A model generated the notes under the pieces. The model was not told the DNA's origin, did not search any database, and was given only the letters and a program-made list of their open reading frames with translations. From an uncultured delta proteobacterium (lineage in GTDB: Bacteria; Myxococcota_A; Polyangia; Fen-1088), in the NCBI GenBank assembly GCA_963796685.1, contig CAWCMR010000008.1:576001-640000 (forward strand): 64,000 bases of DNA, given 5' to 3'. The position numbers and the translations under genes were made by a program. Positions 1 through 64,000 of the stretch are shown piece by piece (position 1 is the first letter of the stretch; each line of letters starts with the position of its first letter).

Positions 1-458
1 TGATCCGCTCGGTCGCGTCGTCCAGCTCGGCCGCGACCAGGATGATCCGATGCGACTCGTTCAGCGATTCTTCGTCCAGGGTGGTCCCGAAGCGCGTCCT
101 GAAGGCATCATCCAGCGTGCGGTCCTTGGAGAAGCGCTGGTAGATCTGCGCGATCTTCTCGGGCGCCAGATCCTCGACCCACGAGGCGTAGTCCAGTCGC
201 CTGCGCAACGATCTCGCGGGGTGTCCGATCACGCTTCATCTCGATGAGCACCAGCGATGCATCGGGCGCGATGGCCAGCAGGTCGATGCGCCCACCGAAC
301 GGCGTGATCACTTGCTGGCCGATGAGCATCCAGTCGGGGGAGAGGATGGTGGGATCGGCGACGATCATGTCCTCAAGCTTCTGCTCGCTCAGCAGGCGGT
401 CGGGGGCGAGGGGCGTGGGGGAGTCGCCGACGGTCCAGATGGCGTGTTTGTTGGGCAT
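1..458 (-). CDS. NucS/DUF91-like PD-(D/E)xK endonuclease domain protein (runs off window start; apparent +1 frameshift near 197)
   Basis: ATG at 458 (MPNKHAIW). Motifs EQKLEDMI, GGRIDLLAI, LVLIEMKRD. The frame continues after one extra base as AQALDYASWVEDL...SHRIILVAAELD. Confidence 0.75.
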
Positions 459-551
459 GGTGCCTTCACTCAGGGCAGATTGTTCCTTGCGCGGCACTCC
501 CGAGTGGGGACGAGTCGGCTTGCCGAAAGCAGCAGCGTCGCTCATACCCCA

Positions 552-1349
552 TCAGCTGACAGGGAGCCATAACAAGGTCATGACGGCGCCAAGGCTCGGG
601 ATGAAGATGGAGTGCTCCTTGAGGATTTCATCATCCCTGGCGTCCGGCTTCCAGGCAGATGCTTCCACTGATTCTTGCCGAGAGGGAAGCGCCTTCCCAG
701 CGAATGCATCGATGGCCAAGCTATAACTGTCAAGCTTCGCTCCCCGTTCGATGATTCTGCCAAACGTGCGACTTCTTCGCGTCCATTTCACCTTGGCGTC
801 GATGGAATAGACTACTGCCGCGCGTTCGTCCGATAGTTCGGCGAATCGTAGGGCGGCCGCGCTGAGGGTCACCTGGAATTCGTCAGACAGTCTTCGGGGA
901 ACGTCCCAAGTCACTTCTCGCGCCTGGGTGCGAGGCTGGAAGAGCTTCGCTGGCATCAAGAATTCCGCCGCGAACGCGTTCGCCTCGGCCTCGGTCCCTC
1001 CGCCTTCGTAGTCTGTGACCAGTTGTTCGCCAGTGCAAAGGCCCAGATACGATTCGTCCTTGTGCAACTCGAAGTGTCCCAACTCATGGGCGATTGCGAA
1101 CCGTCTTTCTTCGCGCGACAGCTCGGAAGAGACGGTCACCATGCCCTTCTTGCCGACGCGTACCAGGTTCGCCCTGGCACCTTGGATTGGGGCTTCCCGC
1201 ACCTCCAGCCCGCGCAGTGAGGCGAGCGTCTCAACCATGCCCAACCTGGGATCGGGAACGTCTAGTTCTGCAAGTGCGCGCCTGGCCGAGGCGGCTGCCC
1301 CGCCCCAGTCGGGTGCGATTCTCTGACCGAAGAGATCCCGCCTTCTCAC
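552..1349 (-). CDS. ImmA/IrrE-family Zn metallopeptidase with C-terminal extension (IrrE/CapP-like architecture)
   Basis: RRFAIAHELGH (HEXXH) and EAEANAFAAEFLMP, then an HTH-like segment LSDEFQVTLSAAALR and a further C-terminal domain. Confidence 0.9.
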   Translation of the reverse strand: MRRRDLFGQRIAPDWGGAAASARRALAELDVPDPRLGMVETLASLRGLEVREAPIQGARANLVRVGKKGMVTVSSELSREERRFAIAHELGHFELHKDESYLGLCTGEQLVTDYEGGGTEAEANAFAAEFLMPAKLFQPRTQAREVTWDVPRRLSDEFQVTLSAAALRFAELSDERAAVVYSIDAKVKWTRRSRTFGRIIERGAKLDSYSLAIDAFAGKALPSRQESVEASAWKPDARDDEILKEHSIFIPSLGAVMTLLWLPVS

Positions 1350-1753
1350 TCCCCCTTGCCTTCGAGTAGGTGCCTCAACGAGGCGATCATCTCGGCGATG
1401 TCTTCCGGCCCTGCGTCCTGGAACTTCATGGCGTGAAAAGCTGCCTCGCGTCCGGCCGCTTGCATCAGAACGCGTAGCTCCGCGACCAGCTGTTCCTTCG
1501 ATGGAAGAGGTCCATCGGGTCTTGTGACTGGATTTGCCAGCGACCTTTGCCTGCGTGCTTGCTCGGCTTCGGCCAGCCGTCTCATTGTACGCTCGCGATG
1601 TAGCCTTTCGATGAGCGCGGATGTGTCCGCCACCATGGCCTTCATTTCGGCCTGAGCTTCCGCATCAACCGCGGCCGCTACCTCAGCGCCGGTATCCTCC
1701 ACGAGGACGGCTAGCAGGTCATCAAGCGTCTTGGATGCACGTCCATCACTCAT
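1346..1753 (-). CDS. Hypothetical helical protein (possible anti-sigma factor or protease substrate)
   Basis: 135-aa ORF overlapping both neighbours (4 bp with the peptidase, 8 bp with the sigma-like gene). Amphipathic helical sequence, no TM segment seen. Confidence 0.7.
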   Translation of the reverse strand: MSDGRASKTLDDLLAVLVEDTGAEVAAAVDAEAQAEMKAMVADTSALIERLHRERTMRRLAEAEQARRQRSLANPVTRPDGPLPSKEQLVAELRVLMQAAGREAAFHAMKFQDAGPEDIAEMIASLRHLLEGKGE

Positions 1754-2312
1754 GGTCGTTCCCCCGCCTGGATATGGAAAGCTTGCTTCGTTCGATCAGG
1801 CGCTTGAGGCGCTTTGATACCACGGAAACCTTGTCGGGGGACCAACCGAGCCCAGCGGCGATGTCTTCCCTCTTCGGCCCCAACTCCTCGATTCCCAGAA
1901 TTAGGTACTCTTCCAACTCTGTGTCGCCAGTGCTCTTCACAAGATCCCGCACCGCATCGAGCACCTCACCATCGCCGCCTTCGACTGGAGGCGGATCCAG
2001 ATTCTCGACATTCTCGGCAAGTTCGGTCCGTTGAAGCTTCTTCGCGACGGACGTTGTAACACTCGTCATGGCCAGCACAATTGTCTTCCGCACGTCACCA
2101 TCGAACTCCGGGCTTTGCTCTCCTTCGAAAATCCTGATCAAGGTTTCGCTCACAAGTTCTCGAGCCTCCATCGCGCTCGGTTGGTAGTCTGACCCGCCGG
2201 CCCATCCCCGTCGCCTCAAAATTGCGGTCGCAGCGCTCAGGAGAGTCGGCAGCAGCGCTGCAATGTCTGCAGCGCGGATGGCTTTCACCAATACATCGTT
2301 ATGGTCGCTCAC
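1746..2312 (-). CDS. Divergent ECF-like sigma-70 family protein
   Basis: Region-2-like EARELVSETLIRIF and region-4-like GPKREDIAAGLGWSPDKVSVVSKRLKRL. GTG start with GAGGT RBS. Confidence 0.6.
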   Translation of the reverse strand: MSDHNDVLVKAIRAADIAALLPTLLSAATAILRRRGWAGGSDYQPSAMEARELVSETLIRIFEGEQSPEFDGDVRKTIVLAMTSVTTSVAKKLQRTELAENVENLDPPPVEGGDGEVLDAVRDLVKSTGDTELEEYLILGIEELGPKREDIAAGLGWSPDKVSVVSKRLKRLIERSKLSISRRGNDHE

Positions 2313-2325
2313 TGGATGGCTACCT

Positions 2326-2441
2326 CACAAGGTTCTTGTGCCGGCTATTCCTGGTCAGCAATCGCATGATAAGCCGCGTACGGCAAAACCTGAAAAATGT
2401 CCCCCGCTGACCAGAAACGTTCTTGTCGGGAACCTTTCTGG
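2326..2441. promoter_or_regulatory. Divergent promoter region with inverted repeats
   Basis: CACAAG-gtt-CTTGTG (2326-2340); CTGGTCAGC/GCTGACCAG (2351-2359 and 2406-2414); CCAGAAACGTTC-N7-GAACCTTTCTGG (2411-2441, 11/12 match). Confidence 0.45.
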
Positions 2442-2504
2442 GTAAGGGCGATCATCGATCCAAACGCGCCCGCAACAACCAAGGGGCACGATGCCCAGGA
2501 AAGA

Positions 2505-2720
2505 ATGATGCAAATGACAATGTCGACACGAAATTCTGGAAAGGCCTGGACTGGCGGCGAGAAGGCGCAGCTTCGTTCTCTCGCGCGCCAGAACACTCCA
2601 ACTCGAGTCGTCGGGTTGAAGCTCGGCCGTACCGAAGAATCGGTCCGCTCGAAGGCCTCGGAATTGGGCGTCTCGCTCAAACCGACGAACCAGAGCCCGT
2701 ACAACCGTCACAAGAGGTAG
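2505..2720 (+). CDS. Small conserved Myb/HTH-like hypothetical protein
   Basis: NSGKAWTGGEKAQLRSLA...VVGLKLGRTEESVRSKASELGVSL resembles a Myb/SANT-like three-helix pattern. AGGAAAG RBS. Start could be anywhere from 2505 to 2520. Confidence 0.75.
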   Translation: MMQMTMSTRNSGKAWTGGEKAQLRSLARQNTPTRVVGLKLGRTEESVRSKASELGVSLKPTNQSPYNRHKR

Positions 2721-2726
2721 CACCCC

Positions 2727-2993
2727 ATGGCTGACGTACTTGTCACGTGCATCACGAAGCCGGATCCCAACAGCCGCTTCGAGGGAATAACCCATGTCGG
2801 CGGCCAGGGGTGGCAATGGCCCGTGTCTCAGGTCATCGAGTCTATCCGCAGCCGCACGAACACCTTCTATACATTCGTCGGCGGCAAGCGCGCCGATCTC
2901 GAAGTAGTCGACGCCCCTCGGCCCTACCTACGGACACGGGCTGACGGAGTGTGGAACGACAATCTGCTGGCGCTTTCTCGCTGCGGTGGGTGA
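2727..2993 (+). CDS. DUF3892 domain-containing protein
   Basis: VTCITK...ITHVGG...VIESI...FYT...YLRTRADGVWNDNLLALSRC matches the DUF3892 pattern. GAGG RBS. Confidence 0.85.
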   Translation: MADVLVTCITKPDPNSRFEGITHVGGQGWQWPVSQVIESIRSRTNTFYTFVGGKRADLEVVDAPRPYLRTRADGVWNDNLLALSRCGG

Positions 2994-3046
2994 CGCTTTC
3001 CGGGTCCAGTATTCCCGCGACGGCGTGGTGGGCTGGCGGCACCGGC

Positions 3047-3901
3047 CTAGTGTAGGCGGTCAACTCCGACCAACATCTTCGACGCCACGGCAGCCTTCGT
3101 GATCGCCAAGAACTCATGCGACGGGATGGTCGCATCGAACACACCTTCGGCCTTCGATTGCAGTGTATCCATCGCGAATTCCAGATGGGTATCCGGGACC
3201 TTGGCAGACGATCCAAGAATGATCGCCGCGCGATAGAGCTTTCGACCTTCCGCCTCTTCGAGAATGTCCTTGACCTTGCCGAGCTGGTGGAACCCGTAGC
3301 CGATGCGCAGGGCACGGCGCTCGAGATCGGCTCTTGGGGCCTCGGGATCGATCGCATCCAACGCCACGAGGTGTTCGCGGGCACTCAGGACGCGAGCGAA
3401 CTTGAAGTCTTCCGCGGCGAGGTGCTTGCGGACTTCAGGCGAGAGGTATTCCCTGGGCGGGGCTTGCTTGCATAGGTAGTCGCCCGGGATCTCGAACTTC
3501 GAGACGAGCAAGTCCTCGAGACGGGACTGGATCTGCTGTGCCTTCGCCCGCTCGCCTCTCTTCGAACCGGCTCTTGCCAGGTATCGTTCGACCAGCGTTT
3601 GCACGAACGCGTTGATGTTGCTCGTTAGAATCTCCCGAGGTCCGGTCAGGCTGAACTGCGCAGAAGCGGACGAGATGAGCCTTGCCCCTTCGCCGCCGGC
3701 GTCCTCCACCGCTGTGCTGAGATGTCTCAGGTAGAGGTCGAGGAGCCCCCTGTCGAACTTTGGGGCCACGCAGGACAGCTTGGGGAAGGTCTCGTCGTAG
3801 ACCAGCGAGTTGCGGTCGTTCGCCACGAACAGTGCGACGTTGACGGGCTCTACGACTTCCGGGTCTGGTGAAAAGCGAACCACTTGGTAGTAGGGCTTCA
3901 T
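3047..3901 (-). CDS. DUF3037 domain-containing protein (partner of HipA-like kinase)
   Basis: N-terminus MKPYYQVVRFSPDPEVVEPVNVALF is typical of DUF3037. ATG overlaps the kinase stop (ATGA, 3898-3901). Confidence 0.8.
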   Translation of the reverse strand: MKPYYQVVRFSPDPEVVEPVNVALFVANDRNSLVYDETFPKLSCVAPKFDRGLLDLYLRHLSTAVEDAGGEGARLISSASAQFSLTGPREILTSNINAFVQTLVERYLARAGSKRGERAKAQQIQSRLEDLLVSKFEIPGDYLCKQAPPREYLSPEVRKHLAAEDFKFARVLSAREHLVALDAIDPEAPRADLERRALRIGYGFHQLGKVKDILEEAEGRKLYRAAIILGSSAKVPDTHLEFAMDTLQSKAEGVFDATIPSHEFLAITKAAVASKMLVGVDRLH

Positions 3902-4440
3902 GACCAAATCTCCGCGAGAATTTGTGGCAACTTCATCTTTCGCTTCTGGAGGGCCTGGCACGTGCTGTCGGCCCAGGTGAAGGAACTTCCTACCGCTGAC
4001 TCGACAGTTTGGACGACCTCTTTGATGGTGTCCACCGGTAGATCCTGGAGGCGTTGCAGGAACCCGCCCCACTGAACCGGTCGCGTCACGGCGCGGGACA
4101 GGTCGCCCGTAGGTCGCAGTTTTCTAGGGTCCACGCCGGTGGATTGCATCAGCGGATGTGGGCCTCTGAGGGCCTCCGCCTTCTCGAAATCGATCGCGAC
4201 GACCTCGAGTTCCTTCGCCGACCCACGCACGAGCACGTTCCCGGAATTGCGGTCGGTGTTTGCGATCCAGGCGTCAAACGCGACCAGGGCCCCCATCGCG
4301 AGGATGGTCGAGGCCGACGGGCACGCGCTGAGCAGCCTGTCTCCACCGCGGATGACGTTTTCCTCCTTGGCCGACGCAAACCACAAGGCCGACTCGTCAT
4401 CCCCGAAATACCCCAGCGCAAACCCAGGCGTCAGTATTCC
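3898..4440 (-). pseudogene. HipA-like kinase, C-terminal part (interrupted by ISL3)
   Basis: AFDAWIANTDRNSGNVLV and VVAIDFEKA correspond to the catalytic-loop and Mg-binding motifs of HipA/PI3-4K-like kinases. Confidence 0.85.
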
Positions 4441-5851
4441 GGCTCTCCTGACATCTTCGTAAGGGGAGATCTCGTAGGTGCGACGCACGTCGTCGACGGA
4501 GATGTGGGCGGCATGAGTTTCGGGTGAGGTGGAGACGAAGTGCGCACGGGCACCTGGGGTATCGTGTGGCTTGTCTAGAACCCACAAGCCCAGGAGCCCA
4601 TGCGCGCAACCACCCTATTCCGAAACCTACTCCAATTTCCACATACCCGTGTCCTGGCGGTCGAATTCGATCTGCTTGGCATATTGGTGCACGTGGCGCC
4701 AACGACGACCGTTCCCTACTGCTCAGGCTGCGGATGTCGGGTCCATGACGTGTTCGATGCTCGGGCTCGGAACTGGCGGCATCTGGACGCGTGCGGGATG
4801 GAGGTTCTTCTGCGCTACACCCTGCGCAGGGTTGACTGTCCTCGGTGCGGCGTGGTCATCGAGATGGTCCCTTGGGCCGAGCCGAAGGTCGGCTTCACGC
4901 GTGACTTCGAGGACCATGTGGCCTATCTGGCCCAACAAGCAAGCCAGACGATGGTGGCCGAAACCATGCGCATCGCGTGGCGCACCGTCGGCGCCATCAT
5001 CCAGCGGGTGGTGCCGCGGCACCGAGATCCTAGCCTTCTCCTCGAGGACCTCGAACACATCGGCGTCGACGAGTTGTCGTACCGGCGGCACCATGAGTAC
5101 GTCACCGTCGTTGTCGACCACGTCTCGCAGCGGGTCGTCTGGGCCCACGAGGGCAAGAACGCTGCGACGCTCGGCTGCTTCTTCGACGCTCTCGGCCCGG
5201 AACGAACCAGCAAGCTCAAGACCGTCACCATCGACATGTCCGCGGCCTACATCGACGCGGTCACCTCGCGAGCGCCACAAGCGCAGATCGTCTTCGACCG
5301 CTTCCACGTTCAGAGACTCGTGCAGGAAGCACTCGACGAGCTCCGGCGTGCGGAGGTCCGACTCCTGGAGGACACCGACGAACGCGGGCAACTGAAGAAG
5401 ACCAAGTACCTTCTGCTCAAGAATCCGTGGAACCTATCCAGGGCCGAGTCTGAGAGGCTTTCGACCCTCCCGAAGACCAATGCCCGACTCTATCGCGGCT
5501 ACCTGCTCAAGATCGCCATCTGCGACATCCTCGGTCGTCGCCAGGTCAACGTCGTCAAACAGAAGCTCGAAGAATGGATCAGTTGGGCCAGGCGATCCAG
5601 ACTACCTTCCTTCAAGAAGGTCGCCGCGACCATCAAGAAATACCTGGACGGCATCGTGGCCATTGTCGCCACAGGGCTCAATAACGGAAGAACCGAGGGC
5701 CTTAATGGCAAGATCAGGGTCATCACCCGCAGGGCCTATGGCTTCCACAACGCTCAAGCCCTCATTGGCTTCATCTTCCTCTGCTGCTCAGGCGTTGTCC
5801 TTCATCCCGTCTTCAAGGTGCCCGCGCTTCCATGAAGATGTCAGGAGAGCC
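4441..5851 (+). mobile_element. Complete ISL3-family insertion sequence (1411 bp)
   Basis: Perfect 18-bp terminal IRs GGCTCTCCTGACATCTTC (4441-4458 and 5834-5851). 8-bp direct repeat AGTATTCC at 4433-4440 and 5852-5859. Confidence 0.97.
4600..5835 (+). CDS. ISL3-family transposase
   Basis: Zn-finger CSGCG...CPRCG, IGVDE, VTIDM, DRFHV, NGRTEGLNGKIRVITRRAYGF. AGGAG RBS. Confidence 0.96.
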   Translation: MRATTLFRNLLQFPHTRVLAVEFDLLGILVHVAPTTTVPYCSGCGCRVHDVFDARARNWRHLDACGMEVLLRYTLRRVDCPRCGVVIEMVPWAEPKVGFTRDFEDHVAYLAQQASQTMVAETMRIAWRTVGAIIQRVVPRHRDPSLLLEDLEHIGVDELSYRRHHEYVTVVVDHVSQRVVWAHEGKNAATLGCFFDALGPERTSKLKTVTIDMSAAYIDAVTSRAPQAQIVFDRFHVQRLVQEALDELRRAEVRLLEDTDERGQLKKTKYLLLKNPWNLSRAESERLSTLPKTNARLYRGYLLKIAICDILGRRQVNVVKQKLEEWISWARRSRLPSFKKVAATIKKYLDGIVAIVATGLNNGRTEGLNGKIRVITRRAYGFHNAQALIGFIFLCCSGVVLHPVFKVPALP

Positions 5852-6045
5852 AGTATTCCAAGCTGTCCGGCCAGGATGTATGCAATCGCTTCGCTGACCA
5901 CAATGTTCAGATCAGGACCTTTCACGATGTATTGGTTGCCGGCTTCGTCCATGGAAGCCTGGGGATCCGTGCTGTATACGATGCCCTCCGGCCGCGCGAC
6001 GGTGCCCCGATCCATCAGCTCGACGATGCGAATCTCGGTGACCAC
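5852..6045 (-). pseudogene. HipA-like kinase, N-terminal part (interrupted by ISL3)
   Basis: DEAGNQYIVKG...VVSEAIAYILAGQLGIL joins in frame to TPGFALGY once the IS and one TSD copy are removed. Start is GTG 6045 or ATG 6015. Confidence 0.85.
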
Positions 6046-6119
6046 TTGGTTCGGGTACGGTAACACCGGTGACGCGCGCGCACAAGAAAGCACCCACTCG
6101 GTCGATTCCTGGATGGCAC

Positions 6120-6749
6120 TCAAGGAGCCACAAGTTCGCGTATGTAGGACTTGTCCATCTCGTCGAGCCCGCACACGCACGGGCTGGGGAGCCATCGGTC
6201 GACAGACAGGTTCAGGTCCTCACAGTAGAGGCGGAGCGCCGAATCCGCCGCTGACGCAAATTCATCAGCCATGACCCCGCCGAACTCACTCACCAGGGCA
6301 AAGCCAAAGCACCATGCTCGTGTCTCTTCGCCAAGGATTTCTCCTCGTTCCGCCGGTGACAGCGGATTCGGCTTCTTTGCTTCTTCTCGCTCCCACACCG
6401 TCTTCCGAGTTTCCGCAGGTACCGGGTCCCCGTTCTCGATGGATAGGAGCTCGTCGGAGTTCCTTACCTTGCATTCCAGGTCTGCTACCCACTGCTGGTA
6501 CTTGTATAGGGCGCGATCATAGTCGCCCGTTCTTCGGCTCCTTGCGTGCGCACGAAAATGGCCAAGCTCATGGCAGAGGGTGAAAAGAGTCTCCCTGTCG
6601 GGACGACCGGGCGCGAGTTGGATTTCGTTCTTTCTGTGAAGGAATAGCCCGAAGGCGTTCTTTGGCTTGACGTCAACGATATGGACGGTTCGCCCAGCAA
6701 GGGAGACGGTTTCTGAGCGCAACCTGAGCCGTGCGAAAAAGTCACGCAT
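6120..6749 (-). CDS. HEXXH metallopeptidase-like protein (ImmA/IrrE-like)
   Basis: TLFTLCHELGHF plus downstream EETRAW. Lies directly downstream of hsdS. Confidence 0.65.
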   Translation of the reverse strand: MRDFFARLRLRSETVSLAGRTVHIVDVKPKNAFGLFLHRKNEIQLAPGRPDRETLFTLCHELGHFRAHARSRRTGDYDRALYKYQQWVADLECKVRNSDELLSIENGDPVPAETRKTVWEREEAKKPNPLSPAERGEILGEETRAWCFGFALVSEFGGVMADEFASAADSALRLYCEDLNLSVDRWLPSPCVCGLDEMDKSYIRELVAP

Positions 6750-6767
6750 GAGTGCACTGTCCGATTC

Positions 6768-8477
6768 TCATGCCGCCGTGAGATCCGCAACCAGAGCGGA
6801 GAGGAGGTGGTCGGCGGTGGTGCGGGCGGCGGCGAGTTGCGACTCGCACTGGTCTACCAGGGCCATCAACTGGTCCACCTTGGCGACGATTCGGCGTTGT
6901 TCGGCGAGGGGCGGGATCGGAATGGCAAACTCCCGGGCGTCGGTGAGGCTGATATTCGGTTGAGCGCTAGTGACCCTGGAGGACAGCATGTACTCCACTG
7001 CGAATGGACTGTTGAGGTAGTGAAGCAGAAAGGATGGATCCAAGTCCTCAACCCCTCTCACAAGTCGGATTAGGGCCACAGCCTGATTGATGTTGGCGAC
7101 GACGTGCAGGTCATAGATGGCCGTACGACCGATCGATGCTCCGACCAGGTTCATCAAGATGTCTCCTGTGATTAGGATCGATCTTGGCTCTATTTCGTTG
7201 AAGCACCGGTCAACGTACTTGAGCTCGTCGAGCTTTCTGAGCCTGTAGTTGCCAACATTTTCGCTCGTGATGAAGAGGACGCCTTCGGGCTCTGAAACGT
7301 AAGCTATGCCCTGCCATTTCGGTGATGAGCCTTTGGTGATGAGTTCGGTCACTTCCCCAAGCCTCGCCCAGCACCACGAATCGGGGACCTCAAAGGGTAG
7401 GCTGCTTGAGTCAAGCAGCCCGACCGGTTTGTCCTTGCCGATCTTGCCCTGCGCTTGAAGGTGCGCCTTGGTGGCCGAGATGCTAGCGAGTAGGTCCCGC
7501 GCGTCTCCGTCCCTGCGATCTTGCGGGACGAGGTGGCCTTGGACGGCTAGGGTTAGGATGGTTTTGCGGAGGTCGGCGGGGGTGATGGTGAAGGAATCGT
7601 GGAAGAGGAGCTCGAGGTTGGCTGGGGTGGGGGCGTCGGCGAAGCGGGCCAGGGCTCCGCGGGCGAGGGCCGTTTGCCAGGTGTCGCGCTTCTGTAACTG
7701 CGCCTCCAGCCGGTCGCACAACGCCATCAACTCGTCCACCTTCGCCACGATCCGCTTCTGCTCGGTGAGGGGTGGAAACGGGATCGGGCACGCACGGACC
7801 TGTCGCATGTTGATGGATGCCAGGTTGGTGGTCTGCTTCGATGCTGACTCAAAGTAGGAGCGTCCGACGGGCGAGTTGAAGTAGCCTTCAAACCAGCGCG
7901 GTAGGAGCGCATCCGAACGCATGCGAGCACGAAAGATGTGGTTCTGATGGAGGCATGGCGAGATTTGTCCCTTCCAGATCGCGGCTCGGCCGACCTTGTC
8001 CCAGTCGCCACCCTCGGTCATCAGAAGATCGTTCTCACGGAGCGCGTATCGTTCGATTTCGTCCTCAGCGATGGTCACTTCCTTGATCACGCTTAGGTCG
8101 ATTTCGCCTCTTTTCACGTTGGCTACGCGCAGGTACGGGAAAGAGACCATCTTCTTCCCCGTCACCTTACGACCCAAGGTCACACCGCCTGCAATGACTG
8201 CGACGTCCTCGAAACGGACGCGGTCCCACGACGGCAGGAGTGGGGAACTATCAGCCTCAATGCTGTCCTCTGTGGCTGCCGGCGTTTTCAGGCCTAGCCG
8301 TGCGAGGCATGTAGATGCCTCTTCGTCGTCGGGGACTTGTGGAACAAGTCGGCCTTGGACGGCGAAGCTGATGATCAGTTCGCGAAGTCTCCCCACTGCC
8401 CCGGTATGATCGGCAAGTTGGTCGAACCTTTCGAGAAGGCCATTCTTTCTGCGATCGGCGGAGGCTGCCTTCCTCAT
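6768..8477 (-). CDS. hsdS: Type I restriction-modification specificity subunit
   Basis: Two TRDs, with repeated PPLxEQxRIVAKVDxLMAL and LAVQGxLVPQ conserved segments. Overlaps the hsdM stop. Confidence 0.95.
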   Translation of the reverse strand: MRKAASADRRKNGLLERFDQLADHTGAVGRLRELIISFAVQGRLVPQVPDDEEASTCLARLGLKTPAATEDSIEADSSPLLPSWDRVRFEDVAVIAGGVTLGRKVTGKKMVSFPYLRVANVKRGEIDLSVIKEVTIAEDEIERYALRENDLLMTEGGDWDKVGRAAIWKGQISPCLHQNHIFRARMRSDALLPRWFEGYFNSPVGRSYFESASKQTTNLASINMRQVRACPIPFPPLTEQKRIVAKVDELMALCDRLEAQLQKRDTWQTALARGALARFADAPTPANLELLFHDSFTITPADLRKTILTLAVQGHLVPQDRRDGDARDLLASISATKAHLQAQGKIGKDKPVGLLDSSSLPFEVPDSWCWARLGEVTELITKGSSPKWQGIAYVSEPEGVLFITSENVGNYRLRKLDELKYVDRCFNEIEPRSILITGDILMNLVGASIGRTAIYDLHVVANINQAVALIRLVRGVEDLDPSFLLHYLNSPFAVEYMLSSRVTSAQPNISLTDAREFAIPIPPLAEQRRIVAKVDQLMALVDQCESQLAAARTTADHLLSALVADLTAA

Positions 8478-9934
8478 CGAGACAGGGCTTCCAGAAGCTG
8501 GGACTTCAGCTCCGCCTTCGTCTTCGCCACCTGCGCCAGCAGCTTCTCGTACTCCGGCAGCAGGTGGTCCACGTCGCCGGGGCCGTCGTCGGTCTGGTGC
8601 GGGTTCTTCAGGTCCAGGTTGTAGCCACCGGCTTTGATCTGGTCGATGGGCACGCGCCAGGCGCGGTCGGTTTCCTTGCGGGCGGCGAAGCCGTCACTTT
8701 CCTTGCCCCACCATTTGCGCTCGACCTCGAACTCCTCGATGCGGATGGGCTTGCCCTTGTTGTAGCTCTTGGCGCCGTCGGGGTAAGGGTGCTCGTAGTA
8801 CCAGACGGCGGTGGTCGGGGCGCCGCTGGTGAAAAACAATAGATTGGTGCGGATGCCGGTGTAGGGGTTGAACACGCCGTTGGGCAAGCGGACGATGGTG
8901 TGCAGGTTGCACTCGGAGAGCAGCTTCTCTTTGATGCGGGTCTTGACGCCTTCGCCGAACAGGGTGCCGTCGGGAAGGACCAGGCCGGCGCGGCCGCCGG
9001 GCTTGAGGATCTTCATCAGCAGCACAAGGAACAGGTCGGCGGTCTCGCGGGTGCGGAGCTCGGCGGGGAAGTTGGATTCGATGCCGTCTTCTTCCATGCC
9101 GCCGAAGGGCGGGTTGGTGACGATGACGTCCACGCGCTCTTTGGGGCTCCAGTCGCGCAGGGGGCGGGACAGGGTGTTGTCGTGGCGCACGTTGGATGGC
9201 ACCTCGATGCCGTGCAGAAGCAGGTTGGTCATGCACAGCACGTGGGGCAGGTGCTTCTTCTCGATGCCGGAGAAGCAATCCTGGATATGGCGTTCGTCGG
9301 CGGGGGTCTTGGCCTGCTTGCGCAGGTGATCGATGGCGCAGGTCAGAAAGCCTCCCGTGCCGCAGGCGGGATCCAGGATGGTCTCGCGCTTCTTCAGGCT
9401 GGGGTTGACCTGCTCGACGATGAACTGGGTCACGGCACGCGGGGTGTAGAACTCGCCCGCGTTGCCGGCGGATTGCAGGTCCTTGAGGATCTTCTCGTAG
9501 ATGTCGCCGAACATGTGGCGGTCATCGGTGGCGTTGAAGTCGATGCCATTGATCTTGTTGATCACCTGGCGCATCAGGGTGCCGTTCTTCATGTAGTTGT
9601 TGGCATCCTCGAAGGTCATGCGCACCAGACCCGCGATCTTGTCGGCCCCGCCGGAAAGCGCCTTCAGCTTGGGCAGCAGGGTGTTGTTGACGAAGTCCAG
9701 CAGGGCATCGCCGGTGATGCCTTCTTCATCGGTGGCCCACGATGACCAGCGCAGGTGCTTGGGCAGGGGCGAGCGGTAGTCGTCACGAAGTGCGACCAGC
9801 TCTTTCTCGTGGTCGTCGAAGATCTTCAGGAAGAACATCCAGCCAAGTTGCTCCAGGCGCTGGGCGTCGCCGTAGGTGCCGGCGTCCTTGCGCATGATGT
9901 CCTGGATGGATTTGACGAGGTTTGAAACGGACAT
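8474..9934 (-). CDS. hsdM: Type I R-M N6-adenine methyltransferase subunit
   Basis: GEFYTPR, DPACGTGGFL and NPPF motifs. Confidence 0.97.
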   Translation of the reverse strand: MSVSNLVKSIQDIMRKDAGTYGDAQRLEQLGWMFFLKIFDDHEKELVALRDDYRSPLPKHLRWSSWATDEEGITGDALLDFVNNTLLPKLKALSGGADKIAGLVRMTFEDANNYMKNGTLMRQVINKINGIDFNATDDRHMFGDIYEKILKDLQSAGNAGEFYTPRAVTQFIVEQVNPSLKKRETILDPACGTGGFLTCAIDHLRKQAKTPADERHIQDCFSGIEKKHLPHVLCMTNLLLHGIEVPSNVRHDNTLSRPLRDWSPKERVDVIVTNPPFGGMEEDGIESNFPAELRTRETADLFLVLLMKILKPGGRAGLVLPDGTLFGEGVKTRIKEKLLSECNLHTIVRLPNGVFNPYTGIRTNLLFFTSGAPTTAVWYYEHPYPDGAKSYNKGKPIRIEEFEVERKWWGKESDGFAARKETDRAWRVPIDQIKAGGYNLDLKNPHQTDDGPGDVDHLLPEYEKLLAQVAKTKAELKSQLLEALSR

Positions 9935-9937
9935 GGT

Positions 9938-12310
9938 CTAGGCGGCTTTCTGATAGAGGGCGGTTTCGATGTCGTGGATGGCGGCAAGATAGCCGGACTT
10001 GCCGCCGAACAAGCCCAGGATCTCCATGGGCGTGCCGAACTTGGTCAGCGGATCGACTTTGAGGATCTCGATAGACTCCACGCTGCGCAGGCCGGCGTCG
10101 GCGTACTTGTCCAGCAAGGCTTCAAGGATTGCGCGTGCCCTGTCGCCGTACTTGCCGAAGAGGTTGCGCTTCCTGACGTTGTTGGCTCGCTCGCGCCGGG
10201 TCAGCGGCGGCTGGTCAAAGGCCACGTGGCAGACCAGATCGAAGGGATCCAGCTCGACGCCGATCTGCTCGGCCAGCTCGTCCAGGAAGATCCCTTTGGT
10301 GGCCAGCTCGTCCACCAGGGCTTGCTTACGCTCGGCTGCGGTCCACTCGGTTAGGAAGGCGTCGAGGGAGGCGTAGGCCTTGCGCACGGCCTTGCGGGTG
10401 AAGTCCTTGAGCGATTCGGTGATCAGCTTGCCGTCGGCGTCCAGGTACTGCACGCGCTCGGTGGCGATGCGGACCTCCACGTCGTCGACGTAGTACTTGG
10501 TGGGCTTGGTGGCTCCGCTGCCATCCATGTCGGCGTCCCCGTCGTTCCATCGTGCGTCGGGTGCATCTGGGCGGATGTCGGCGGGCTCCGGTTCGCCGGT
10601 GACTTCGTCGGGGGGCACGGGCGTGTCGTGTTCGCCGGGCACGTAGATTTGCACCGGCTCGCCATCGAAGTCGGGATCGGCGAACAGCGCGGTGGCGTGG
10701 CGGAAGTCCATGATGGTGAAGTAGAACTTCTGGTAGTCCTCGTTGATGCGGGTGCCGCGGCCGATGATCTGTTTGAACTCGGTCATCGAGGCGATGCGGC
10801 GGTCGAGCACGATCAGGTGGCAGGTCTGGGCATCGACGCCGGTGCTCATCAGGCGCGAGGTGCAGGCGATGACGGGAAACGGCTCGGCCGGGTCGATGAA
10901 GTTGTCGAGTTGGGCCTTGCCCTCGTCGTTGTCGCCGGTGATGCGCATGACGTAGCGGGGGTTGGCGGCGGCCAGGTCGGGGTTGCAGTTCACCAGGGCC
11001 ATGCGCATGCGTTCGGCATGGTCGACGTTTTCGCAGAACACGATGGTCTTGGCGAAGCGGCTGGTGGCGTGCAGGAACTCGGTGATTCGGCCGGCCACGC
11101 AGCGGGTGCGGCGGTCAAGGATCAAGGTCTTGTCGTAGTCGATCTGGTTGTATTCGCGGTCGGCAATCTCGTGGCCGTAGCGGTCGGTCTGGCCCTTCTC
11201 GGGGCGCCAGCCGTCGAGATCCTTGTCGAGGCCGATGCGCACAACCTTGTAGGGGGCCAGGAACCCGTCGGAGATGCCCTGCTTGAGCGAGTAGGTGTAG
11301 ATGGGCTCGCCGAAGTAATCGATGTTGGAGACTTCTTTGGTTTCCTTGGGCGTGGCGGTCATGCCGATCTGCGTGGCCGACGAAAAGTATTCCAGGATCT
11401 TGCGCCAGGCCGCATCGTCGGCGGCGCTGCCCCGGTGGCACTCGTCGATGAAGACCAGGTCGAAGAAGTCGGGCGAGAACTGCTTGTAGATGTTCTGCTC
11501 TTCCTCGGTGCCGCTGACCGCCTGGTAGAGCGACAGGTAGATCTCGTAGGCCTTGTCCGCGGTGCGGTTGGTGACCTTGGTCATCGCCTTGCCGAAGGGC
11601 TTGAAGTCGTTGGTCTTGGTCTGATCGGCCAGGATGTTGCGGTCGACCAGGAACAGGATCCGTTTCTTGGCGCCGGACTTCCACAGGCGCCAGATGATCT
11701 GAAAGGCGGTGTAGGTCTTGCCGGTGCCCGTGGCCATGACCAGCAACACTCGGTCCTCGCCGCGGGCCACCGCTTCGACGGTGCGGTTGATGGCGATGTT
11801 CTGGTAATAGCGGGGCGACTTGCCGGAGCCGTCGTCGTAGTAGTCCTGGGTGGTGACGGCTTCCTGCTTGGGGGTCAGGCCCTTGGCCGCGCAGTAGCGG
11901 GCCCACAGGTCGGCGGGTGACGGGAAGCGGTCCATGGGCAGCGGGCGCTCCACGGTGCCGGCGGTCTGGGTGCGGTCGTGTTCCAGGAATTCGTCACCGT
12001 TCGAGCTGAAGGCGAAGGGGACGTCCAGGATGTCGGCGTATTCCAGGGCCTGGGCCATGCCCGAGGCGGCGGTGTGGTTGTTGTCTTTGGCCTCGATGAC
12101 GGCGATGGGCAGGTTGGGCTTGTAGAACAGCAGGTAGTCGGCCTTGTTGGCTTCGCCGCGCGCCACGGTCTTGCCGCGAACCATGATCCGGCCCTTGGTG
12201 AAGTAGGCTTCCTCGCGAAGCTGGGTCATGAGATCCCACCCGCTGGCGACCAGCGCCGGGGTGATGAACTTGGTTCGGATGTCCGCTTCGGTGAGGTCTT
12301 TCTTGTTCAC
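9938..12310 (-). CDS. hsdR: Type I restriction enzyme R subunit (EcoAI/EcoEI-like)
   Basis: ADYLL...IEAK nuclease motif, MATGTGKT, DECHRG, QIIGRGTR, EcoEI-R-like C-terminus. Confidence 0.97.
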   Translation of the reverse strand: MNKKDLTEADIRTKFITPALVASGWDLMTQLREEAYFTKGRIMVRGKTVARGEANKADYLLFYKPNLPIAVIEAKDNNHTAASGMAQALEYADILDVPFAFSSNGDEFLEHDRTQTAGTVERPLPMDRFPSPADLWARYCAAKGLTPKQEAVTTQDYYDDGSGKSPRYYQNIAINRTVEAVARGEDRVLLVMATGTGKTYTAFQIIWRLWKSGAKKRILFLVDRNILADQTKTNDFKPFGKAMTKVTNRTADKAYEIYLSLYQAVSGTEEEQNIYKQFSPDFFDLVFIDECHRGSAADDAAWRKILEYFSSATQIGMTATPKETKEVSNIDYFGEPIYTYSLKQGISDGFLAPYKVVRIGLDKDLDGWRPEKGQTDRYGHEIADREYNQIDYDKTLILDRRTRCVAGRITEFLHATSRFAKTIVFCENVDHAERMRMALVNCNPDLAAANPRYVMRITGDNDEGKAQLDNFIDPAEPFPVIACTSRLMSTGVDAQTCHLIVLDRRIASMTEFKQIIGRGTRINEDYQKFYFTIMDFRHATALFADPDFDGEPVQIYVPGEHDTPVPPDEVTGEPEPADIRPDAPDARWNDGDADMDGSGATKPTKYYVDDVEVRIATERVQYLDADGKLITESLKDFTRKAVRKAYASLDAFLTEWTAAERKQALVDELATKGIFLDELAEQIGVELDPFDLVCHVAFDQPPLTRRERANNVRKRNLFGKYGDRARAILEALLDKYADAGLRSVESIEILKVDPLTKFGTPMEILGLFGGKSGYLAAIHDIETALYQKAA

Positions 12311-12534
12311 AGATCACCGCGTGCCCATGTCGGATAGAGACAGCACGAATTGTCGACCAGTTATGACTGGAAGGCAAACGGTGCCTCCTACGATTCCGAC
12401 GATGGAGGACTACGAACCCTCATCTTGACGCGCCACGCGCGCCGGGTGGCTGTCGAACCCCGAATCGACGGGGCGATGGCGATGCTGCTATAGACGATTG
12501 TCTGCCCGAGCCCAAGGAACTAGGATGCGATGGC

Positions 12535-13533
12535 ATGAGCATGAGGCGAGCACTGGGCTGGCTCCTTCTCGACACGAACCGAAGCGACCTCTGTGTATTC
12601 AACGCTGGTTACACTGCCACAGTGAATGGAGCCCGCGTGCAAGTCACCCCGTGGGACTATACCTTCCCCGACAACCTCCCACAGACCTGTTCGACGTTGC
12701 TGCGCCAGAACGTCACGTCGGGGGAGGTCATACGACTCGAAGCTCCTTGCCAGGTCGACGCAGGGATGTGCCAGGACTTCGTGGACGAGTGCGTTCCGCC
12801 CGGCACATATCGCTATGGGTGCGAGATCCCGTTCAAGAACACGGGGGCTTATTGTTCTATCCAATTCTATACCGAGGTGACGGTGACCGGCGGCTCACAG
12901 GCGGATTGCCTCAGCGACGGCAGCCAGCCCGCACCGGTCAGCCCCGAGGTCGTCCCCTGGCCGTCGGGATGCCAGTACGTCTACCGATATCTTGGGACCG
13001 CCGATGATCCGGGCCAGTGCCGCCCGCACGACGGAGCCGTGATTGACACCATTCTCGCCGACCAATACCAGCCATCGGACGGAGAACCATTGGACAATGC
13101 TGACGCATCATCGCCACTGGAGGCGGACGCGAGAGACGGCCTGGAGGTCTTGGTTTCCGGTCAAGGCGCGGCCGAGGACGGGGGCGACGAGTGGATGCTC
13201 ATCGACGCCGCCACCTTGCCGCCGGCAGATGGCCTCGACGAGCCGCCTGTCGAGTGCTGCCGAGACACAGCCGCCGCGTTGGACGTGCAAGAGCCATTGG
13301 CAACACCAGATGCGTTCACGTCGCTCCCGCCCTCCCCTGGCCACGCCACGCTTCGAAACGGCGGCGCGTGCGAGTGCGGGCTCGGAGACCAGCAGTCGAC
13401 GAATGGGGTAGAACCATTGACCTGGATCGCGCTCGGGCTGGTTTGCCTTTGGCGTTGTGGTGAGAAGAGGTTGCGGAAGAAGCGCCAGCCGCGAGGCCAC
13501 CGTGCAGAGCGCGCACAAGCCTCTACGCGTTAA
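12535..13533 (+). CDS. Cys-rich surface protein with MYXO-CTERM-like C-terminal anchor
   Basis: Cys-rich N-domain, acidic linker, then GGACECGLG...LTWIALGLVCLWR followed by a basic tail. Start uncertain. Confidence 0.55.
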   Translation: MSMRRALGWLLLDTNRSDLCVFNAGYTATVNGARVQVTPWDYTFPDNLPQTCSTLLRQNVTSGEVIRLEAPCQVDAGMCQDFVDECVPPGTYRYGCEIPFKNTGAYCSIQFYTEVTVTGGSQADCLSDGSQPAPVSPEVVPWPSGCQYVYRYLGTADDPGQCRPHDGAVIDTILADQYQPSDGEPLDNADASSPLEADARDGLEVLVSGQGAAEDGGDEWMLIDAATLPPADGLDEPPVECCRDTAAALDVQEPLATPDAFTSLPPSPGHATLRNGGACECGLGDQQSTNGVEPLTWIALGLVCLWRCGEKRLRKKRQPRGHRAERAQASTR

Positions 13534-14436
13534 CGCACTCCTTCAATTCGGGCTGGTCGCGGTCCTCCACCAAGGGGCCGGCAAGCACCGACGCTGGCGG
13601 GCGCTGCAGATCCCAAATCAACCCGACCTTTGCCAGACCGAGCAGCACCAGGTAGGTCACGTCGAGCTTCCCACCAGAAGAAGCCCTGGTTGGCCGCGCT
13701 CGGATAGTGGTGGTGGTTGTTGTGCCAACCCTCGCCGGTGGTGAGGATGGCCAGCAGCCATTGGTTTCGCGAGTTGTCCTTGGTGGCGTAGCGGCGCTTG
13801 CCGAACATGTGGGTCAGGGAATTGATGGCGAACGAACCGTGCCAGAGCAGGACCGTGGACACCATGAAGCCCCATACCAAGCCGTGCACGCCGCCGACGA
13901 GGAGAAATGCCAGCCCCAGCAGCGCGGCCGGCAGGAAGCTGATGCCGGGGCGACTCAGGAAGCGAAGCTCGGGGTACTTGGCAAGGTCGGGAACGAGCTT
14001 GAGGTTGACCCTCCAATTGTCTTTCAGAGATCCAGCCCACGTGCGCGTGCCAGAAGCCCTGCTGTTTGACCGAGTGCAAATCGAGCGGGGTGTCCGAGTA
14101 CCGGTGGTGCCAGCGGTGGTGGCTGGCCCACCACAGGACATCGCTTTGCGCGGCGCTTTGCGCCGCTACGGCGAGCAGGAATTGAAACACGCGCGAGGTG
14201 CGAAACGCGCGGTGGGAGAAGTAACGGTGATACCCGGCCGTGACCACCACCATGCGCACGTAGTAGACGCCGAGGGCGAGGGCGAATCCGCTCCACGACC
14301 ATCCCCCGAAAATGACTCCGACCGCCGCGACCAGATGAACCAGGACCAAGAGAATCATCGTGGGACGAATGATGCATCCCGACGACTTGGGCAAATCCGA
14401 AGATGCTTGATGAAGGCTTTTGCTTGAACCATCCAT
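13523..14436 (-). CDS. Acyl-CoA/acyl-lipid delta-9-type fatty acid desaturase (frameshifts near 14028 and 13668, probably artefacts)
   Basis: His boxes HRYFSH, HRWHH and GEGWHNNHH spread over three frames. Continues LDVTYLVLLGLAKVGLIWDL. Confidence 0.88.
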
Positions 14437-14493
14437 AAGTTAGGTATGAAAGGCTCCGTGTCAGCGAGCGACCACGGTTAGGTCACAACGATG

Positions 14494-15159
14494 TCAGCTT
14501 GGCCCTCCTCGCAAGGCGCGCAACACAGCCTCCAACTCCGCGGGCAAGGGCGAGCCGATGTCGAGCGGACCACCCTCGACCGGGTGGGGCAAGCGCAAGC
14601 GCGTGGCGTGCAAGAACAGGCGATGCAGGCCATGGCGCTCGCGAAACAGGCGGTTGTGCTCGCCCTTGCCGTAGTTGACATCGCCGATGAGCGGACACGA
14701 GATGTGCTTGAGGTGTCGCCGCACCTGGTGCAGCCGCCCGGTCAGCGGTCGCGCCTCGACCAGGCTGTAGCGACCGAAGACCTCGCGAAGGACGATCCTC
14801 GTTTGGGCCGCGACCCGCGGCGCGTGGCTGTCCTCGCCCGGCGGCAGCGGGTGATCGATCACCATCTCGGCGGGCGGAACGCCGCGAACCAGGGCAAGAT
14901 AGGTCTTCTCCGCCTGGCCCGCGGCGAACGATGCGCACGCCCGCGCCGCCATGTCGGCGGACAGGGCGAACAGCAGCACGCCGCTGGTGGCCCGATCCAG
15001 ACGGTGCACGGGAAACACTCGCGCGCCGATCTGGTCGCGCAGGCGCGACACGGCCACGTCGCGCTCCCGGGCCCAGCCGCGATGAACCGCCAGCCCCGAT
15101 GGCTTGTCCACCGCGAGCAAGCTGTCGTCTCTAAAGAGGATGACCAGCCCGCCGTGCAT
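14494..15159 (-). CDS. RluA/TruC-family pseudouridine synthase
   Basis: VDKPSGLAVH, HRLDRATSG, TGRLHQVR, LIGDVNYG, LFLHA. Confidence 0.92.
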   Translation of the reverse strand: MHGGLVILFRDDSLLAVDKPSGLAVHRGWARERDVAVSRLRDQIGARVFPVHRLDRATSGVLLFALSADMAARACASFAAGQAEKTYLALVRGVPPAEMVIDHPLPPGEDSHAPRVAAQTRIVLREVFGRYSLVEARPLTGRLHQVRRHLKHISCPLIGDVNYGKGEHNRLFRERHGLHRLFLHATRLRLPHPVEGGPLDIGSPLPAELEAVLRALRGGPS

Positions 15160-15163
15160 GGAT

Positions 15164-16318
15164 CTAGAAGTGATCCTCGCTGTGGTAGGAGGAGATCGAG
15201 GCGCGACTGCGGGCCGCGATGGCCTCGTCCCAAGGCGCCACCTGCCAATTGTCCTGTCGTTTTTCAGGATACAGCCACGGCGGCAGCGGAATGAGCAGGC
15301 TGTGCGCCAGGGCCTGGACGTAGGGCTCGTACATCGCGCGCAAGGCAGCGAGTCTTTCAACCGTGTCGGCGCCCTCGCCAAGTCTCAGGTTTCTGTCGGC
15401 AAGCGCCTTCCGCAAGCGCGCCAATTCCTCCGCCGGCAGCCGGTCGGGCAAGCTCGGATCGTACGTGGTGCGCACCACTTGGGAAAGATCCACGACCGCG
15501 TGCCTGGCCATGGCGAAGGTCACCTTGGCCTGCTCGCTGGGAATGCCGTCGAGCCCCACGATGACCAGCGTGGTCGCATCCAGGATGGTGGTCAGCGCCG
15601 CGAGCCAGGATTGGTTGTTGTGTTGCGAGCGGAAGAAGCTGAGCACGGGATAGGAGAGATGGCTCTCCAAAACTTCGGCGGACCAACGCTCCCAGGCGTG
15701 AAAGATCCGGTCCAGGCCGTCGTGTGGCGGACACTGGCAGTAGCGCCGCAAGAGCTCGGCGGCGGTCGGGGGGGAGCCGGCGCGTGCGTCCAGCAAGGAG
15801 ATCTCGATTTCGCGACGAGAGAAGGCCGAATAGATCGTCGGCAGGTAGCCGATGACGATACCCAGGAAGGCAAAGCCCATCCCGGATTCCAGCACGGCCA
15901 CGAAACGCGACGGGCCCGAGTCGGGAATGATATCGCCATACCCGAGCGTGAAGAAGGTCTCGCCACTCTGGTAGAGCAACAGCCCGAAGCTCGGGCGCGC
16001 GTTCGACAGCAGCAGGTGCGCGCCCGCCCCGTACTGCACGAGCGCGAAGCCCAGGATGAGGCCGGCAGCCCACAGCGCGAGCAGAAAAATCAGCGACAGC
16101 GGCCCGTAGTAACCGAGCACGGATTCGCGACGGGACTGCGACTCGAGCCGCCTGCTCAGGGCGGCCCACGGGCCCCAGGTCAGCCGGTAGTACCAGGCGG
16201 TCAAGCGGAACAGGCCGCGCACGCGCCTCGGCAGAACCACGGTTTCGAGCGCGTCCAGCAGGACGGCCAGCAGCACCAGTAGCCCGGCGAGGGTGAGAGC
16301 GATACGCAAGACCAGCAT
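15164..16318 (-). CDS. Potassium channel family protein (Ion_trans_2)
   Basis: TM helices with selectivity filter TLGYGD. Confidence 0.88.
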   Translation of the reverse strand: MLVLRIALTLAGLLVLLAVLLDALETVVLPRRVRGLFRLTAWYYRLTWGPWAALSRRLESQSRRESVLGYYGPLSLIFLLALWAAGLILGFALVQYGAGAHLLLSNARPSFGLLLYQSGETFFTLGYGDIIPDSGPSRFVAVLESGMGFAFLGIVIGYLPTIYSAFSRREIEISLLDARAGSPPTAAELLRRYCQCPPHDGLDRIFHAWERWSAEVLESHLSYPVLSFFRSQHNNQSWLAALTTILDATTLVIVGLDGIPSEQAKVTFAMARHAVVDLSQVVRTTYDPSLPDRLPAEELARLRKALADRNLRLGEGADTVERLAALRAMYEPYVQALAHSLLIPLPPWLYPEKRQDNWQVAPWDEAIAARSRASISSYHSEDHF

Positions 16319-16393
16319 GAGGTTGCCGAATGCTAGCAGGCCGAATCAACAAAGCCTGCAAACCCCGGCCAGGTCGGGTAGCATCCTAACCCC

Positions 16394-17635
16394 GTGCCAC
16401 ACGATCATCCCCATCCACACCCGGAAACCAGTCCCTCCATCCGCGGCCCCGAGAAGCTGCCCGGCATCACCCACGTCATCGCCGTGGGCAGCGGCAAAGG
16501 GGGCGTCGGCAAGTCCACCGTCAGCGTGAACCTTGCCCTTGCCCTGCAGCAGGTCGGTGGGCGAGTCGGGCTGGTCGACGCCGATGTCCTCGGCCCCAGC
16601 ATTCCCGGCATGCTCGGCTTGCCCAGCAACCAGCCGCCCATGGCCACGGCCAACCAAACCATCCTGCCGGCCGAGCGACATGGCGTGAAGACCATGTCCA
16701 TGGGCATGCTGACCGGAGACGACAACCCGGCCATCCTTCGCGGCCCCATGGTGAACAAGTACTTGAACATGTTCATCGGCGACGTCGAGTGGGGCACGCT
16801 CGACTACCTGATCATCGATTTGCCGCCGGGAACCGGCGACACGCAGCTCACGCTGGCGCAGAACGTGCCGCTCTCGGGCGCCATCATCGTGACCACGCCG
16901 CAGGACGTGAGCCTCAAGATCGCGCGGCGCGGATTGCGCATGTTCGAGAAGGTGCAGGTGACCATCCTCGGCGTCATCGAAAACATGAGCACCTTCACCT
17001 GTCCGCACTGTGGAAAGGAGACCGATGTCTTCCGCCGCGGGGGCGGCGAGCGCATGAGCAAGGAGCTGGGCGTTCCGTTCCTGGGCTCGATCCCGCTCGA
17101 CGCCGATGTCGTCACCTGCGGCGATGCGGGCTTGCCCATCGTGCTCGAAAAGCCGAAGTCGGTCGCGGCCCAGGCCTACCTGGCCATCGCCACGGCCCTG
17201 GTTCGCCAGCTGCAAGGAATGTCGAACACGGCCTTGAAACCGTTTTCCTGGGAGTGGAACAGCGCGGACGCCGGCCCCGGTTGGGCCGAGGGTGCGACCG
17301 CCCGAGCGGGCTCGCGCACGACGGCGATCGGCCTGCGCAAAACCAATCCCAGAACCTTGTCCGTGCTGTGGGAAGACGGCCGGCAGGGCGATTTCGACGT
17401 CCGCGATCTGCGCCTGGCTTGCCCCTGCGCCCTGTGCGTGGAAGAGATGAGCGGCCGCCCGCTCCTCGATCCCAGCAAGGTGCGGCCGGACATCGCCCCG
17501 GTCACGCTCACCAGCGTGGGCAGCTACGGCATCACCATCAAGTGGAACGACGGACACAGCACCGGGATCTATTCGTACGAAAGCCTGCGCGCGCAGGCCG
17601 AAGGCGGAACGAGCGCGAGCGCCGAAGATGTCTGA
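16394..17635 (+). CDS. Mrp/NBP35 (ApbC) P-loop Fe-S carrier fused to C-terminal DUF971
   Basis: GSGKGGVGKST, DLPPGTGD, ENMS...CPHCG. C-terminal LRLACPCALC...VGSYGITIKWNDGHSTGIY. Confidence 0.92.
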   Translation: MPHDHPHPHPETSPSIRGPEKLPGITHVIAVGSGKGGVGKSTVSVNLALALQQVGGRVGLVDADVLGPSIPGMLGLPSNQPPMATANQTILPAERHGVKTMSMGMLTGDDNPAILRGPMVNKYLNMFIGDVEWGTLDYLIIDLPPGTGDTQLTLAQNVPLSGAIIVTTPQDVSLKIARRGLRMFEKVQVTILGVIENMSTFTCPHCGKETDVFRRGGGERMSKELGVPFLGSIPLDADVVTCGDAGLPIVLEKPKSVAAQAYLAIATALVRQLQGMSNTALKPFSWEWNSADAGPGWAEGATARAGSRTTAIGLRKTNPRTLSVLWEDGRQGDFDVRDLRLACPCALCVEEMSGRPLLDPSKVRPDIAPVTLTSVGSYGITIKWNDGHSTGIYSYESLRAQAEGGTSASAEDV

Positions 17636-18245
17636 AGCCCGCCCCGTGCCTCTCATCGCGATTCGCGCGGAAGTCCTGTCGGCCGACCCCGACACGTGCA
17701 AGTTCACGGTCAGCCGAACGGTTCATCCGGGCGGGCCGTTCTTCTTCGACTGTCCCGAGCGCGCCGCCGGCTCACCGCTGCCCGAGCGGCTTTTCGGGTT
17801 GGCAGGTGTCGCCCACGTGCTGGTCTCCGAGAACGTCGTCACCGTGGGCAAGGCCGCCGGAGCCGACTGGTCGCCATTGAAGGCCGCCATCGGCGCCGCC
17901 ATCCGCGCCCAGTTGCTCACGGGCGCCCCCGCGATCCTCGAAGGCGCCTCCCGGAAGGTTCACTGGGGACGCCCCGATGCCGAGGTCCGCGCCGCCATCC
18001 AGGAGCTGCTCGACGGTGAAGTCAACCGCGGCGTCGCCAGCCACGGCGGCAAGATTTCTTTGGTCGACTACCAGGACGGAAAGCTACGCATCGCCATGAG
18101 CGGAGGGTGCCAGGGATGCGCGTCCTCTCAGGTCACCTTGCGACAGAGCGTCGAGGTCATGGTGCGCCGGATCGCGCCCGAGGTGGTGGAAATCATCGAT
18201 ACGACGGATCACTCGGCCGGGAAGGCGCCGTTCTACGCCCCCTGA
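17628..18245 (+). CDS. NfuA/NifU-family Fe-S scaffold (Nfu N-domain + CXXC domain)
   Basis: SPLPERLF N-domain and HGGKI...GGCQGCASSQVTL. Confidence 0.9.
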   Translation: MSEARPVPLIAIRAEVLSADPDTCKFTVSRTVHPGGPFFFDCPERAAGSPLPERLFGLAGVAHVLVSENVVTVGKAAGADWSPLKAAIGAAIRAQLLTGAPAILEGASRKVHWGRPDAEVRAAIQELLDGEVNRGVASHGGKISLVDYQDGKLRIAMSGGCQGCASSQVTLRQSVEVMVRRIAPEVVEIIDTTDHSAGKAPFYAP

Positions 18246-18253
18246 GGCGCCGC

Positions 18254-18673
18254 TCACAACCGGGTTTCCGCCAGCTCCAAGATACGCTCGAGCTCGGGGG
18301 CCAGGATCTTCACCACGCTGATGCGCGGCTTGCGCACGACCGCCAGGTTGGCCAGCGCCTTGTCCGCCTTGAGGGTGGCGAGCGTGACGGGACGGACCAG
18401 GGTCTTGACCGGGGCCAGATCCACCGCGCACCAGTCGCCCTCCTTCGCGGTCGGATCCGCGTAGCCTTCCTTCACCACCTTGGCGAGCCCGACAATCTCT
18501 TTGCCCTCGCCCGAGTGGTAGCACAGCACGAGGTCGTCCTTCTTCATGGCGCGCAGGTTGTTGCGTGCCTCGAAGTTCCGCACCCCGTCCCAGCGCGTGT
18601 GTTTGTCGCGCAGCAAGTCTTGCCACGAATAGGTCGAGGGTTCGGTCTTCACCAGCCAGTGGTTCGTGCTCAT
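18254..18673 (-). CDS. EVE domain-containing protein
   Basis: WLVKTEP...WDGVRNFEARNNLRAMKKDD...YHS. Confidence 0.93.
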   Translation of the reverse strand: MSTNHWLVKTEPSTYSWQDLLRDKHTRWDGVRNFEARNNLRAMKKDDLVLCYHSGEGKEIVGLAKVVKEGYADPTAKEGDWCAVDLAPVKTLVRPVTLATLKADKALANLAVVRKPRISVVKILAPELERILELAETRL

Positions 18674-18772
18674 GGTCGGCAAAGTCTACCCAATGCTTTT
18701 CGAAATGCCTGCCCGCCACGGATGGGTCGACTTTGACCGCCCTCATCGTAGGCTAGGGGTTTGCGGACCGCG

Positions 18773-19771
18773 ATGCCCGAGACCCAGCCATCTGCCAAGC
18801 ACCACGGCCTTCGCACCTGGATTCAGGTGGGGGCAAGCATCGCCGTCCTCGCGGGGACCCTCACCTTCGTCGATCGCGAACAGATTTGGCGAAGTCTGCG
18901 CCACGTACAGCCCGGTTGGCTGGTGGTCACGCTGGCCGTGTTCCTGGCGCAGTTCCTGGTGATGGCCGCGCGCTGGTGGCTCTTCGCGCGCAGGCTTTCG
19001 GCCCCCCTTTCCTACTCGCGCGCCCTGTCCGAATATTTCCTGGCCAGCTTTCTCAACCAGGTGCTTCCGTTCGGCGTCCTCGGCGACGTAACCCGAGCGG
19101 TTCGACATACGCGGGCCTCGCTGAACGATGCAAGCCCAGGCGTGGGCAATGCCCGCGTGGTGCTCGCCATCGTCCTCGAACGCGCGGCCGGACAACTGGG
19201 ACTGTGGCTGGTGGTCGCGGCGATTCTGCCCACCTGGTGGGTGGCGGGAAAGAGCTTGCCCGGCCACTCGCTCGCCGTCGGAATTCTCGCCGGCGCGGTC
19301 GCCCTCGCCTTGGCTGTCGTCGTGGGGATCGCGTGGCGGCGGCGCAAAGCCGCGCCGGAAATGAAACGACTCATGGCCGAAGGCTGGCGCGCCATGTTCG
19401 CTCCTGCTCCTCTCGCCACCCACCTGCCGCTCTCGTTGCTGCTCGTCGCTGGCCACATCCTCGCCTTCGTCGCCATCGCCCAAGGCATGGGGCTTTCCCT
19501 GCCCTTCGCGCTGGCCGCCCGCGTGGTGCCGCTGGTGCTGGTCACCACGACGCTGCCGCTCTTCCTGGCGGGCTGGGGCGTGCGCGAAGCCACGATCGCC
19601 GGCCTCTACCACCTGGCCGGCCTGCGCGGCGCGGAAGGCGTGACCATCGCGCTCGTCTATGGAGGCCTGAGCCTGCTCGCCAGCACACCCGGCGTCCTTG
19701 CCCTGTGGCGATCCGCCGACGGGTGCGGCCTATACACGCACGGCCACGAGCGGACCACCGCGATTCGATGA
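18773..19771 (+). CDS. Lysylphosphatidylglycerol synthase-TM (UPF0104) flippase-like membrane protein
   Basis: ARWW...FLNQVLP..GD..R...ER...GWGVRE and multiple TM helices. Confidence 0.85.
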   Translation: MPETQPSAKHHGLRTWIQVGASIAVLAGTLTFVDREQIWRSLRHVQPGWLVVTLAVFLAQFLVMAARWWLFARRLSAPLSYSRALSEYFLASFLNQVLPFGVLGDVTRAVRHTRASLNDASPGVGNARVVLAIVLERAAGQLGLWLVVAAILPTWWVAGKSLPGHSLAVGILAGAVALALAVVVGIAWRRRKAAPEMKRLMAEGWRAMFAPAPLATHLPLSLLLVAGHILAFVAIAQGMGLSLPFALAARVVPLVLVTTTLPLFLAGWGVREATIAGLYHLAGLRGAEGVTIALVYGGLSLLASTPGVLALWRSADGCGLYTHGHERTTAIR

Positions 19772-19835
19772 GCCGCCTCGCGGGCACCGGGGCCGATACG
19801 GTGTACACTGGGTTGTTTCATCCGGAGGAATTTCG

Positions 19836-20537
19836 ATGCGCAGCTCTACCAAAGTCATCTTCATGCTCGTCATCGCCGGCATGGTCGTCACGCTCGGCGA
19901 ATCCGCCGCATTGGCCCAACGCTACTATGGCCGCGGTTATGGTCCGCGGCCCGGCTACGCGCCCGCCCCGGCCTACGGTTCATGGGACGGATTCCACCAG
20001 CACGACGGCTTCTACATGCGGCTCTACGCGGGGTTCGGCGACTTCACCGCCTCGGAATCCTACGCCGGCGCGACCGATACCTACTCGGGCATCGGCGCGA
20101 CCTACGGCGCCGCGTTCGGAGGCGCCATCGCCCCCAACTTGATCCTCTACGGCGAATTTCTGGGAACCACGGTCACCAACGCCACGTTGTCGTATGGTGG
20201 CGGAACGCCGGACTACTCCGGCCTGGATCTGACGATGTTCGGGTTTGGTCCCGGCGTGGCCTACTACATCGAGCCCATCAACCTGTACCTGTCCGGGACG
20301 CTGACCTTCACCCAGATCTCCTTCAGCGACACCAACACGGCGGCTCCGCTCGACAGCACGAACCTTGGCATCGGTTTCAGTTTCATGATCGGCAAGGAGT
20401 GGTGGATCACGCCCGACTGGGGGATCGGCCTCGCGGGGCAAATCCACGTCGCGACCATGGGCGACACCGTGAGCGGCTACGACACCCGCATGCGCGCCGC
20501 CGCCTTTTCGCTACTCTTCTCGGCGACCTACAACTAA
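19836..20537 (+). CDS. Secreted outer-membrane beta-barrel-like protein
   Basis: GGAGG RBS, signal peptide, alternating beta strands, HDGFYMRL and GKEWW motifs, terminal ATYN. Confidence 0.65.
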   Translation: MRSSTKVIFMLVIAGMVVTLGESAALAQRYYGRGYGPRPGYAPAPAYGSWDGFHQHDGFYMRLYAGFGDFTASESYAGATDTYSGIGATYGAAFGGAIAPNLILYGEFLGTTVTNATLSYGGGTPDYSGLDLTMFGFGPGVAYYIEPINLYLSGTLTFTQISFSDTNTAAPLDSTNLGIGFSFMIGKEWWITPDWGIGLAGQIHVATMGDTVSGYDTRMRAAAFSLLFSATYN

Positions 20538-20599
20538 GATGTGCGTCAGGTGCTTGGGAGATGGTCCGTCGAACATCGGTCTTGGGATATCCAGCCTTG

Positions 20600-21199
20600 A
20601 TGACCCGCGGCCTGGAGCGGCCCCATCGGGATTCGAGCTGGTTGCGGCGGGGCGTAGTGCTCGCCCTGCTGGTCGGCATGGTCGGTGGTTGCAAGAGACC
20701 GGCGCTGGCCGCGCAAGATGCGCGGAATGCGAAGGCGGCCGGAGAGTCCCCGAAGGCGTCCAAGACCGATACGTCGCCCGGCTATCCCGTGGACACGCGC
20801 CCACCCAAGGACTTCTTCAACGACCGGCTGCTGCGCACCTTGGCGCGTGAGGCATCGGCCACCGTCGTCTGTCGCTTGTCGAGCTTGACCGATGTCTTCC
20901 CCGAGCACCGCAATCCCGACATTTTTTACGATGCCACCTGCGACGTGCTCGAGGTGCTCGCCGATTCCCTCGCCGGTTCTCTCGATGGGAAGCCCCTGCA
21001 CTTCATCTGGCAAGTCGAGCGGGATGCCCGCATGCCGCCGCCCCAGTCCGAGCTCCTGGTGTACCTCAAGGCGCGCAAGGAACCACTCGACGGTCCGCCT
21101 GCCTTGAAGTGGGTCGCGCTCGACACGGGGGTCATGCGCTACACGCCCGCGCTGCGGGACAGGATGCATCGCCAATCCAAGAAGACGAAGAAGAAATAG
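20600..21199 (+). CDS. Hypothetical lipoprotein
   Basis: Lipobox-like VGGC after a hydrophobic stretch. Confidence 0.6.
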   Translation: MTRGLERPHRDSSWLRRGVVLALLVGMVGGCKRPALAAQDARNAKAAGESPKASKTDTSPGYPVDTRPPKDFFNDRLLRTLAREASATVVCRLSSLTDVFPEHRNPDIFYDATCDVLEVLADSLAGSLDGKPLHFIWQVERDARMPPPQSELLVYLKARKEPLDGPPALKWVALDTGVMRYTPALRDRMHRQSKKTKKK

Positions 21200-21341
21200 C
21201 AGGCGCTGTGGGACGGGTCGCAAGCGGTCCACGGCGACTATTTCGATCGCGCCTCCCGCGTCTCGCTGTGGATGTCCGAGTAGTGTCGGCGTAGGCGTCT
21301 CTCAGCCCCTTGACGCTCAGGAGGCAAAGGCGTTACCGCTC

Positions 21342-22085
21342 TCAACGCAAGTCTCGACGCTCTTTCCGGGCGCTCCGCCCCTGTGGCCGATCGATCTTGG
21401 CAAGCGCCGACCATTCCCGCTCGCTGGCCGAGCTTGCCGCAAGCGAAAGAGGCACGTCGTGCCGAAAGGCATAGCGCACGAGATCCGCGCTGGAATGGGC
21501 GGCCAGTTTTTCGTTGATGTGGGCACGATGGGTTTCGACGGTCTTGGCGCTGATGCACAGCTCGCGCGCCACCGCCTTCGTGGTGAAGCCACGCACGACA
21601 AGGTCGAAGACCTCCCGTTCACGCAGGGAAAGCTGCTCCAGCGGATCGCCGTCGATCCCTTCCTCTTCGTCGGCGATCCGAAGCGCAGAGCCCGTCCTGC
21701 GCAAGGCTTGGGATAGGTAACGGTGACCCGCCTCCAGGCTGGCGAGGGCCGCGAGCAGCGTCTCCGTCGATTCGTCCTTGGTCATGCACGCGTCGATCCC
21801 TTCGAGCCATGCCGCCTGCAACAAGCGACGCTCCTTGCACCCGGTGAGGACGAGGAGCTTGCAGCCCTGCTGCAATCTTCGAATTTCCCGCGCCGCCGTA
21901 ACCCCGTCCACACCCGGGAGCAGAAGCTCCATCATCACCAGGTCCGGGTGCAGGCGGCAGACCATTTCGTAGGCCTCGCGGGCGTTCGCGGCTTGCCCCA
22001 CGACCTCCATGTTACCCCCTGCGCGCAGTAGCGCGCACAGGCCCTCCCGAAACAGTCGCTGATCGTCAACCAACAACACGCGCAT
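21342..22085 (-). CDS. NarL/LuxR-family response regulator (Glu at phosphoacceptor position)
   Basis: MRVLLVDDQRLFREGL, PDLVMMELLLPGVDG, LSLREREV...ISAKTVETHR. Confidence 0.92.
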   Translation of the reverse strand: MRVLLVDDQRLFREGLCALLRAGGNMEVVGQAANAREAYEMVCRLHPDLVMMELLLPGVDGVTAAREIRRLQQGCKLLVLTGCKERRLLQAAWLEGIDACMTKDESTETLLAALASLEAGHRYLSQALRRTGSALRIADEEEGIDGDPLEQLSLREREVFDLVVRGFTTKAVARELCISAKTVETHRAHINEKLAAHSSADLVRYAFRHDVPLSLAASSASEREWSALAKIDRPQGRSARKERRDLR

Positions 22086-22146
22086 GCTGGCGCCTCTAAA
22101 CCCCAGGCAGGTTGATCTGGCAGGTGGGCATCGTCCTGTCAACCGA

Positions 22147-22662
22147 TCAGTCGCCAAGCAAATGCGTGACCAATGCCCAAAGCTGTTCCATGCCAAAAGG
22201 TTTGCACAGAACCGCGTTCGCTCCGTGCTCAATCGCGCGCATAGCCAAGAAATCCGAATGGCGACTCGTGGTCAGGATGACCTTGGGCATCTTGGGCATG
22301 CTCTGAAGCTCGCGAAGGAGGTCCATGCCCGGCAGGTCGTGCAACCCCATCTCCGAGATGACCACATCCACCAGCCCCGACCGAACCAACGAAAGTCCAT
22401 CCCGTCCGCGGGTGGCCAGTGCCACTGTCGCGCCGGACTGACGAAACTCTTCGAGCAGCCAGTCGCCAAAGTCCGCATCGTCCGCAATGACGAGAATGCG
22501 CCGCCCGCACTGGTGGCGAGCGGCCCGAGCAGGAGGCCGGGGCAATTCTTCCCCCGCGCCGGTCCCCGCCAATCTCGCCAGCCAAACCCCAGGCGGTCGC
22601 CCGCCAGGGAAGGAAACCTGAGATTCCACATCCATGAGCTTGTCCTGTTCTCCACCCGTCAT
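22147..22662 (-). CDS. Single-domain receiver protein (Glu at phosphoacceptor position)
   Basis: RILVIADD, VDVVISEMGLHDLPG, VILTT, VLCKPF. Start uncertain. Confidence 0.8.
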   Translation of the reverse strand: MTGGEQDKLMDVESQVSFPGGRPPGVWLARLAGTGAGEELPRPPARAARHQCGRRILVIADDADFGDWLLEEFRQSGATVALATRGRDGLSLVRSGLVDVVISEMGLHDLPGMDLLRELQSMPKMPKVILTTSRHSDFLAMRAIEHGANAVLCKPFGMEQLWALVTHLLGD

Positions 22663-23064
22663 GACTTCCTCTTTCGCATCCCGTGGATCGGATAGGCGAG
22701 AGGGTTCATGATGCGTTCCTCTCGCCTACCCGATCTCCTCCACCCCCCCCACAAGCGAGGCTATTACCCTATTGCCACTCCCGGTGCGCCAGTGCGATCG
22801 ACATCTACGTGTCTAGGCTCTCTCGTCCACAGGGAGAACGGTCGTATTAGTAGCGCAGCCCCAGGGCTTTGCCATAGGGATGAGTCTGTATTTTCTAGAA
22901 ACAACGCGTGCAGGTCGTCCATGGTGAAGAGTTTCTGCAGGGTGCCGGCAAGGCCGGGCTCGCGGTACCGGGACATGGCACATCTGCGTCGATCGAAGAT
23001 CCTCATCGGGGGGATAGCGCTCCTGGACCGTGGCCGCCCGCCAGCGAGCTGGTATCTTGGGATC

Positions 23065-23235
23065 ATGTCACCGCTGCATGGCCGCGTTCAAAACGGCCGA
23101 ATCATCGTTCAGGAGCATGTCGATCTCCCTGAGGGGACCGAGGTTCGCCTCGAGATCGTCGAGCACGAGGAGGACCGCGATGGACTCGACGACCAGGATC
23201 GGGCTCGCCTCGAAGCTGCCATGGACGAAGACTGA
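23065..23235 (+). CDS. Small AbrB/DUF104-like antitoxin-type protein, possibly truncated
   Basis: LHGRVQNGRIIV.E.VDLPEGTEVRLEI beta pattern followed by an acidic tail. Confidence 0.55.
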   Translation: MSPLHGRVQNGRIIVQEHVDLPEGTEVRLEIVEHEEDRDGLDDQDRARLEAAMDED

Positions 23236-23266
23236 CAGACGCCCTGTCCATGATACAAGATCCGCC

Positions 23267-24054
23267 GTGAGCCTCGGTCGGCGCAAGGTCGGTCTCGATG
23301 ATCCCACGCGGTGGGTGTTCAATCGCATGGCCGACGTCTACGATGCGCGTCCCGCCTACCCGACTGCGCTGATCGAGGCGCTGGCCGACCTGGCCGCTGG
23401 CCCGCGCGTGGGCGATCTGGGCGCGGGGATCGGGCACGTCGCGCTGCCCCTGGCCGAGCGGGGGTTCGAGATCGTCGCCGTCGAGCCGGCGCAGGCGATG
23501 CTGACTCGGCTGCGCGCGGAGGCGCGCAAACGCCGGCTGAAGGTACGCGCGATCCACGCGGCGGCCGAGGCCATGCCTCTCGATGCGGGCAGCCTGGATC
23601 TCGCGGTGGTGGCGGACGCGCTTCACTTCCTGGACGCCGAGCTCATCGCCAAGGAGATTGCACGCGTGCTTGCCCCCAGGGGCGCGCTGGCCATCGTGAG
23701 CTGCGAGCTGCGCCAAGACGCCGTTCATGCGAAGCCTGGTGGAGCTGCATCGAGTCGGCGGTGCCGCGGCGGCCACGCAAGCTGGACCAGAACCTGGTTC
23801 AGGTGGCGGCAATCACCGGCGTCCGCTTCGCGCACCCACGCCAGTTTCACGACGAGACGCCGGTGGATGGCGATACCCTCGAACGCATCTTACGTTCCAT
23901 TTCGTTCATCGGACCGGCCATGAACCCGGCGCGCTTCGCCGCCTTTCGCGCGCGCGTTCGCTCCCTTCCGGACCGGCCGGCGTGGGCGCGAACCTTCACC
24001 TTGCGCGCGGGTCGGCGCCACCGCCCATCCCGGGGTAAGCTACAGCGGCGATGA
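23267..24054 (+). CDS. Class I SAM-dependent methyltransferase (two +1 frameshifts near 23711 and 23748)
   Basis: YDARPAYP, VGDLGAGIG, AVEP..AM, ARVLAPRG. Confidence 0.85.
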
Positions 24055-24650
24055 GCGAATCCGATCGGCGCCTACCGGCAAGACGCATCGACCCCGAAGC
24101 GCGCGAGCGCGTGGCGCACGCGCTGGCCCACAACTTCGCCGCCGATCACCTCGACGCCGATGAGCTGGAGTCTCGCCTGGCGCGGGTCTACGCTGCCACG
24201 ACTCCGACAGAGCTGGAAAGCATCGTCGCGGACCTGCCTGCGGTGGCCCAGGCGTCCGCAGCGGTAGTGCCGGCCAAGGCGCCCGAGGCTCACCGCATCT
24301 CCGCCCTCTTCTCGGCCCAGGAGCAGCGCCTGACCGGCGCGGTTCCGCGCCGCATCGAGCTTCGCGGCAGCCTCGGTTACATCGAGCTGGATCTCACCCA
24401 GGCGACGTTCGAACCGGGGCTCACCGAGATCGACGTGCGCGCGTTCATGGGCTACGTCGAGATCCGTTTCCCGGCCGGCGTGCGGGTCGAGAGCGGCGGC
24501 CATGCGCTGTTCGGCTTCTTCTCGCTCAAGGGCGGCTCGAGCACCGACCCATCGCCGAGCGTGGTCAAGATCACCGGCCGCGCGACCTTCGGCTATGCGG
24601 AATTTTTCGTGAAGAGAGACAAGAAGGCGTTGCCACCCACTTCGGAATGA
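24051..24650 (+). CDS. DUF1707 (SHOCT-like) + LiaF/DUF2154-like domain protein
   Basis: RERVAHALAHNFAADHLDADELESRL...TELESIVADLP and GYIELDLTQA. Confidence 0.8.
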   Translation: MSESDRRLPARRIDPEARERVAHALAHNFAADHLDADELESRLARVYAATTPTELESIVADLPAVAQASAAVVPAKAPEAHRISALFSAQEQRLTGAVPRRIELRGSLGYIELDLTQATFEPGLTEIDVRAFMGYVEIRFPAGVRVESGGHALFGFFSLKGGSSTDPSPSVVKITGRATFGYAEFFVKRDKKALPPTSE

Positions 24651-24653
24651 GTC

Positions 24654-25808
24654 TCACATCGCCCGAACTGTCGGCGGATGGAGGGTGCCTATCGCGGTGG
24701 CAGCGATCTGAAACAGGTTGAGCGCGCGGGCGCGGAACTGGGCGGCGCTGGTCAGAAGGTAGAACTTCCACATGCGGTAGAAAGGGTCGCCGTAGCGCGC
24801 GCGCAGGGTCGGCCAAGCCCGATCGAAGTTCGCCCACCAGGCCATGAGGGTACGGTCGTAGTCGGGGCCGATGTTGTGAACGTCCTCGATAACCAGGATC
24901 TTGTCCATGGCCGTCGCCAATTGGCCCAGGGTGGGGATGACCGCATTGGGGAAGATGTACTTGTGGTACCAAGGATCGATCTGGGCGCGCGGTTCTTGGC
25001 CGCCGATGGTGTGGATGAAGACGATGCCCCCAGGCGCGAGGCAGCGCGCCGCCAGCTCCATGTACGCGCGATAGTTCTTGGGGCCGACGTGCTCCATCAG
25101 CCCGATGGAGACGACGGCATCGTAGCTGCCGCTGGCCTTGCGGTAGTCGTCGAGCCGGATCTCGACCGGCAACTTGGCGTGGCGCTCTTGGGCAAAGGCC
25201 CATTGCTCGCGCGACACGGTGTAGCCGACGACGCTCGCCCCATAGCGTTCGGCGGCGAACGCCGCGAAGCCGCCCCAGCCACAACCGAGGTCGAGAACGC
25301 GCATACCTGGCCGGGCGCCGATCTTGCGACAAACCAGGTCGAGCTTGGCCTCCTGGGCGGCGTCCAGGTTGTCCGCGTTTTTCCAGTACGCGCAGGTGTA
25401 GACCATACGCGGGTCGAGCATGGCCTGGTATAGGTCGTTGCCCACGTCGTAGTGTCGTTTGCCCACTTCGAAAGGCCGCGCGGCCTGCAGGTTGCGGATG
25501 CGCGCCTTGATCGCATTCGCCAGCAAGACCCAGCTCTCGCTCAGCACGAGGTCGACCTGCGCGCGGGTGACCCGCTCGAACATCTGGTCGATGGCCTGGC
25601 AGTCCCACCAGCCCTCGACGTAGGACTCGCCGATCCCGAGCGTGCCGTCGCGCAGGGCGCGCGCGTAGACGCGTTGATCGTGAATTTGGACGTCCCACGG
25701 AGCGTCGCCGCCGATGCTGACACCGGCGCGCTGGAGAAGCTCGCGCACGGTTTCGGCCGCGCGACGCTCGTCGAAGATCGACAGTAGCCTCCGTGCGCGT
25801 CCAATCAT
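24654..25808 (-). CDS. cfa: Cyclopropane-fatty-acyl-phospholipid synthase family methyltransferase
   Basis: HYDVGNDLY, YTCAYW, LDLGCGWGG, SIGLMEHVG, KYIFPN. Confidence 0.93.
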   Translation of the reverse strand: MIGRARRLLSIFDERRAAETVRELLQRAGVSIGGDAPWDVQIHDQRVYARALRDGTLGIGESYVEGWWDCQAIDQMFERVTRAQVDLVLSESWVLLANAIKARIRNLQAARPFEVGKRHYDVGNDLYQAMLDPRMVYTCAYWKNADNLDAAQEAKLDLVCRKIGARPGMRVLDLGCGWGGFAAFAAERYGASVVGYTVSREQWAFAQERHAKLPVEIRLDDYRKASGSYDAVVSIGLMEHVGPKNYRAYMELAARCLAPGGIVFIHTIGGQEPRAQIDPWYHKYIFPNAVIPTLGQLATAMDKILVIEDVHNIGPDYDRTLMAWWANFDRAWPTLRARYGDPFYRMWKFYLLTSAAQFRARALNLFQIAATAIGTLHPPTVRAM

Positions 25809-27031
25809 GCCGGACCGTCCGTTGTGCGACCGCGCCCCAGCCACCGGTCGGCCCCGGCCAAGGCGACGTCGATGAGATGGGGCGCGGGCAGTCGGGCGCC
25901 CGAAAACAACCAGGCGAAGCCCGAGCTGACAGCGTGCCTGGATTTTCGCGAGAGGAACCCATGGGGAGGCGCCACGGGAGGTGCTACGGGACGCGCGGGC
26001 GAAGAGCGCGAGAAGCGGCTGCGCAAGACGCTGGCGGTTTCACGCAGTCGAAAGACGCGCCGGTAGTCCGCCAGCACCGGATGCGCGGCAAGACGGGCGG
26101 GATAGCTCGCGGGCTCACCCACCACGATCGCCTCGGCGAGCAGGCGGCCCGAGAGTGCCGCGGGCAAGATCCCCTCGGCGGTGATCGGTTGCGCCAGGCC
26201 CAGGCTGTCGCCGACGAGATAGACGCCGCACCTGCCGTCGTCCAAGAGGCGCGCGGCCCCGCGCAGGTGCTCCGGGTGGTAGAGGAAGTACGAGTACCCC
26301 TTCATGGCGTCCAGCTCGGGTTCCGAATCGGCGGGCACGTGGCCGGCGGCGCGAAAATTTGCGCGCGCGCCCTGCCAGGCGGCCCGGACGTCCTTGGGAT
26401 CCACGGTGCCGGTGCCGATATTCAACCATTCGGTCTTGGGAACGTTCCAGGAATAGCCGGACAGATCGTCGTGCAGAAGCAATTCGGGCTCGCCGTCCCG
26501 GCCCAGGCGCGTGCGGGCGATCGCGGCCGGATCGGCGCGAAACTCGTGTTCTTGCACACCGACCGGCCCCATCGGTCGCGGCGGCGGGAACAGGCGCGCG
26601 ACCGGGCAGTGTGTGCCTCCCGCGCCCACCAGGTGGCGCGCACGCAGACCGGCGACCGACCACAAACCGTCCCCGTCGCGCACGATCTCGCCCACCGAAA
26701 CTCCCAGGTGAAGCTCGGCGCCGCTCGTGCGCAGGAGGAAATCGTCGAACTCGAAGCGACGAACGAACCACCCGTGGCACGCGATGGCGCGGTCCTCACC
26801 GCCGTAACGAACGTGGCAGGTGCGCCATTCCCAGCGCCCGCCGGGATAGTCGTACGGCGACAGCTCGAGCACGTCCCAGATGGGCGGCGACAGCCAGCCC
26901 GAGCACAGCTTGACCCTGGGAAACTGCGCGCGATCCACCACGGCGACGTGCAGACCGGCCCGGACCAGGAAGCGCGCGCAGGTGCTTCCCGCCGGCCCGC
27001 CGCCAACGACAATCACATCGAGGACATCCAT
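25805..27031 (-). CDS. FAD-dependent oxidoreductase, geranylgeranyl-reductase family
   Basis: VGGGPAGS, FPRVKLCSG, GYSWNVPK, VGDSLGLAQPITAEGI. Confidence 0.88.
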   Translation of the reverse strand: MDVLDVIVVGGGPAGSTCARFLVRAGLHVAVVDRAQFPRVKLCSGWLSPPIWDVLELSPYDYPGGRWEWRTCHVRYGGEDRAIACHGWFVRRFEFDDFLLRTSGAELHLGVSVGEIVRDGDGLWSVAGLRARHLVGAGGTHCPVARLFPPPRPMGPVGVQEHEFRADPAAIARTRLGRDGEPELLLHDDLSGYSWNVPKTEWLNIGTGTVDPKDVRAAWQGARANFRAAGHVPADSEPELDAMKGYSYFLYHPEHLRGAARLLDDGRCGVYLVGDSLGLAQPITAEGILPAALSGRLLAEAIVVGEPASYPARLAAHPVLADYRRVFRLRETASVLRSRFSRSSPARPVAPPVAPPHGFLSRKSRHAVSSGFAWLFSGARLPAPHLIDVALAGADRWLGRGRTTDGPA

Positions 27032-27112
27032 GGTCCGAAATCTAGCTCACGCCGCGCGAATTCCCAGGGCTGTGCGCAGCTCGGAAGCAACGTCGGCGGG
27101 GGTTCGGGGCGT

Positions 27113-28711
27113 CTAAGGACACACCTTGGCGCCACCCGTGGCGCGATAGGCGTTCGTCTTGCTGACGAAGTTGCCGCCGTCGGTTTCGGGGGTAGTCGGG
27201 CCGTCCGCACCGGCGCCGAAGTAGAGGCCCACGATGTGGGCCGCCACGACCTCGTCCATGTGCCCGAAAAAGTAGTCGAGTCGGTTGTCCTGGTAGTGAT
27301 ACTTCGTGTTGTCGAGGCTCATGTTGCCGACCGGGATCTGCCAGTACAACACGGGCAGGCCGAGACCCTCCGCGACCGCCTTCGTCCAGGTGAACGCCTG
27401 GTGGAAATCGGGCAGGGAGGCGTTGGTGTCGTCCCACCAGGTATCCCGGCCCTGCGTTTTTTCGTAGAAGCCGGCGTCGCGATCCGACACGTCGCTGACG
27501 ATGAAGTCCCCGTCCCTGGCGCCGAGCGCGGTCAGAAACGTCACCATCTTCTGCGCCTCGCCCGGCACGTCCAGCTTCGCATCGCTGTTGCCGAAGACGT
27601 CCATGCTGGTACCCCACGCCGACGCGTGCAGGCCGACCTTGGCATTGGGCGCGTAGACGCGCGCCATGTGGATCATGCATTGGGCGACCCCCGCGGCGCT
27701 GTTCTCGTAGCCCGCGCAGTCGGTTGCGTTGGCGTTCGCGACCATGGCCGGCACCTTGTGAGGATCCGAGCTCAGCTGTTCGACGTAACCCCAGAAGTCC
27801 GGCTCGATGTGCAGAAAGGCCACATGGGTTCCGATCTTCTGCAACACGAAGCGCCAGTCGGCCAGATAGCGCGTGAGAAAAGCCGCATCGTCGAGCGCGG
27901 CGACCTGTGCGGTTCCTTCGGTCAGGCCCGAGGTCTGCAGCTCTTCGTAGTAGGTGAACATCGGGATTTGTTTGGGCGACGCCTTCTCGTTGGTTCCGAC
28001 GAAGCCCTGGACGTATTGCCCGGGCGGATCTTGGTCGTACTGCCAGCAACCCCACCAAGCGCACGCGCCGCCGACGCAAGAGCTTCCACCCGCCGTGCAC
28101 CCCGTGGCGCAGGACGCGCAAGGCGCGCTCCCATCGAAGAGCCCGCCCGAAAGGTACAGGTATCTGCCGTCGAACGGCGCCTGGGCCGCGGTCGCATCCT
28201 CCATCGCTCCCCCGATGAGCACCGAGTCCTTGCCGAGCGACGCGAGGAAGGCCGAGCCGATGCACTCGCCCGGGCTGGTGGCGCCATCGCTGCCAGTCAG
28301 GCCCCCGCTGCCGGTAGAGCCATCCTTGCCGACAATCCCGCCCGCACCCACGCCACCGTCCATTCCCGTGTTTCCGCCCTTACCCGTCGCCCCGCCCGTG
28401 CCTGTCTTGCCGCCCGTGCCCACCATCCCACCGCCGCCTCCGCCTTTGCCGGTATCCCCGGCCGCGGGCGCATCGACGGGTGACCCGACGTCGCTGGCGC
28501 CACGGGCATCCGCGGTAGCGGAGGCGTCTCGCGTGCCTCCCGTGCTCACGACACCCCCCGTGCCCGTGCTCCCCGCCTGCCCGCCCGCCCCGCCTTCACC
28601 CGTCGTCGCGGCATCGATAGTCCCGCCGCTGGACGCCGAACAGGCGGCCCCCACGATGATGCTGGAGAGATACGCAAACAAGGCAGCGTGTTGAATCTGG
28701 CGACTCGTCAT
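27113..28711 (-). CDS. Lipoprotein with Gly/Thr-rich linker and glycoside-hydrolase-like catalytic domain
   Basis: Lipobox GAAC, long GGxG linker, aromatic-rich C-domain (HIEPDFWGY, DRDAGFY, WQIPVGN). Confidence 0.7.
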   Translation of the reverse strand: MTSRQIQHAALFAYLSSIIVGAACSASSGGTIDAATTGEGGAGGQAGSTGTGGVVSTGGTRDASATADARGASDVGSPVDAPAAGDTGKGGGGGGMVGTGGKTGTGGATGKGGNTGMDGGVGAGGIVGKDGSTGSGGLTGSDGATSPGECIGSAFLASLGKDSVLIGGAMEDATAAQAPFDGRYLYLSGGLFDGSAPCASCATGCTAGGSSCVGGACAWWGCWQYDQDPPGQYVQGFVGTNEKASPKQIPMFTYYEELQTSGLTEGTAQVAALDDAAFLTRYLADWRFVLQKIGTHVAFLHIEPDFWGYVEQLSSDPHKVPAMVANANATDCAGYENSAAGVAQCMIHMARVYAPNAKVGLHASAWGTSMDVFGNSDAKLDVPGEAQKMVTFLTALGARDGDFIVSDVSDRDAGFYEKTQGRDTWWDDTNASLPDFHQAFTWTKAVAEGLGLPVLYWQIPVGNMSLDNTKYHYQDNRLDYFFGHMDEVVAAHIVGLYFGAGADGPTTPETDGGNFVSKTNAYRATGGAKVCP

Positions 28712-28759
28712 GGGACCTCCCGATGCGGCTTGGCCGCTCGATCATCGCTCGCAGGCACG

Positions 28760-28920
28760 GTCGATGGCCAGCAAAATATCGGTGGCAACAATGCCGGTGC
28801 CTCCTGGGAGGAGGCGGGCAAGCCGGTCCCCAGCGCCACCGACGTGACCGTGGGCGGGCACACCTGGAACGTCTATCACCAGAACGGCGGCAGCAACGTC
28901 ATCTCCTCGGAACAACCTGA
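28760..28920 (+). pseudogene. Fragment of a GH12-like glycoside hydrolase
   Basis: PVPSATDVTVGGHTWNVYHQNGGSNVIS resembles the GH12 strand 'VTVGGHTWNVY'. No start or remainder seen. Confidence 0.45.
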
Positions 28921-29170
28921 AAGCAAAACGGTGTCCACGCGCAAGGCTCATTCTCCTTGCGCGCGGGTCGGCCTTTGACAAGCTAAGCCCGTTCCAGGAA
29001 GGAGGCCGCATTGGAGGGTTCGACGTGTTCGCTCAGAAGCGGAGAGGTCCGGGCGTATCGCCCCGGGTTTCCCTGCCTCGCTCCGTCGCCTGCGGACGTT
29101 GGCCGGCCGCTGCAGGAGACGGCAGGGGCTTCCTCCCTGTTCACGTCCGTGCCGGCATATGGAGAAGAGC

Positions 29171-29590
29171 ATGACAAGGCCTATCACGAGGAAGTTGCAG
29201 TGGGTCCTGGGTTGTTTCCTGGGCACCGCCCTGGTCGGGTGCGCCCACTATGAACGGCGCACGGTCGCCATAGAGGAGACATTGGCAGCCGCAGGCTTTC
29301 AGAGGAAGCCTGCGGATACACCGGAAAAGCTGAAGCACGTCCTGGGCTTCCCTCAGCGCAAGGTCATCGTCGTCGAACGGCAAGGTCAGACGAAGTACGT
29401 CTGGGCCGACGCGAAGGATTGCAAGTGCCTCTACGTTGGCACCGAATCGCAGTATCAAGAATTCGCACGGCTGGCCTTGCAGCAGAAGATTGCCCATGAA
29501 AACTACGAAGCGGCGAAGTGGAACGACTCGGCTGCCTACGAATGGGGAACCTGGCAGCCGGACTGGGGTCCTGCATGGTGGTGGTGGTAA
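29171..29590 (+). CDS. Hypothetical lipoprotein
   Basis: GGAGAAGAG RBS, lipobox LVGC, LAAAGF...YVWAD..DCKCLYVG, Trp-rich tail. Confidence 0.75.
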   Translation: MTRPITRKLQWVLGCFLGTALVGCAHYERRTVAIEETLAAAGFQRKPADTPEKLKHVLGFPQRKVIVVERQGQTKYVWADAKDCKCLYVGTESQYQEFARLALQQKIAHENYEAAKWNDSAAYEWGTWQPDWGPAWWWW

Positions 29591-29632
29591 GGCCGGGTGT
29601 GGTTCAAAGGACACCCGTCTCTACATCTCAAC

Positions 29633-30073
29633 CAGAACGTGATTCTCCTGGGGACGTCCAACTGGGATCAGGATGTGGACGTGGCCGCCGCCGATCCCAT
29701 GGCGGGCGACACCAACATCATGTACACCCTGCACTTCTACGCCTGCGACCACAACTCGGCCGGCGGGCAGTTGCAGAAGGCGGAGATGGCGCTGGCCATG
29801 GGCTTGCCCATCTTCGTGAGTGAGTGGGGCGCCACCACGGCCGACGGCGGCGCCGGGGGAACTCCGGTTTGCACCGGCTACGCCGACGAGTGGCACAGTT
29901 GGATGGATAGCAACAACATCAGCTGGGCGGCCTGGAAGCTGGACGACTGTGACGGCCTGACGGTCGCCGATACCAGCTGTATCCTCAAGCTCGACGCACC
30001 CGTGACCGGTGGCTGGACCAGCGACTACCTGAACGGGCATGGGCCGTACGTGGTCGGCAAGCTGACCAAGTAG
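29633..30073 (+). pseudogene. C-terminal half of a GH5 (cellulase-type) glycoside hydrolase
   Basis: NVILLGTSNWDQDVD, IMYTLHFYA, LPIFVSEWG, ISWAAW. Lacks the N-terminal half with the NEP acid/base motif. Confidence 0.8.
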
Positions 30074-30283
30074 AGGGCGCGGCGCTGACGGCGACATCGA
30101 CCACGCCGTCGATGTCCTTTTGGGGGCGAGGTGAGCGACGAGCGAGGCAGCCTGCCGGAGGTGGTTCTCGTGGCCCAAGCGAAACCTCGGTTTGACTCGC
30201 GTGCGAAATGCCCCGACAATCATGCGGATGGGCCGGTGCGCGGTGGCCCACGGAACCCAACCTTGCGGCACGAGGAGATCATC

Positions 30284-30991
30284 ATGAAGCGAACCACACT
30301 CGTTCTTGCGGCCTTAGCGACGGTTCTGGTCGGAGCCTGCAAGGACGAAACCCCACCGGCCAAGACTCCGCCCGCACTGGCGCCCACGCCGGCACCCCGG
30401 CCACCGGTCAAGGCGGTCGTGGATGGTGGCCAGGGCGGGGACGCCCACCTGGGCATGATGGAAAAGTACGCGATTTGGAAAGCCAAGAAGGAGGCCGATG
30501 AGAAGCTGGCCACCCAGCTCGCCTCCGAGGAAGAGGCGCGTCTCATCAAGTTCGACAAGAGCAAGCTGCCCAAGCACCTGGCCCTGGTCGCCTTCGAGCA
30601 GAAGACGCGCCAAACGCTCGACCAAGCTGCCGAGAAGCTGAACGGTCAATTGGATGCTCCCGACCAGCTCAAGAAGCTGGCGGCTTCCCAGCGCAAGGCC
30701 ATCGAAGCCCAAGCTGCAAGCCTGCGTGCCATGGATCCCAAGGGAGGCAGCTCGGCCATCGGCACCGACCACGACGTGATTCTGAACCTGCTGGCCAATG
30801 ACTATCCCGAAGCCATCGTCGAGTTCTTCGGCGGCAAGACCAAACCCCTGGCCGAGGTCCGCGCCGAGTTGGACAGGCGTCAGAAGAAGATCGACACCTG
30901 GTTGGAAGAGGTGAAGAACAGCGGGAAGGAAGGTGGCAGCGGCAAGGAAATCAAGGGCAACGAGCCCAAAAAGGACAGCGGTAAGAAATAG
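30284..30991 (+). CDS. Hypothetical helical lipoprotein
   Basis: GAGGAG RBS, lipobox VGAC, Lys/Glu-rich helices. Confidence 0.75.
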   Translation: MKRTTLVLAALATVLVGACKDETPPAKTPPALAPTPAPRPPVKAVVDGGQGGDAHLGMMEKYAIWKAKKEADEKLATQLASEEEARLIKFDKSKLPKHLALVAFEQKTRQTLDQAAEKLNGQLDAPDQLKKLAASQRKAIEAQAASLRAMDPKGGSSAIGTDHDVILNLLANDYPEAIVEFFGGKTKPLAEVRAELDRRQKKIDTWLEEVKNSGKEGGSGKEIKGNEPKKDSGKK

Positions 30992-31090
30992 CGGGCGATC
31001 GGCACACCCTGTCCTGGCCGGCCGAGCACCTTTGGCCGTGGCGCAAGGCAGCCGTGCGCTGGTTGTAGATGTAGATCGAGGCCGCCGGTT

Positions 31091-32125
31091 TCACCGCGTG
31101 GCATCCGCCGCGTCTTCGAGGACGACCTCCGAGGCGGACTTGTCTTCGCGCAGGCCGAGAAAGATGGAATGGCGGAGCAGCCCGTCCTGGGTGAGTCCCG
31201 AGAACGAGACCTCGGCCACGAGCTCGGGCCTGACCCAGTGGACGGCGCGCGCCTCGGCACCGGTCGGCGCCTGCGCCAGGGCAGGCTGCCGATCGACCAG
31301 GCGAGTAAGCTTGCGGTGGAGCTGGCGCAGGGAATCCTCGCTGAATCCGGTGCCGACACGTCCCCGGTAGACGAGCCTGCCCCCCGTGTGGGTGGCCAGC
31401 AGCAGCGCCCCGACAAGCGTCCGCGAGCCTTTCGGATCGGTGAACCCCACCACGACGAGCTCTTGGCGCTGGCTGCACTTCATCTTCAACCAACTGCGGC
31501 TGCGCCCCGAGCGATAGGGCGCGTCCAGTTGTTTGGAAACGATCCCTTCCAGACCCATGCGAGCCGCCTGCGCAAGAAAGGCCGGCCCATGACCGATCAC
31601 GTGGTCGCTCAGGCGAAGGGTGGTGGCGCTGGGCGGTGGAACGTGAGCGAGCAGCTCAGCCAACAACGCCTTTCGTCGGACGAGCCCGACGCCGCGCAGA
31701 TCGACGCCGTTGAGGTAGAGCAAGTCGAAGGCAAAATAGACGAGGCGAGCGTCGCGCGCGCCGCCAAGCGCGGCCTGCAGGCGCTGAAAATCGCTCACCC
31801 CACGCTCGTCGAGGACGACCAGCTCGCCGTCGAGCAGGGCGGTCTTGACCGGGATGGTCTGCACCGCCTTCGCCAAGGCAGGCATGCGCTTCGTCCAGTC
31901 ATTCCCGCGACGAGAAAGCAGCGTCGCCCTGCCCTGCTCGACGCTGGCCAGGATGCGGTAACCGTCGAGCTTGATCTCGTGCAGCCAGTCTCGTCCGGCC
32001 GGGGGCGTAGCCGCGAGCGAAGGCAACTCGGGCTCGACCCTCCTCGGCAAGGGCGCCACCGTCGCGCCGGCAATGTTCGCGACGGGCTGGCCGTCCGTGC
32101 GACTCTTGGAGGGCGCGCGAGCCAT
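31091..32125 (-). CDS. ligD: ATP-dependent DNA ligase (LigD ligase + OB domain), stand-alone
   Basis: HEIKLDGYR, LDGEL, FAFDLL, LEGIVSK, WLKMKC, GRVGTGF, LLRHSIFLGLREDK. Confidence 0.93.
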   Translation of the reverse strand: MARAPSKSRTDGQPVANIAGATVAPLPRRVEPELPSLAATPPAGRDWLHEIKLDGYRILASVEQGRATLLSRRGNDWTKRMPALAKAVQTIPVKTALLDGELVVLDERGVSDFQRLQAALGGARDARLVYFAFDLLYLNGVDLRGVGLVRRKALLAELLAHVPPPSATTLRLSDHVIGHGPAFLAQAARMGLEGIVSKQLDAPYRSGRSRSWLKMKCSQRQELVVVGFTDPKGSRTLVGALLLATHTGGRLVYRGRVGTGFSEDSLRQLHRKLTRLVDRQPALAQAPTGAEARAVHWVRPELVAEVSFSGLTQDGLLRHSIFLGLREDKSASEVVLEDAADATR

Positions 32126-32135
32126 GGTCGACGTC

Positions 32136-34306
32136 TCACCCGCCCCCGCGCTCGAGAGCGGCGCGCGCGGCCTTGATCTTGGCCGCGGTCAGCTTCTGGC
32201 GGACTTTTCCGTAGCTCGCCCACGCATCCGGCTCCAGATACCAGCGGTCCACATCGCCGACATGAAATGCGTCGTTGCGGGTTGCGAATCCCAGGTCATC
32301 CCATGCCACCGGCACCGAGACCGTCGCGGCCGGATGCGCGCGCGACGAATAGGCGCTGACCGAGGTCGCGCCCCGGCGATTGCGAAGGTAGTCGACGAAG
32401 ATCTTGTCGGTGCGCGTGGCCTTGGCCAAGCCCGCGGAAAAGCGCGCAGGCTCGTAGCGCGCCAGCGCCTGGGCCATGACCCGCGAAAACTCGAGCGTGT
32501 CCTCCCAGGTCGCGGCAGGGGTCAGGGGAACGACCACGTGCAAACCCTTGCCGCCGGTGGTCTTGACGAAGCTCGAAAGCTCGAGCGTTTCGAGCACGTC
32601 GCGCACGCGTTTGGCGCCGTCGACGATGTCCGACCACGGAACCTCCGGTCCGGGATCCAGATCGAAGACGATCCGGTCGGGCCGCTCGAGGTCGCGGGTG
32701 CGGGAGCTCCAGGGTGGATCTCGAGGACGTTCATCTGCGCCAGGGCGACGAGGCCGCGCAGATCGTCGACGATCATGGCGGTGCCTGCGCCGGTGCCGCC
32801 CACGACCTCGAATTGCCTGAGCTCGGGCGGCGCCCAATCGCCCGCGTGACGGACGAAGAAGCGATGGCCGCCCATGCCATTCGGGGCGCGCACAAGGGTC
32901 AAGGGTCGATCCACGAGGTGGGGCAGCATGCGCTCCCCGATGCGCTCGTAGAAGCGCGCGAGGTCGAGCTTGGTGATGCCGCCGTCGGGATAGAGCACCC
33001 GCCCGGGGTGGGTCAACTTCACGCCTGCGACACGCAAAGGGTTGACCACGGAGCCCGCGCGCCCACGCTCCACGCGCGCGATAGCCGTTGCGGCGGGCGC
33101 CGAGCGCTTGCTTCCGGGGGCCGGCGGGCAGCGAACGATTCGCCAGGCCGATGCAGGCGGGGGATAGCGGCTGTCGACCTTCTTCGAGACGATCCCCGTC
33201 GCGCCGAGGGAGCCGGCCTGGGCGAAGATCTCGGGTCCCCGACCGCGGACGTGGTCCGCCAGGCGAAGCGCGGGCCCGGCATGAGAAACCAGGGAAGCCA
33301 AGCGCGCTTTGCGTTCGCCAAGGGGGACCCGGGACAGATCGTATCCATCGAGGTATGGCAGATCGATGGCGTACAGCGTGTCGGCCGGGGCATCCGCGCG
33401 CGCATGCCCGTCCGGCCCCAACGCCGTGGCGATGCCGTCTATGCAAGCCTGGCTCACCGGTATTGACCGAATCGCGCCCACCACGCCCGCCAGCGCGGCC
33501 GTGCGATCGCTTCCGTCGGGGCCGAGCAGTTGAATGCGTCCCCCGTCCACGCGGGCCACGACGCGTTCACCCACGATCTCGATCTCGTGCAGCCAGCCGT
33601 CCCCCGCGGGCACCGTGCGCGCGAGCCTGGGTCGAGTCAGACGGAGCCGTTCCGGCATGGGCGCCGCACGGGCACCGGCCAGGGTGCCGGCGTCGCTGCG
33701 CCCGCGATTCGAATGCCAGACCCGGTCAGAGGCCGCCGCGATGGCGTCCAGATCGCGCCCCGTCACCACGCTCTCGGGGCGAGCCACGGTCACGCTCCAT
33801 TCGGCCTCGGGGCGCGCGTGCTCGTCGCGATCCTTGACCAGGAGCCAACTCCGACCCGCGCTGTCGCCCGCCCGCCCGCGTCCTTTCATCTTGACCAGGG
33901 CCCAGCGTCCGCGCAGCTTCTCGCCCAGAAGCTCGAACTTGAGGTGGCCGCTGGCCAGGCCCGCCGCCGGATCGAAGAGCGGTTTCCATGTCCCCTTGTC
34001 CCACAACAGCACCGTGCCACCGCCGTATTGACCGGCGGGGATGACGCCCTCGAATCCGCCGTAGTCGATGGGATGGTCCTCCACCGCGACCGCCAACCGC
34101 TTGGCCGCGGGATCGAAGCTCGGCCCCTTGGGGATGGACCAGCTCTTGAGAACGCCGTCGAGCTCGAGGCGGAAATCGTAGTGCAATTGGCGCGCGGCGT
34201 GCTTTTGCACCACGAAGCTCCGGCCCGTCGGCGTCGCGCCCACGCGGGCCGGGGGCTCGGCCGTGACCGTGAAGTCGCGCTTGCGCTTGTACTCGTCGAG
34301 GGCCAT
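32136..34306 (-). CDS. ligD: LigD phosphoesterase + degenerate ligase + polymerase fusion (one-base frameshift near 32713)
   Basis: PE: EYKRKRDF, FVVQKHAARQLHYDFRLE. Pol: LTHPGRVLYP, PDRIVFDLDP, KTTGGKGLHV, IFVDYLRN. Confidence 0.9.
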
Positions 34307-34370
34307 CGATTCAGCAACCGCTCCTGCTCGCGACGTGAAAACACGCGGCTTTCGTGTCAGAAACAATCCC

Positions 34371-35078
34371 GTGAAGACCTGGATCGGAACCAGCGGCTTC
34401 AGCTACCCCGCCTGGCGGGGCAGCTTCTACCCGGCGAAGATGGCGTCGGCGAAGATGCTGGCGTATTACGCCGAGCGGTTGACCACGGTCGAGATCAACA
34501 ACACGTTCTATCGCATGCCCAAGGCCGAGATGCTGGCCGCGTGGGCCGCGACCACGCCGGCCGCGTTCCGCTTCGCGCCCAAGGCACCGCAGCTCATCAC
34601 GCACCGGCAGAAACTGGCGGGGTCCGCCGACTCCGTCGCCTACTTCTTGAAGGCGCTCGCGTCGTTCGGCGAGAAGCTGGGGCCCATCCTCTTTCAGCTG
34701 CCGCCCTTCCTGCGCAAGGATGTCCCGCGCCTGGTGGATTTCCTCGCGCTCTTGCCCCGCGAGACCCGCGCCGCCTTCGAGTTTCGCCACACCTCTTGGT
34801 TCGACGAGGCCGTCTACGAGGCCCTGCGCGCGCACGGCGCGGCCATGTGCGTGGCCGACGCCGAGGATCTGGCCACGCCGCTGGTTTCCACCGCGTCCTG
34901 GGGCTACTTGCGCCTGCGCCGCACCGACTACGACGACGCCGCGCTTGCCGCGTGGGCCAAGAAGCTCGCGGGGCTGGGGGCCGCCTGGTCCGACGCGTTC
35001 GTCTACTTCAAGCACGAGGACGCGGGCCTCGGCCCCAAGCTCGCCGCGCTGTTCGTGGAAAAACTTGCCCAAGGCTGA
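34371..35078 (+). CDS. DUF72 domain-containing protein
   Basis: IGTSGFSY..W.G.FYP, VEINNTFY, LFQLPP, FEFRH.SW. Confidence 0.93.
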   Translation: MKTWIGTSGFSYPAWRGSFYPAKMASAKMLAYYAERLTTVEINNTFYRMPKAEMLAAWAATTPAAFRFAPKAPQLITHRQKLAGSADSVAYFLKALASFGEKLGPILFQLPPFLRKDVPRLVDFLALLPRETRAAFEFRHTSWFDEAVYEALRAHGAAMCVADAEDLATPLVSTASWGYLRLRRTDYDDAALAAWAKKLAGLGAAWSDAFVYFKHEDAGLGPKLAALFVEKLAQG

Positions 35079-35204
35079 TTGGATGTCGCCCGAGCGTTGA
35101 CGTCACGAGTTGCGAAGGCCGCCTAACACAGCGCGCCTCTGCCATAGAGGACCAAAACCGTCTTTTTTTGGCATTGGCGGCCTTTCGGGATCAGAATTTG
35201 CTGC

Positions 35205-36161
35205 ATGGCGCGCGCAATCTCGACCGGGACGATTTCCTTCGGGCTGGTGTCGATTCCAGTCAAGCTCTACTCGGCCACCCAATCCTCGGCAGGGGTTTCC
35301 TTCAACCTGCTGCATGGCAAGTGCGGCTCGCGGCTCAAGCAGCAGTACGTTTGCCCCGTGGACAACGAGGTCGTCTCGCGCGACGAGATGGTCAAGGGCT
35401 ACGAGTTCGCGAAGGATCAGTACGTCACCTTCACCCCCGAGGAGCTGAAGGCACTGGAAGAGAAGGCGACGCAGTCCATCGAGATTGCCCAATTCGTCCC
35501 GCGCGAAAGCGTCGATCCCCTGTACTACGAAAAAGCCTACTACCTAGGTCCCGAGAAGGGCGGGGAAAAGGCGTACCGCCTGCTCGGCACGGTGATGCGC
35601 GATGCGAACCGCGCCGCCGTGGCCCGCTATGCGGCGCGGGGCAAGCAGTACATCGTCATGCTTCGTGTCTCGGACAACGCCCAGGGCGGGATCGGCATCA
35701 TCATGCAGACGTTGTTGTACGCCGATGAGGTTCGCCCCTTCTCCGAGGTTCCCATTCCCGATGCCGAGGTGAAGGAATCCGAGGTCAAGCTCGCCAAGCA
35801 GCTCGTCGATCAGATCGGCTCGGAGACGTTCAACCCCGCGGACTACGAGGACGATGTCCGCAAACGGATCCAGGCCGACATCGAGCGCAAGGTCGCGGGC
35901 AAGGAGATTGCCACGGCGCCGACCGCGCCCGAGACCGGACGGGTGATCGATTTGATGGAGGCCTTGAAGGCGAGCCTGGGCGAAGGCCGCCCGGCCGCCA
36001 AGACGCCAAGTGATGTGGCGGCCGCGCCCATTGCCAGCCTGGCGAAGGCAGCGGAGGCGGAGGGCGTTCTCGAGCGCAAGCCCGCCCGGCGCGCCAATGC
36101 GACGGAGGATGCCGTGTCGGGTACCAAGGCCGAGGCACGGAAGCGGGCGAGCAAACGGTGA
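35205..36161 (+). CDS. ku: Non-homologous end-joining protein Ku
   Basis: GTISFGLVSIPVKLY, VKGYEF, YYLGP, VIDLMEALKASL. Confidence 0.96.
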   Translation: MARAISTGTISFGLVSIPVKLYSATQSSAGVSFNLLHGKCGSRLKQQYVCPVDNEVVSRDEMVKGYEFAKDQYVTFTPEELKALEEKATQSIEIAQFVPRESVDPLYYEKAYYLGPEKGGEKAYRLLGTVMRDANRAAVARYAARGKQYIVMLRVSDNAQGGIGIIMQTLLYADEVRPFSEVPIPDAEVKESEVKLAKQLVDQIGSETFNPADYEDDVRKRIQADIERKVAGKEIATAPTAPETGRVIDLMEALKASLGEGRPAAKTPSDVAAAPIASLAKAAEAEGVLERKPARRANATEDAVSGTKAEARKRASKR

Positions 36162-36197
36162 TCTACCTTTGGCCCCTCACCTTGATCTTTCGGTGCT

Positions 36198-38354
<2,157 letters not shown>

Positions 38355-38527
38355 GGCGACGTCCGGCTTCCGAGTGTACCCCGACCTTAGCCGCGCCGCC
38401 GAGAGGAAGCGCCGCCCAGCGGCCACGACCGCGACACGACCTTCTGCGGCTATGGCGGGATGGTGGCCGGATTTCCGCCGGATTTCCGCCGTGGCGCTGC
38501 AGGGTCTCTGTTGGGTATCATGTCCGG

Positions 38528-39595
38528 ATGAAGATCCGCGGCTTCTCTCGACGGCAGAACGATCCCCTGCGGAACCTTTGCGCGCTTGCGGTCGGCCTTC
38601 TCGCCTCGCTTGCGTTCGCGACGGTCGTGCAGGCCACCACCGTCGAATACCTCTCGCAGCATCCGGTGCCGCACAAGTACGGGGGCGGCTTCTGCTACAT
38701 CGAGGTTCCCCACGTGCACAACTATCCGCCCGACGATCCGCGCATGTACCGACAGAGCAACGGCCAGCTCTACTTCGTCGGGGATCCGGCCCCCTTCGGC
38801 TACGATGGCCCACGCTACACGTACTACGGTGCCCATCCCGTGGTCGATGCCGAGGTTCGATTCGGTCAGCCGGTCTATTGCTACATCAAGGGTCCCCACT
38901 ACCACTGGTACCAACCGCCGCCGCAAGCCCAGTTCCAACTCTCGGGGGGGGCCTTCTGGTACGTCGGCAGCTTTCCGCCCGCCTACTACGACGACCGGCC
39001 CCGCTACGCGGCGATCAACGAGGCCTACGCCCCCATGCCTTACGCACGCCCCGTGGTCGACGTTCAGGTCGCGCCCCCATCGGTGCGCGCGGAGATCTCC
39101 ATCGGTGGCCCGGGCTGGCGAGCCAGGGCCGTGATGGGTGGACCGCCCGCGCCGGTCTATGTGGCGCCGCCTCCCCCGCCCCCACCCGGCCCCGCCTTCC
39201 AGATCGGCGTGGGCATCAACCTGGGTGGGCCAACCATGGTCGGCGGACCCATGATCGAACCCCGCGAGATCGTCGAGGACCGGCGCTACCACGACCACGG
39301 ACGGCACGAGGGCTGGCGAGAGCCGCCGCGTTTCCGCGGGCACGGTCGCCCGGCGCCGGCCCGCTATGCCCCGGTCCGCGCCCCGGTCACCGCGCCCCTG
39401 TTCCACCGCGCAGAGCCGCGGCGGCCTGGTCCAAGCCCTCGCTTTGCACCGGCACCCGCGCCAATGCGCGGCCCAGCCCCGAATCAACCCATGCGCGGCC
39501 CCTCCGCGACCCAGCCAGGCCACGCCATGGGACCGCCCACGCGCGGTCCAGCACCGTCGGCACCGGCCAAACGCGACGACCACCGGCATCGCTGA
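38528..39595 (+). CDS. Secreted Tyr/His-rich protein with Pro-rich tail
   Basis: Signal peptide, two HP...CYIxxPHxH repeats, Pro/Arg-rich C-terminus. Confidence 0.7.
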   Translation: MKIRGFSRRQNDPLRNLCALAVGLLASLAFATVVQATTVEYLSQHPVPHKYGGGFCYIEVPHVHNYPPDDPRMYRQSNGQLYFVGDPAPFGYDGPRYTYYGAHPVVDAEVRFGQPVYCYIKGPHYHWYQPPPQAQFQLSGGAFWYVGSFPPAYYDDRPRYAAINEAYAPMPYARPVVDVQVAPPSVRAEISIGGPGWRARAVMGGPPAPVYVAPPPPPPPGPAFQIGVGINLGGPTMVGGPMIEPREIVEDRRYHDHGRHEGWREPPRFRGHGRPAPARYAPVRAPVTAPLFHRAEPRRPGPSPRFAPAPAPMRGPAPNQPMRGPSATQPGHAMGPPTRGPAPSAPAKRDDHRHR

Positions 39596-39610
39596 GGAAA
39601 GGCCAGACCC

Positions 39611-40051
39611 ATGCGACGATCGCAGTCCCTTCTCTCCGTCCTCTTCCTCGTTGCCGCGATTCCCGCGTGCAGCAAGCACAAGGCTTCCGCGTCGGCGCCG
39701 CCGGCTGCCCACGTACAAGGCACGCCACACACCGACGAGGTCCTGAATGCCTGGCGCAACGCCGGCTTGGCCCCCGAGGGCTTCGCGCGCGTCGACCCCG
39801 CGCCGGACAGCGCCGCCTACTGCGAGCACGGCCAGGTCCGCGGCGTCGACACCCTGGTGTGCGAGTACGCCAGCGAGGAAGCGCTGACCCGCGGAACCCA
39901 ACAGGTGAAGGAAGTTTGGGCGCGCGTGGATGCACACACGGGCGCGATCCTGCGCGCGAAACGCACGACCATGGTGGTGGTGGATCGCGAACGCCGCGAG
40001 CCGAGCGGCAAGACCATCAACCAGATGGCCAAGGTCTTCGAGAAACTCTAG
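39611..40051 (+). CDS. Hypothetical lipoprotein
   Basis: GAGGAAAGG RBS, lipobox IPAC. Confidence 0.7.
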   Translation: MRRSQSLLSVLFLVAAIPACSKHKASASAPPAAHVQGTPHTDEVLNAWRNAGLAPEGFARVDPAPDSAAYCEHGQVRGVDTLVCEYASEEALTRGTQQVKEVWARVDAHTGAILRAKRTTMVVVDRERREPSGKTINQMAKVFEKL

Positions 40052-40064
40052 CGGCGAACAATCC

Positions 40065-40754
40065 ATGGATCATTTCGTTCTCGCACTCGCCGCCCTGCTG
40101 GCGGCGAACCATGAAAATGTCACCGCCGAGCCGCGTATCGAAGTGTGGGCCGGCCATCAGGTCCTCACCGGAAAGCGCAAGATCCCGCTTTACGGCGAGA
40201 AGGAGACCCACACCGAGAACTACGTCATCGCGGAGGTGATTCGAACGCCGTCGCGCATCGACATCCGGCAGAAGCTGTGCCGCATCGACGTTCGCCCCAT
40301 CAAGGGCGTGCTGGCGAGCATGAAGCCGGAGACTGTAGCCCACATGCCGAGCACGCGCATCACGTTCGATGAGAGCCCGGACGGGGCGCTGGCCGCCACG
40401 CCGTGGTCCAGCGGCTGGGGCGCCGAGGATATCGACCTCGATGGCAAGCCCGGCGCCACGGTCCAAATTTCCGGTACGAGCTGCTCGGGCGACGTCTACG
40501 TCTCCAACCAGTCCGTGACGACCTTGCTTTCCGGCCACGCCACCGACGATGGCGCCGCGGGCGAAATCGCCGTGAAGCTCAAGCAGAAGATTCTCGGCGC
40601 CAGTGGGCTGTGCCTGAAGCTCCTCGCCGGCGACAGCGACGAAACCCAAACCGGCTGGTTCGCCTACCGCCGCGTCGAGCCTGGCACGACCTGCCATTCC
40701 CTGGCCGGCAAGCCCTGGCCGGCAAAGGCGGGACCACCATCAGCTTCCCACTGA
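40065..40754 (+). CDS. Hypothetical secreted protein
   Basis: Hydrophobic N-terminus, DIDLDGKPGAT motif, co-oriented with the upstream genes. Confidence 0.65.
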   Translation: MDHFVLALAALLAANHENVTAEPRIEVWAGHQVLTGKRKIPLYGEKETHTENYVIAEVIRTPSRIDIRQKLCRIDVRPIKGVLASMKPETVAHMPSTRITFDESPDGALAATPWSSGWGAEDIDLDGKPGATVQISGTSCSGDVYVSNQSVTTLLSGHATDDGAAGEIAVKLKQKILGASGLCLKLLAGDSDETQTGWFAYRRVEPGTTCHSLAGKPWPAKAGPPSASH

Positions 40755-40766
40755 CCCGGATCTTTC

Positions 40767-40860
40767 ACCACAGAGAGCGCGGAGAAACAGAGGCCGGAAA
40801 GAAGGGGTTTCGAACCCATTCTTCTTCTTCCGACCTCTGTGCTCTCTGCGCCTCTGTGGT
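40767..40860. repeat. Long palindromic REP/MITE-like element between convergent genes
   Basis: ACCACAGAGAGCGCGGAGAAACAGAGG ... CCTCTGTGCTCTCTGCGCCTCTGTGGT imperfect IR enclosing an inner hairpin GGGTT-TCG-AACCC. Confidence 0.7.
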
Positions 40861-40879
40861 TAGCTCCGTTCGGCCTAGG

Positions 40880-42188
<1,309 letters not shown>

Positions 42189-42389
42189 CTAGCCTGGCCG
42201 CGGGGAAGCGGCCAGGAGAGGTCGCAGAGAAAGAAAGAGGGCGCGGAGCGTGATGGATTGTAACCGGCTCGTTGCCAAGGACGGGTCGTCTGGCGATGCG
42301 CGGCATGCGGGCCGGGACTATTCACCTTTCTTGGTCGTGAATACCTTGACGATGGTGTAGACAGCTACCGTCTCAAAGGAGGTTCGCGA

Positions 42390-43082
42390 ATGATCTACTC
42401 GACAGAAGTCGAACACATGACGTGCGTGGCGAAAGGGCCGAACCACGGTCCCGCGCCCATCCCCGAGGAGGGCCGCTGGGTCCAGGCCAAGGAGATCAAG
42501 GACATCTCCGGTCTCACCCACGGTGTCGGTTGGTGCGCCCCTCAGCAGGGCGCGTGCAAGCTTACCCTGAACGTGAAGGATGGCGTGATTCAGGAAGCCC
42601 TGGTGGAGACCATCGGCTGCTCCGGCATGACCCACAGCGCGGCCATGGCCGCCGAGATCCTCACGGGCAAGACCATTCTCGAAGCCCTCAACACCGATCT
42701 CGTGTGCGACGCCATCAACACGGCCATGCGCGAGCTGTTCCTGCAGATCGTCTACGGCCGCACACAGACGGCATTCTCCGAGGGCGGCCTGCCCATCGGC
42801 GCCGGTCTGGAAGACCTGGGCAAGGGCCTGCGCAGCACCGTGGGCACCATGTACAGCACTGTGGCCAAGGGCGTGCGCTACCTGGAGATGGCCGAAGGCT
42901 ACGTGACCCGCCTCGGGCTCGACGAAGGCGGCGAGGTCATCGGCTACGAATTCGTCCACATGGGCAAGATGATGGAATCCATCAGCAAGGGCGTGGAGGC
43001 CGGGGAAGCCTTGAAGAAGGCCACCTCGAAGTACGGACGCTTCGACGAAGCGGCCAAGACCATCAACCCCCGCCACCAGTAA
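42390..43082 (+). CDS. IscU/NifU-N-like scaffold protein, partner of GGGtGRT protein
   Basis: GWCAPQQGACKLTLNVK.G.I.EALVETIGCSGMTHS...LVCDAIN. AAGGAGG RBS. Confidence 0.85.
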   Translation: MIYSTEVEHMTCVAKGPNHGPAPIPEEGRWVQAKEIKDISGLTHGVGWCAPQQGACKLTLNVKDGVIQEALVETIGCSGMTHSAAMAAEILTGKTILEALNTDLVCDAINTAMRELFLQIVYGRTQTAFSEGGLPIGAGLEDLGKGLRSTVGTMYSTVAKGVRYLEMAEGYVTRLGLDEGGEVIGYEFVHMGKMMESISKGVEAGEALKKATSKYGRFDEAAKTINPRHQ

Positions 43083-43097
43083 CAGGAGACATCGATC

Positions 43098-44096
43098 ATG
43101 GCTCTGTTTGAATCCTACGAACGCAGAATCGGCCAAATCACCCCGGTGCTGGCCAAGTACGGTATCGCCTCCCTCGAAGAGGCGAAGAAGCTCGTCGATG
43201 CCAAGGGTGTCGACCCGTACAACATCGTGAAGGAGATCCAGCCCATCGCCTTCGAGAACGCCTGCTGGGCGTACATTGTCGGCGCGGCCATCGCTCTCAA
43301 GAAAGGCCAGAAGAAGGCCGTGGACATCGCCTGCTCGCTGGGCGAAGGCATGCAGGCCTTCTGCATTCCCGGCTCGGTCGCCGACGATCGCAAGGTGGGC
43401 ATCGGCCACGGCAACCTGGCATCCATGCTGCTCAAGGAAGAAACCAAGTGCTTCGCTTTCTTGGCTGGCCATGAATCCTTCGCCGCCGCCGAGGGCGCCA
43501 TCGGCCTCGCCCGCAGCGCCAACAAGGCCCGCAAGCAGCCCCTGCGCGTGATCCTGAATGGCCTCGGCAAGGACGCGGCCCAGATCATCAGCCGCATCAA
43601 CGGCTTTACCTACGTGCAGACCAAGTTCGACTACGCCACCAGCAAGTTGAACATCGTCAGGGAAATTGCGTACTCGAAGGGCGAAAAGGCCAAGGTGCGC
43701 TGCTACGGCGCCGACGACGTCCGCGAGGGCGTGGCCATCAACCACCACGAGGGCGTGGACGTGTCCATCACCGGCAACTCCACCAACCCGACGCGCTTCC
43801 AGCACCCGGTGGCCGGCACCTACAAGAAGGAATGCCTCGAACAGGGCAAGAAGTACTTCTCGGTGGCCAGCGGCGGCGGCACCGGCCGCACCCTTCACCC
43901 CGACAACATGGCCGCCGGGCCCGCCAGCTACGGCATGACCGACACCATGGGCCGCATGCACAGCGACGCGCAGTTCGCGGGATCCAGCTCGGTGCCCGCG
44001 CACGTCGAGATGATGGGCTTCCTCGGCATGGGCAACAACCCCATGGTCGGAGCCAGTGTGGCGGTTGCCGTCGCGCTGGAGCAGGCGCAGAAGTAG
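43098..44096 (+). CDS. GGGtGRT protein
   Basis: Signature SGGGTGRTLHPDN, MALFESYERRI N-terminus. Confidence 0.93.
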   Translation: MALFESYERRIGQITPVLAKYGIASLEEAKKLVDAKGVDPYNIVKEIQPIAFENACWAYIVGAAIALKKGQKKAVDIACSLGEGMQAFCIPGSVADDRKVGIGHGNLASMLLKEETKCFAFLAGHESFAAAEGAIGLARSANKARKQPLRVILNGLGKDAAQIISRINGFTYVQTKFDYATSKLNIVREIAYSKGEKAKVRCYGADDVREGVAINHHEGVDVSITGNSTNPTRFQHPVAGTYKKECLEQGKKYFSVASGGGTGRTLHPDNMAAGPASYGMTDTMGRMHSDAQFAGSSSVPAHVEMMGFLGMGNNPMVGASVAVAVALEQAQK

Positions 44097-44114
44097 ACGC
44101 GACGCAATCTCATC

Positions 44115-44156
44115 AAAGCCGGCGGTTTGCGAAAGCGGGCCGCCGGCTTTGCTTTC
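44115..44156. terminator. Rho-independent terminator-like hairpin, probably bidirectional
   Basis: AAAGCCGGCGG-tttgcgaaagcggg-CCGCCGGCTTT followed by GCTTTC, between convergent genes. Confidence 0.75.
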
Positions 44157-44162
44157 TGGAGC

Positions 44163-44552
44163 CTACCCTGCCGCCGAACCGAACAAGCTATAGAGAAGCG
44201 TTCCCAGCACCAGGGTCGCGATGACAACATAGGTTCTGTCCCGCATCGCCGCGAATCCGCAAATCGAGAGCACGACCCGCGCGACCGGGGTGCCGATAAG
44301 GACCAGGAGCCCGAATTGGATGATCCCGCGTCCATCCAGTGCGAAGGCAGAACGCAGGATCCCACCCAGCGTGCGCAGCTCGGGAGAATCGTCGCGAAAC
44401 ACCCGATAGGATGCGACCGACTGCCCGTGGCGCCACAAGTAGATGGCGGCCCCCACAACCACCACCGCGCTGGAGAGCAGGACGCCCAGCCGGAGCAGGT
44501 TGCCAATCGTGTTCTCGACGCGCTTGTCGAGGGAAGCTGGTGAGGGTTTCAT
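44163..44552 (-). CDS. DUF1634 membrane protein
   Basis: IGNLLRLGV...GIIQFGLLVLIGTPVARV. Coupled to the TauE gene. Confidence 0.88.
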   Translation of the reverse strand: MKPSPASLDKRVENTIGNLLRLGVLLSSAVVVVGAAIYLWRHGQSVASYRVFRDDSPELRTLGGILRSAFALDGRGIIQFGLLVLIGTPVARVVLSICGFAAMRDRTYVVIATLVLGTLLYSLFGSAAG

Positions 44553-44553
44553 C

Positions 44554-45390
44554 TCATCGAATCCCCTGCACGCCCTTGATGATCATCTCGACCCCAAGCG
44601 CCGCGATCACCACGCTGAACAGCAATCGCAGCCACTTGGTCTGGCCGTGGGTCAGGATGCGCGTGCCCACCGCCGAACCTGCCAGCACGCCCAACACCAC
44701 CGGCATGGCCAGACCGGGATCGATGTAGCCGCGGCCAAGGTAGACTCCGGCGCTCGCCGCCGCGGTGACGCCGATCATGAAGTTGCTGGTGGTGGTGGAG
44801 ACCTTGAAGGGAATGCGCATGGCCCGATCCATGGCCAGGACCTTCATGGCTCCGGAGCCTATTCCGAGCAGACCCGATAAGGCGCCGGCCCCCAGCATGA
44901 GAGCAAATCCCAGGGGCACGTGGGTGACGTTGTACGCGCGAAGCCCTCCTGGCTCGGGAAAGCTGCCGTTCATGTGCAGACGCGTGGCAAGGGAATTGGG
45001 CGGCACGTCGCGCTCCGCGCGCGAGCGCGGCTTGCGCGAAAGGTAGGCGGAGCCGAGCAAAACCACGCCGAGGATGAAAGCCAGGGCGTGGATGGGGACG
45101 TGCGCAGCCAGCAGCGCTCCACCCAGGGCGCCAAGCGTGGTGGCCACTTCCAGGAACATCCCGATGCGGATGTTCGAAAACCCCTCCTTGACGTAGGCGG
45201 CCGCGGCTCCTGAAGAAGTGGCGATGACGGCGATCAAGGAGGCTCCCATCGCGTATCGGATGTCCACTTTGAAGAGCAGTGTGAGCAGCGGGATGAGCAC
45301 CACCCCACCCCCAAGTCCGGTGAGCGCGCCCAGTAGGCCGGCCGTGACCGAGCCGGCAAAGATCGCGACGGTGAATTCCCAGATGATCAT
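44554..45390 (-). CDS. Sulfite exporter TauE/SafE family protein
   Basis: GALTGLGGG, SGLLGIGSG, STTTSNFMIGVTAAASA. Confidence 0.92.
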   Translation of the reverse strand: MIIWEFTVAIFAGSVTAGLLGALTGLGGGVVLIPLLTLLFKVDIRYAMGASLIAVIATSSGAAAAYVKEGFSNIRIGMFLEVATTLGALGGALLAAHVPIHALAFILGVVLLGSAYLSRKPRSRAERDVPPNSLATRLHMNGSFPEPGGLRAYNVTHVPLGFALMLGAGALSGLLGIGSGAMKVLAMDRAMRIPFKVSTTTSNFMIGVTAAASAGVYLGRGYIDPGLAMPVVLGVLAGSAVGTRILTHGQTKWLRLLFSVVIAALGVEMIIKGVQGIR

Positions 45391-45619
45391 TGTCTTCGGG
45401 TCGAGAGACGATGGCGCACTTTCTCACATCGCAACCTCGATCAAAACACACTGTCCCGCCATTCTGGTGGATGTCAACCATGCCGGCAAACGACACGCGC
45501 GCGACGCGTCCTGCACAACCGGCGCCAAACCGCCTACCGGCACGAGCTCCACATCGGCTGTCAGCGGAGCCTAGCCTCCTGTTACCCGGGCATTCGCGCC
45601 GCACCTCGAAAACTCACAC

Positions 45620-47662
45620 TTGAATCGCACCGGTCGAGCTTCTACGCTCGTGCTCGTGCGACCGAAGTACCCACGGAGCCCGGGCCAACGACGTTCCAGG
45701 AAAGGCCCCTCGCCGAGGGGAAGCCTGGCCGCCCTGGCGCTCGTCGGTCTTTGGGAGGGCAGCGGACGCTCGGCACAGCCGGCAGTAGCAGCCAAAGCGG
45801 CGCCAACGGTCCAGCCATCGCCGGCCAGCGGCGAGATCATCGTGGTCGAGGGTGGGCGCGTGGTGGGCCAGACAACGCCCGAAAAGGCGCGCCGGGACGG
45901 GTTGACCGTGGTCGATCTCTCCGACGGCTGGCTGCCTTACATCTTTTCGGAGGAGCCTGGGAAACCACAGCCGCTGCGGCCCGATCTGATCGCCCTGGCC
46001 AACGGGCGTCTGCCCCGCGGAAAGACCTTCGCGCGTGCCCGCGAGGACCGGTACTTCGAAGCCTTCGGGGTGTTCCCCAGCCTGAACCTGATGCGCCGGC
46101 GGCTGGCGGATTCCAGGCGCCACGCGTGCCACGACAAGGTGGCGGACAAGGCCCTGGAGCAGATGTCGCCGAAAAGCGTGATCGTGCCGGAAGAGCCGGA
46201 AAAGACCTCGAGCACGCCGGAGGACGCCGCACCGGGCGATCCGACGCTGGCGCCAGCACCGGAAGTGCCGCCGAGGAAGCCCTTGAGCGCCGCGGCGCAG
46301 CGGGCGGTGATCGCGATGCAGGCGCACCTGCGCTGCGAGGGCTTGCTTTTGCACGGGGCGAAGCGTGCCCGCATGGATCCGCGGACAGTGGCGGGCCTGC
46401 AGATCTACCAGCGCATGCTCATGATCGCGGACAACGGACGCATCGATCTCGAGACTCGCACCGCGCTTCTGGCCGATAGTCGCGAGCACGACTTCCGGGC
46501 TCTGCTGCGCGCGCTTCGCGAACGGGTTGTGGATGCGACCGGGCTGCTCGAGGACGGCTCGGCCATGGGGGTGGTCGGGGAGGTGCAGGGGCGCGTGCTG
46601 GACAGCGCCGAGTTCCAGCCCCTGCCCGTGGAAGCGAGTGCCGTATCTGCAACAGGCAAGGTCACTCGGGCACCGGATCTGATTTCCGCGGCCACCCAAG
46701 CTGCCAGCCAAGCGCTGGGATGGACCGCGCCCGCGGCCGTTCTCGCGAGCACGCTGGTGGTGACGCCCGCGCCGCTGCCAGCCTCGCGAGGGCGGGCGCG
46801 CAAGGTGACCACATCCCATGCGCCTGCTCCCTTGCCCGCGGCCGTGGCCATCCGCCTACCGCCGCTGCCGCCCTACCATAGCCCCAAGATGGACCTGCGG
46901 GCAGAGATCGATCGCGGCGAGGTGGTCCTCAAGCGTCCGGCCCTCGACAAGGACGGCAAGAAGAAGTGGCATCCCCCGGTCAGCGATCGCCCGACCCTCA
47001 CGCTGTACGCGCGCGTGGGCCAGGGCGAGGTGGCGCTGTGCCGCTGGCCAACCACCATCGGAGGTTGGAAGACCATCGAGCGCTCCGACGGTACCATGGC
47101 GCTCAAGTACAAAGAGTCCGTCACGGGTGACGCCCTCTGGCCCGAGATTCTCGCCACCCCGACCTGGCACCCGTCGTCAGGCCTGCCCACGCGCAGGTTG
47201 CTCGTCAAGCGGGGCGACGGCTGGGCGCCCAAGGCCGAGGTCATCGGCCCGGGTTACCGCGCAGCCTACGGGCTGGTGGCCATCACGCACCTGCAGATCG
47301 AGGGGCGGGACGAGCACGGCGAGCCCCTGCTCATGGACCACCGTATTCGGACCCACGGCACGCCGGCCTACCGATCGGTCAAGCGCGGCGAGAGCAGCGG
47401 CTGCCACCGGCTGTTCAACCATCTGGCCCTGCGCCTGGCGGGCTTCCTGGTGCGACACCGGCCGAACATTCGCCAAGGCCTCGTGCCCGAGGACTACGTT
47501 CGACACCTCGAATACAAAGGCCAACAAGTGGACCTGGCGGACGACAACAAAGGCTACCGCTTCGCACTGACGCCGCCCGTGCCGGTGACCATCCTCCACG
47601 GCGACATCCGCGGCAACGCCAGGTCCGTCAGGGGCACGGTGCCGCTGATGGTGACGCCGTAG
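45620..47662 (+). CDS. L,D-transpeptidase (YkuD)-like protein with peptidoglycan-binding-like segment
   Basis: IRTHGT...ESSGCHRL (HxxSxGC catalytic motif) and GLQIYQR...DNGRIDLETR. Start uncertain. Confidence 0.75.
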   Translation: MNRTGRASTLVLVRPKYPRSPGQRRSRKGPSPRGSLAALALVGLWEGSGRSAQPAVAAKAAPTVQPSPASGEIIVVEGGRVVGQTTPEKARRDGLTVVDLSDGWLPYIFSEEPGKPQPLRPDLIALANGRLPRGKTFARAREDRYFEAFGVFPSLNLMRRRLADSRRHACHDKVADKALEQMSPKSVIVPEEPEKTSSTPEDAAPGDPTLAPAPEVPPRKPLSAAAQRAVIAMQAHLRCEGLLLHGAKRARMDPRTVAGLQIYQRMLMIADNGRIDLETRTALLADSREHDFRALLRALRERVVDATGLLEDGSAMGVVGEVQGRVLDSAEFQPLPVEASAVSATGKVTRAPDLISAATQAASQALGWTAPAAVLASTLVVTPAPLPASRGRARKVTTSHAPAPLPAAVAIRLPPLPPYHSPKMDLRAEIDRGEVVLKRPALDKDGKKKWHPPVSDRPTLTLYARVGQGEVALCRWPTTIGGWKTIERSDGTMALKYKESVTGDALWPEILATPTWHPSSGLPTRRLLVKRGDGWAPKAEVIGPGYRAAYGLVAITHLQIEGRDEHGEPLLMDHRIRTHGTPAYRSVKRGESSGCHRLFNHLALRLAGFLVRHRPNIRQGLVPEDYVRHLEYKGQQVDLADDNKGYRFALTPPVPVTILHGDIRGNARSVRGTVPLMVTP

Positions 47663-47742
47663 GGGCAGGACACGAAGGACCGGAAAGGCTCGGCCAGCGC
47701 GCAAATCGAGCGTCTCACCCAGTCGGTTGGTTTCCCCGAGCG

Positions 47743-49041
47743 TTAGTTGACTGCTGCGCAGAACTGCTTGGTCGTGAGACCGTCGCCGCCGGACCAGATC
47801 TCGAAGCCGGCGAAGACGAGACTCAAGTACATGCTGCTGGTGACGCCGTACTTGTTGCTTACGGCATCCTTGATGAAGTTGTTCAGGTCGTATGACAGCG
47901 AGTCGAGGGGCGTGCTGCTGACATAGGAGATGCACGGCGGATCGGTGCTGCTATCGACCCACACGTCCCACGTGCCAGGCACGCCGCCGACCGTCATACC
48001 CGGATGGTTCGGCGACGCGCCCGTAGCTGAGCTGGACCCACCCCGGGGCTGGCGATCGGACGGCTTGTACAGCCACACCATCAAATAGGCCCCGCCCTGC
48101 CCCGGCGAATTGGACATGGTACCGAGCTTGGCACTGGTCGCCGTGAACCACACGTCGTAGGTCGCGTTGAAGTTCGAGGTGTCGAGCGTGCTGGCGTTGG
48201 TGGAGAAGATCGTGGGAACCGATTTGATGGCCGACACCTGCATCGGCAGGTTGCTCCCCACCGTGGTGTGGTTCTGGTACGAGCCGATGAAGATCGTGGG
48301 GAACCCCATGGGATTGCCGTCGCTGGCCGGCACCGAAGTACCTTGCGAATTGCCCACGGTCATCGACAGCCCGGTGATGTCCACGGTCTGGCCACCGAAC
48401 TTGTGCCACCAGTTGGTCATCGTGTGGTAGGTCTTGGTCGAGTTGGTTACCGTGATCTCGCCGTCCTGGTACTGCTTGGTGAAGGACAGGGGGGTGGTCG
48501 AGGTGTCGGTGCAGTCGACGGATGCCGTGCTTCCGCCGGTCGCTGTAGTCCCGCCCGCGCCCGCCGAGCCGCCGCTGCCAGCCGCGCCGCTGCCGGCAGC
48601 ACCGCCGCCAGCCGTGCCGCCTGTTTGACCGTTGCCAGCCGAGCCCCCCGTCATGCTCGTGCCGCCGCTGCCGGCCGTGCCACCGCTACCGGCCGTGCCG
48701 CTTGAACCGGCCGAGCCCGTCTTGCCGCCGCTACCGGTCACCCCGCCCGAGTTGCCGCCGCTGGCCGTGGTGCCACCCGTGACAGTGGCCCCACCCGAGC
48801 CCGAGCTACCCCCGCTGGCCGTGGTGCCGCCCGCGCTGGTCGTCCCGCCTGACGCGGTCGTTCCACCCGTGGCCGTTGTTCCACCATTTCCGGTCGTCCC
48901 CCCCGAGCCGCCCTGCCCGCCAGACGCTGCCGACCCACCCGATCCCGAGGTAACCCCCTGGTTATTGACGTTGCACGCGAGAATCGCGCCGGAAAAGACG
49001 ACAAGCATCGCGGCCGTAACGAGTGGTCTCTCGAATATCAT
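47743..49041 (-). CDS. GH12-family glycoside hydrolase lipoprotein with Gly/Thr linker
   Basis: Lipobox ILAC, GGTT repeats, NATYDVWF, YLMVWL, AGFEIW. AAGGAAGGA RBS. Confidence 0.85.
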   Translation of the reverse strand: MIFERPLVTAAMLVVFSGAILACNVNNQGVTSGSGGSAASGGQGGSGGTTGNGGTTATGGTTASGGTTSAGGTTASGGSSGSGGATVTGGTTASGGNSGGVTGSGGKTGSAGSSGTAGSGGTAGSGGTSMTGGSAGNGQTGGTAGGGAAGSGAAGSGGSAGAGGTTATGGSTASVDCTDTSTTPLSFTKQYQDGEITVTNSTKTYHTMTNWWHKFGGQTVDITGLSMTVGNSQGTSVPASDGNPMGFPTIFIGSYQNHTTVGSNLPMQVSAIKSVPTIFSTNASTLDTSNFNATYDVWFTATSAKLGTMSNSPGQGGAYLMVWLYKPSDRQPRGGSSSATGASPNHPGMTVGGVPGTWDVWVDSSTDPPCISYVSSTPLDSLSYDLNNFIKDAVSNKYGVTSSMYLSLVFAGFEIWSGGDGLTTKQFCAAVN

Positions 49042-49361
49042 GGGATGTCCTTCCTTGAACTAGCCAGGGATCCCTCGCTGCTGTCCCGTCATCAGCCTCA
49101 GGTGTTAGAACACGCACGAAGCCGCTTTTGAGCAGATGCAGTTGTCTGGACCAAAGGTGAGCAGCAAGAAATGGCAACTCGGCGCCACTTCTAGCTTGTG
49201 GTTTCCAGATCGTCAGTGCTCTACTTCGTCGCTAGCTAGGCTAGTTTCCGAGTTCTTCTGCATTCCCGACGATACTGTCGCCTGGCCGGCCTCAACGAGG
49301 CGGTCGCGAATTCGACCAATCCCTGAGATCCGTGACTCGGCCTGAATGCCCCGGAGGAGAT

Positions 49362-50870
49362 ATGAAGGTCCAAACTGCGCTAGGAATCCTGGTTGCCGTG
49401 CTTTTCGTCGCGCCAGGCTGCGGAAGCGATAACCCGCAGGCCCAGTCGGGTTCTGGCGGCCGGGGCGTAGGCGGAGGCGCTGGCAACGGCTCCGGAGGCA
49501 GCGGCGTGGGCGGAAACGCCGGCAACAACGTGGGCGGAGGCGCCGGCAGCGGCTCGGGGGGCAGCGCGGGCAACGGCGCGGGGGGCATCGCCTTGGGTGG
49601 TAGCGGCGGCGGTTCGGGCGGCGTCAAGACTGGAGGCACGACGGGCAGCGGCGGCAATGCGACAGGCGGGGCGGGCGGCAACTCGATGGGCGGCGGCGGC
49701 AATCCCGATTCCGCCGCTGGAGGTACCGGCGCTGGTGGTTCGACCGCCCGGGATGGCGGACGAGACACGATTCCAGGTGTTGGTGGCGGCGGGGAAAATG
49801 GCGGCGGGGCGACTGGCACGGGTGGTTCCACGGGCGCGGGCGGCTCCACGAATACCGACGCCGGCAGCGGCGGTCAGAATATCTGCACGTTCGCCAGCGG
49901 TCTGAATGTCGCCTGGGTTCAGTTTGCCGGTGACGTTCCGAATACCAGCTCGAACATCGCGACCTTCAACACGATCTTCAAGAACACCTACGACAGTGGT
50001 GGACGTATTGTGCGTTGGTGGTTCCACACCAATGGCACTGTCACACCGGGTTATCAAACAGATGGAACAGCCCAGAAGCTCCCACAGTCGCACATCGACG
50101 GTCTCAAGGCGATCTTGTCCGCTGCGAACACCAACAAGCTGGGTGTCGTCGTCAGCCTTTGGTCGTTCGACATGCTGCAGGGACCGGGAAGCGGCGAAAA
50201 CATTCCCAGCGGTACTCTAACCAACAATCAGAAGCTCATCACCCAGGACACGAATCGCCAAGCGTACATCGACAACTACCTCACGCCACTGGTCACGGCC
50301 CTCAAGGGGACCCCTGGGCTTTATGCCTACGAAATTTTCAACGAGCCGGAGGGAATGTCGACGGAGAACGGTTGGACGGCGAACAGCTCGAACCAGGGAC
50401 TCTCGGTTCCTGAGAGCGCCATTCAGAAGACGGTGAACTGGTTTGCCGCCGCCATCCACGCCGCGGATCCAAGAACACCGGTTACCAATGGCTCCCAAAC
50501 CATGGACTACCGTACCCTGTACACCGACAGTGCCTTGACCAGCGCGGGCGGAAAATCGACCGGCACGCTCGATTTTTACGAGGTTCACTACTACCAAGTG
50601 AATGGCTCCAACAACGATGTTTTTGCCAACCCGAGGTCGCACTGGGCCATGTCGGACAAGAAGCTTGCGATCGGGGAGTTCGCCGCTTACTCGCAGGACA
50701 CGTCGCCGGTGGCCGTCAACGACTGCTACACCTACCTCTACAGCAATGGCTACGACGGCGCATGGGCCTGGTCGTACACGGAGGGCAACTCGAACTACGC
50801 CTGGCCATCCATGCAGACACCGATGAAGAATCTCCTTGCGGCCCACGCCGACGTGGGAACTTGTCCATAA
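49362..50870 (+). CDS. GH5-like (clan GH-A) glycoside hydrolase lipoprotein with Gly-rich linker
   Basis: GGAGGAG RBS, lipobox APGC, YEIFNEPEG, EVHYY, IGEF, GAWAWSY. Confidence 0.85.
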   Translation: MKVQTALGILVAVLFVAPGCGSDNPQAQSGSGGRGVGGGAGNGSGGSGVGGNAGNNVGGGAGSGSGGSAGNGAGGIALGGSGGGSGGVKTGGTTGSGGNATGGAGGNSMGGGGNPDSAAGGTGAGGSTARDGGRDTIPGVGGGGENGGGATGTGGSTGAGGSTNTDAGSGGQNICTFASGLNVAWVQFAGDVPNTSSNIATFNTIFKNTYDSGGRIVRWWFHTNGTVTPGYQTDGTAQKLPQSHIDGLKAILSAANTNKLGVVVSLWSFDMLQGPGSGENIPSGTLTNNQKLITQDTNRQAYIDNYLTPLVTALKGTPGLYAYEIFNEPEGMSTENGWTANSSNQGLSVPESAIQKTVNWFAAAIHAADPRTPVTNGSQTMDYRTLYTDSALTSAGGKSTGTLDFYEVHYYQVNGSNNDVFANPRSHWAMSDKKLAIGEFAAYSQDTSPVAVNDCYTYLYSNGYDGAWAWSYTEGNSNYAWPSMQTPMKNLLAAHADVGTCP

Positions 50871-50880
50871 GGCGACGGCA

Positions 50881-51459
50881 ATGTTTCGCCGCTACATCAT
50901 CTGGTCGCTTCCCCTGGTCGCGGTAGCGCTCATCTGGCTGCTGCGAACCCAGGCGGCTACCCGCGAGACGACCAAGGCCAAGGATGAACCTTCTGCCGCG
51001 GCTCCGCCTGATCTGCCAACAGCACGACCGCCATTGCTCGCTCGGCCCGCGGATGCAGCGCCGACATCCGGGCCACCTACCGCAGCTCCGGCGCAGAGCG
51101 GATCAGGAAAAGCCAGTACTGTCCATGCGCTCTCGCCCGCGGACCAACTTGCCGAAGCGAGCTTGATGTCCCGTCTGCGCGCGGCCAAAGCGAGCAACCC
51201 AAAGTTGGCCATCGAGCTCGCTCGACAAGGAAACAAGCGTTTCCCGGACAGCGCCCTGGCACCTGAACGGTATTCGATCTTGGTTCACGCCTTGGCCGAC
51301 ACGGAGCAACGCCGCGAGGCACGCGGCGAGGCGGAATTCATGGTGAACCACTATCCCGACTCCGACTGGGTCAGGGAGATCGAACGATTTTCGGGCGCGC
51401 ACCGCCACCGGAATATCCGCCTGACAGACGCTGGAACGATCGAGTACTACGATCCCTAG
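50881..51459 (+). CDS. Membrane-anchored protein with C-terminal TPR-like helices
   Basis: N-terminal TM, Pro/Ala linker, repeated RFPDS/HYPDS helical motifs. Confidence 0.65.
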   Translation: MFRRYIIWSLPLVAVALIWLLRTQAATRETTKAKDEPSAAAPPDLPTARPPLLARPADAAPTSGPPTAAPAQSGSGKASTVHALSPADQLAEASLMSRLRAAKASNPKLAIELARQGNKRFPDSALAPERYSILVHALADTEQRREARGEAEFMVNHYPDSDWVREIERFSGAHRHRNIRLTDAGTIEYYDP

Positions 51460-51799
51460 CCTTGGGGCTTGCCCAGAGCGCCCACACGGCTTTGCGACGC
51501 GGTAGAATCCCGGAATCCCGTTTTCGTTCCCCGTCACCGAGGTGTCACGACCCAGGAGTGCCATCGAGCAGGTACTCTAGTGCTTGGCCAGGTCGCGTCA
51601 AGAGGACAGAAATGGGAACCCTCGACGATCCGCCGCGGTGGTAAGCGCAACGGTGCGGCAGAGCGAAAGGCAAGGTCAAGCCCCATGGATGACAGCATTT
51701 CGAAGTAGGCAGGTTCTGCCGCGTGCGAGATCCGCAGTCGGGTGCGAGGTGCAATGGGCGCCCCCGAACATACCCGCCGCGTTTGCTGCCTCGTAGGGC

Positions 51800-51827
51800 A
51801 CAAGTTTTCCCTCGGATGTGCCGATAG
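51800..51827 (+). promoter_or_regulatory. Putative sigma28 (FliA/SigD-type) promoter
   Basis: (A)CAAG-N15-GCCGATAG (51801-51804 and 51820-51827) versus consensus TAAA-N15-GCCGATAA. Ends 28 nt before the GTG at 51856. Confidence 0.55.
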
Positions 51828-51855
51828 CCCCGTGTCAGGTGCGGAGCGAGACCCC

Positions 51856-54800
51856 GTGACCATCACTTCGATATCGTCGTTCACTCCACAACAGATCCGG
51901 AGCCTCTCCGCGGTCGACCTGCGCAGCGTCTCCACGACGGATATCGCAACCCTTTCGACCACCCAGGTGCAGGCGCTCACGCCGGTCGAAATCACCGAGT
52001 TGACGCCCGAGCAGGTCGCCAATCTGACGGCCATCGAATGGCTCGCGTTTTCGCCCCCGCAACTCTCCGCCTTGACCCCATCGCAGGTCGCGGTCGTCAG
52101 CACGGGCAAGGTCACGGCGTTAACCACCACGCAGATTCAAGGCCTGCGGAGCACCGACATCGCCGAGCTCCTGCCCACGCAGATCGCGGCCCTCGCCGAG
52201 ACCGAGCTCGAAGCCCTGACCAGCGCCCAGATCAAGGGTATCAAGGCGACCCAGCTCGCGGCCTTGACCACCACGCAACTCGGCTACCTCTCCTCGACCC
52301 AGCTCGCCGGAATCACGGCCTTCGCCATCCCCGGCATGACCGACGAGCAGTGGTCCGCGCTGACCACCACCCAATTCGCCGGCTTGCCAGGCGGCTCTAT
52401 CAGCGCGCTCGATGCCGAGACGCTCGGCAAGCTGAGCAATACCCTCCTGGCCGCGCTCTCGACGGCGCAACTGAAGGGCTTGACCAGCACCAACGTCGGC
52501 GCCCTGGGTCTGCCCCAGCTGGCGGCCCTGAGCGAAACCCAGCTCGCCGGATTGACTTCCGCGGCTCTGCGCGGGCTGACCAACGACCAGGTCGTCGCGC
52601 TGACTACCACGCAGCTCGGCGACATGACGTCGTCGCAGCTCGCGGCGCTTACCACCACCGTGATCGCGGCCCTCACCCCGACCCAAATCGCGGGCCTCGC
52701 GACCACCCAGGTCCAAAGCCTCAGCGGCGCGAGTGTAGGGTTGCTGAGCATCGACCAGTTCGCGGCCTTCGTGGGGACGCAGTTGGCGGCGCTGACCACC
52801 ACCCAGCTGCGCGCCTTGAGCAGCACCGATCTCGGCAACCTGACCACCGGCGAGCTGGGCGCCCTGAGCGCCACACAACTGGGGGCATTCAATATGCTAG
52901 CGGTCCAAGGCCTGTCCGCGGACCAGCTGGCATCGCTGACGACCACCCAGACCGCCGGCCTCGGCGCCGGGCAACTTCGAGGGCTCTCCGTCGAGGCCGC
53001 CCAGGGCTTGACGACGTCACAGCTGGCCGCTCTGAGCACCACGCAGATCGTCGGGCTGACCAGCACCCGCATCGGCGCCCTGACATCCTCGGAGATCGCG
53101 ATCTTCAGCTCCACGCAGCTGTCCGCCCTGGTCGCGACCCAACTCAAGGGTCTCACGGCAGACCAGCTCGGCGAGCTGGCCGAGACGCAGCTGGCAGGAC
53201 TGTTGCCGGCGCAGCTTTCGGCCCTCACGACCACGACGGTCGCCGGATTCACCACCTCCCAGCTGACCTCGCTGACGACGACCCAGATCGCCGGTCTCAG
53301 CTCGGCTGGACTGAGCGCCCTGGATGCCGACCAATTCGCGGCGCTGGCCACATCACAATTGGCCGCCGTCACCAGCGCGCAGATGCGCGGCCTCACCAGC
53401 ACCGACATCGGCGATCTCGCGACCACGTCCCTGTGGTCGCTCAGCCCGACACAACTTTCCGCTATCACGAGCAGCGCCGTCGCGGGAATGAGCGAAGACC
53501 AACTCGCGGGCTTCAGCACGACGCAGATCCGGGCGCTCGGCTCCTCGCTTGTCGCCGCGCTGGCCGACACCCAGATCGGCGCCTTGACCACCACGCAAGT
53601 AGCCGCGCTGACGACCACGCAGTTGCGAGGCATCGGAAGCACGAACAGCGACCAGATAGCGGCTCTCGGCACCGACCAGGTCGCGGCCTTGTCGTCCATC
53701 CAGGTGGCCGCCATCACCACCACCGGGATTTCAGGCCTGACGGCGGACCAATGGGCCACCCTCACCACTACCCAAATTGCACGACTCGGCTCCGCAAGCG
53801 TGGGCGCCATATCCTCGGATCAGATGGCGTGGCTGCCCGAGACGCTGCTTGCGGCGCTCGCCAGCACCCAGATAGTCGGGCTGACGGCGACTGGCCTCGC
53901 CGCGCTCGACCTCGACCAGCTTGCCGTGCTCGCCAGCACCCAGCTCGCGGCGCTGGCCACCGGCTCGATCAGGGGACTCACCGACGAGCAGATTGCCGGA
54001 CTTGCGACCTCGCAGATCGCCGGGCTCACCGGCGCGCAACTTGGCGCGCTGACCATGACGGCCGTCGGAGCCCTGACCACGGACCAGTTGGCAGGCCTCA
54101 CCAACACGCAGATCAAAGGATTTGCTGGCGCCGGGGTCAGCGCACTGAGCCCCCAGCAGCTAGCAGCGTTCAGCACCTCGCAGCTGGCGGCACTGTCCAG
54201 CACCCAGCTCCGAAGCCTCACCAGCACCAACGTGAATGACCTGACCGCGGCCGAGCTCGCTGCGCTCGCGAGCACCCAGCTTGGCGCCCTCAGCACGAGC
54301 GCGATCGCCGGCTTGTCCCCGGAACAGCTCACTTGGATGACCACGACCCAGATGCTGGGCTTGACCTCGGCGCAGCTTGGGGCGCTTACGGTCGATACCG
54401 CTTCCGCGCTCGCGCCGACCCAGCCTGGCTGTGTTGACCGCTACCCAGGTCACGGGCCTGAGCAGGACGAGCATCGCAAGCCTGACCGAGGCCGACCTTG
54501 CCACCCTGAACGTGCGGCAGATCGCGGCCCTGACCACGACACAGGTCGCGGCCCTCGATCCCGACCAGCTCTCCCAATTCACGACCACCCAGGTGGCCGC
54601 CTTGAGCGCAACGCAGCTCGCCGGCCTCACTAGCGTTGCCGCCTCGGGCTTCGCCACGACCCAGCTGGCAGCCCTGACCACCGCCCAGCTGCGTGGGCTG
54701 ACTGGGATGGCGCTAAGCGCGCTGGATGCGGACCAGTTTGGAGCCTTGACCACGACGCAGATGGCCGCCCTGACGACCACGCAGGTCCGCGGCCTTGCCA

Positions 54801-57800
54801 GCGCCGATCTGGGCGAGCTCAGCACATCGGCCCTGGCAGCACTGACCTCCACGCAGGTGGCCTCGCTGCAACCAAACGCGTTCGCGGGGATGAGCGAGGA
54901 CCAGGTGTCCAGCCTGACCACGACCCAGGTGCGAGCCTTGACCGCGGCGGTCGTCGGAGCGCTGGCCAACACGCAGTTTGCAGCGCTGAGCACCGGCCAA
55001 TTGACGGTTTTGACCACGTCGCAGATGCGAAGCCTGGCTGCCACGAACCTCAGCTTGCTGACGGCCAGTGATCTCGCCGCGCTGACCTCGACCCAGCTGG
55101 CCGCTTTGACGACCGGTCAGATCCAAAGCCTGAGCGACGAGCAGTTCGCGCTTCTCACCTCGACCCAGATGGCCAGGATGAGCGCGACTCAGCTCAGCGC
55201 CCTTTCCACCACCGTGGTGGCGGCCCTGAGCACCACCCAGCTGGCGGCCTTGAGCACGAACCAGCTACGCGGTCTGAGCGCCGACGCCGTGAGCGATCTG
55301 AGCGAGGACCAGATGGCGGCCCTGGCGACCACACAACTGGCGTGGCTCACCACCACCCAGATCGCCGGCTTGACCGGCACCGACGTCTCCGAGCTGTCCA
55401 CCACCGAGCTTTCGACCCTGACCTCCGCCCAGGTGGGCGCCATCAGCGGCACGGCCTTGTCCGGGCTCAGCGCCGGCCAAGTGGCGCTGCTCACCACCTC
55501 GCAGGTGCGCGGGTTGACCGCGACCTCGGTCGCCGCGCTGGCGGACACGCAACTGAACGCGCTCGCCAGCACCCAGATCGCAGCCTTGTCGTCGAGCGCG
55601 ATGGCAGGGCTGACGTCGCAAGAGGCGGCGGAGCTGAGCACCACCCAGATCGCTGCCTTGCTGCCGGCGCAGATGGCCGCGCTGACCAGGACGGCGGTGG
55701 GTTCTCTCGACAGCACCCAGGTGTCCACGCTGTCGACCACGCAGATCGCCGCTCTGACCTCCGGACAAATCGGCGCGCTGAGCGCCACGGCGGTGGCGAG
55801 CCTGCAGACGACGCAAGTGGCGTCCATGAGCGCCATGCAAATGGTCGGGTTCACGGCCACGGGGCTCGGGTCGATGACCGCGAGCAACCTCGCCGGGTTG
55901 AGCAGCACGCAACTGCATGCCCTCACGGCTACCCAGATTGCCGGACTTTCGGGCGATACCGTGGCCGCCCTGGGCGTCACGGGCTTGTCCGCGTTGAGCG
56001 CCTCGCAGCTGTCCGCACTGAGCACCACCGGAGCGCAGGGCCTGAGCCAGGCGCAACTCCGGTCCCTGTCGACCAACCAGCTCAAAGGATTGACCGCCTC
56101 CGCGGTCGCGTCGTTGGCGTCCACGCAGATGGCCGCCCTGCTCACGACCCAGCTTTCGGGCTTGAGCACCACGGCGATCGCGGGCCTGAGCTCGCAGCAG
56201 GTGGCGGCCTTGAGCAGCGACCAGTTCGCGGCCTTTGGAACGACGCAGCTGGCGGCCTTGTCCGCATCGGGAGCACGGGGCCTGACCGGGGATCAATTGG
56301 GCGGTCTGGACAGCCCCAGGCTGTTCGCCCTCAAGGCATCCCAGCTCGCGGCGCTTTCCACCGCCCAGATGGGCGACCTGGCCGACACCCAACTGGCGGC
56401 CCTGTCCACCACGGGAATCAAGGGCCTCGTGCGTACGCAATTGGGGGCACTGTCGCTGACCCAACTCGGGGGCCTGACCCCGAGCCAGATCGCGGCCCTG
56501 TCGGGCGACGCGCTTTCCGGGCTGACCACCACCGAGGTGGCGGCGCTCACGGGGACCCAGCTCGAGGGGGTGAGCCCGGCCCAACTCGGACTCTTCACGG
56601 ACAGCCAGATTCTCGCCCTGACGCCGACCCAAGTCGGCCAGCTTTCCAGCACGCAGGTCGCAGGCCTGAGGGCATCGCAGATTGGCGATCTCAGCGCGGG
56701 TCAGATCGGCGCCCTCTCCATGACCCAGCTTCTCGCCCTCTCCACCAGCACGCTGGGCGGGCTGACCTCCACGCAAGTCGCCACCCTCGCCACCACGCAG
56801 CTCGCTGGGCTGGGAGAGGCCCAGATCAAAGCCCTGTCGACCACGGCCATCGGTGGGCTCACGAGCAGCGAGCTGCCGGTGTTGACCTCCAGCCAGGTTG
56901 GCGCGCTCACCCTGGCCCAGATCGCCGCCATGTCCGAAAAACAAATCGCCGGGTTGGCAACCACGCAGCTGGCGGCCCTGGGCAACGGCGCCATCGCCGG
57001 ACTCGCCGACACGCAGATTTCTGCCATGTCCACCGACCAGCTCACCAGCTTGTCCAACGCACAAATCGGCTCCCTGACGAACGCCGCGGTAGCCGGCCTC
57101 GGCACCGACGACCTGGCGGCCTTTGCCGACAGCCAGGTGGCCGCCCTTTCCCTGGGCGGTGTGGCGTCCCTTGGCGCGAGCCAGATGGCAGCCCTCAGAT
57201 CGGACCAGCTGGCGTCACTGTCCACGTCCCAGATAGCGTCGTTATCGACGACCGCGGTCGCGGCCATCGCCACGAGCTCCATCGCCAATCTGGCAGCGAG
57301 CCAGTTCGCGGCACTCACCGGCGAGCAATTCGGAGCGCTGACCGTGACCCAGATCGCCTCGTTCTCGACCGATCAAATCGCCCATCTCACGCCGGACCAG
57401 ATCGCCGGCATGGTCGACACCCAGGTGGCTGCGCTGGCCACCACCCAGCTTGCCGCGCTCTCACAAGGGCAGCTGGTCTTGCTCTCGGTGGTGGGCGTGG
57501 AGGGCTTCTCACCCGGCCAGATCGCGACGCTGACGACCAGCCAAATCGCGGCCCTTTCCGGCGACCAGCTGCAAAGCTTCAACCAAGAACAGCTGGCCGC
57601 TTTGACAGCGGGGCAGATCGGCGCCATGTCCGCCGATCAGCTCAACGGTCTCGCCGACACCGAAGTTGCGCTGCTGTCGAATACGCAACTGGGCGGCCTT
57701 ACGGAGACCCAGATGGCGGCGCTGGATACCGCGCAGGTGGGCAGCCTCACCAGCAACCAGCTGGAGGGGTTGACCCAGGGACAGCTTCTGGCGCTGAGCA

Positions 57801-60453
57801 CAGCGCAGATCGCCGCGCTCGGCGGCACGGCCATTGCCGGGATGACCACGGACAAGCTGGCGCTGCTGACCACGCGGCAGCTCGCGAGCCTGACGCCCGA
57901 TCAGTTCGGCGCGCTCGCCACGACGCAGATCGGGCTCTCGATGCGACGCAGCTCGGGGTGTTGACCCCCGCGGAGCTGGGTGGATTGACCGATACCCAGA
58001 TAGGCACCCTGGCAGCGACCCAGCTGGCGGCTCTCAACGGCACCCAGATGGCCGCCTTGCCGGTATCGGCGCTGGATGGCTTGACCGCGACGCAGATCGG
58101 TGGACTGTCGCAGACCCAGCTCAACCAACTGACGGGGGCGCAGCTGGCGGCCCTGAGCACGTCGCAGCTCGCGGTGTTGACGCCGACCCAAGTCGCTTTT
58201 CTGAGCACGACCCAGATACGCGGCTTGACCACCACGGTGGTCGCCGGGCTGACCACCAGCCAGCTCGACGCCCTTGCGCTCACGCAGTTGGCCGAGCTGA
58301 GTACAGGGCAAATCGCCGCCTTGGTCAGCACCGAGGTGGGGGCGCTCTTGGCCACCCAGCTGGCGGCCCTGAGCACGACCCAGATCGCCGCTCTCGGCAC
58401 CTCGGCCATCGTGGGACTGACCGCGGGCTCCCTGGCCGCCCTGAGCACGAAGCAGCTGGCAGCACTTTCGACGACCCAGATGGCAGCTTTGACGACGGCG
58501 CAGGTGGCAGCGCTGTCGACAAGTCAGCTACGTTCTCTTGCCGCCACCCAGATCAACGGGCTCACGTCCACCGCCGTAACGACCATGACCACCACGCAGA
58601 TCGCCGCACTCACCACCACCCAGTTGGCCGGATTGTCCTCCTCGGGCGTGAAGGGCCTCACCCCCGACCAGATCGACGCGCTGTCGTCGAGCCAATTCGC
58701 GGCGTTGACCGCCTCGGAGCTCGGCGCTCTGACCACGACGCAAGTGGGCCTGTTGCTGACAGCGCAAGTCGTCGCCCTTTCCACCACTCAGTTGAGAGGC
58801 TTGCCGGCAACCGCCATCGCCGCCTTGAGCGGCACGCAGCTCGACGCCCTCACCACGTCGCAGGTGGTGGCCTTGACGGCCGGACAGATGGCCGGGCTCA
58901 CGTCGAGCCAGCTTGCAGCGCTTGCCGCCACCCAGCTCGTGGCGCTGACGTCGACCCAGGTCGCGGGGCTGTCCACGACCGGGCTGGTCGGGTTGACGAC
59001 GGATGAGCTGAATGAGCTATCCACCAAACAACTGGCGGCAATCACGGCCGGACAGATGGCGGCGTTGACGTCGTCTCAAGTGGCCGGGATGTCTACGACC
59101 CAGATCTCGGCTCTCTCGCGCATTCAAATGGGCGCCCTCTCAGGCAGCGCGGTGGGGGCCCTCACCTCGACCCAAATCGGCACGCTGACCACCACCCAAG
59201 TTGCCGCCCTGTCCTCCACCGGCGCCACCGGCCTGACCCCGGACCAAGTCGCCGATCTCTCGCCCGACCAGTTGGCGGCCCTCACGTCGACTGCGCTGGC
59301 CGGTTTGTCCTCGACGACCATCGCTGGTTTGGGCTCAGGCGTTCTCGCCGCCCTGACCACCACCCAGTTCACGAGCTTGGGGGCGAGCGGCATCTCCGCC
59401 CTCACCACCAGCGTCCTGCAGGATCTGTCCACGACCCAAGTGGGACTCTTGACCGCCACCGAGATCGCCGGGCTGACGTCCAGTCAGATTGCGGCCTTGA
59501 CCACCGGTCAGATCGGGGCGCTGTCGACCTCGCAGATGTCCGCCATGTCCGCCAGTGGCATCAACGGCCTCACCCCGACCCAGGTTGCCGGACTCGCCGC
59601 GACCCAGCTGGCGGCCCTGTCCGCGACCCAGATGGCCGGTCTGTCCGACGCAGCGGTGTCCGGCCTGACCGGAGATGAATTCTCGGGCCTGACCACGACG
59701 CAGTTCAAGAGCTTGTCGGCAACCGGGGTGGCAGGGTTGTCGGCCGGCCAAATCGCGAGCCTCACCACTTCGCAGCTCGCCCTGCTCAGCGTCACGGAGC
59801 TGAGCGGGCTGACCAGCGCACAGGTCGGCGCCTTGACGCCCGCCCAATTCGCCACGCTGGCCACGAGCCAGATCGGTGCCTTGTCGGAGGAGGGCATCAC
59901 CGGAATGAGCCCGGCGCAGTTTGCGGCGATGAGCTCGACGCAATTCGCGGCCCTGACGTCCGACCAGCTAGCCGCGCTGACCACCGCCGAAGTGGGCATG
60001 TTGTCCACGTCCCAGATAGCCGCGTTGACCCCCGACCAGATTGGCGGTTTGGAGCGAATGCAACTTCGCTCCCTTTCCACGGCGCAGCTGGCCGCGTTGA
60101 CCACGACGCAGGTGGCGGCACTGGACGAGGTGCAGATCTCCAGCCTCACGGCGACCGAATTCCAGAACCTGTCGCCGGCCCAACTGGGAGCGCTAGGGCC
60201 GTGGCAGATGGCGGCCCTGACGGCCACCCAACTCGGCGCATTCGCGCCCACCCAGATAGCCGCGCTGGCGGCGACGCAGTTCAGCGAAATCACGACCACG
60301 ACCATCGCCGCGCTCTCGGTGACGACCTTATCGTCCTTGACGACCGAGGAGCTCGAAGCGCTCGATGCCACCCAAATCGACGCACTCACGGCAACCCAGT
60401 TGGCCAGCATGACGCCGGAACAATTGGCGGCCCTGAGTGACGCCGAAGTTTAG
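51856..60453 (+). CDS. Giant (~2,865 aa) Ser/Thr-rich octapeptide-repeat protein (compensating frameshifts near 54424 and 57933)
   Basis: Three ORFs continue the same xxxQ[LIV][AG][AG]L repeat in register. One extra C at CAGCCTGGCT and one missing G at ATCGGGCTCTC. GTG start with GGAG RBS. Confidence 0.85.
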
Positions 60454-60467
60454 CGAGAAGACAGCCG

Positions 60468-62531
60468 ATGGCGACCGACCTGTTCACGACTGCTATCATC
60501 CGATCGACCGCACGCAGCTTCAGCGTCGCCGACCTGATCCGCACGGCGGAGATGCTGAAGCAGGAGGCCCAGGCCGACCTGGTCGAGGTGCTGTATGCGA
60601 CCTGGGTCCAGCACAACCAGGACAACCCGCTGCTTTATGCGGTTCTATTCAACCACTCGGTCGTTCTCTCGGATGGCGGCAAGCTGGAGGCTGCTCGCGC
60701 GTGTCTGGAGAAAGCGTTGAAGCTCAATCCCGAGTTCATCCCGGCTCACATCAACCTGGGACGACTCTACGAAAGGCTGGGAAACGTCGCCCCGGCTCTC
60801 GTGCAATGGAGCGTCGCTCTGGCACGCATGGCGCCGGTGAACGGAGCCTCGGTGGGGTACAAGACGACTGCCCTCAATCAAAGCGGACGCGCGCTGGAAG
60901 CCGCCAATCAAGACGAGGCGGCGGAGGAGATGCTGCGACAGAGCCTCGAGCTGGACTCGCACCAAAGCGAGGTCATTCAGCACGTCGTCGCCCTTCGACA
61001 ACGGCAGTGCAAATGGCCAACCGTCCTGCCTTCGGAAAGAGTGTCGGCCAGGGCGCAGGTGGAGGGCATGTCGCCGCTGTCGATGGCCGCGCATACCGAC
61101 GATCCGATCATGCAGCTGGCCGCGGCGTGCAAGTACAACCGAGACGACGTCGGCACGCCCAAGGAGGCACACGTGGAGTGGCCGGCCGCAATCCCCGGCT
61201 CGGGCCGACTGAGGATCGGCTATCTGTCGTCCGATCTGCGCGAGCACGCGGTTGGGTTCCTGATGACCGAGGTGCTGGGTCTGCACGACCGGGAGGCGGT
61301 GGAGGTGTTCGCCTACTATTGTGGACCGGAGGCCAAGGACAAATTGCACGCGCATTTCCGCGAGACCGCGGACCACTTCAAGGACATCACGTCGCTCGGC
61401 GATGAAGCCGCCGCACGCCAGATGGTGGAGGACGGCATTCAGATCCTGGTCGACCTCAACGGTTACACCCGCGAGGCGCGCTTGAAGGTCGTGGCGCGTC
61501 GGCCGGCGCCGGTGATCGTCAACTGGCTGGGATTTCCCGGCACCATGGCCAGCCCCTACCACCACTACATCATTGCCGACGACTGGATCATCCCGCCGTC
61601 CCACGAGGGGTACTTCTCGGAGAAGGTGCTGAGGCTGCCGTGCTACCAGCCAAGCAGTCGCAAGCGCGAAGTCGCGGCCGCGACGCCGTCCCGCCGCGAC
61701 GTGGGTCTGCCGGCCGAGGGCATGGTCTATTGTTGCTTCAACGGCGCCCACAAGATCAATCGCTTCACCTTCAACCGATGGCTCATGATCATCGCCCGTG
61801 TGCCGGGCAGCGTGCTGTGGCTTCTGGGAGGCTCGGAGGCGGCCAATCGACGCTTGCAGGACTACGCCGCCGAGCGCGGCGTGGCCAAAGAACGGATCGT
61901 GTTCGGCGACAAGCTGCCGAATCCGGCGCACCTTGCGCGCTACGCCCTGGCGGATCTATTTCTCGATACGACCCCATACGGAGCCCACACCACCGCCTCC
62001 GATGCCCTGTGGATGGGCTTGCCGGTGCTGACGTTCAGCGGACGCTCGTTCGCCTCGCGGGTGTGCGGCAGCCTGGTGCGCGCGGCGGGAACGCCCGAGA
62101 TGGCGTGCAGCACGGCCGAGGAGCTGGTCGAACGCGCGGTCGAGCTCGGCAGCGAGCCCGGCAAGCTGGCCACGGTAAGGGACAAGCTGCGTGCCCAGCG
62201 CGACACGTGCGTTCTGTTCGACATGCCGCGCTTGGTTCGCCGCTTGGAAGATCTGTTCCGGCAGATGTGGCACGAGCACCAGAGCGGTCAGCTGCCGCAG
62301 CCGGATCTCGCGAACCTTGAAGTCTATCTAGAGGTGGGGAGCGAGGTCGACTACGACGATGTCGAAGTGCAGACCATCGCCGACTACGAGGGCTGGTGGC
62401 GGGCGCGGCTTGCCCGGCGGCATCACCTTCGCCCCATCCCCCACGACCGGCGCCTGGTACAGCCGTCGGAACAGTTTCGCCCTGGGGAATGTTCGCGCCA
62501 CCCGTATCCGGCGGACCACGGGAACCCCTGA
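60468..62531 (+). CDS. TPR-containing GT41 O-GlcNAc-transferase/SPINDLY-like protein glycosyltransferase
   Basis: TPRs, RIGYLSSDLREHAVG, LVDLNGYT, NWLGFPGT, CFNGAHKI, DLFLDTTPYGAHTTASDALWMGLPVLT, SRVCGSL. Confidence 0.93.
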   Translation: MATDLFTTAIIRSTARSFSVADLIRTAEMLKQEAQADLVEVLYATWVQHNQDNPLLYAVLFNHSVVLSDGGKLEAARACLEKALKLNPEFIPAHINLGRLYERLGNVAPALVQWSVALARMAPVNGASVGYKTTALNQSGRALEAANQDEAAEEMLRQSLELDSHQSEVIQHVVALRQRQCKWPTVLPSERVSARAQVEGMSPLSMAAHTDDPIMQLAAACKYNRDDVGTPKEAHVEWPAAIPGSGRLRIGYLSSDLREHAVGFLMTEVLGLHDREAVEVFAYYCGPEAKDKLHAHFRETADHFKDITSLGDEAAARQMVEDGIQILVDLNGYTREARLKVVARRPAPVIVNWLGFPGTMASPYHHYIIADDWIIPPSHEGYFSEKVLRLPCYQPSSRKREVAAATPSRRDVGLPAEGMVYCCFNGAHKINRFTFNRWLMIIARVPGSVLWLLGGSEAANRRLQDYAAERGVAKERIVFGDKLPNPAHLARYALADLFLDTTPYGAHTTASDALWMGLPVLTFSGRSFASRVCGSLVRAAGTPEMACSTAEELVERAVELGSEPGKLATVRDKLRAQRDTCVLFDMPRLVRRLEDLFRQMWHEHQSGQLPQPDLANLEVYLEVGSEVDYDDVEVQTIADYEGWWRARLARRHHLRPIPHDRRLVQPSEQFRPGECSRHPYPADHGNP

Positions 62532-62562
62532 AGGATTCCCATGGCCTGTTTTTCCCGCGTGT

Positions 62563-63213
62563 CTACCCTTCGACTTTGCAGTCGACCACGGTCGCGACCT
62601 CGACCTCTTCCGGGTTGGACCAGGCGCCGGTCGAAAGCCAGCGCACGCGCACGCCGCCGAGCTTGCCGGCGATCTTCAGATTGCACTTGGCGGTGAAGCG
62701 CTTGAGCGTGTCGCGCGGCCGGTTGGGGGGCTCCGCCTTGTAGCGCGCCTCCAGCGCGGGCTGAAGGAAGAGCCCGGGGATGAGGTAGAGGTGGCGATCC
62801 GAGGTGTAGAAGGGTTTGAGCTTGTCCTTCTCGTCGCCGTGCCAGGGCATGTTTTCGTCGGAGAAGCCACAGCGGTAGGATTCGATGCCCGTGGCTGCGG
62901 CGCAGTCGACGTCTGCGCGATCCGACGTCACGAGGGTGATGTCCGCGGCCACCGTGCTGCCGGCCTGTGGGGCTTGATCTCCGGGCGTGTGTTGCATGGC
63001 CAGGGCCGCGCCGATGATGACGACGGCGCCCACCCCGAGTCCGATGAACACTCGGCGTCGAGAGGTACTGGCGGCTTGGGCCTCGGGCGATTTCTCGGGA
63101 GCCTCCCCCGCGGCCTGCGGCTCCTCGCTGGCGACCTTCTGCTCCTCGGCGGGTGCCTTGGGCGATTCGGATTGTGGTTCGGCGCTTGCCTGCTTGTCCT
63201 GTTCGCTGTCCAC
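62563..63213 (-). CDS. Hypothetical single-pass membrane protein
   Basis: GTG start with AAAGGA RBS, acidic N-terminus, TM FIGLGVGAVVIIGAALA, Cys-containing C-domain. Confidence 0.7.
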   Translation of the reverse strand: MDSEQDKQASAEPQSESPKAPAEEQKVASEEPQAAGEAPEKSPEAQAASTSRRRVFIGLGVGAVVIIGAALAMQHTPGDQAPQAGSTVAADITLVTSDRADVDCAAATGIESYRCGFSDENMPWHGDEKDKLKPFYTSDRHLYLIPGLFLQPALEARYKAEPPNRPRDTLKRFTAKCNLKIAGKLGGVRVRWLSTGAWSNPEEVEVATVVDCKVEG

Positions 63214-63415
63214 GTTGACTCGTCCTTTCGTCTCGTTTGCATCGGGCCGTATGACTGACCGCCAGCCTTCGGCACTGTGCGACACCTGCGGATGCGCTCG
63301 GCAAGCCGGCGCATCCACCGCAAGGTTACCCACGGAAGGCACTTTTGGGAATGGTATCGTGCAAGCTAGATAGCCTGGTGCCCCCCGCCACCGCAAGGCA
63401 TGATGGCCCGCCCCG

Positions 63416-64000
63416 ATGGATATGACCAGCCAAGAACCTCCAGAAACGCCCGCGCCTCTGCCATCGCCGCAGGCCCCGGTTCCCCCGGCGGCCCCAGCCA
63501 TCGCCAAGCAGGATTCCCTCCGCTTCGCCATCACCGCGCTATGTGTCGGCCTCTTGTGCCTGGGCGTCGTGTGGCGATTCATCGACCTCGACTACCCGCG
63601 AACCTTCAGCTTCGACGAGCACCATTTCGTCAGCAACGCGCGCAACTACATCGGCCACAGACCCGACTGGAACGACCATCCCCCGCTCGGCAAGCTGGTC
63701 CTCATCCCGGCCATGCTGATCTTCGGCGATCGGGGCCTCGGGTGGCGGCTGTCATCGGCGATCTTCGGCCTGGCCATGGTCGTCCTGGCCGGGCTTGCGG
63801 CGGCCAGGATCTTCGGCGACCGGCGGGTTGGGCTTCTGACCGCGACCTTTCTCGCCATCGACGGATTCTTCATCTCCTATGCCCGCACGGCGCTCATCGA
63901 CAACCCGCTGACGGCGTTCATCTACGCGGCCCTGGCCTTGATGCTGTGGGCGCGGTCGTTGCGCTGGTTCGCGGGCGCCGCGCTTTGCGTGGGCCTCGCG
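63416..64000 (+). CDS. GT39/PMT-type lipid-carrier-dependent protein O-glycosyltransferase (runs off window end; absent from ORF track)
   Basis: Manual translation: WRFIDLDYPRTFSFDEHHFVSNARNYIGHRPDWNDHPPLGKLVL...FGDRGLGWRLSSAIFG (FDE, DHPPLGK and GWR motifs). Confidence 0.85.
   Translation, partial: MDMTSQEPPETPAPLPSPQAPVPPAAPAIAKQDSLRFAITALCVGLLCLGVVWRFIDLDYPRTFSFDEHHFVSNARNYIGHRPDWNDHPPLGKLVLIPAMLIFGDRGLGWRLSSAIFGLAMVVLAGLAAARIFGDRRVGLLTATFLAIDGFFISYARTALIDNPLTAFIYAALALMLWARSLRWFAGAALCVGLA

Follow-up and report, generated by a model that had tools for sequence, protein, structure and literature searches.

A conserved gene pair encoding a giant ALTTAQ-repeat protein and an OGT-like glycosyltransferase in flagellated bacteria of several phyla

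RESULTS

A giant ALTTAQ-repeat gene and a TPR-GT41 gene form a two-gene operon

Analysis of a 64,000-nucleotide stretch of DNA from an uncultured delta proteobacterium (the window) revealed a gene for a giant octapeptide-repeat protein followed by a gene for a TPR-GT41 glycosyltransferase, which together make up one two-gene operon and a conserved, self-contained module. The pair is uncharacterized and is a conserved feature of flagellated bacteria from several phyla; our literature search found no paper on it. Judging by the anatomy of the genes, their conserved pairing, the fold predicted for the giant protein, the OGT-type catalytic domain and the promoter matches, we infer, with slightly better than even confidence, that the giant protein is a solenoid fiber to which a dedicated OGT-like enzyme would attach O-linked sugars in the cytoplasm, and that it is made with the motility program and released without a Sec signal.

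The promoter, the giant gene with its two indels and the GT41 gene described in an earlier, sequence-only reading of this DNA were all found where that reading had placed them (Table 1). The giant gene is read in the order frame 1, frame 2, frame 1, and its product counts 2,867 residues with an X at both breaks or about 2,865 without the junction overlap. It is built of about 357 near-perfect octads with the consensus L-T/S-T/S-T/S-Q-L/I/V-A-A/G. A register-tracking script followed 357 units, in which 354 steps measure exactly 8 residues, two measure 9 and one measures 11; the identity autocorrelation was 0.32 at lag 8, compared with 0.06-0.11 at lags other than multiples of 8. Ser and Thr account for about 27% of the protein and stand at fixed octad positions, with shares of 74, 49 and 60% at positions 2, 3 and 4, respectively. 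No Cys was found in the 2,867 residues, and the top 19-residue Kyte-Doolittle mean, 1.64, is borderline and lies within ordinary repeat. As read from the sequence, the repeats begin right at the N-terminus, and orthologues start 2-8 residues ahead of the same conserved I-(T/S)-S-I-S-S-L motif. The C-terminal 350 residues align in register with 48 orthologues (38-59% identity), the last ~100 residues being the best-conserved part of the protein. Between the TAG of the giant gene and the ATG of the GT41 gene there are 14 nt, in which no terminator-like site was found.

Table 1. Coordinates of the promoter match, the giant gene and the GT41 gene in the window
Feature	Position	Strand	Basis
sigma28 (FliA)-type promoter match: ACAAG, 15-nt spacer, -10 GCCGATAG	51800-51804 (ACAAG); 51820-51827 (-10)	+	sequence read
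GGAG ribosome-binding site and likely GTG start	51843-51846; 51856-51858	+	sequence read; orthologue starts
Giant gene, whole	51856-60453	+	
Giant gene piece 1, frame 1	51856-54424	+	PF20080 E 2.5e-107, 22 stretches; GC3 0.82
Break 1: one C too many in CC pair, frame 1 to 2	54424-54425	+	skipping one C keeps register ..APTQ / LAVLTATQ..
Giant gene piece 2, frame 2	54425-57934	+	PF20080 E 4.3e-141, 32 stretches; GC3 0.86
Break 2: three Gs in a run that needs four, frame 2 to 1	57932-57934	+	register ..TTQIG / ALDATQLG..
Giant gene piece 3, frame 1, TAG stop 60451-60453	57934-60453	+	PF20080 E 1e-123, 27 stretches
TPR-GT41 (OGT-like) glycosyltransferase gene, 687 aa, ATG at 60468	60468-62531	+	PF13844 E 7.7e-78 and TPR families

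The two frame breaks in the gene as assembled raised the question of whether both are real and the giant gene is recently dead in this genome, in which case only an N-terminal fragment of ~925 aa, or nothing, would be made. Such a decay would fit the intact rpoC and main dnaE genes, which indicate that the assembly is not riddled with indels, and the patchy occurrence of the cassette within the genus (3 of 12 other genomes), which marks it as dispensable. Nevertheless, each break is a single-base change in a C or G run, and the 6 kb past break 1 keep a perfect repeat register with no stop in the proper frames and a GC3 of 0.82-0.86. Moreover, of the 72 same-strand orthologues that the regular expression recovered, 70 have the giant gene as a single open frame, the other split copies (L055 and L075) include one from another long-contig metagenome bin, and the host genome assembly is 88.6% complete in 26 contigs. 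Assembly errors are thus the more likely origin of the frameshifts, and a recently dead gene is rather unlikely.

The gene pair is conserved and the enzyme is of the OGT type

To determine how widely the arrangement occurs, GT41 orthologues (54-71% identity) from 81 loci were compared, 77 of which had enough upstream sequence to judge. An ALTTAQ giant gene lies beside the GT41 orthologue in 75 of these 77 loci. In 72, a same-strand ALTTAQ-type giant ORF, recognized by a regular-expression criterion that Pfam confirmed for L091 and the window and visual inspection for L011, ends 10-296 nt before GT41, and in three more an ALTTAQ ORF of 2,195-2,199 aa adjoins it in divergent orientation. The tight pairing proposed in the sequence-only reading is therefore a conserved one, and together with the very short intergenic gaps it points to a dedicated partnership. 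Around the pair, no further gene shows broad conservation, and the largest clusters of flanking genes reach 10 of 76 loci. An NDP-sugar epimerase/dehydratase gene (PF01370/PF16363) directly adjoins GT41 in 10 loci, its copies being 69-81% alike between loci, an arrangement in keeping with glycosylation.

The best solved relatives of the enzyme are O-GlcNAc transferases, with human OGT at E 9.7e-89 and XcOGT of Xanthomonas campestris at E 6.6e-83 (residues 81-587), and SPINDLY was matched at E 2e-52. In the alignment, the motifs SSDxxxH, FNxxxK and HTTxxDxLW are identical to those of human OGT and XcOGT, and they do not vary among six orthologues; judged by these residues, the catalytic domain is intact and of the OGT type. 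Against the NGT model NF049992, the enzyme scored 24.5 bits, far from the cut-off of 1000. Because the operonic pair is conserved, the giant protein is probably a natural substrate of this bacterial OGT homologue.

The giant protein is predicted to be a long rigid solenoid

The giant protein had been thought to hold no recognizable domain, which proved wrong, since Pfam assigns its repeat to the family PF20080 (ALTTAQ_rpt) in all three pieces. AlphaFold2 modeled two segments with confidence, one from piece 3, the C-terminal part (pLDDT 93.0, pTM 0.78, 43 short helices), and another with pLDDT 94.3, pTM 0.83 and 41 short helices. These models predict a rigid, elongated solenoid that begins at about residue 6 and to which each octad contributes one short capped helix; the Ser/Thr residues at octad positions 2-4 would be helix-capping and turn residues. 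A mucin-like protein, as previously suggested, fits such a confident short-helix solenoid poorly. OGT-type active sites bind extended peptides, for which a folded solenoid is a poor acceptor, and the predicted fold would to that extent count against glycosylation of the giant protein.

The best Foldseek match of the model was mesothelin (E 6e-5) and the best VIA-align matches were a designed repeat protein (Z 7.4) and mesothelin (Z 6.2), with TM-scores of only 0.19-0.38 and no chain at Z 8. Like mesothelin/armadillo-type alpha-solenoids, the model is a superhelix of short helices, but its unit is a single helix of 8 residues rather than three helices in ~40 residues, and the likeness is one of general architecture only.

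ALTTAQ repeats occur elsewhere fused to proteins named at source as filamentous hemagglutinin, trimeric autotransporter adhesin, VCBS, FG-GAP and G8 proteins. Among 120 matches listed, ~22 carry PF05860 and ~13 carry PF00353, which we take to be secretion or adhesion domains. Giant TPS, autotransporter and RTX proteins thus share PF20080 stalks with the cassette protein; unlike them, the latter consists of ALTTAQ repeats only, has conserved terminal units of its own at the N- and C-terminus and is paired with a GT41 enzyme. By analogy, these secreted proteins support an extracellular use of the module.

Promoter architecture and a possible link to motility

The sigma28-type box, with its -35-like core CAAG at 51801-51804, ends 28 nt ahead of the giant-gene start. 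The 64-kb window contains a single match to AAG-N15-GCCGATA, versus 0.03 expected; 3 of 100 shuffles had one or more matches, and no sigma70-type match was found on the + strand upstream of the giant gene. The same architecture precedes fliD and a methyltransferase gene in the flagellar locus of this genome; no such box was found before its own flagellin gene, and a relaxed sigma28 pattern was not enriched in the flagellar region (2 matches versus ~1.5 expected, 170 genome-wide). The sigma28 promoter proposed in the sequence-only reading is a strong, well-placed match here; among 46 upstream regions of cassette loci, the canonical box is found in this genome only. Many of the other regions carry sigma54-type boxes instead: matches of at least 9/12 precede the giant gene in 19 of the 46 regions, several of them in close relatives with the same box, whereas none of the 46 had such a match on the reverse strand and shuffles gave 1.4 on average and at most 5. 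Many regulons governed by sigma54 are not flagellar.

The sigma28 and flagellar genes on which the sequence-only reading relied are present in this genome, which has two FliA matches above the curated cut-off together with flagellin, FliD, MotAB and FliI, and in this genus the flagellar locus contains, next to fliD and flagellin, a second GT41 paralogue. Flagellin was detected in all 60 tested genomes with a GT41 orthologue, among them 50 of 50 tested cassette genomes, the four cassette carriers of this genus and the seven GT41-orthologue genomes of another family, a co-occurrence that is statistically weak given the high background (23 of 41 relatives; 99 of 121 in the other family) and the non-independence of related genomes. 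In L092 and L099, the giant gene has the hook gene flgE as its immediate neighbor, and in one locus FliI is encoded no more than 6 kb from the cassette; any flagellar gene is found in the flanks of only 3 of 81 loci. Taken together, these data make a flagellar link of the cassette suggestive only.

A stronger version of this link, put forward in the sequence-only reading, would make the glycosylated giant protein a late flagellar-regulon product, exported through the flagellar type III apparatus as a flagellum-associated filament, sheath or shield. A TPR-glycosyltransferase that modifies flagellins in the cytoplasm before export offers a precedent, according to excerpts of PMC7591256. The sigma28 box, the flagellin co-occurrence, the few flagellar neighbors and the paralogue beside flagellin agree with this route, as do the lack of a Sec-type N-terminus and the conservation of the extreme N-terminal motif across phyla. 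However, flagellin presence does not discriminate against such a background, in 78 of 81 loci the cassette is not part of a flagellar cluster, and we know of no flagellar export substrate comparable with the product of an 8.6-kb gene, about ten times as long as flagellin. Flagellar export substrates usually have a long disordered N-terminus, and a solenoid from about residue 6 leaves almost no free segment of this kind. We therefore regard flagellar export as improbable.

Other fates of the giant protein and a proposed mechanism

Export of a giant adhesin or fiber by a type I system (ABC/MFP/TolC) or another non-flagellar route, with the conserved C-terminus as signal and sigma28 or sigma54 merely coupling expression to the planktonic, motile phase, was also considered. 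The well-conserved last ~100 residues presumably resemble type I signals, many orthologues having small or hydrophobic residues at the very end, preceded by an acidic or polar one (..DAEV, ..DALV, ..DAMV); the protein is acidic (148 D+E versus 54 K+R), and ALTTAQ arrays elsewhere belong to RTX-, TPS- and autotransporter-type giants. In contrast, the 2,867 residues contain no calcium-binding GGxGxD repeat, no conserved ABC/MFP pair accompanies the cassette (ABC_tran in the flanks of 10 of 76 loci), and the two ABC_tran neighbors checked were not exporter-like, one carrying a TOBE domain. This route, too, seems unlikely.

If the giant protein were a scaffold, ruler or polar landmark that never left the cytoplasm, GT41 might act on flagellin, pilin or other proteins, or use the giant protein as a platform and not as a substrate. 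The predicted rigid rod and the lack of any recognizable secretion signal of known type would suit this role, and bacterial OGT homologues with other substrates exist, as the available excerpts indicate for PilA in Synechococcus elongatus and, with multiple protein substrates, for the enzyme of the Nat Commun 2024 HmwC paper. A near-obligate, closely spaced pairing, the presence in this genus of another GT41 paralogue next to the flagellin gene, and the secreted nature of other ALTTAQ proteins make this very unlikely.

In the favored mechanism of a glycosylated, exported fiber, for which substrate, O-linkage, sugar, export and function are all proposals, the TPR arm of GT41 would bind the giant protein, the probable docking sites being its conserved termini or the unfolded or nascent chain. 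The GT41 domain would then transfer a sugar to Ser/Thr hydroxyls in the cytoplasm, the nucleotide-sugar donor most likely being a UDP-sugar. The glycosylated protein would exit by a route needing no Sec signal peptide and form a surface or extracellular fiber of the motile cell, and its transcription would be tied to the motility program by sigma28 in this genome and largely by sigma54 in other lineages.

Comparison with known glycosylation systems

Serine-rich repeat proteins (SRRPs) of Gram-positive bacteria are O-glycosylated in the cytoplasm by dedicated, nearby-encoded enzymes and then exported as surface fibers; they are equipped with a signal peptide, an LPXTG anchor and an accessory Sec system, and their SRR regions are largely disordered. 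The giant-protein repeats, in contrast, are predicted to be folded, the enzyme is a GT41 and the hosts are Gram-negative. What the giant protein shares with the SRRPs modified by GtfA/GtfB, as excerpts of PMC5866549 and PMC7462905 describe them, is a very large size and Ser/Thr-rich repeats.

In the two-partner secretion systems HMW1C-HMW1 and EtpC-EtpA, the GT41 gene adjoins a giant secreted repeat/adhesin gene, as here, and the enzyme glycosylates its partner at many sites in the cytoplasm before export (excerpts of PMC3983070 and PMC3012730). Enzymes of the HMW1C type lack TPRs and add N-linked hexose on N-x-S/T, whereas the window enzyme is of the TPR/OGT type. Unlike HMW1, the giant protein has no TPS domain, no Sec signal and only five sequons, which speaks against an HMW1-type N-linked system, and among the neighbor domains no TpsB gene adjoins the cassette.

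XcOGT and the Ogt of S. elongatus have the same TPR and GT41 architecture as the window enzyme, and the excerpts of their papers describe no giant repeat protein as genomic partner. S. elongatus Ogt is needed for glycosylation of PilA, an exported fiber subunit, according to the excerpt; the natural substrate for a bacterial OGT-like enzyme that the pair would supply is thus not the first in print.

FlmG of Caulobacter crescentus resembles the window enzyme in being cytoplasmic, with a substrate-binding N-terminal TPR domain and a C-terminal glycosyltransferase domain. As excerpts of PMC7591256 state, its TPR domain binds flagellins, its GT-B domain O-glycosylates Ser/Thr in the cytoplasm before signal-peptide-independent export, and it is expressed with the flagellar program. 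FlmG transfers pseudaminic acid onto ~30-kDa flagellins and is not described as a GT41 in those excerpts, whereas the partner of the window enzyme is a ~290-kDa ALTTAQ solenoid encoded immediately upstream. The better counterpart of FlmG is the second GT41 paralogue in the flagellar locus of this genome.

Conserved pairing of the giant gene with the GT41 gene

The giant gene and the adjacent GT41 gene form a conserved pair, and this pairing is the main result of the analysis. An initial scan with the GT41 protein gave four relatives, and in two Solidesulfovibrio loci a single ALTTAQ frame, of 2,758 aa and ~3,050 aa, was located directly 5' of the GT41 gene. A GT41 orthologue (67-68% identity) was found in 3 of the 12 other genomes of the same genus; an uninterrupted 3,215-aa ALTTAQ frame lies 5' of it in two of these three, and a contig end cuts the third. 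A profile scan with an alignment of six GT41 orthologues then yielded 357 relatives, and the best 80 of the 357 (54-71% identity) were retained. These best 80 belong to Myxococcota, Desulfovibrionaceae, Verrucomicrobiota, Acidobacteriota and many Alphaproteobacteria, the last including Azospirillum, Magnetospirillum, Phaeospirillum, Rhodoplanes, Acetobacteraceae, Caulobacter and Asticcacaulis. Among the cultured carriers are Solidesulfovibrio aerotolerans, Asticcacaulis solisilvae, Caulobacter hibisci, Azospirillum soli and Rhodoplanes tepidamans.

Of 81 loci with a GT41 orthologue, 77 were judged, four with less than 450 nt upstream being left out. By our own regular-expression criterion, an ALTTAQ-type frame (up to 3,327 aa) ends 10-296 nt before the GT41 gene in 72 of the 77 loci. 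Three further loci, all from Asticcacaulis, carry a divergent ALTTAQ gene of 2,195-2,199 aa beside the GT41 gene (Pfam E 3.6e-195 for one of them), and no ALTTAQ gene was present within 10 kb of GT41 in the other two. Thus, the tight association proposed by the sequence-only reading is borne out by adjacency in 75 of 77 judged loci (72 same-strand and 3 divergent).

The C-terminal 350 residues of the giant orthologues align with just 22 extra columns at 38-59% identity, the N-terminal 350 residues are 32-44% identical, and both termini are characteristic. Because the ends can be aligned in this way, the giant proteins are, judged from their sequences, true orthologues beyond mere repeat likeness; their octads, about 350, stay in register across phyla.

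No third conserved gene (chaperone, transporter or regulator) was detected in the flanks, where the largest clusters covered 10 of 76 loci and the only recurrence between the flanks of 7 loci came from alternative frames of GT41 itself. A partial exception is an NDP-sugar epimerase/dehydratase gene, which lies immediately next to GT41 in 10 loci, from Caulobacterales and other Alphaproteobacteria. Its nearest NCBIfam models, dTDP-glucose 4,6-dehydratase and UDP-xylose synthase, all score below cut-off, and its position hints at the donor sugar in those lineages. A quick tree of 66 rows broadly tracks taxonomy, with a few rows misplaced, and no direction of transfer was drawn from it. Twelve rows whose coordinates ran into a stop codon were dropped (loci L022, L036, L037, L045, L047, L049, L050, L061, L064, L065, L081 and L089), and five loci (L009, L053, L070, L087 and L094) stood outside the tree.

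Features of the cassette and of related loci. Positions without prefix are window positions; G000:C8 and C8 denote the contig of the window, and L handles denote extracted loci (L020, own flagellar region; the others, loci around GT41 orthologues).
Feature	Position	Strand	Remarks
Giant coding region	GTG 51856 to TAG 60451-60453	+	~2,865 codons; frames 1, 2, 1 as assembled
Break 1	54424-54425	+	CC pair with one surplus C
Break 2	57932-57934	+	G run of three, four required
GT41 gene	60468-62531	+	687 aa
sigma28-type promoter match of giant gene	CAAG 51801-51804, N15, GCCGATAG 51820-51827	+	3' end 28 nt before GTG
GH12 gene	47743-49041	-	E 6.7e-21; just upstream of cassette
GH5 cellulase-like gene	49332-50870	+	E 7.8e-10; just upstream of cassette
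Second TPR-GT41 paralogue	G000:C8:78901-80955 (L020:8902-10956), outside window	-	684 aa, 32% identical
sigma28-like box	C8:81024-81050	+	TCAAGC-N13-GCCGATAA, 5' of small methyltransferase gene, flagellar region
sigma28-like box	C8:83172-83145	-	TTAAGG-N14-GTCGATAT, end ~20 nt before fliD
flgE beside giant gene	L092:790-2172	-	Asticcacaulis strain; divergent; PF07559, PF06429, PF22692
flgE beside giant gene	L099:979-2235	+	Alphaproteobacterial bin; co-directional; PF07559, PF06429, PF22692
Epimerase/dehydratase	L084:11974-12915, L092:11950-12945, L099:11884-12933, 7 other loci		69-81% identical between loci
sigma54-type boxes before giant gene	L011:1440-1460 and 19 other upstream regions		Perfect TGGCAC-N5-TTGC in L073, L098
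Upstream block of two same-genus orthologues	L016:17255-17330, L018:12150-12215	-	TTGCA-N4-TGCAA-type inverted repeat

The giant gene encodes an ALTTAQ octad array interrupted by two frame breaks

The source assembly (7.3 Mb, 26 contigs, 88.6% complete) presents the giant gene in three pieces with a GC3 of 0.82-0.86 throughout. Although the sequence-only reading saw no recognisable domain in its product, the ALTTAQ repeat family PF20080 matches all three pieces (E 2.5e-107, 4.3e-141 and 1e-123; 350.7, 458.7 and 403.1 bits against a curated cut-off of 26.4) in a total of 81 stretches, which places the protein in that family. Across the whole genome PF20080 has 67 matches, every one of them inside the giant gene. 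A register-tracking script, with X at the breaks, counted 357 octads, 354 of them spaced exactly 8 residues, with the consensus L-(T/S)-(T/S/A)-(T/S)-Q-(L/I/V)-A-(A/G) and a Ser+Thr share of 74%, 49% and 60% at positions 2, 3 and 4. The protein is rich in Ala (17.9%), Leu (16.7%), Thr (15.8%), Ser (11.1%), Gln (9.2%) and Gly (8.1%), its sequence lacks Cys, and its net charge is strongly acidic.

Regarding the origin of the breaks, programmed frameshifting or an alternative genetic code was rejected, since each break alters the length of a C or G run by a single base and one continuous frame is seen in 70 of the 72 same-strand orthologues identified with the regular expression. A collapsed or misassembled repeat was also discarded: the DNA repeats are ancient and have diverged, with only short 24-nt arrays (62-83% matches) reported by TRF, and the N- and C-terminal 350 residues match the orthologues position by position. 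There is no decay downstream of the breaks and the orthologues are nearly all intact; rpoC (a single 1,421-aa frame) and dnaE (1,209 aa) are unbroken in the same assembly, which neither proves nor excludes local indel errors. Taken together, both frameshifts are probably errors of the assembly. The giant genes of loci L055 and L075 are likewise split (3 and 2 frames, respectively), one being from a long-contig metagenome bin and the other from an isolate assembly.

The G+C content falls to 0.608 at 50001-52000, compared with 0.66-0.68 around it, and Rfam gave no match at E values up to 0.1 across 50500-64000.

The GT41 product is an OGT-type enzyme

The GT41 gene starts 14 nt 3' of the giant-gene stop, and no terminator-like site was found between the two genes. 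Its 687-aa product combines N-terminal TPRs (TPR_8, TPR_2, TPR_12, TPR_11 and TPR_1, each above cut-off) with a PF13844 domain (E 7.7e-78; 262.5 bits, cut-off 25), and is thus a GT41/OGT-type protein. The closest solved relatives are human OGT (E 9.7e-89) and XcOGT from Xanthomonas (E 6.6e-83, residues 81-587), plant SPINDLY being more distant (E 2e-52). The stretches SSDLREH, FNGAHK and HTTASDALW, unvarying in six GT41 orthologues, align with the corresponding stretches of human OGT and XcOGT; the OGT literature ascribes catalysis and the binding of UDP and acceptor to the His in SSDFGNH, the Lys in FNQLYK and the HTT..D stretch of the human enzyme. The GT41 product is a candidate for the transfer of a sugar to Ser/Thr residues of the giant protein.

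An HMW1C-type N-glycosyltransferase was considered and rejected, since the match to the NGT equivalog model NF049992 reaches only 24.5 bits where 1000 are required. The same applies to an HMW1C-like system as a whole: the giant protein contains just 5 N-x-S/T sequons in 2,867 residues, lacks PF05860 and is not accompanied by a conserved third gene (TpsB). No curated NCBIfam family reached its cut-off for the GT41 product, the giant protein or the epimerase/dehydratase.

The giant protein is predicted to fold as a solenoid

AlphaFold2 models based on the orthologue alignments were obtained for the C-terminal (pLDDT 93.0, pTM 0.78, 43 helices) and N-terminal (pLDDT 94.3, pTM 0.83, 41 helices) 350 residues of the giant protein. 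In these models each octad forms one helix of 4-6 residues, the first at about residue 6, and the S/T-x-x-Q with which each helix begins resembles a capping box; the octad Ser/Thr residues would therefore be structural as well as potential acceptors. The description of the protein as mucin-like is not maintained, because so confident a solenoid predicts a folded rod and not a coil. Its length could be on the hundred-nanometre scale, as a rough guess.

The nearest solved folds, mesothelin and armadillo-type solenoids, are weak matches (Foldseek E 6e-5, TM 0.19-0.38), and a VIA structural search with the model gave a best Z of 7.4, with 0 of 48,161 chains at Z of at least 8. The giant protein, which is among the largest proteins of the carrier genomes, is a solenoid predicted with high confidence that has no close solved relative.

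Predicted promoters of the giant gene differ between lineages

The box upstream of the giant gene agrees, at suitable spacing, with the sigma28 pattern TAAA/CAAG-N15-GCCGATAA; the searched form AAG-N15-GCCGATA occurs once in the 64-kb window against 0.03 expected, and GCCGATA(A/G) with a -35-like element has just 19 sites genome-wide. The sigma28-like promoter of the sequence-only reading was thus found to be well placed, and the genome contains two matches to the FliA model TIGR02479 (230.1 and 205.5 bits, cut-off 189.6), so that transcription of the giant gene may depend on sigma28. A canonical sigma28 box was not found before the orthologous giant genes in the other 45 of 46 upstream regions, the one in the window being unique in this set. 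Two same-genus orthologues share TCAAGG-N14-CACGATTT, in which the CGAT core alone is kept and which was not counted as sigma28 support. Two sigma28-like boxes were located in the flagellar region of the same contig. The relaxed sigma28 pattern was not enriched in that region, and inspection by eye of the genome's own flagellin promoter recognised neither a sigma28 nor a sigma54 consensus; both results, like the uniqueness of the canonical box, weaken the flagellar link.

Sigma54-type -24/-12 boxes with a score of at least 9/12 were present in 19 of 46 upstream regions on the coding strand and in 0 on the reverse strand (shuffled regions: mean 1.4, maximum 5), and with a score of at least 10 in 7, compared with 0 on the reverse strand and 0.12 in shuffles, several of the hits deriving from close relatives. 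Solidesulfovibrio aerotolerans has TGGCGT-N5-TTGC, which at 8/12 is under the counting threshold. Flagellar genes are sigma28-driven in some lineages and sigma54-driven in others, and sigma54 has many other regulons; the apparent switch of the giant gene between sigma28 and sigma54 is suggestive by its resemblance to flagellar-gene behaviour.

An upstream block of two same-genus orthologues contains an inverted repeat that is a possible regulator site, although its conservation means little between genomes as closely related as these (90% identity in GT41).

Possible association with flagellar genes

The flagellar genes and sigma28 on which the proposal relied are present in the host genome. 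One flagellar region on the same contig includes FliI, MotAB, a second TPR-GT41, a methyltransferase, FliD, flagellin and rod/hook genes. The second TPR-GT41 paralogue is placed between motAB and the methyltransferase/fliD/flagellin group, and a paralogue-type GT41 shares its contig with flagellin in 9 further genomes of this family (at 1.2-9.4 kb in 8, ~13 kb in one); it is likely a flagellin glycosyltransferase.

In two cassette loci, L092 and L099, the gene next to the giant gene on its 5' side is flgE, giving the order flgE/giant gene/GT41/epimerase, and in a third a FliI gene is found ~5.7 kb downstream. Flagellin was detected in all 50 cassette genomes tested (49 over cut-off). It was also present in 4 of 4 cassette carriers of the own genus (genus background 8 of 13) and in 7 of 7 genomes with a GT41 orthologue, counted by orthologue and not by adjacency, in a 121-genome family sample (background 99 of 121; 6 of the 7 being new with this sample). 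Given a background of 56-82% and the lack of independence among related genomes, the co-occurrence is no more than suggestive.

Proposed mechanism and export

The parsimonious reading is that the giant protein and GT41 would be a substrate and enzyme pair: the TPR domain would recognise the giant protein, the GT41 domain would O-glycosylate its Ser/Thr residues in the cytoplasm, and the modified protein would leave the cell without a Sec signal to form a glycosylated fibre of the motile cell. Among the closest worked-out precedents is FlmG, which binds its flagellin substrates through TPRs and O-glycosylates them in the cytoplasm (PMC7591256). HMW1C/HMW1 is another, with a GT41 adjacent to a giant adhesin, but there the glycosylation is N-linked and export is by Sec/TPS. 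The S. elongatus Ogt/pilin case is a precedent for a bacterial OGT with an exported fibre subunit.

As to the export route, some points favour the flagellar apparatus, namely the conserved N-terminus of the giant protein and the flagellar hints from promoters, flgE and flagellin. As regards the disordered N-terminal signal of flagellar type III substrates, only ~5 residues precede the first modelled helix; the N-terminal motif is conserved. Other points favour a type I-like route, i.e. the conserved acidic-hydrophobic C-terminus and the fact that RTX and TPS proteins also contain ALTTAQ arrays. A type I secreted RTX adhesin was itself rejected (0 GGxGxD motifs, no PF00353, no conserved transporter in the flanks), and the giant protein may also have a cytoplasmic role. 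The full proposal, a hitherto unrecognised flagellar-sigma-driven appendage of flagellated bacteria consisting of an O-glycosylated rod with a new solenoid fold of 8 residues per turn exported by flagellar type III secretion, is considered unlikely. If true, no giant non-axial substrate of flagellar export would precede it, and the original function of TPR-OGT enzymes in bacteria would be defined. Should the motility link hold, the cassette would point to an unknown surface structure of swimming bacteria.

Crystal structures of bacterial OGT homologues have served as models for years, yet little is known of what most of these enzymes do in their native cells. The consistent linkage of one of their clades to a single partner gene across loci provides a concrete substrate hypothesis. 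The cassette is of a known kind, in which a giant exported repeat protein has a cytoplasmic glycosyltransferase dedicated to it; the combination of a TPR-GT41 of OGT type and a solenoid made up solely of ALTTAQ octads, its presence in at least five phyla, the alternative-sigma control and the predicted fold appear undescribed in the literature searched. Searches there revealed nothing on the ALTTAQ/PF20080 family ('PF20080' strings being unrelated, as judged by titles and abstracts), and those that combined GT41 or OGT with repeat proteins of bacteria, with gene neighbourhoods or with flagella revealed nothing on the giant gene-GT41 pair.

ALTTAQ repeats in other proteins

When 5.8 billion proteins were searched with a C-terminal portion of the Solidesulfovibrio orthologue, 193 were found among 8,000 candidates scored. 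Many of the 193 combine PF20080 with domains of giant secreted proteins, so that the ALTTAQ array serves extracellular proteins as a stalk; source names include filamentous hemagglutinin family, trimeric autotransporter adhesin, VCBS, FG-GAP and G8. Several of the listed proteins contain PF20080 only, like the cassette protein, and the Protein Atlas holds solely clusters named 'ALTTAQ repeat domain-containing protein'. PF20080 was also above cut-off in Caulobacter vibrioides, used as a control genome, and therefore this model organism may carry an ALTTAQ protein.
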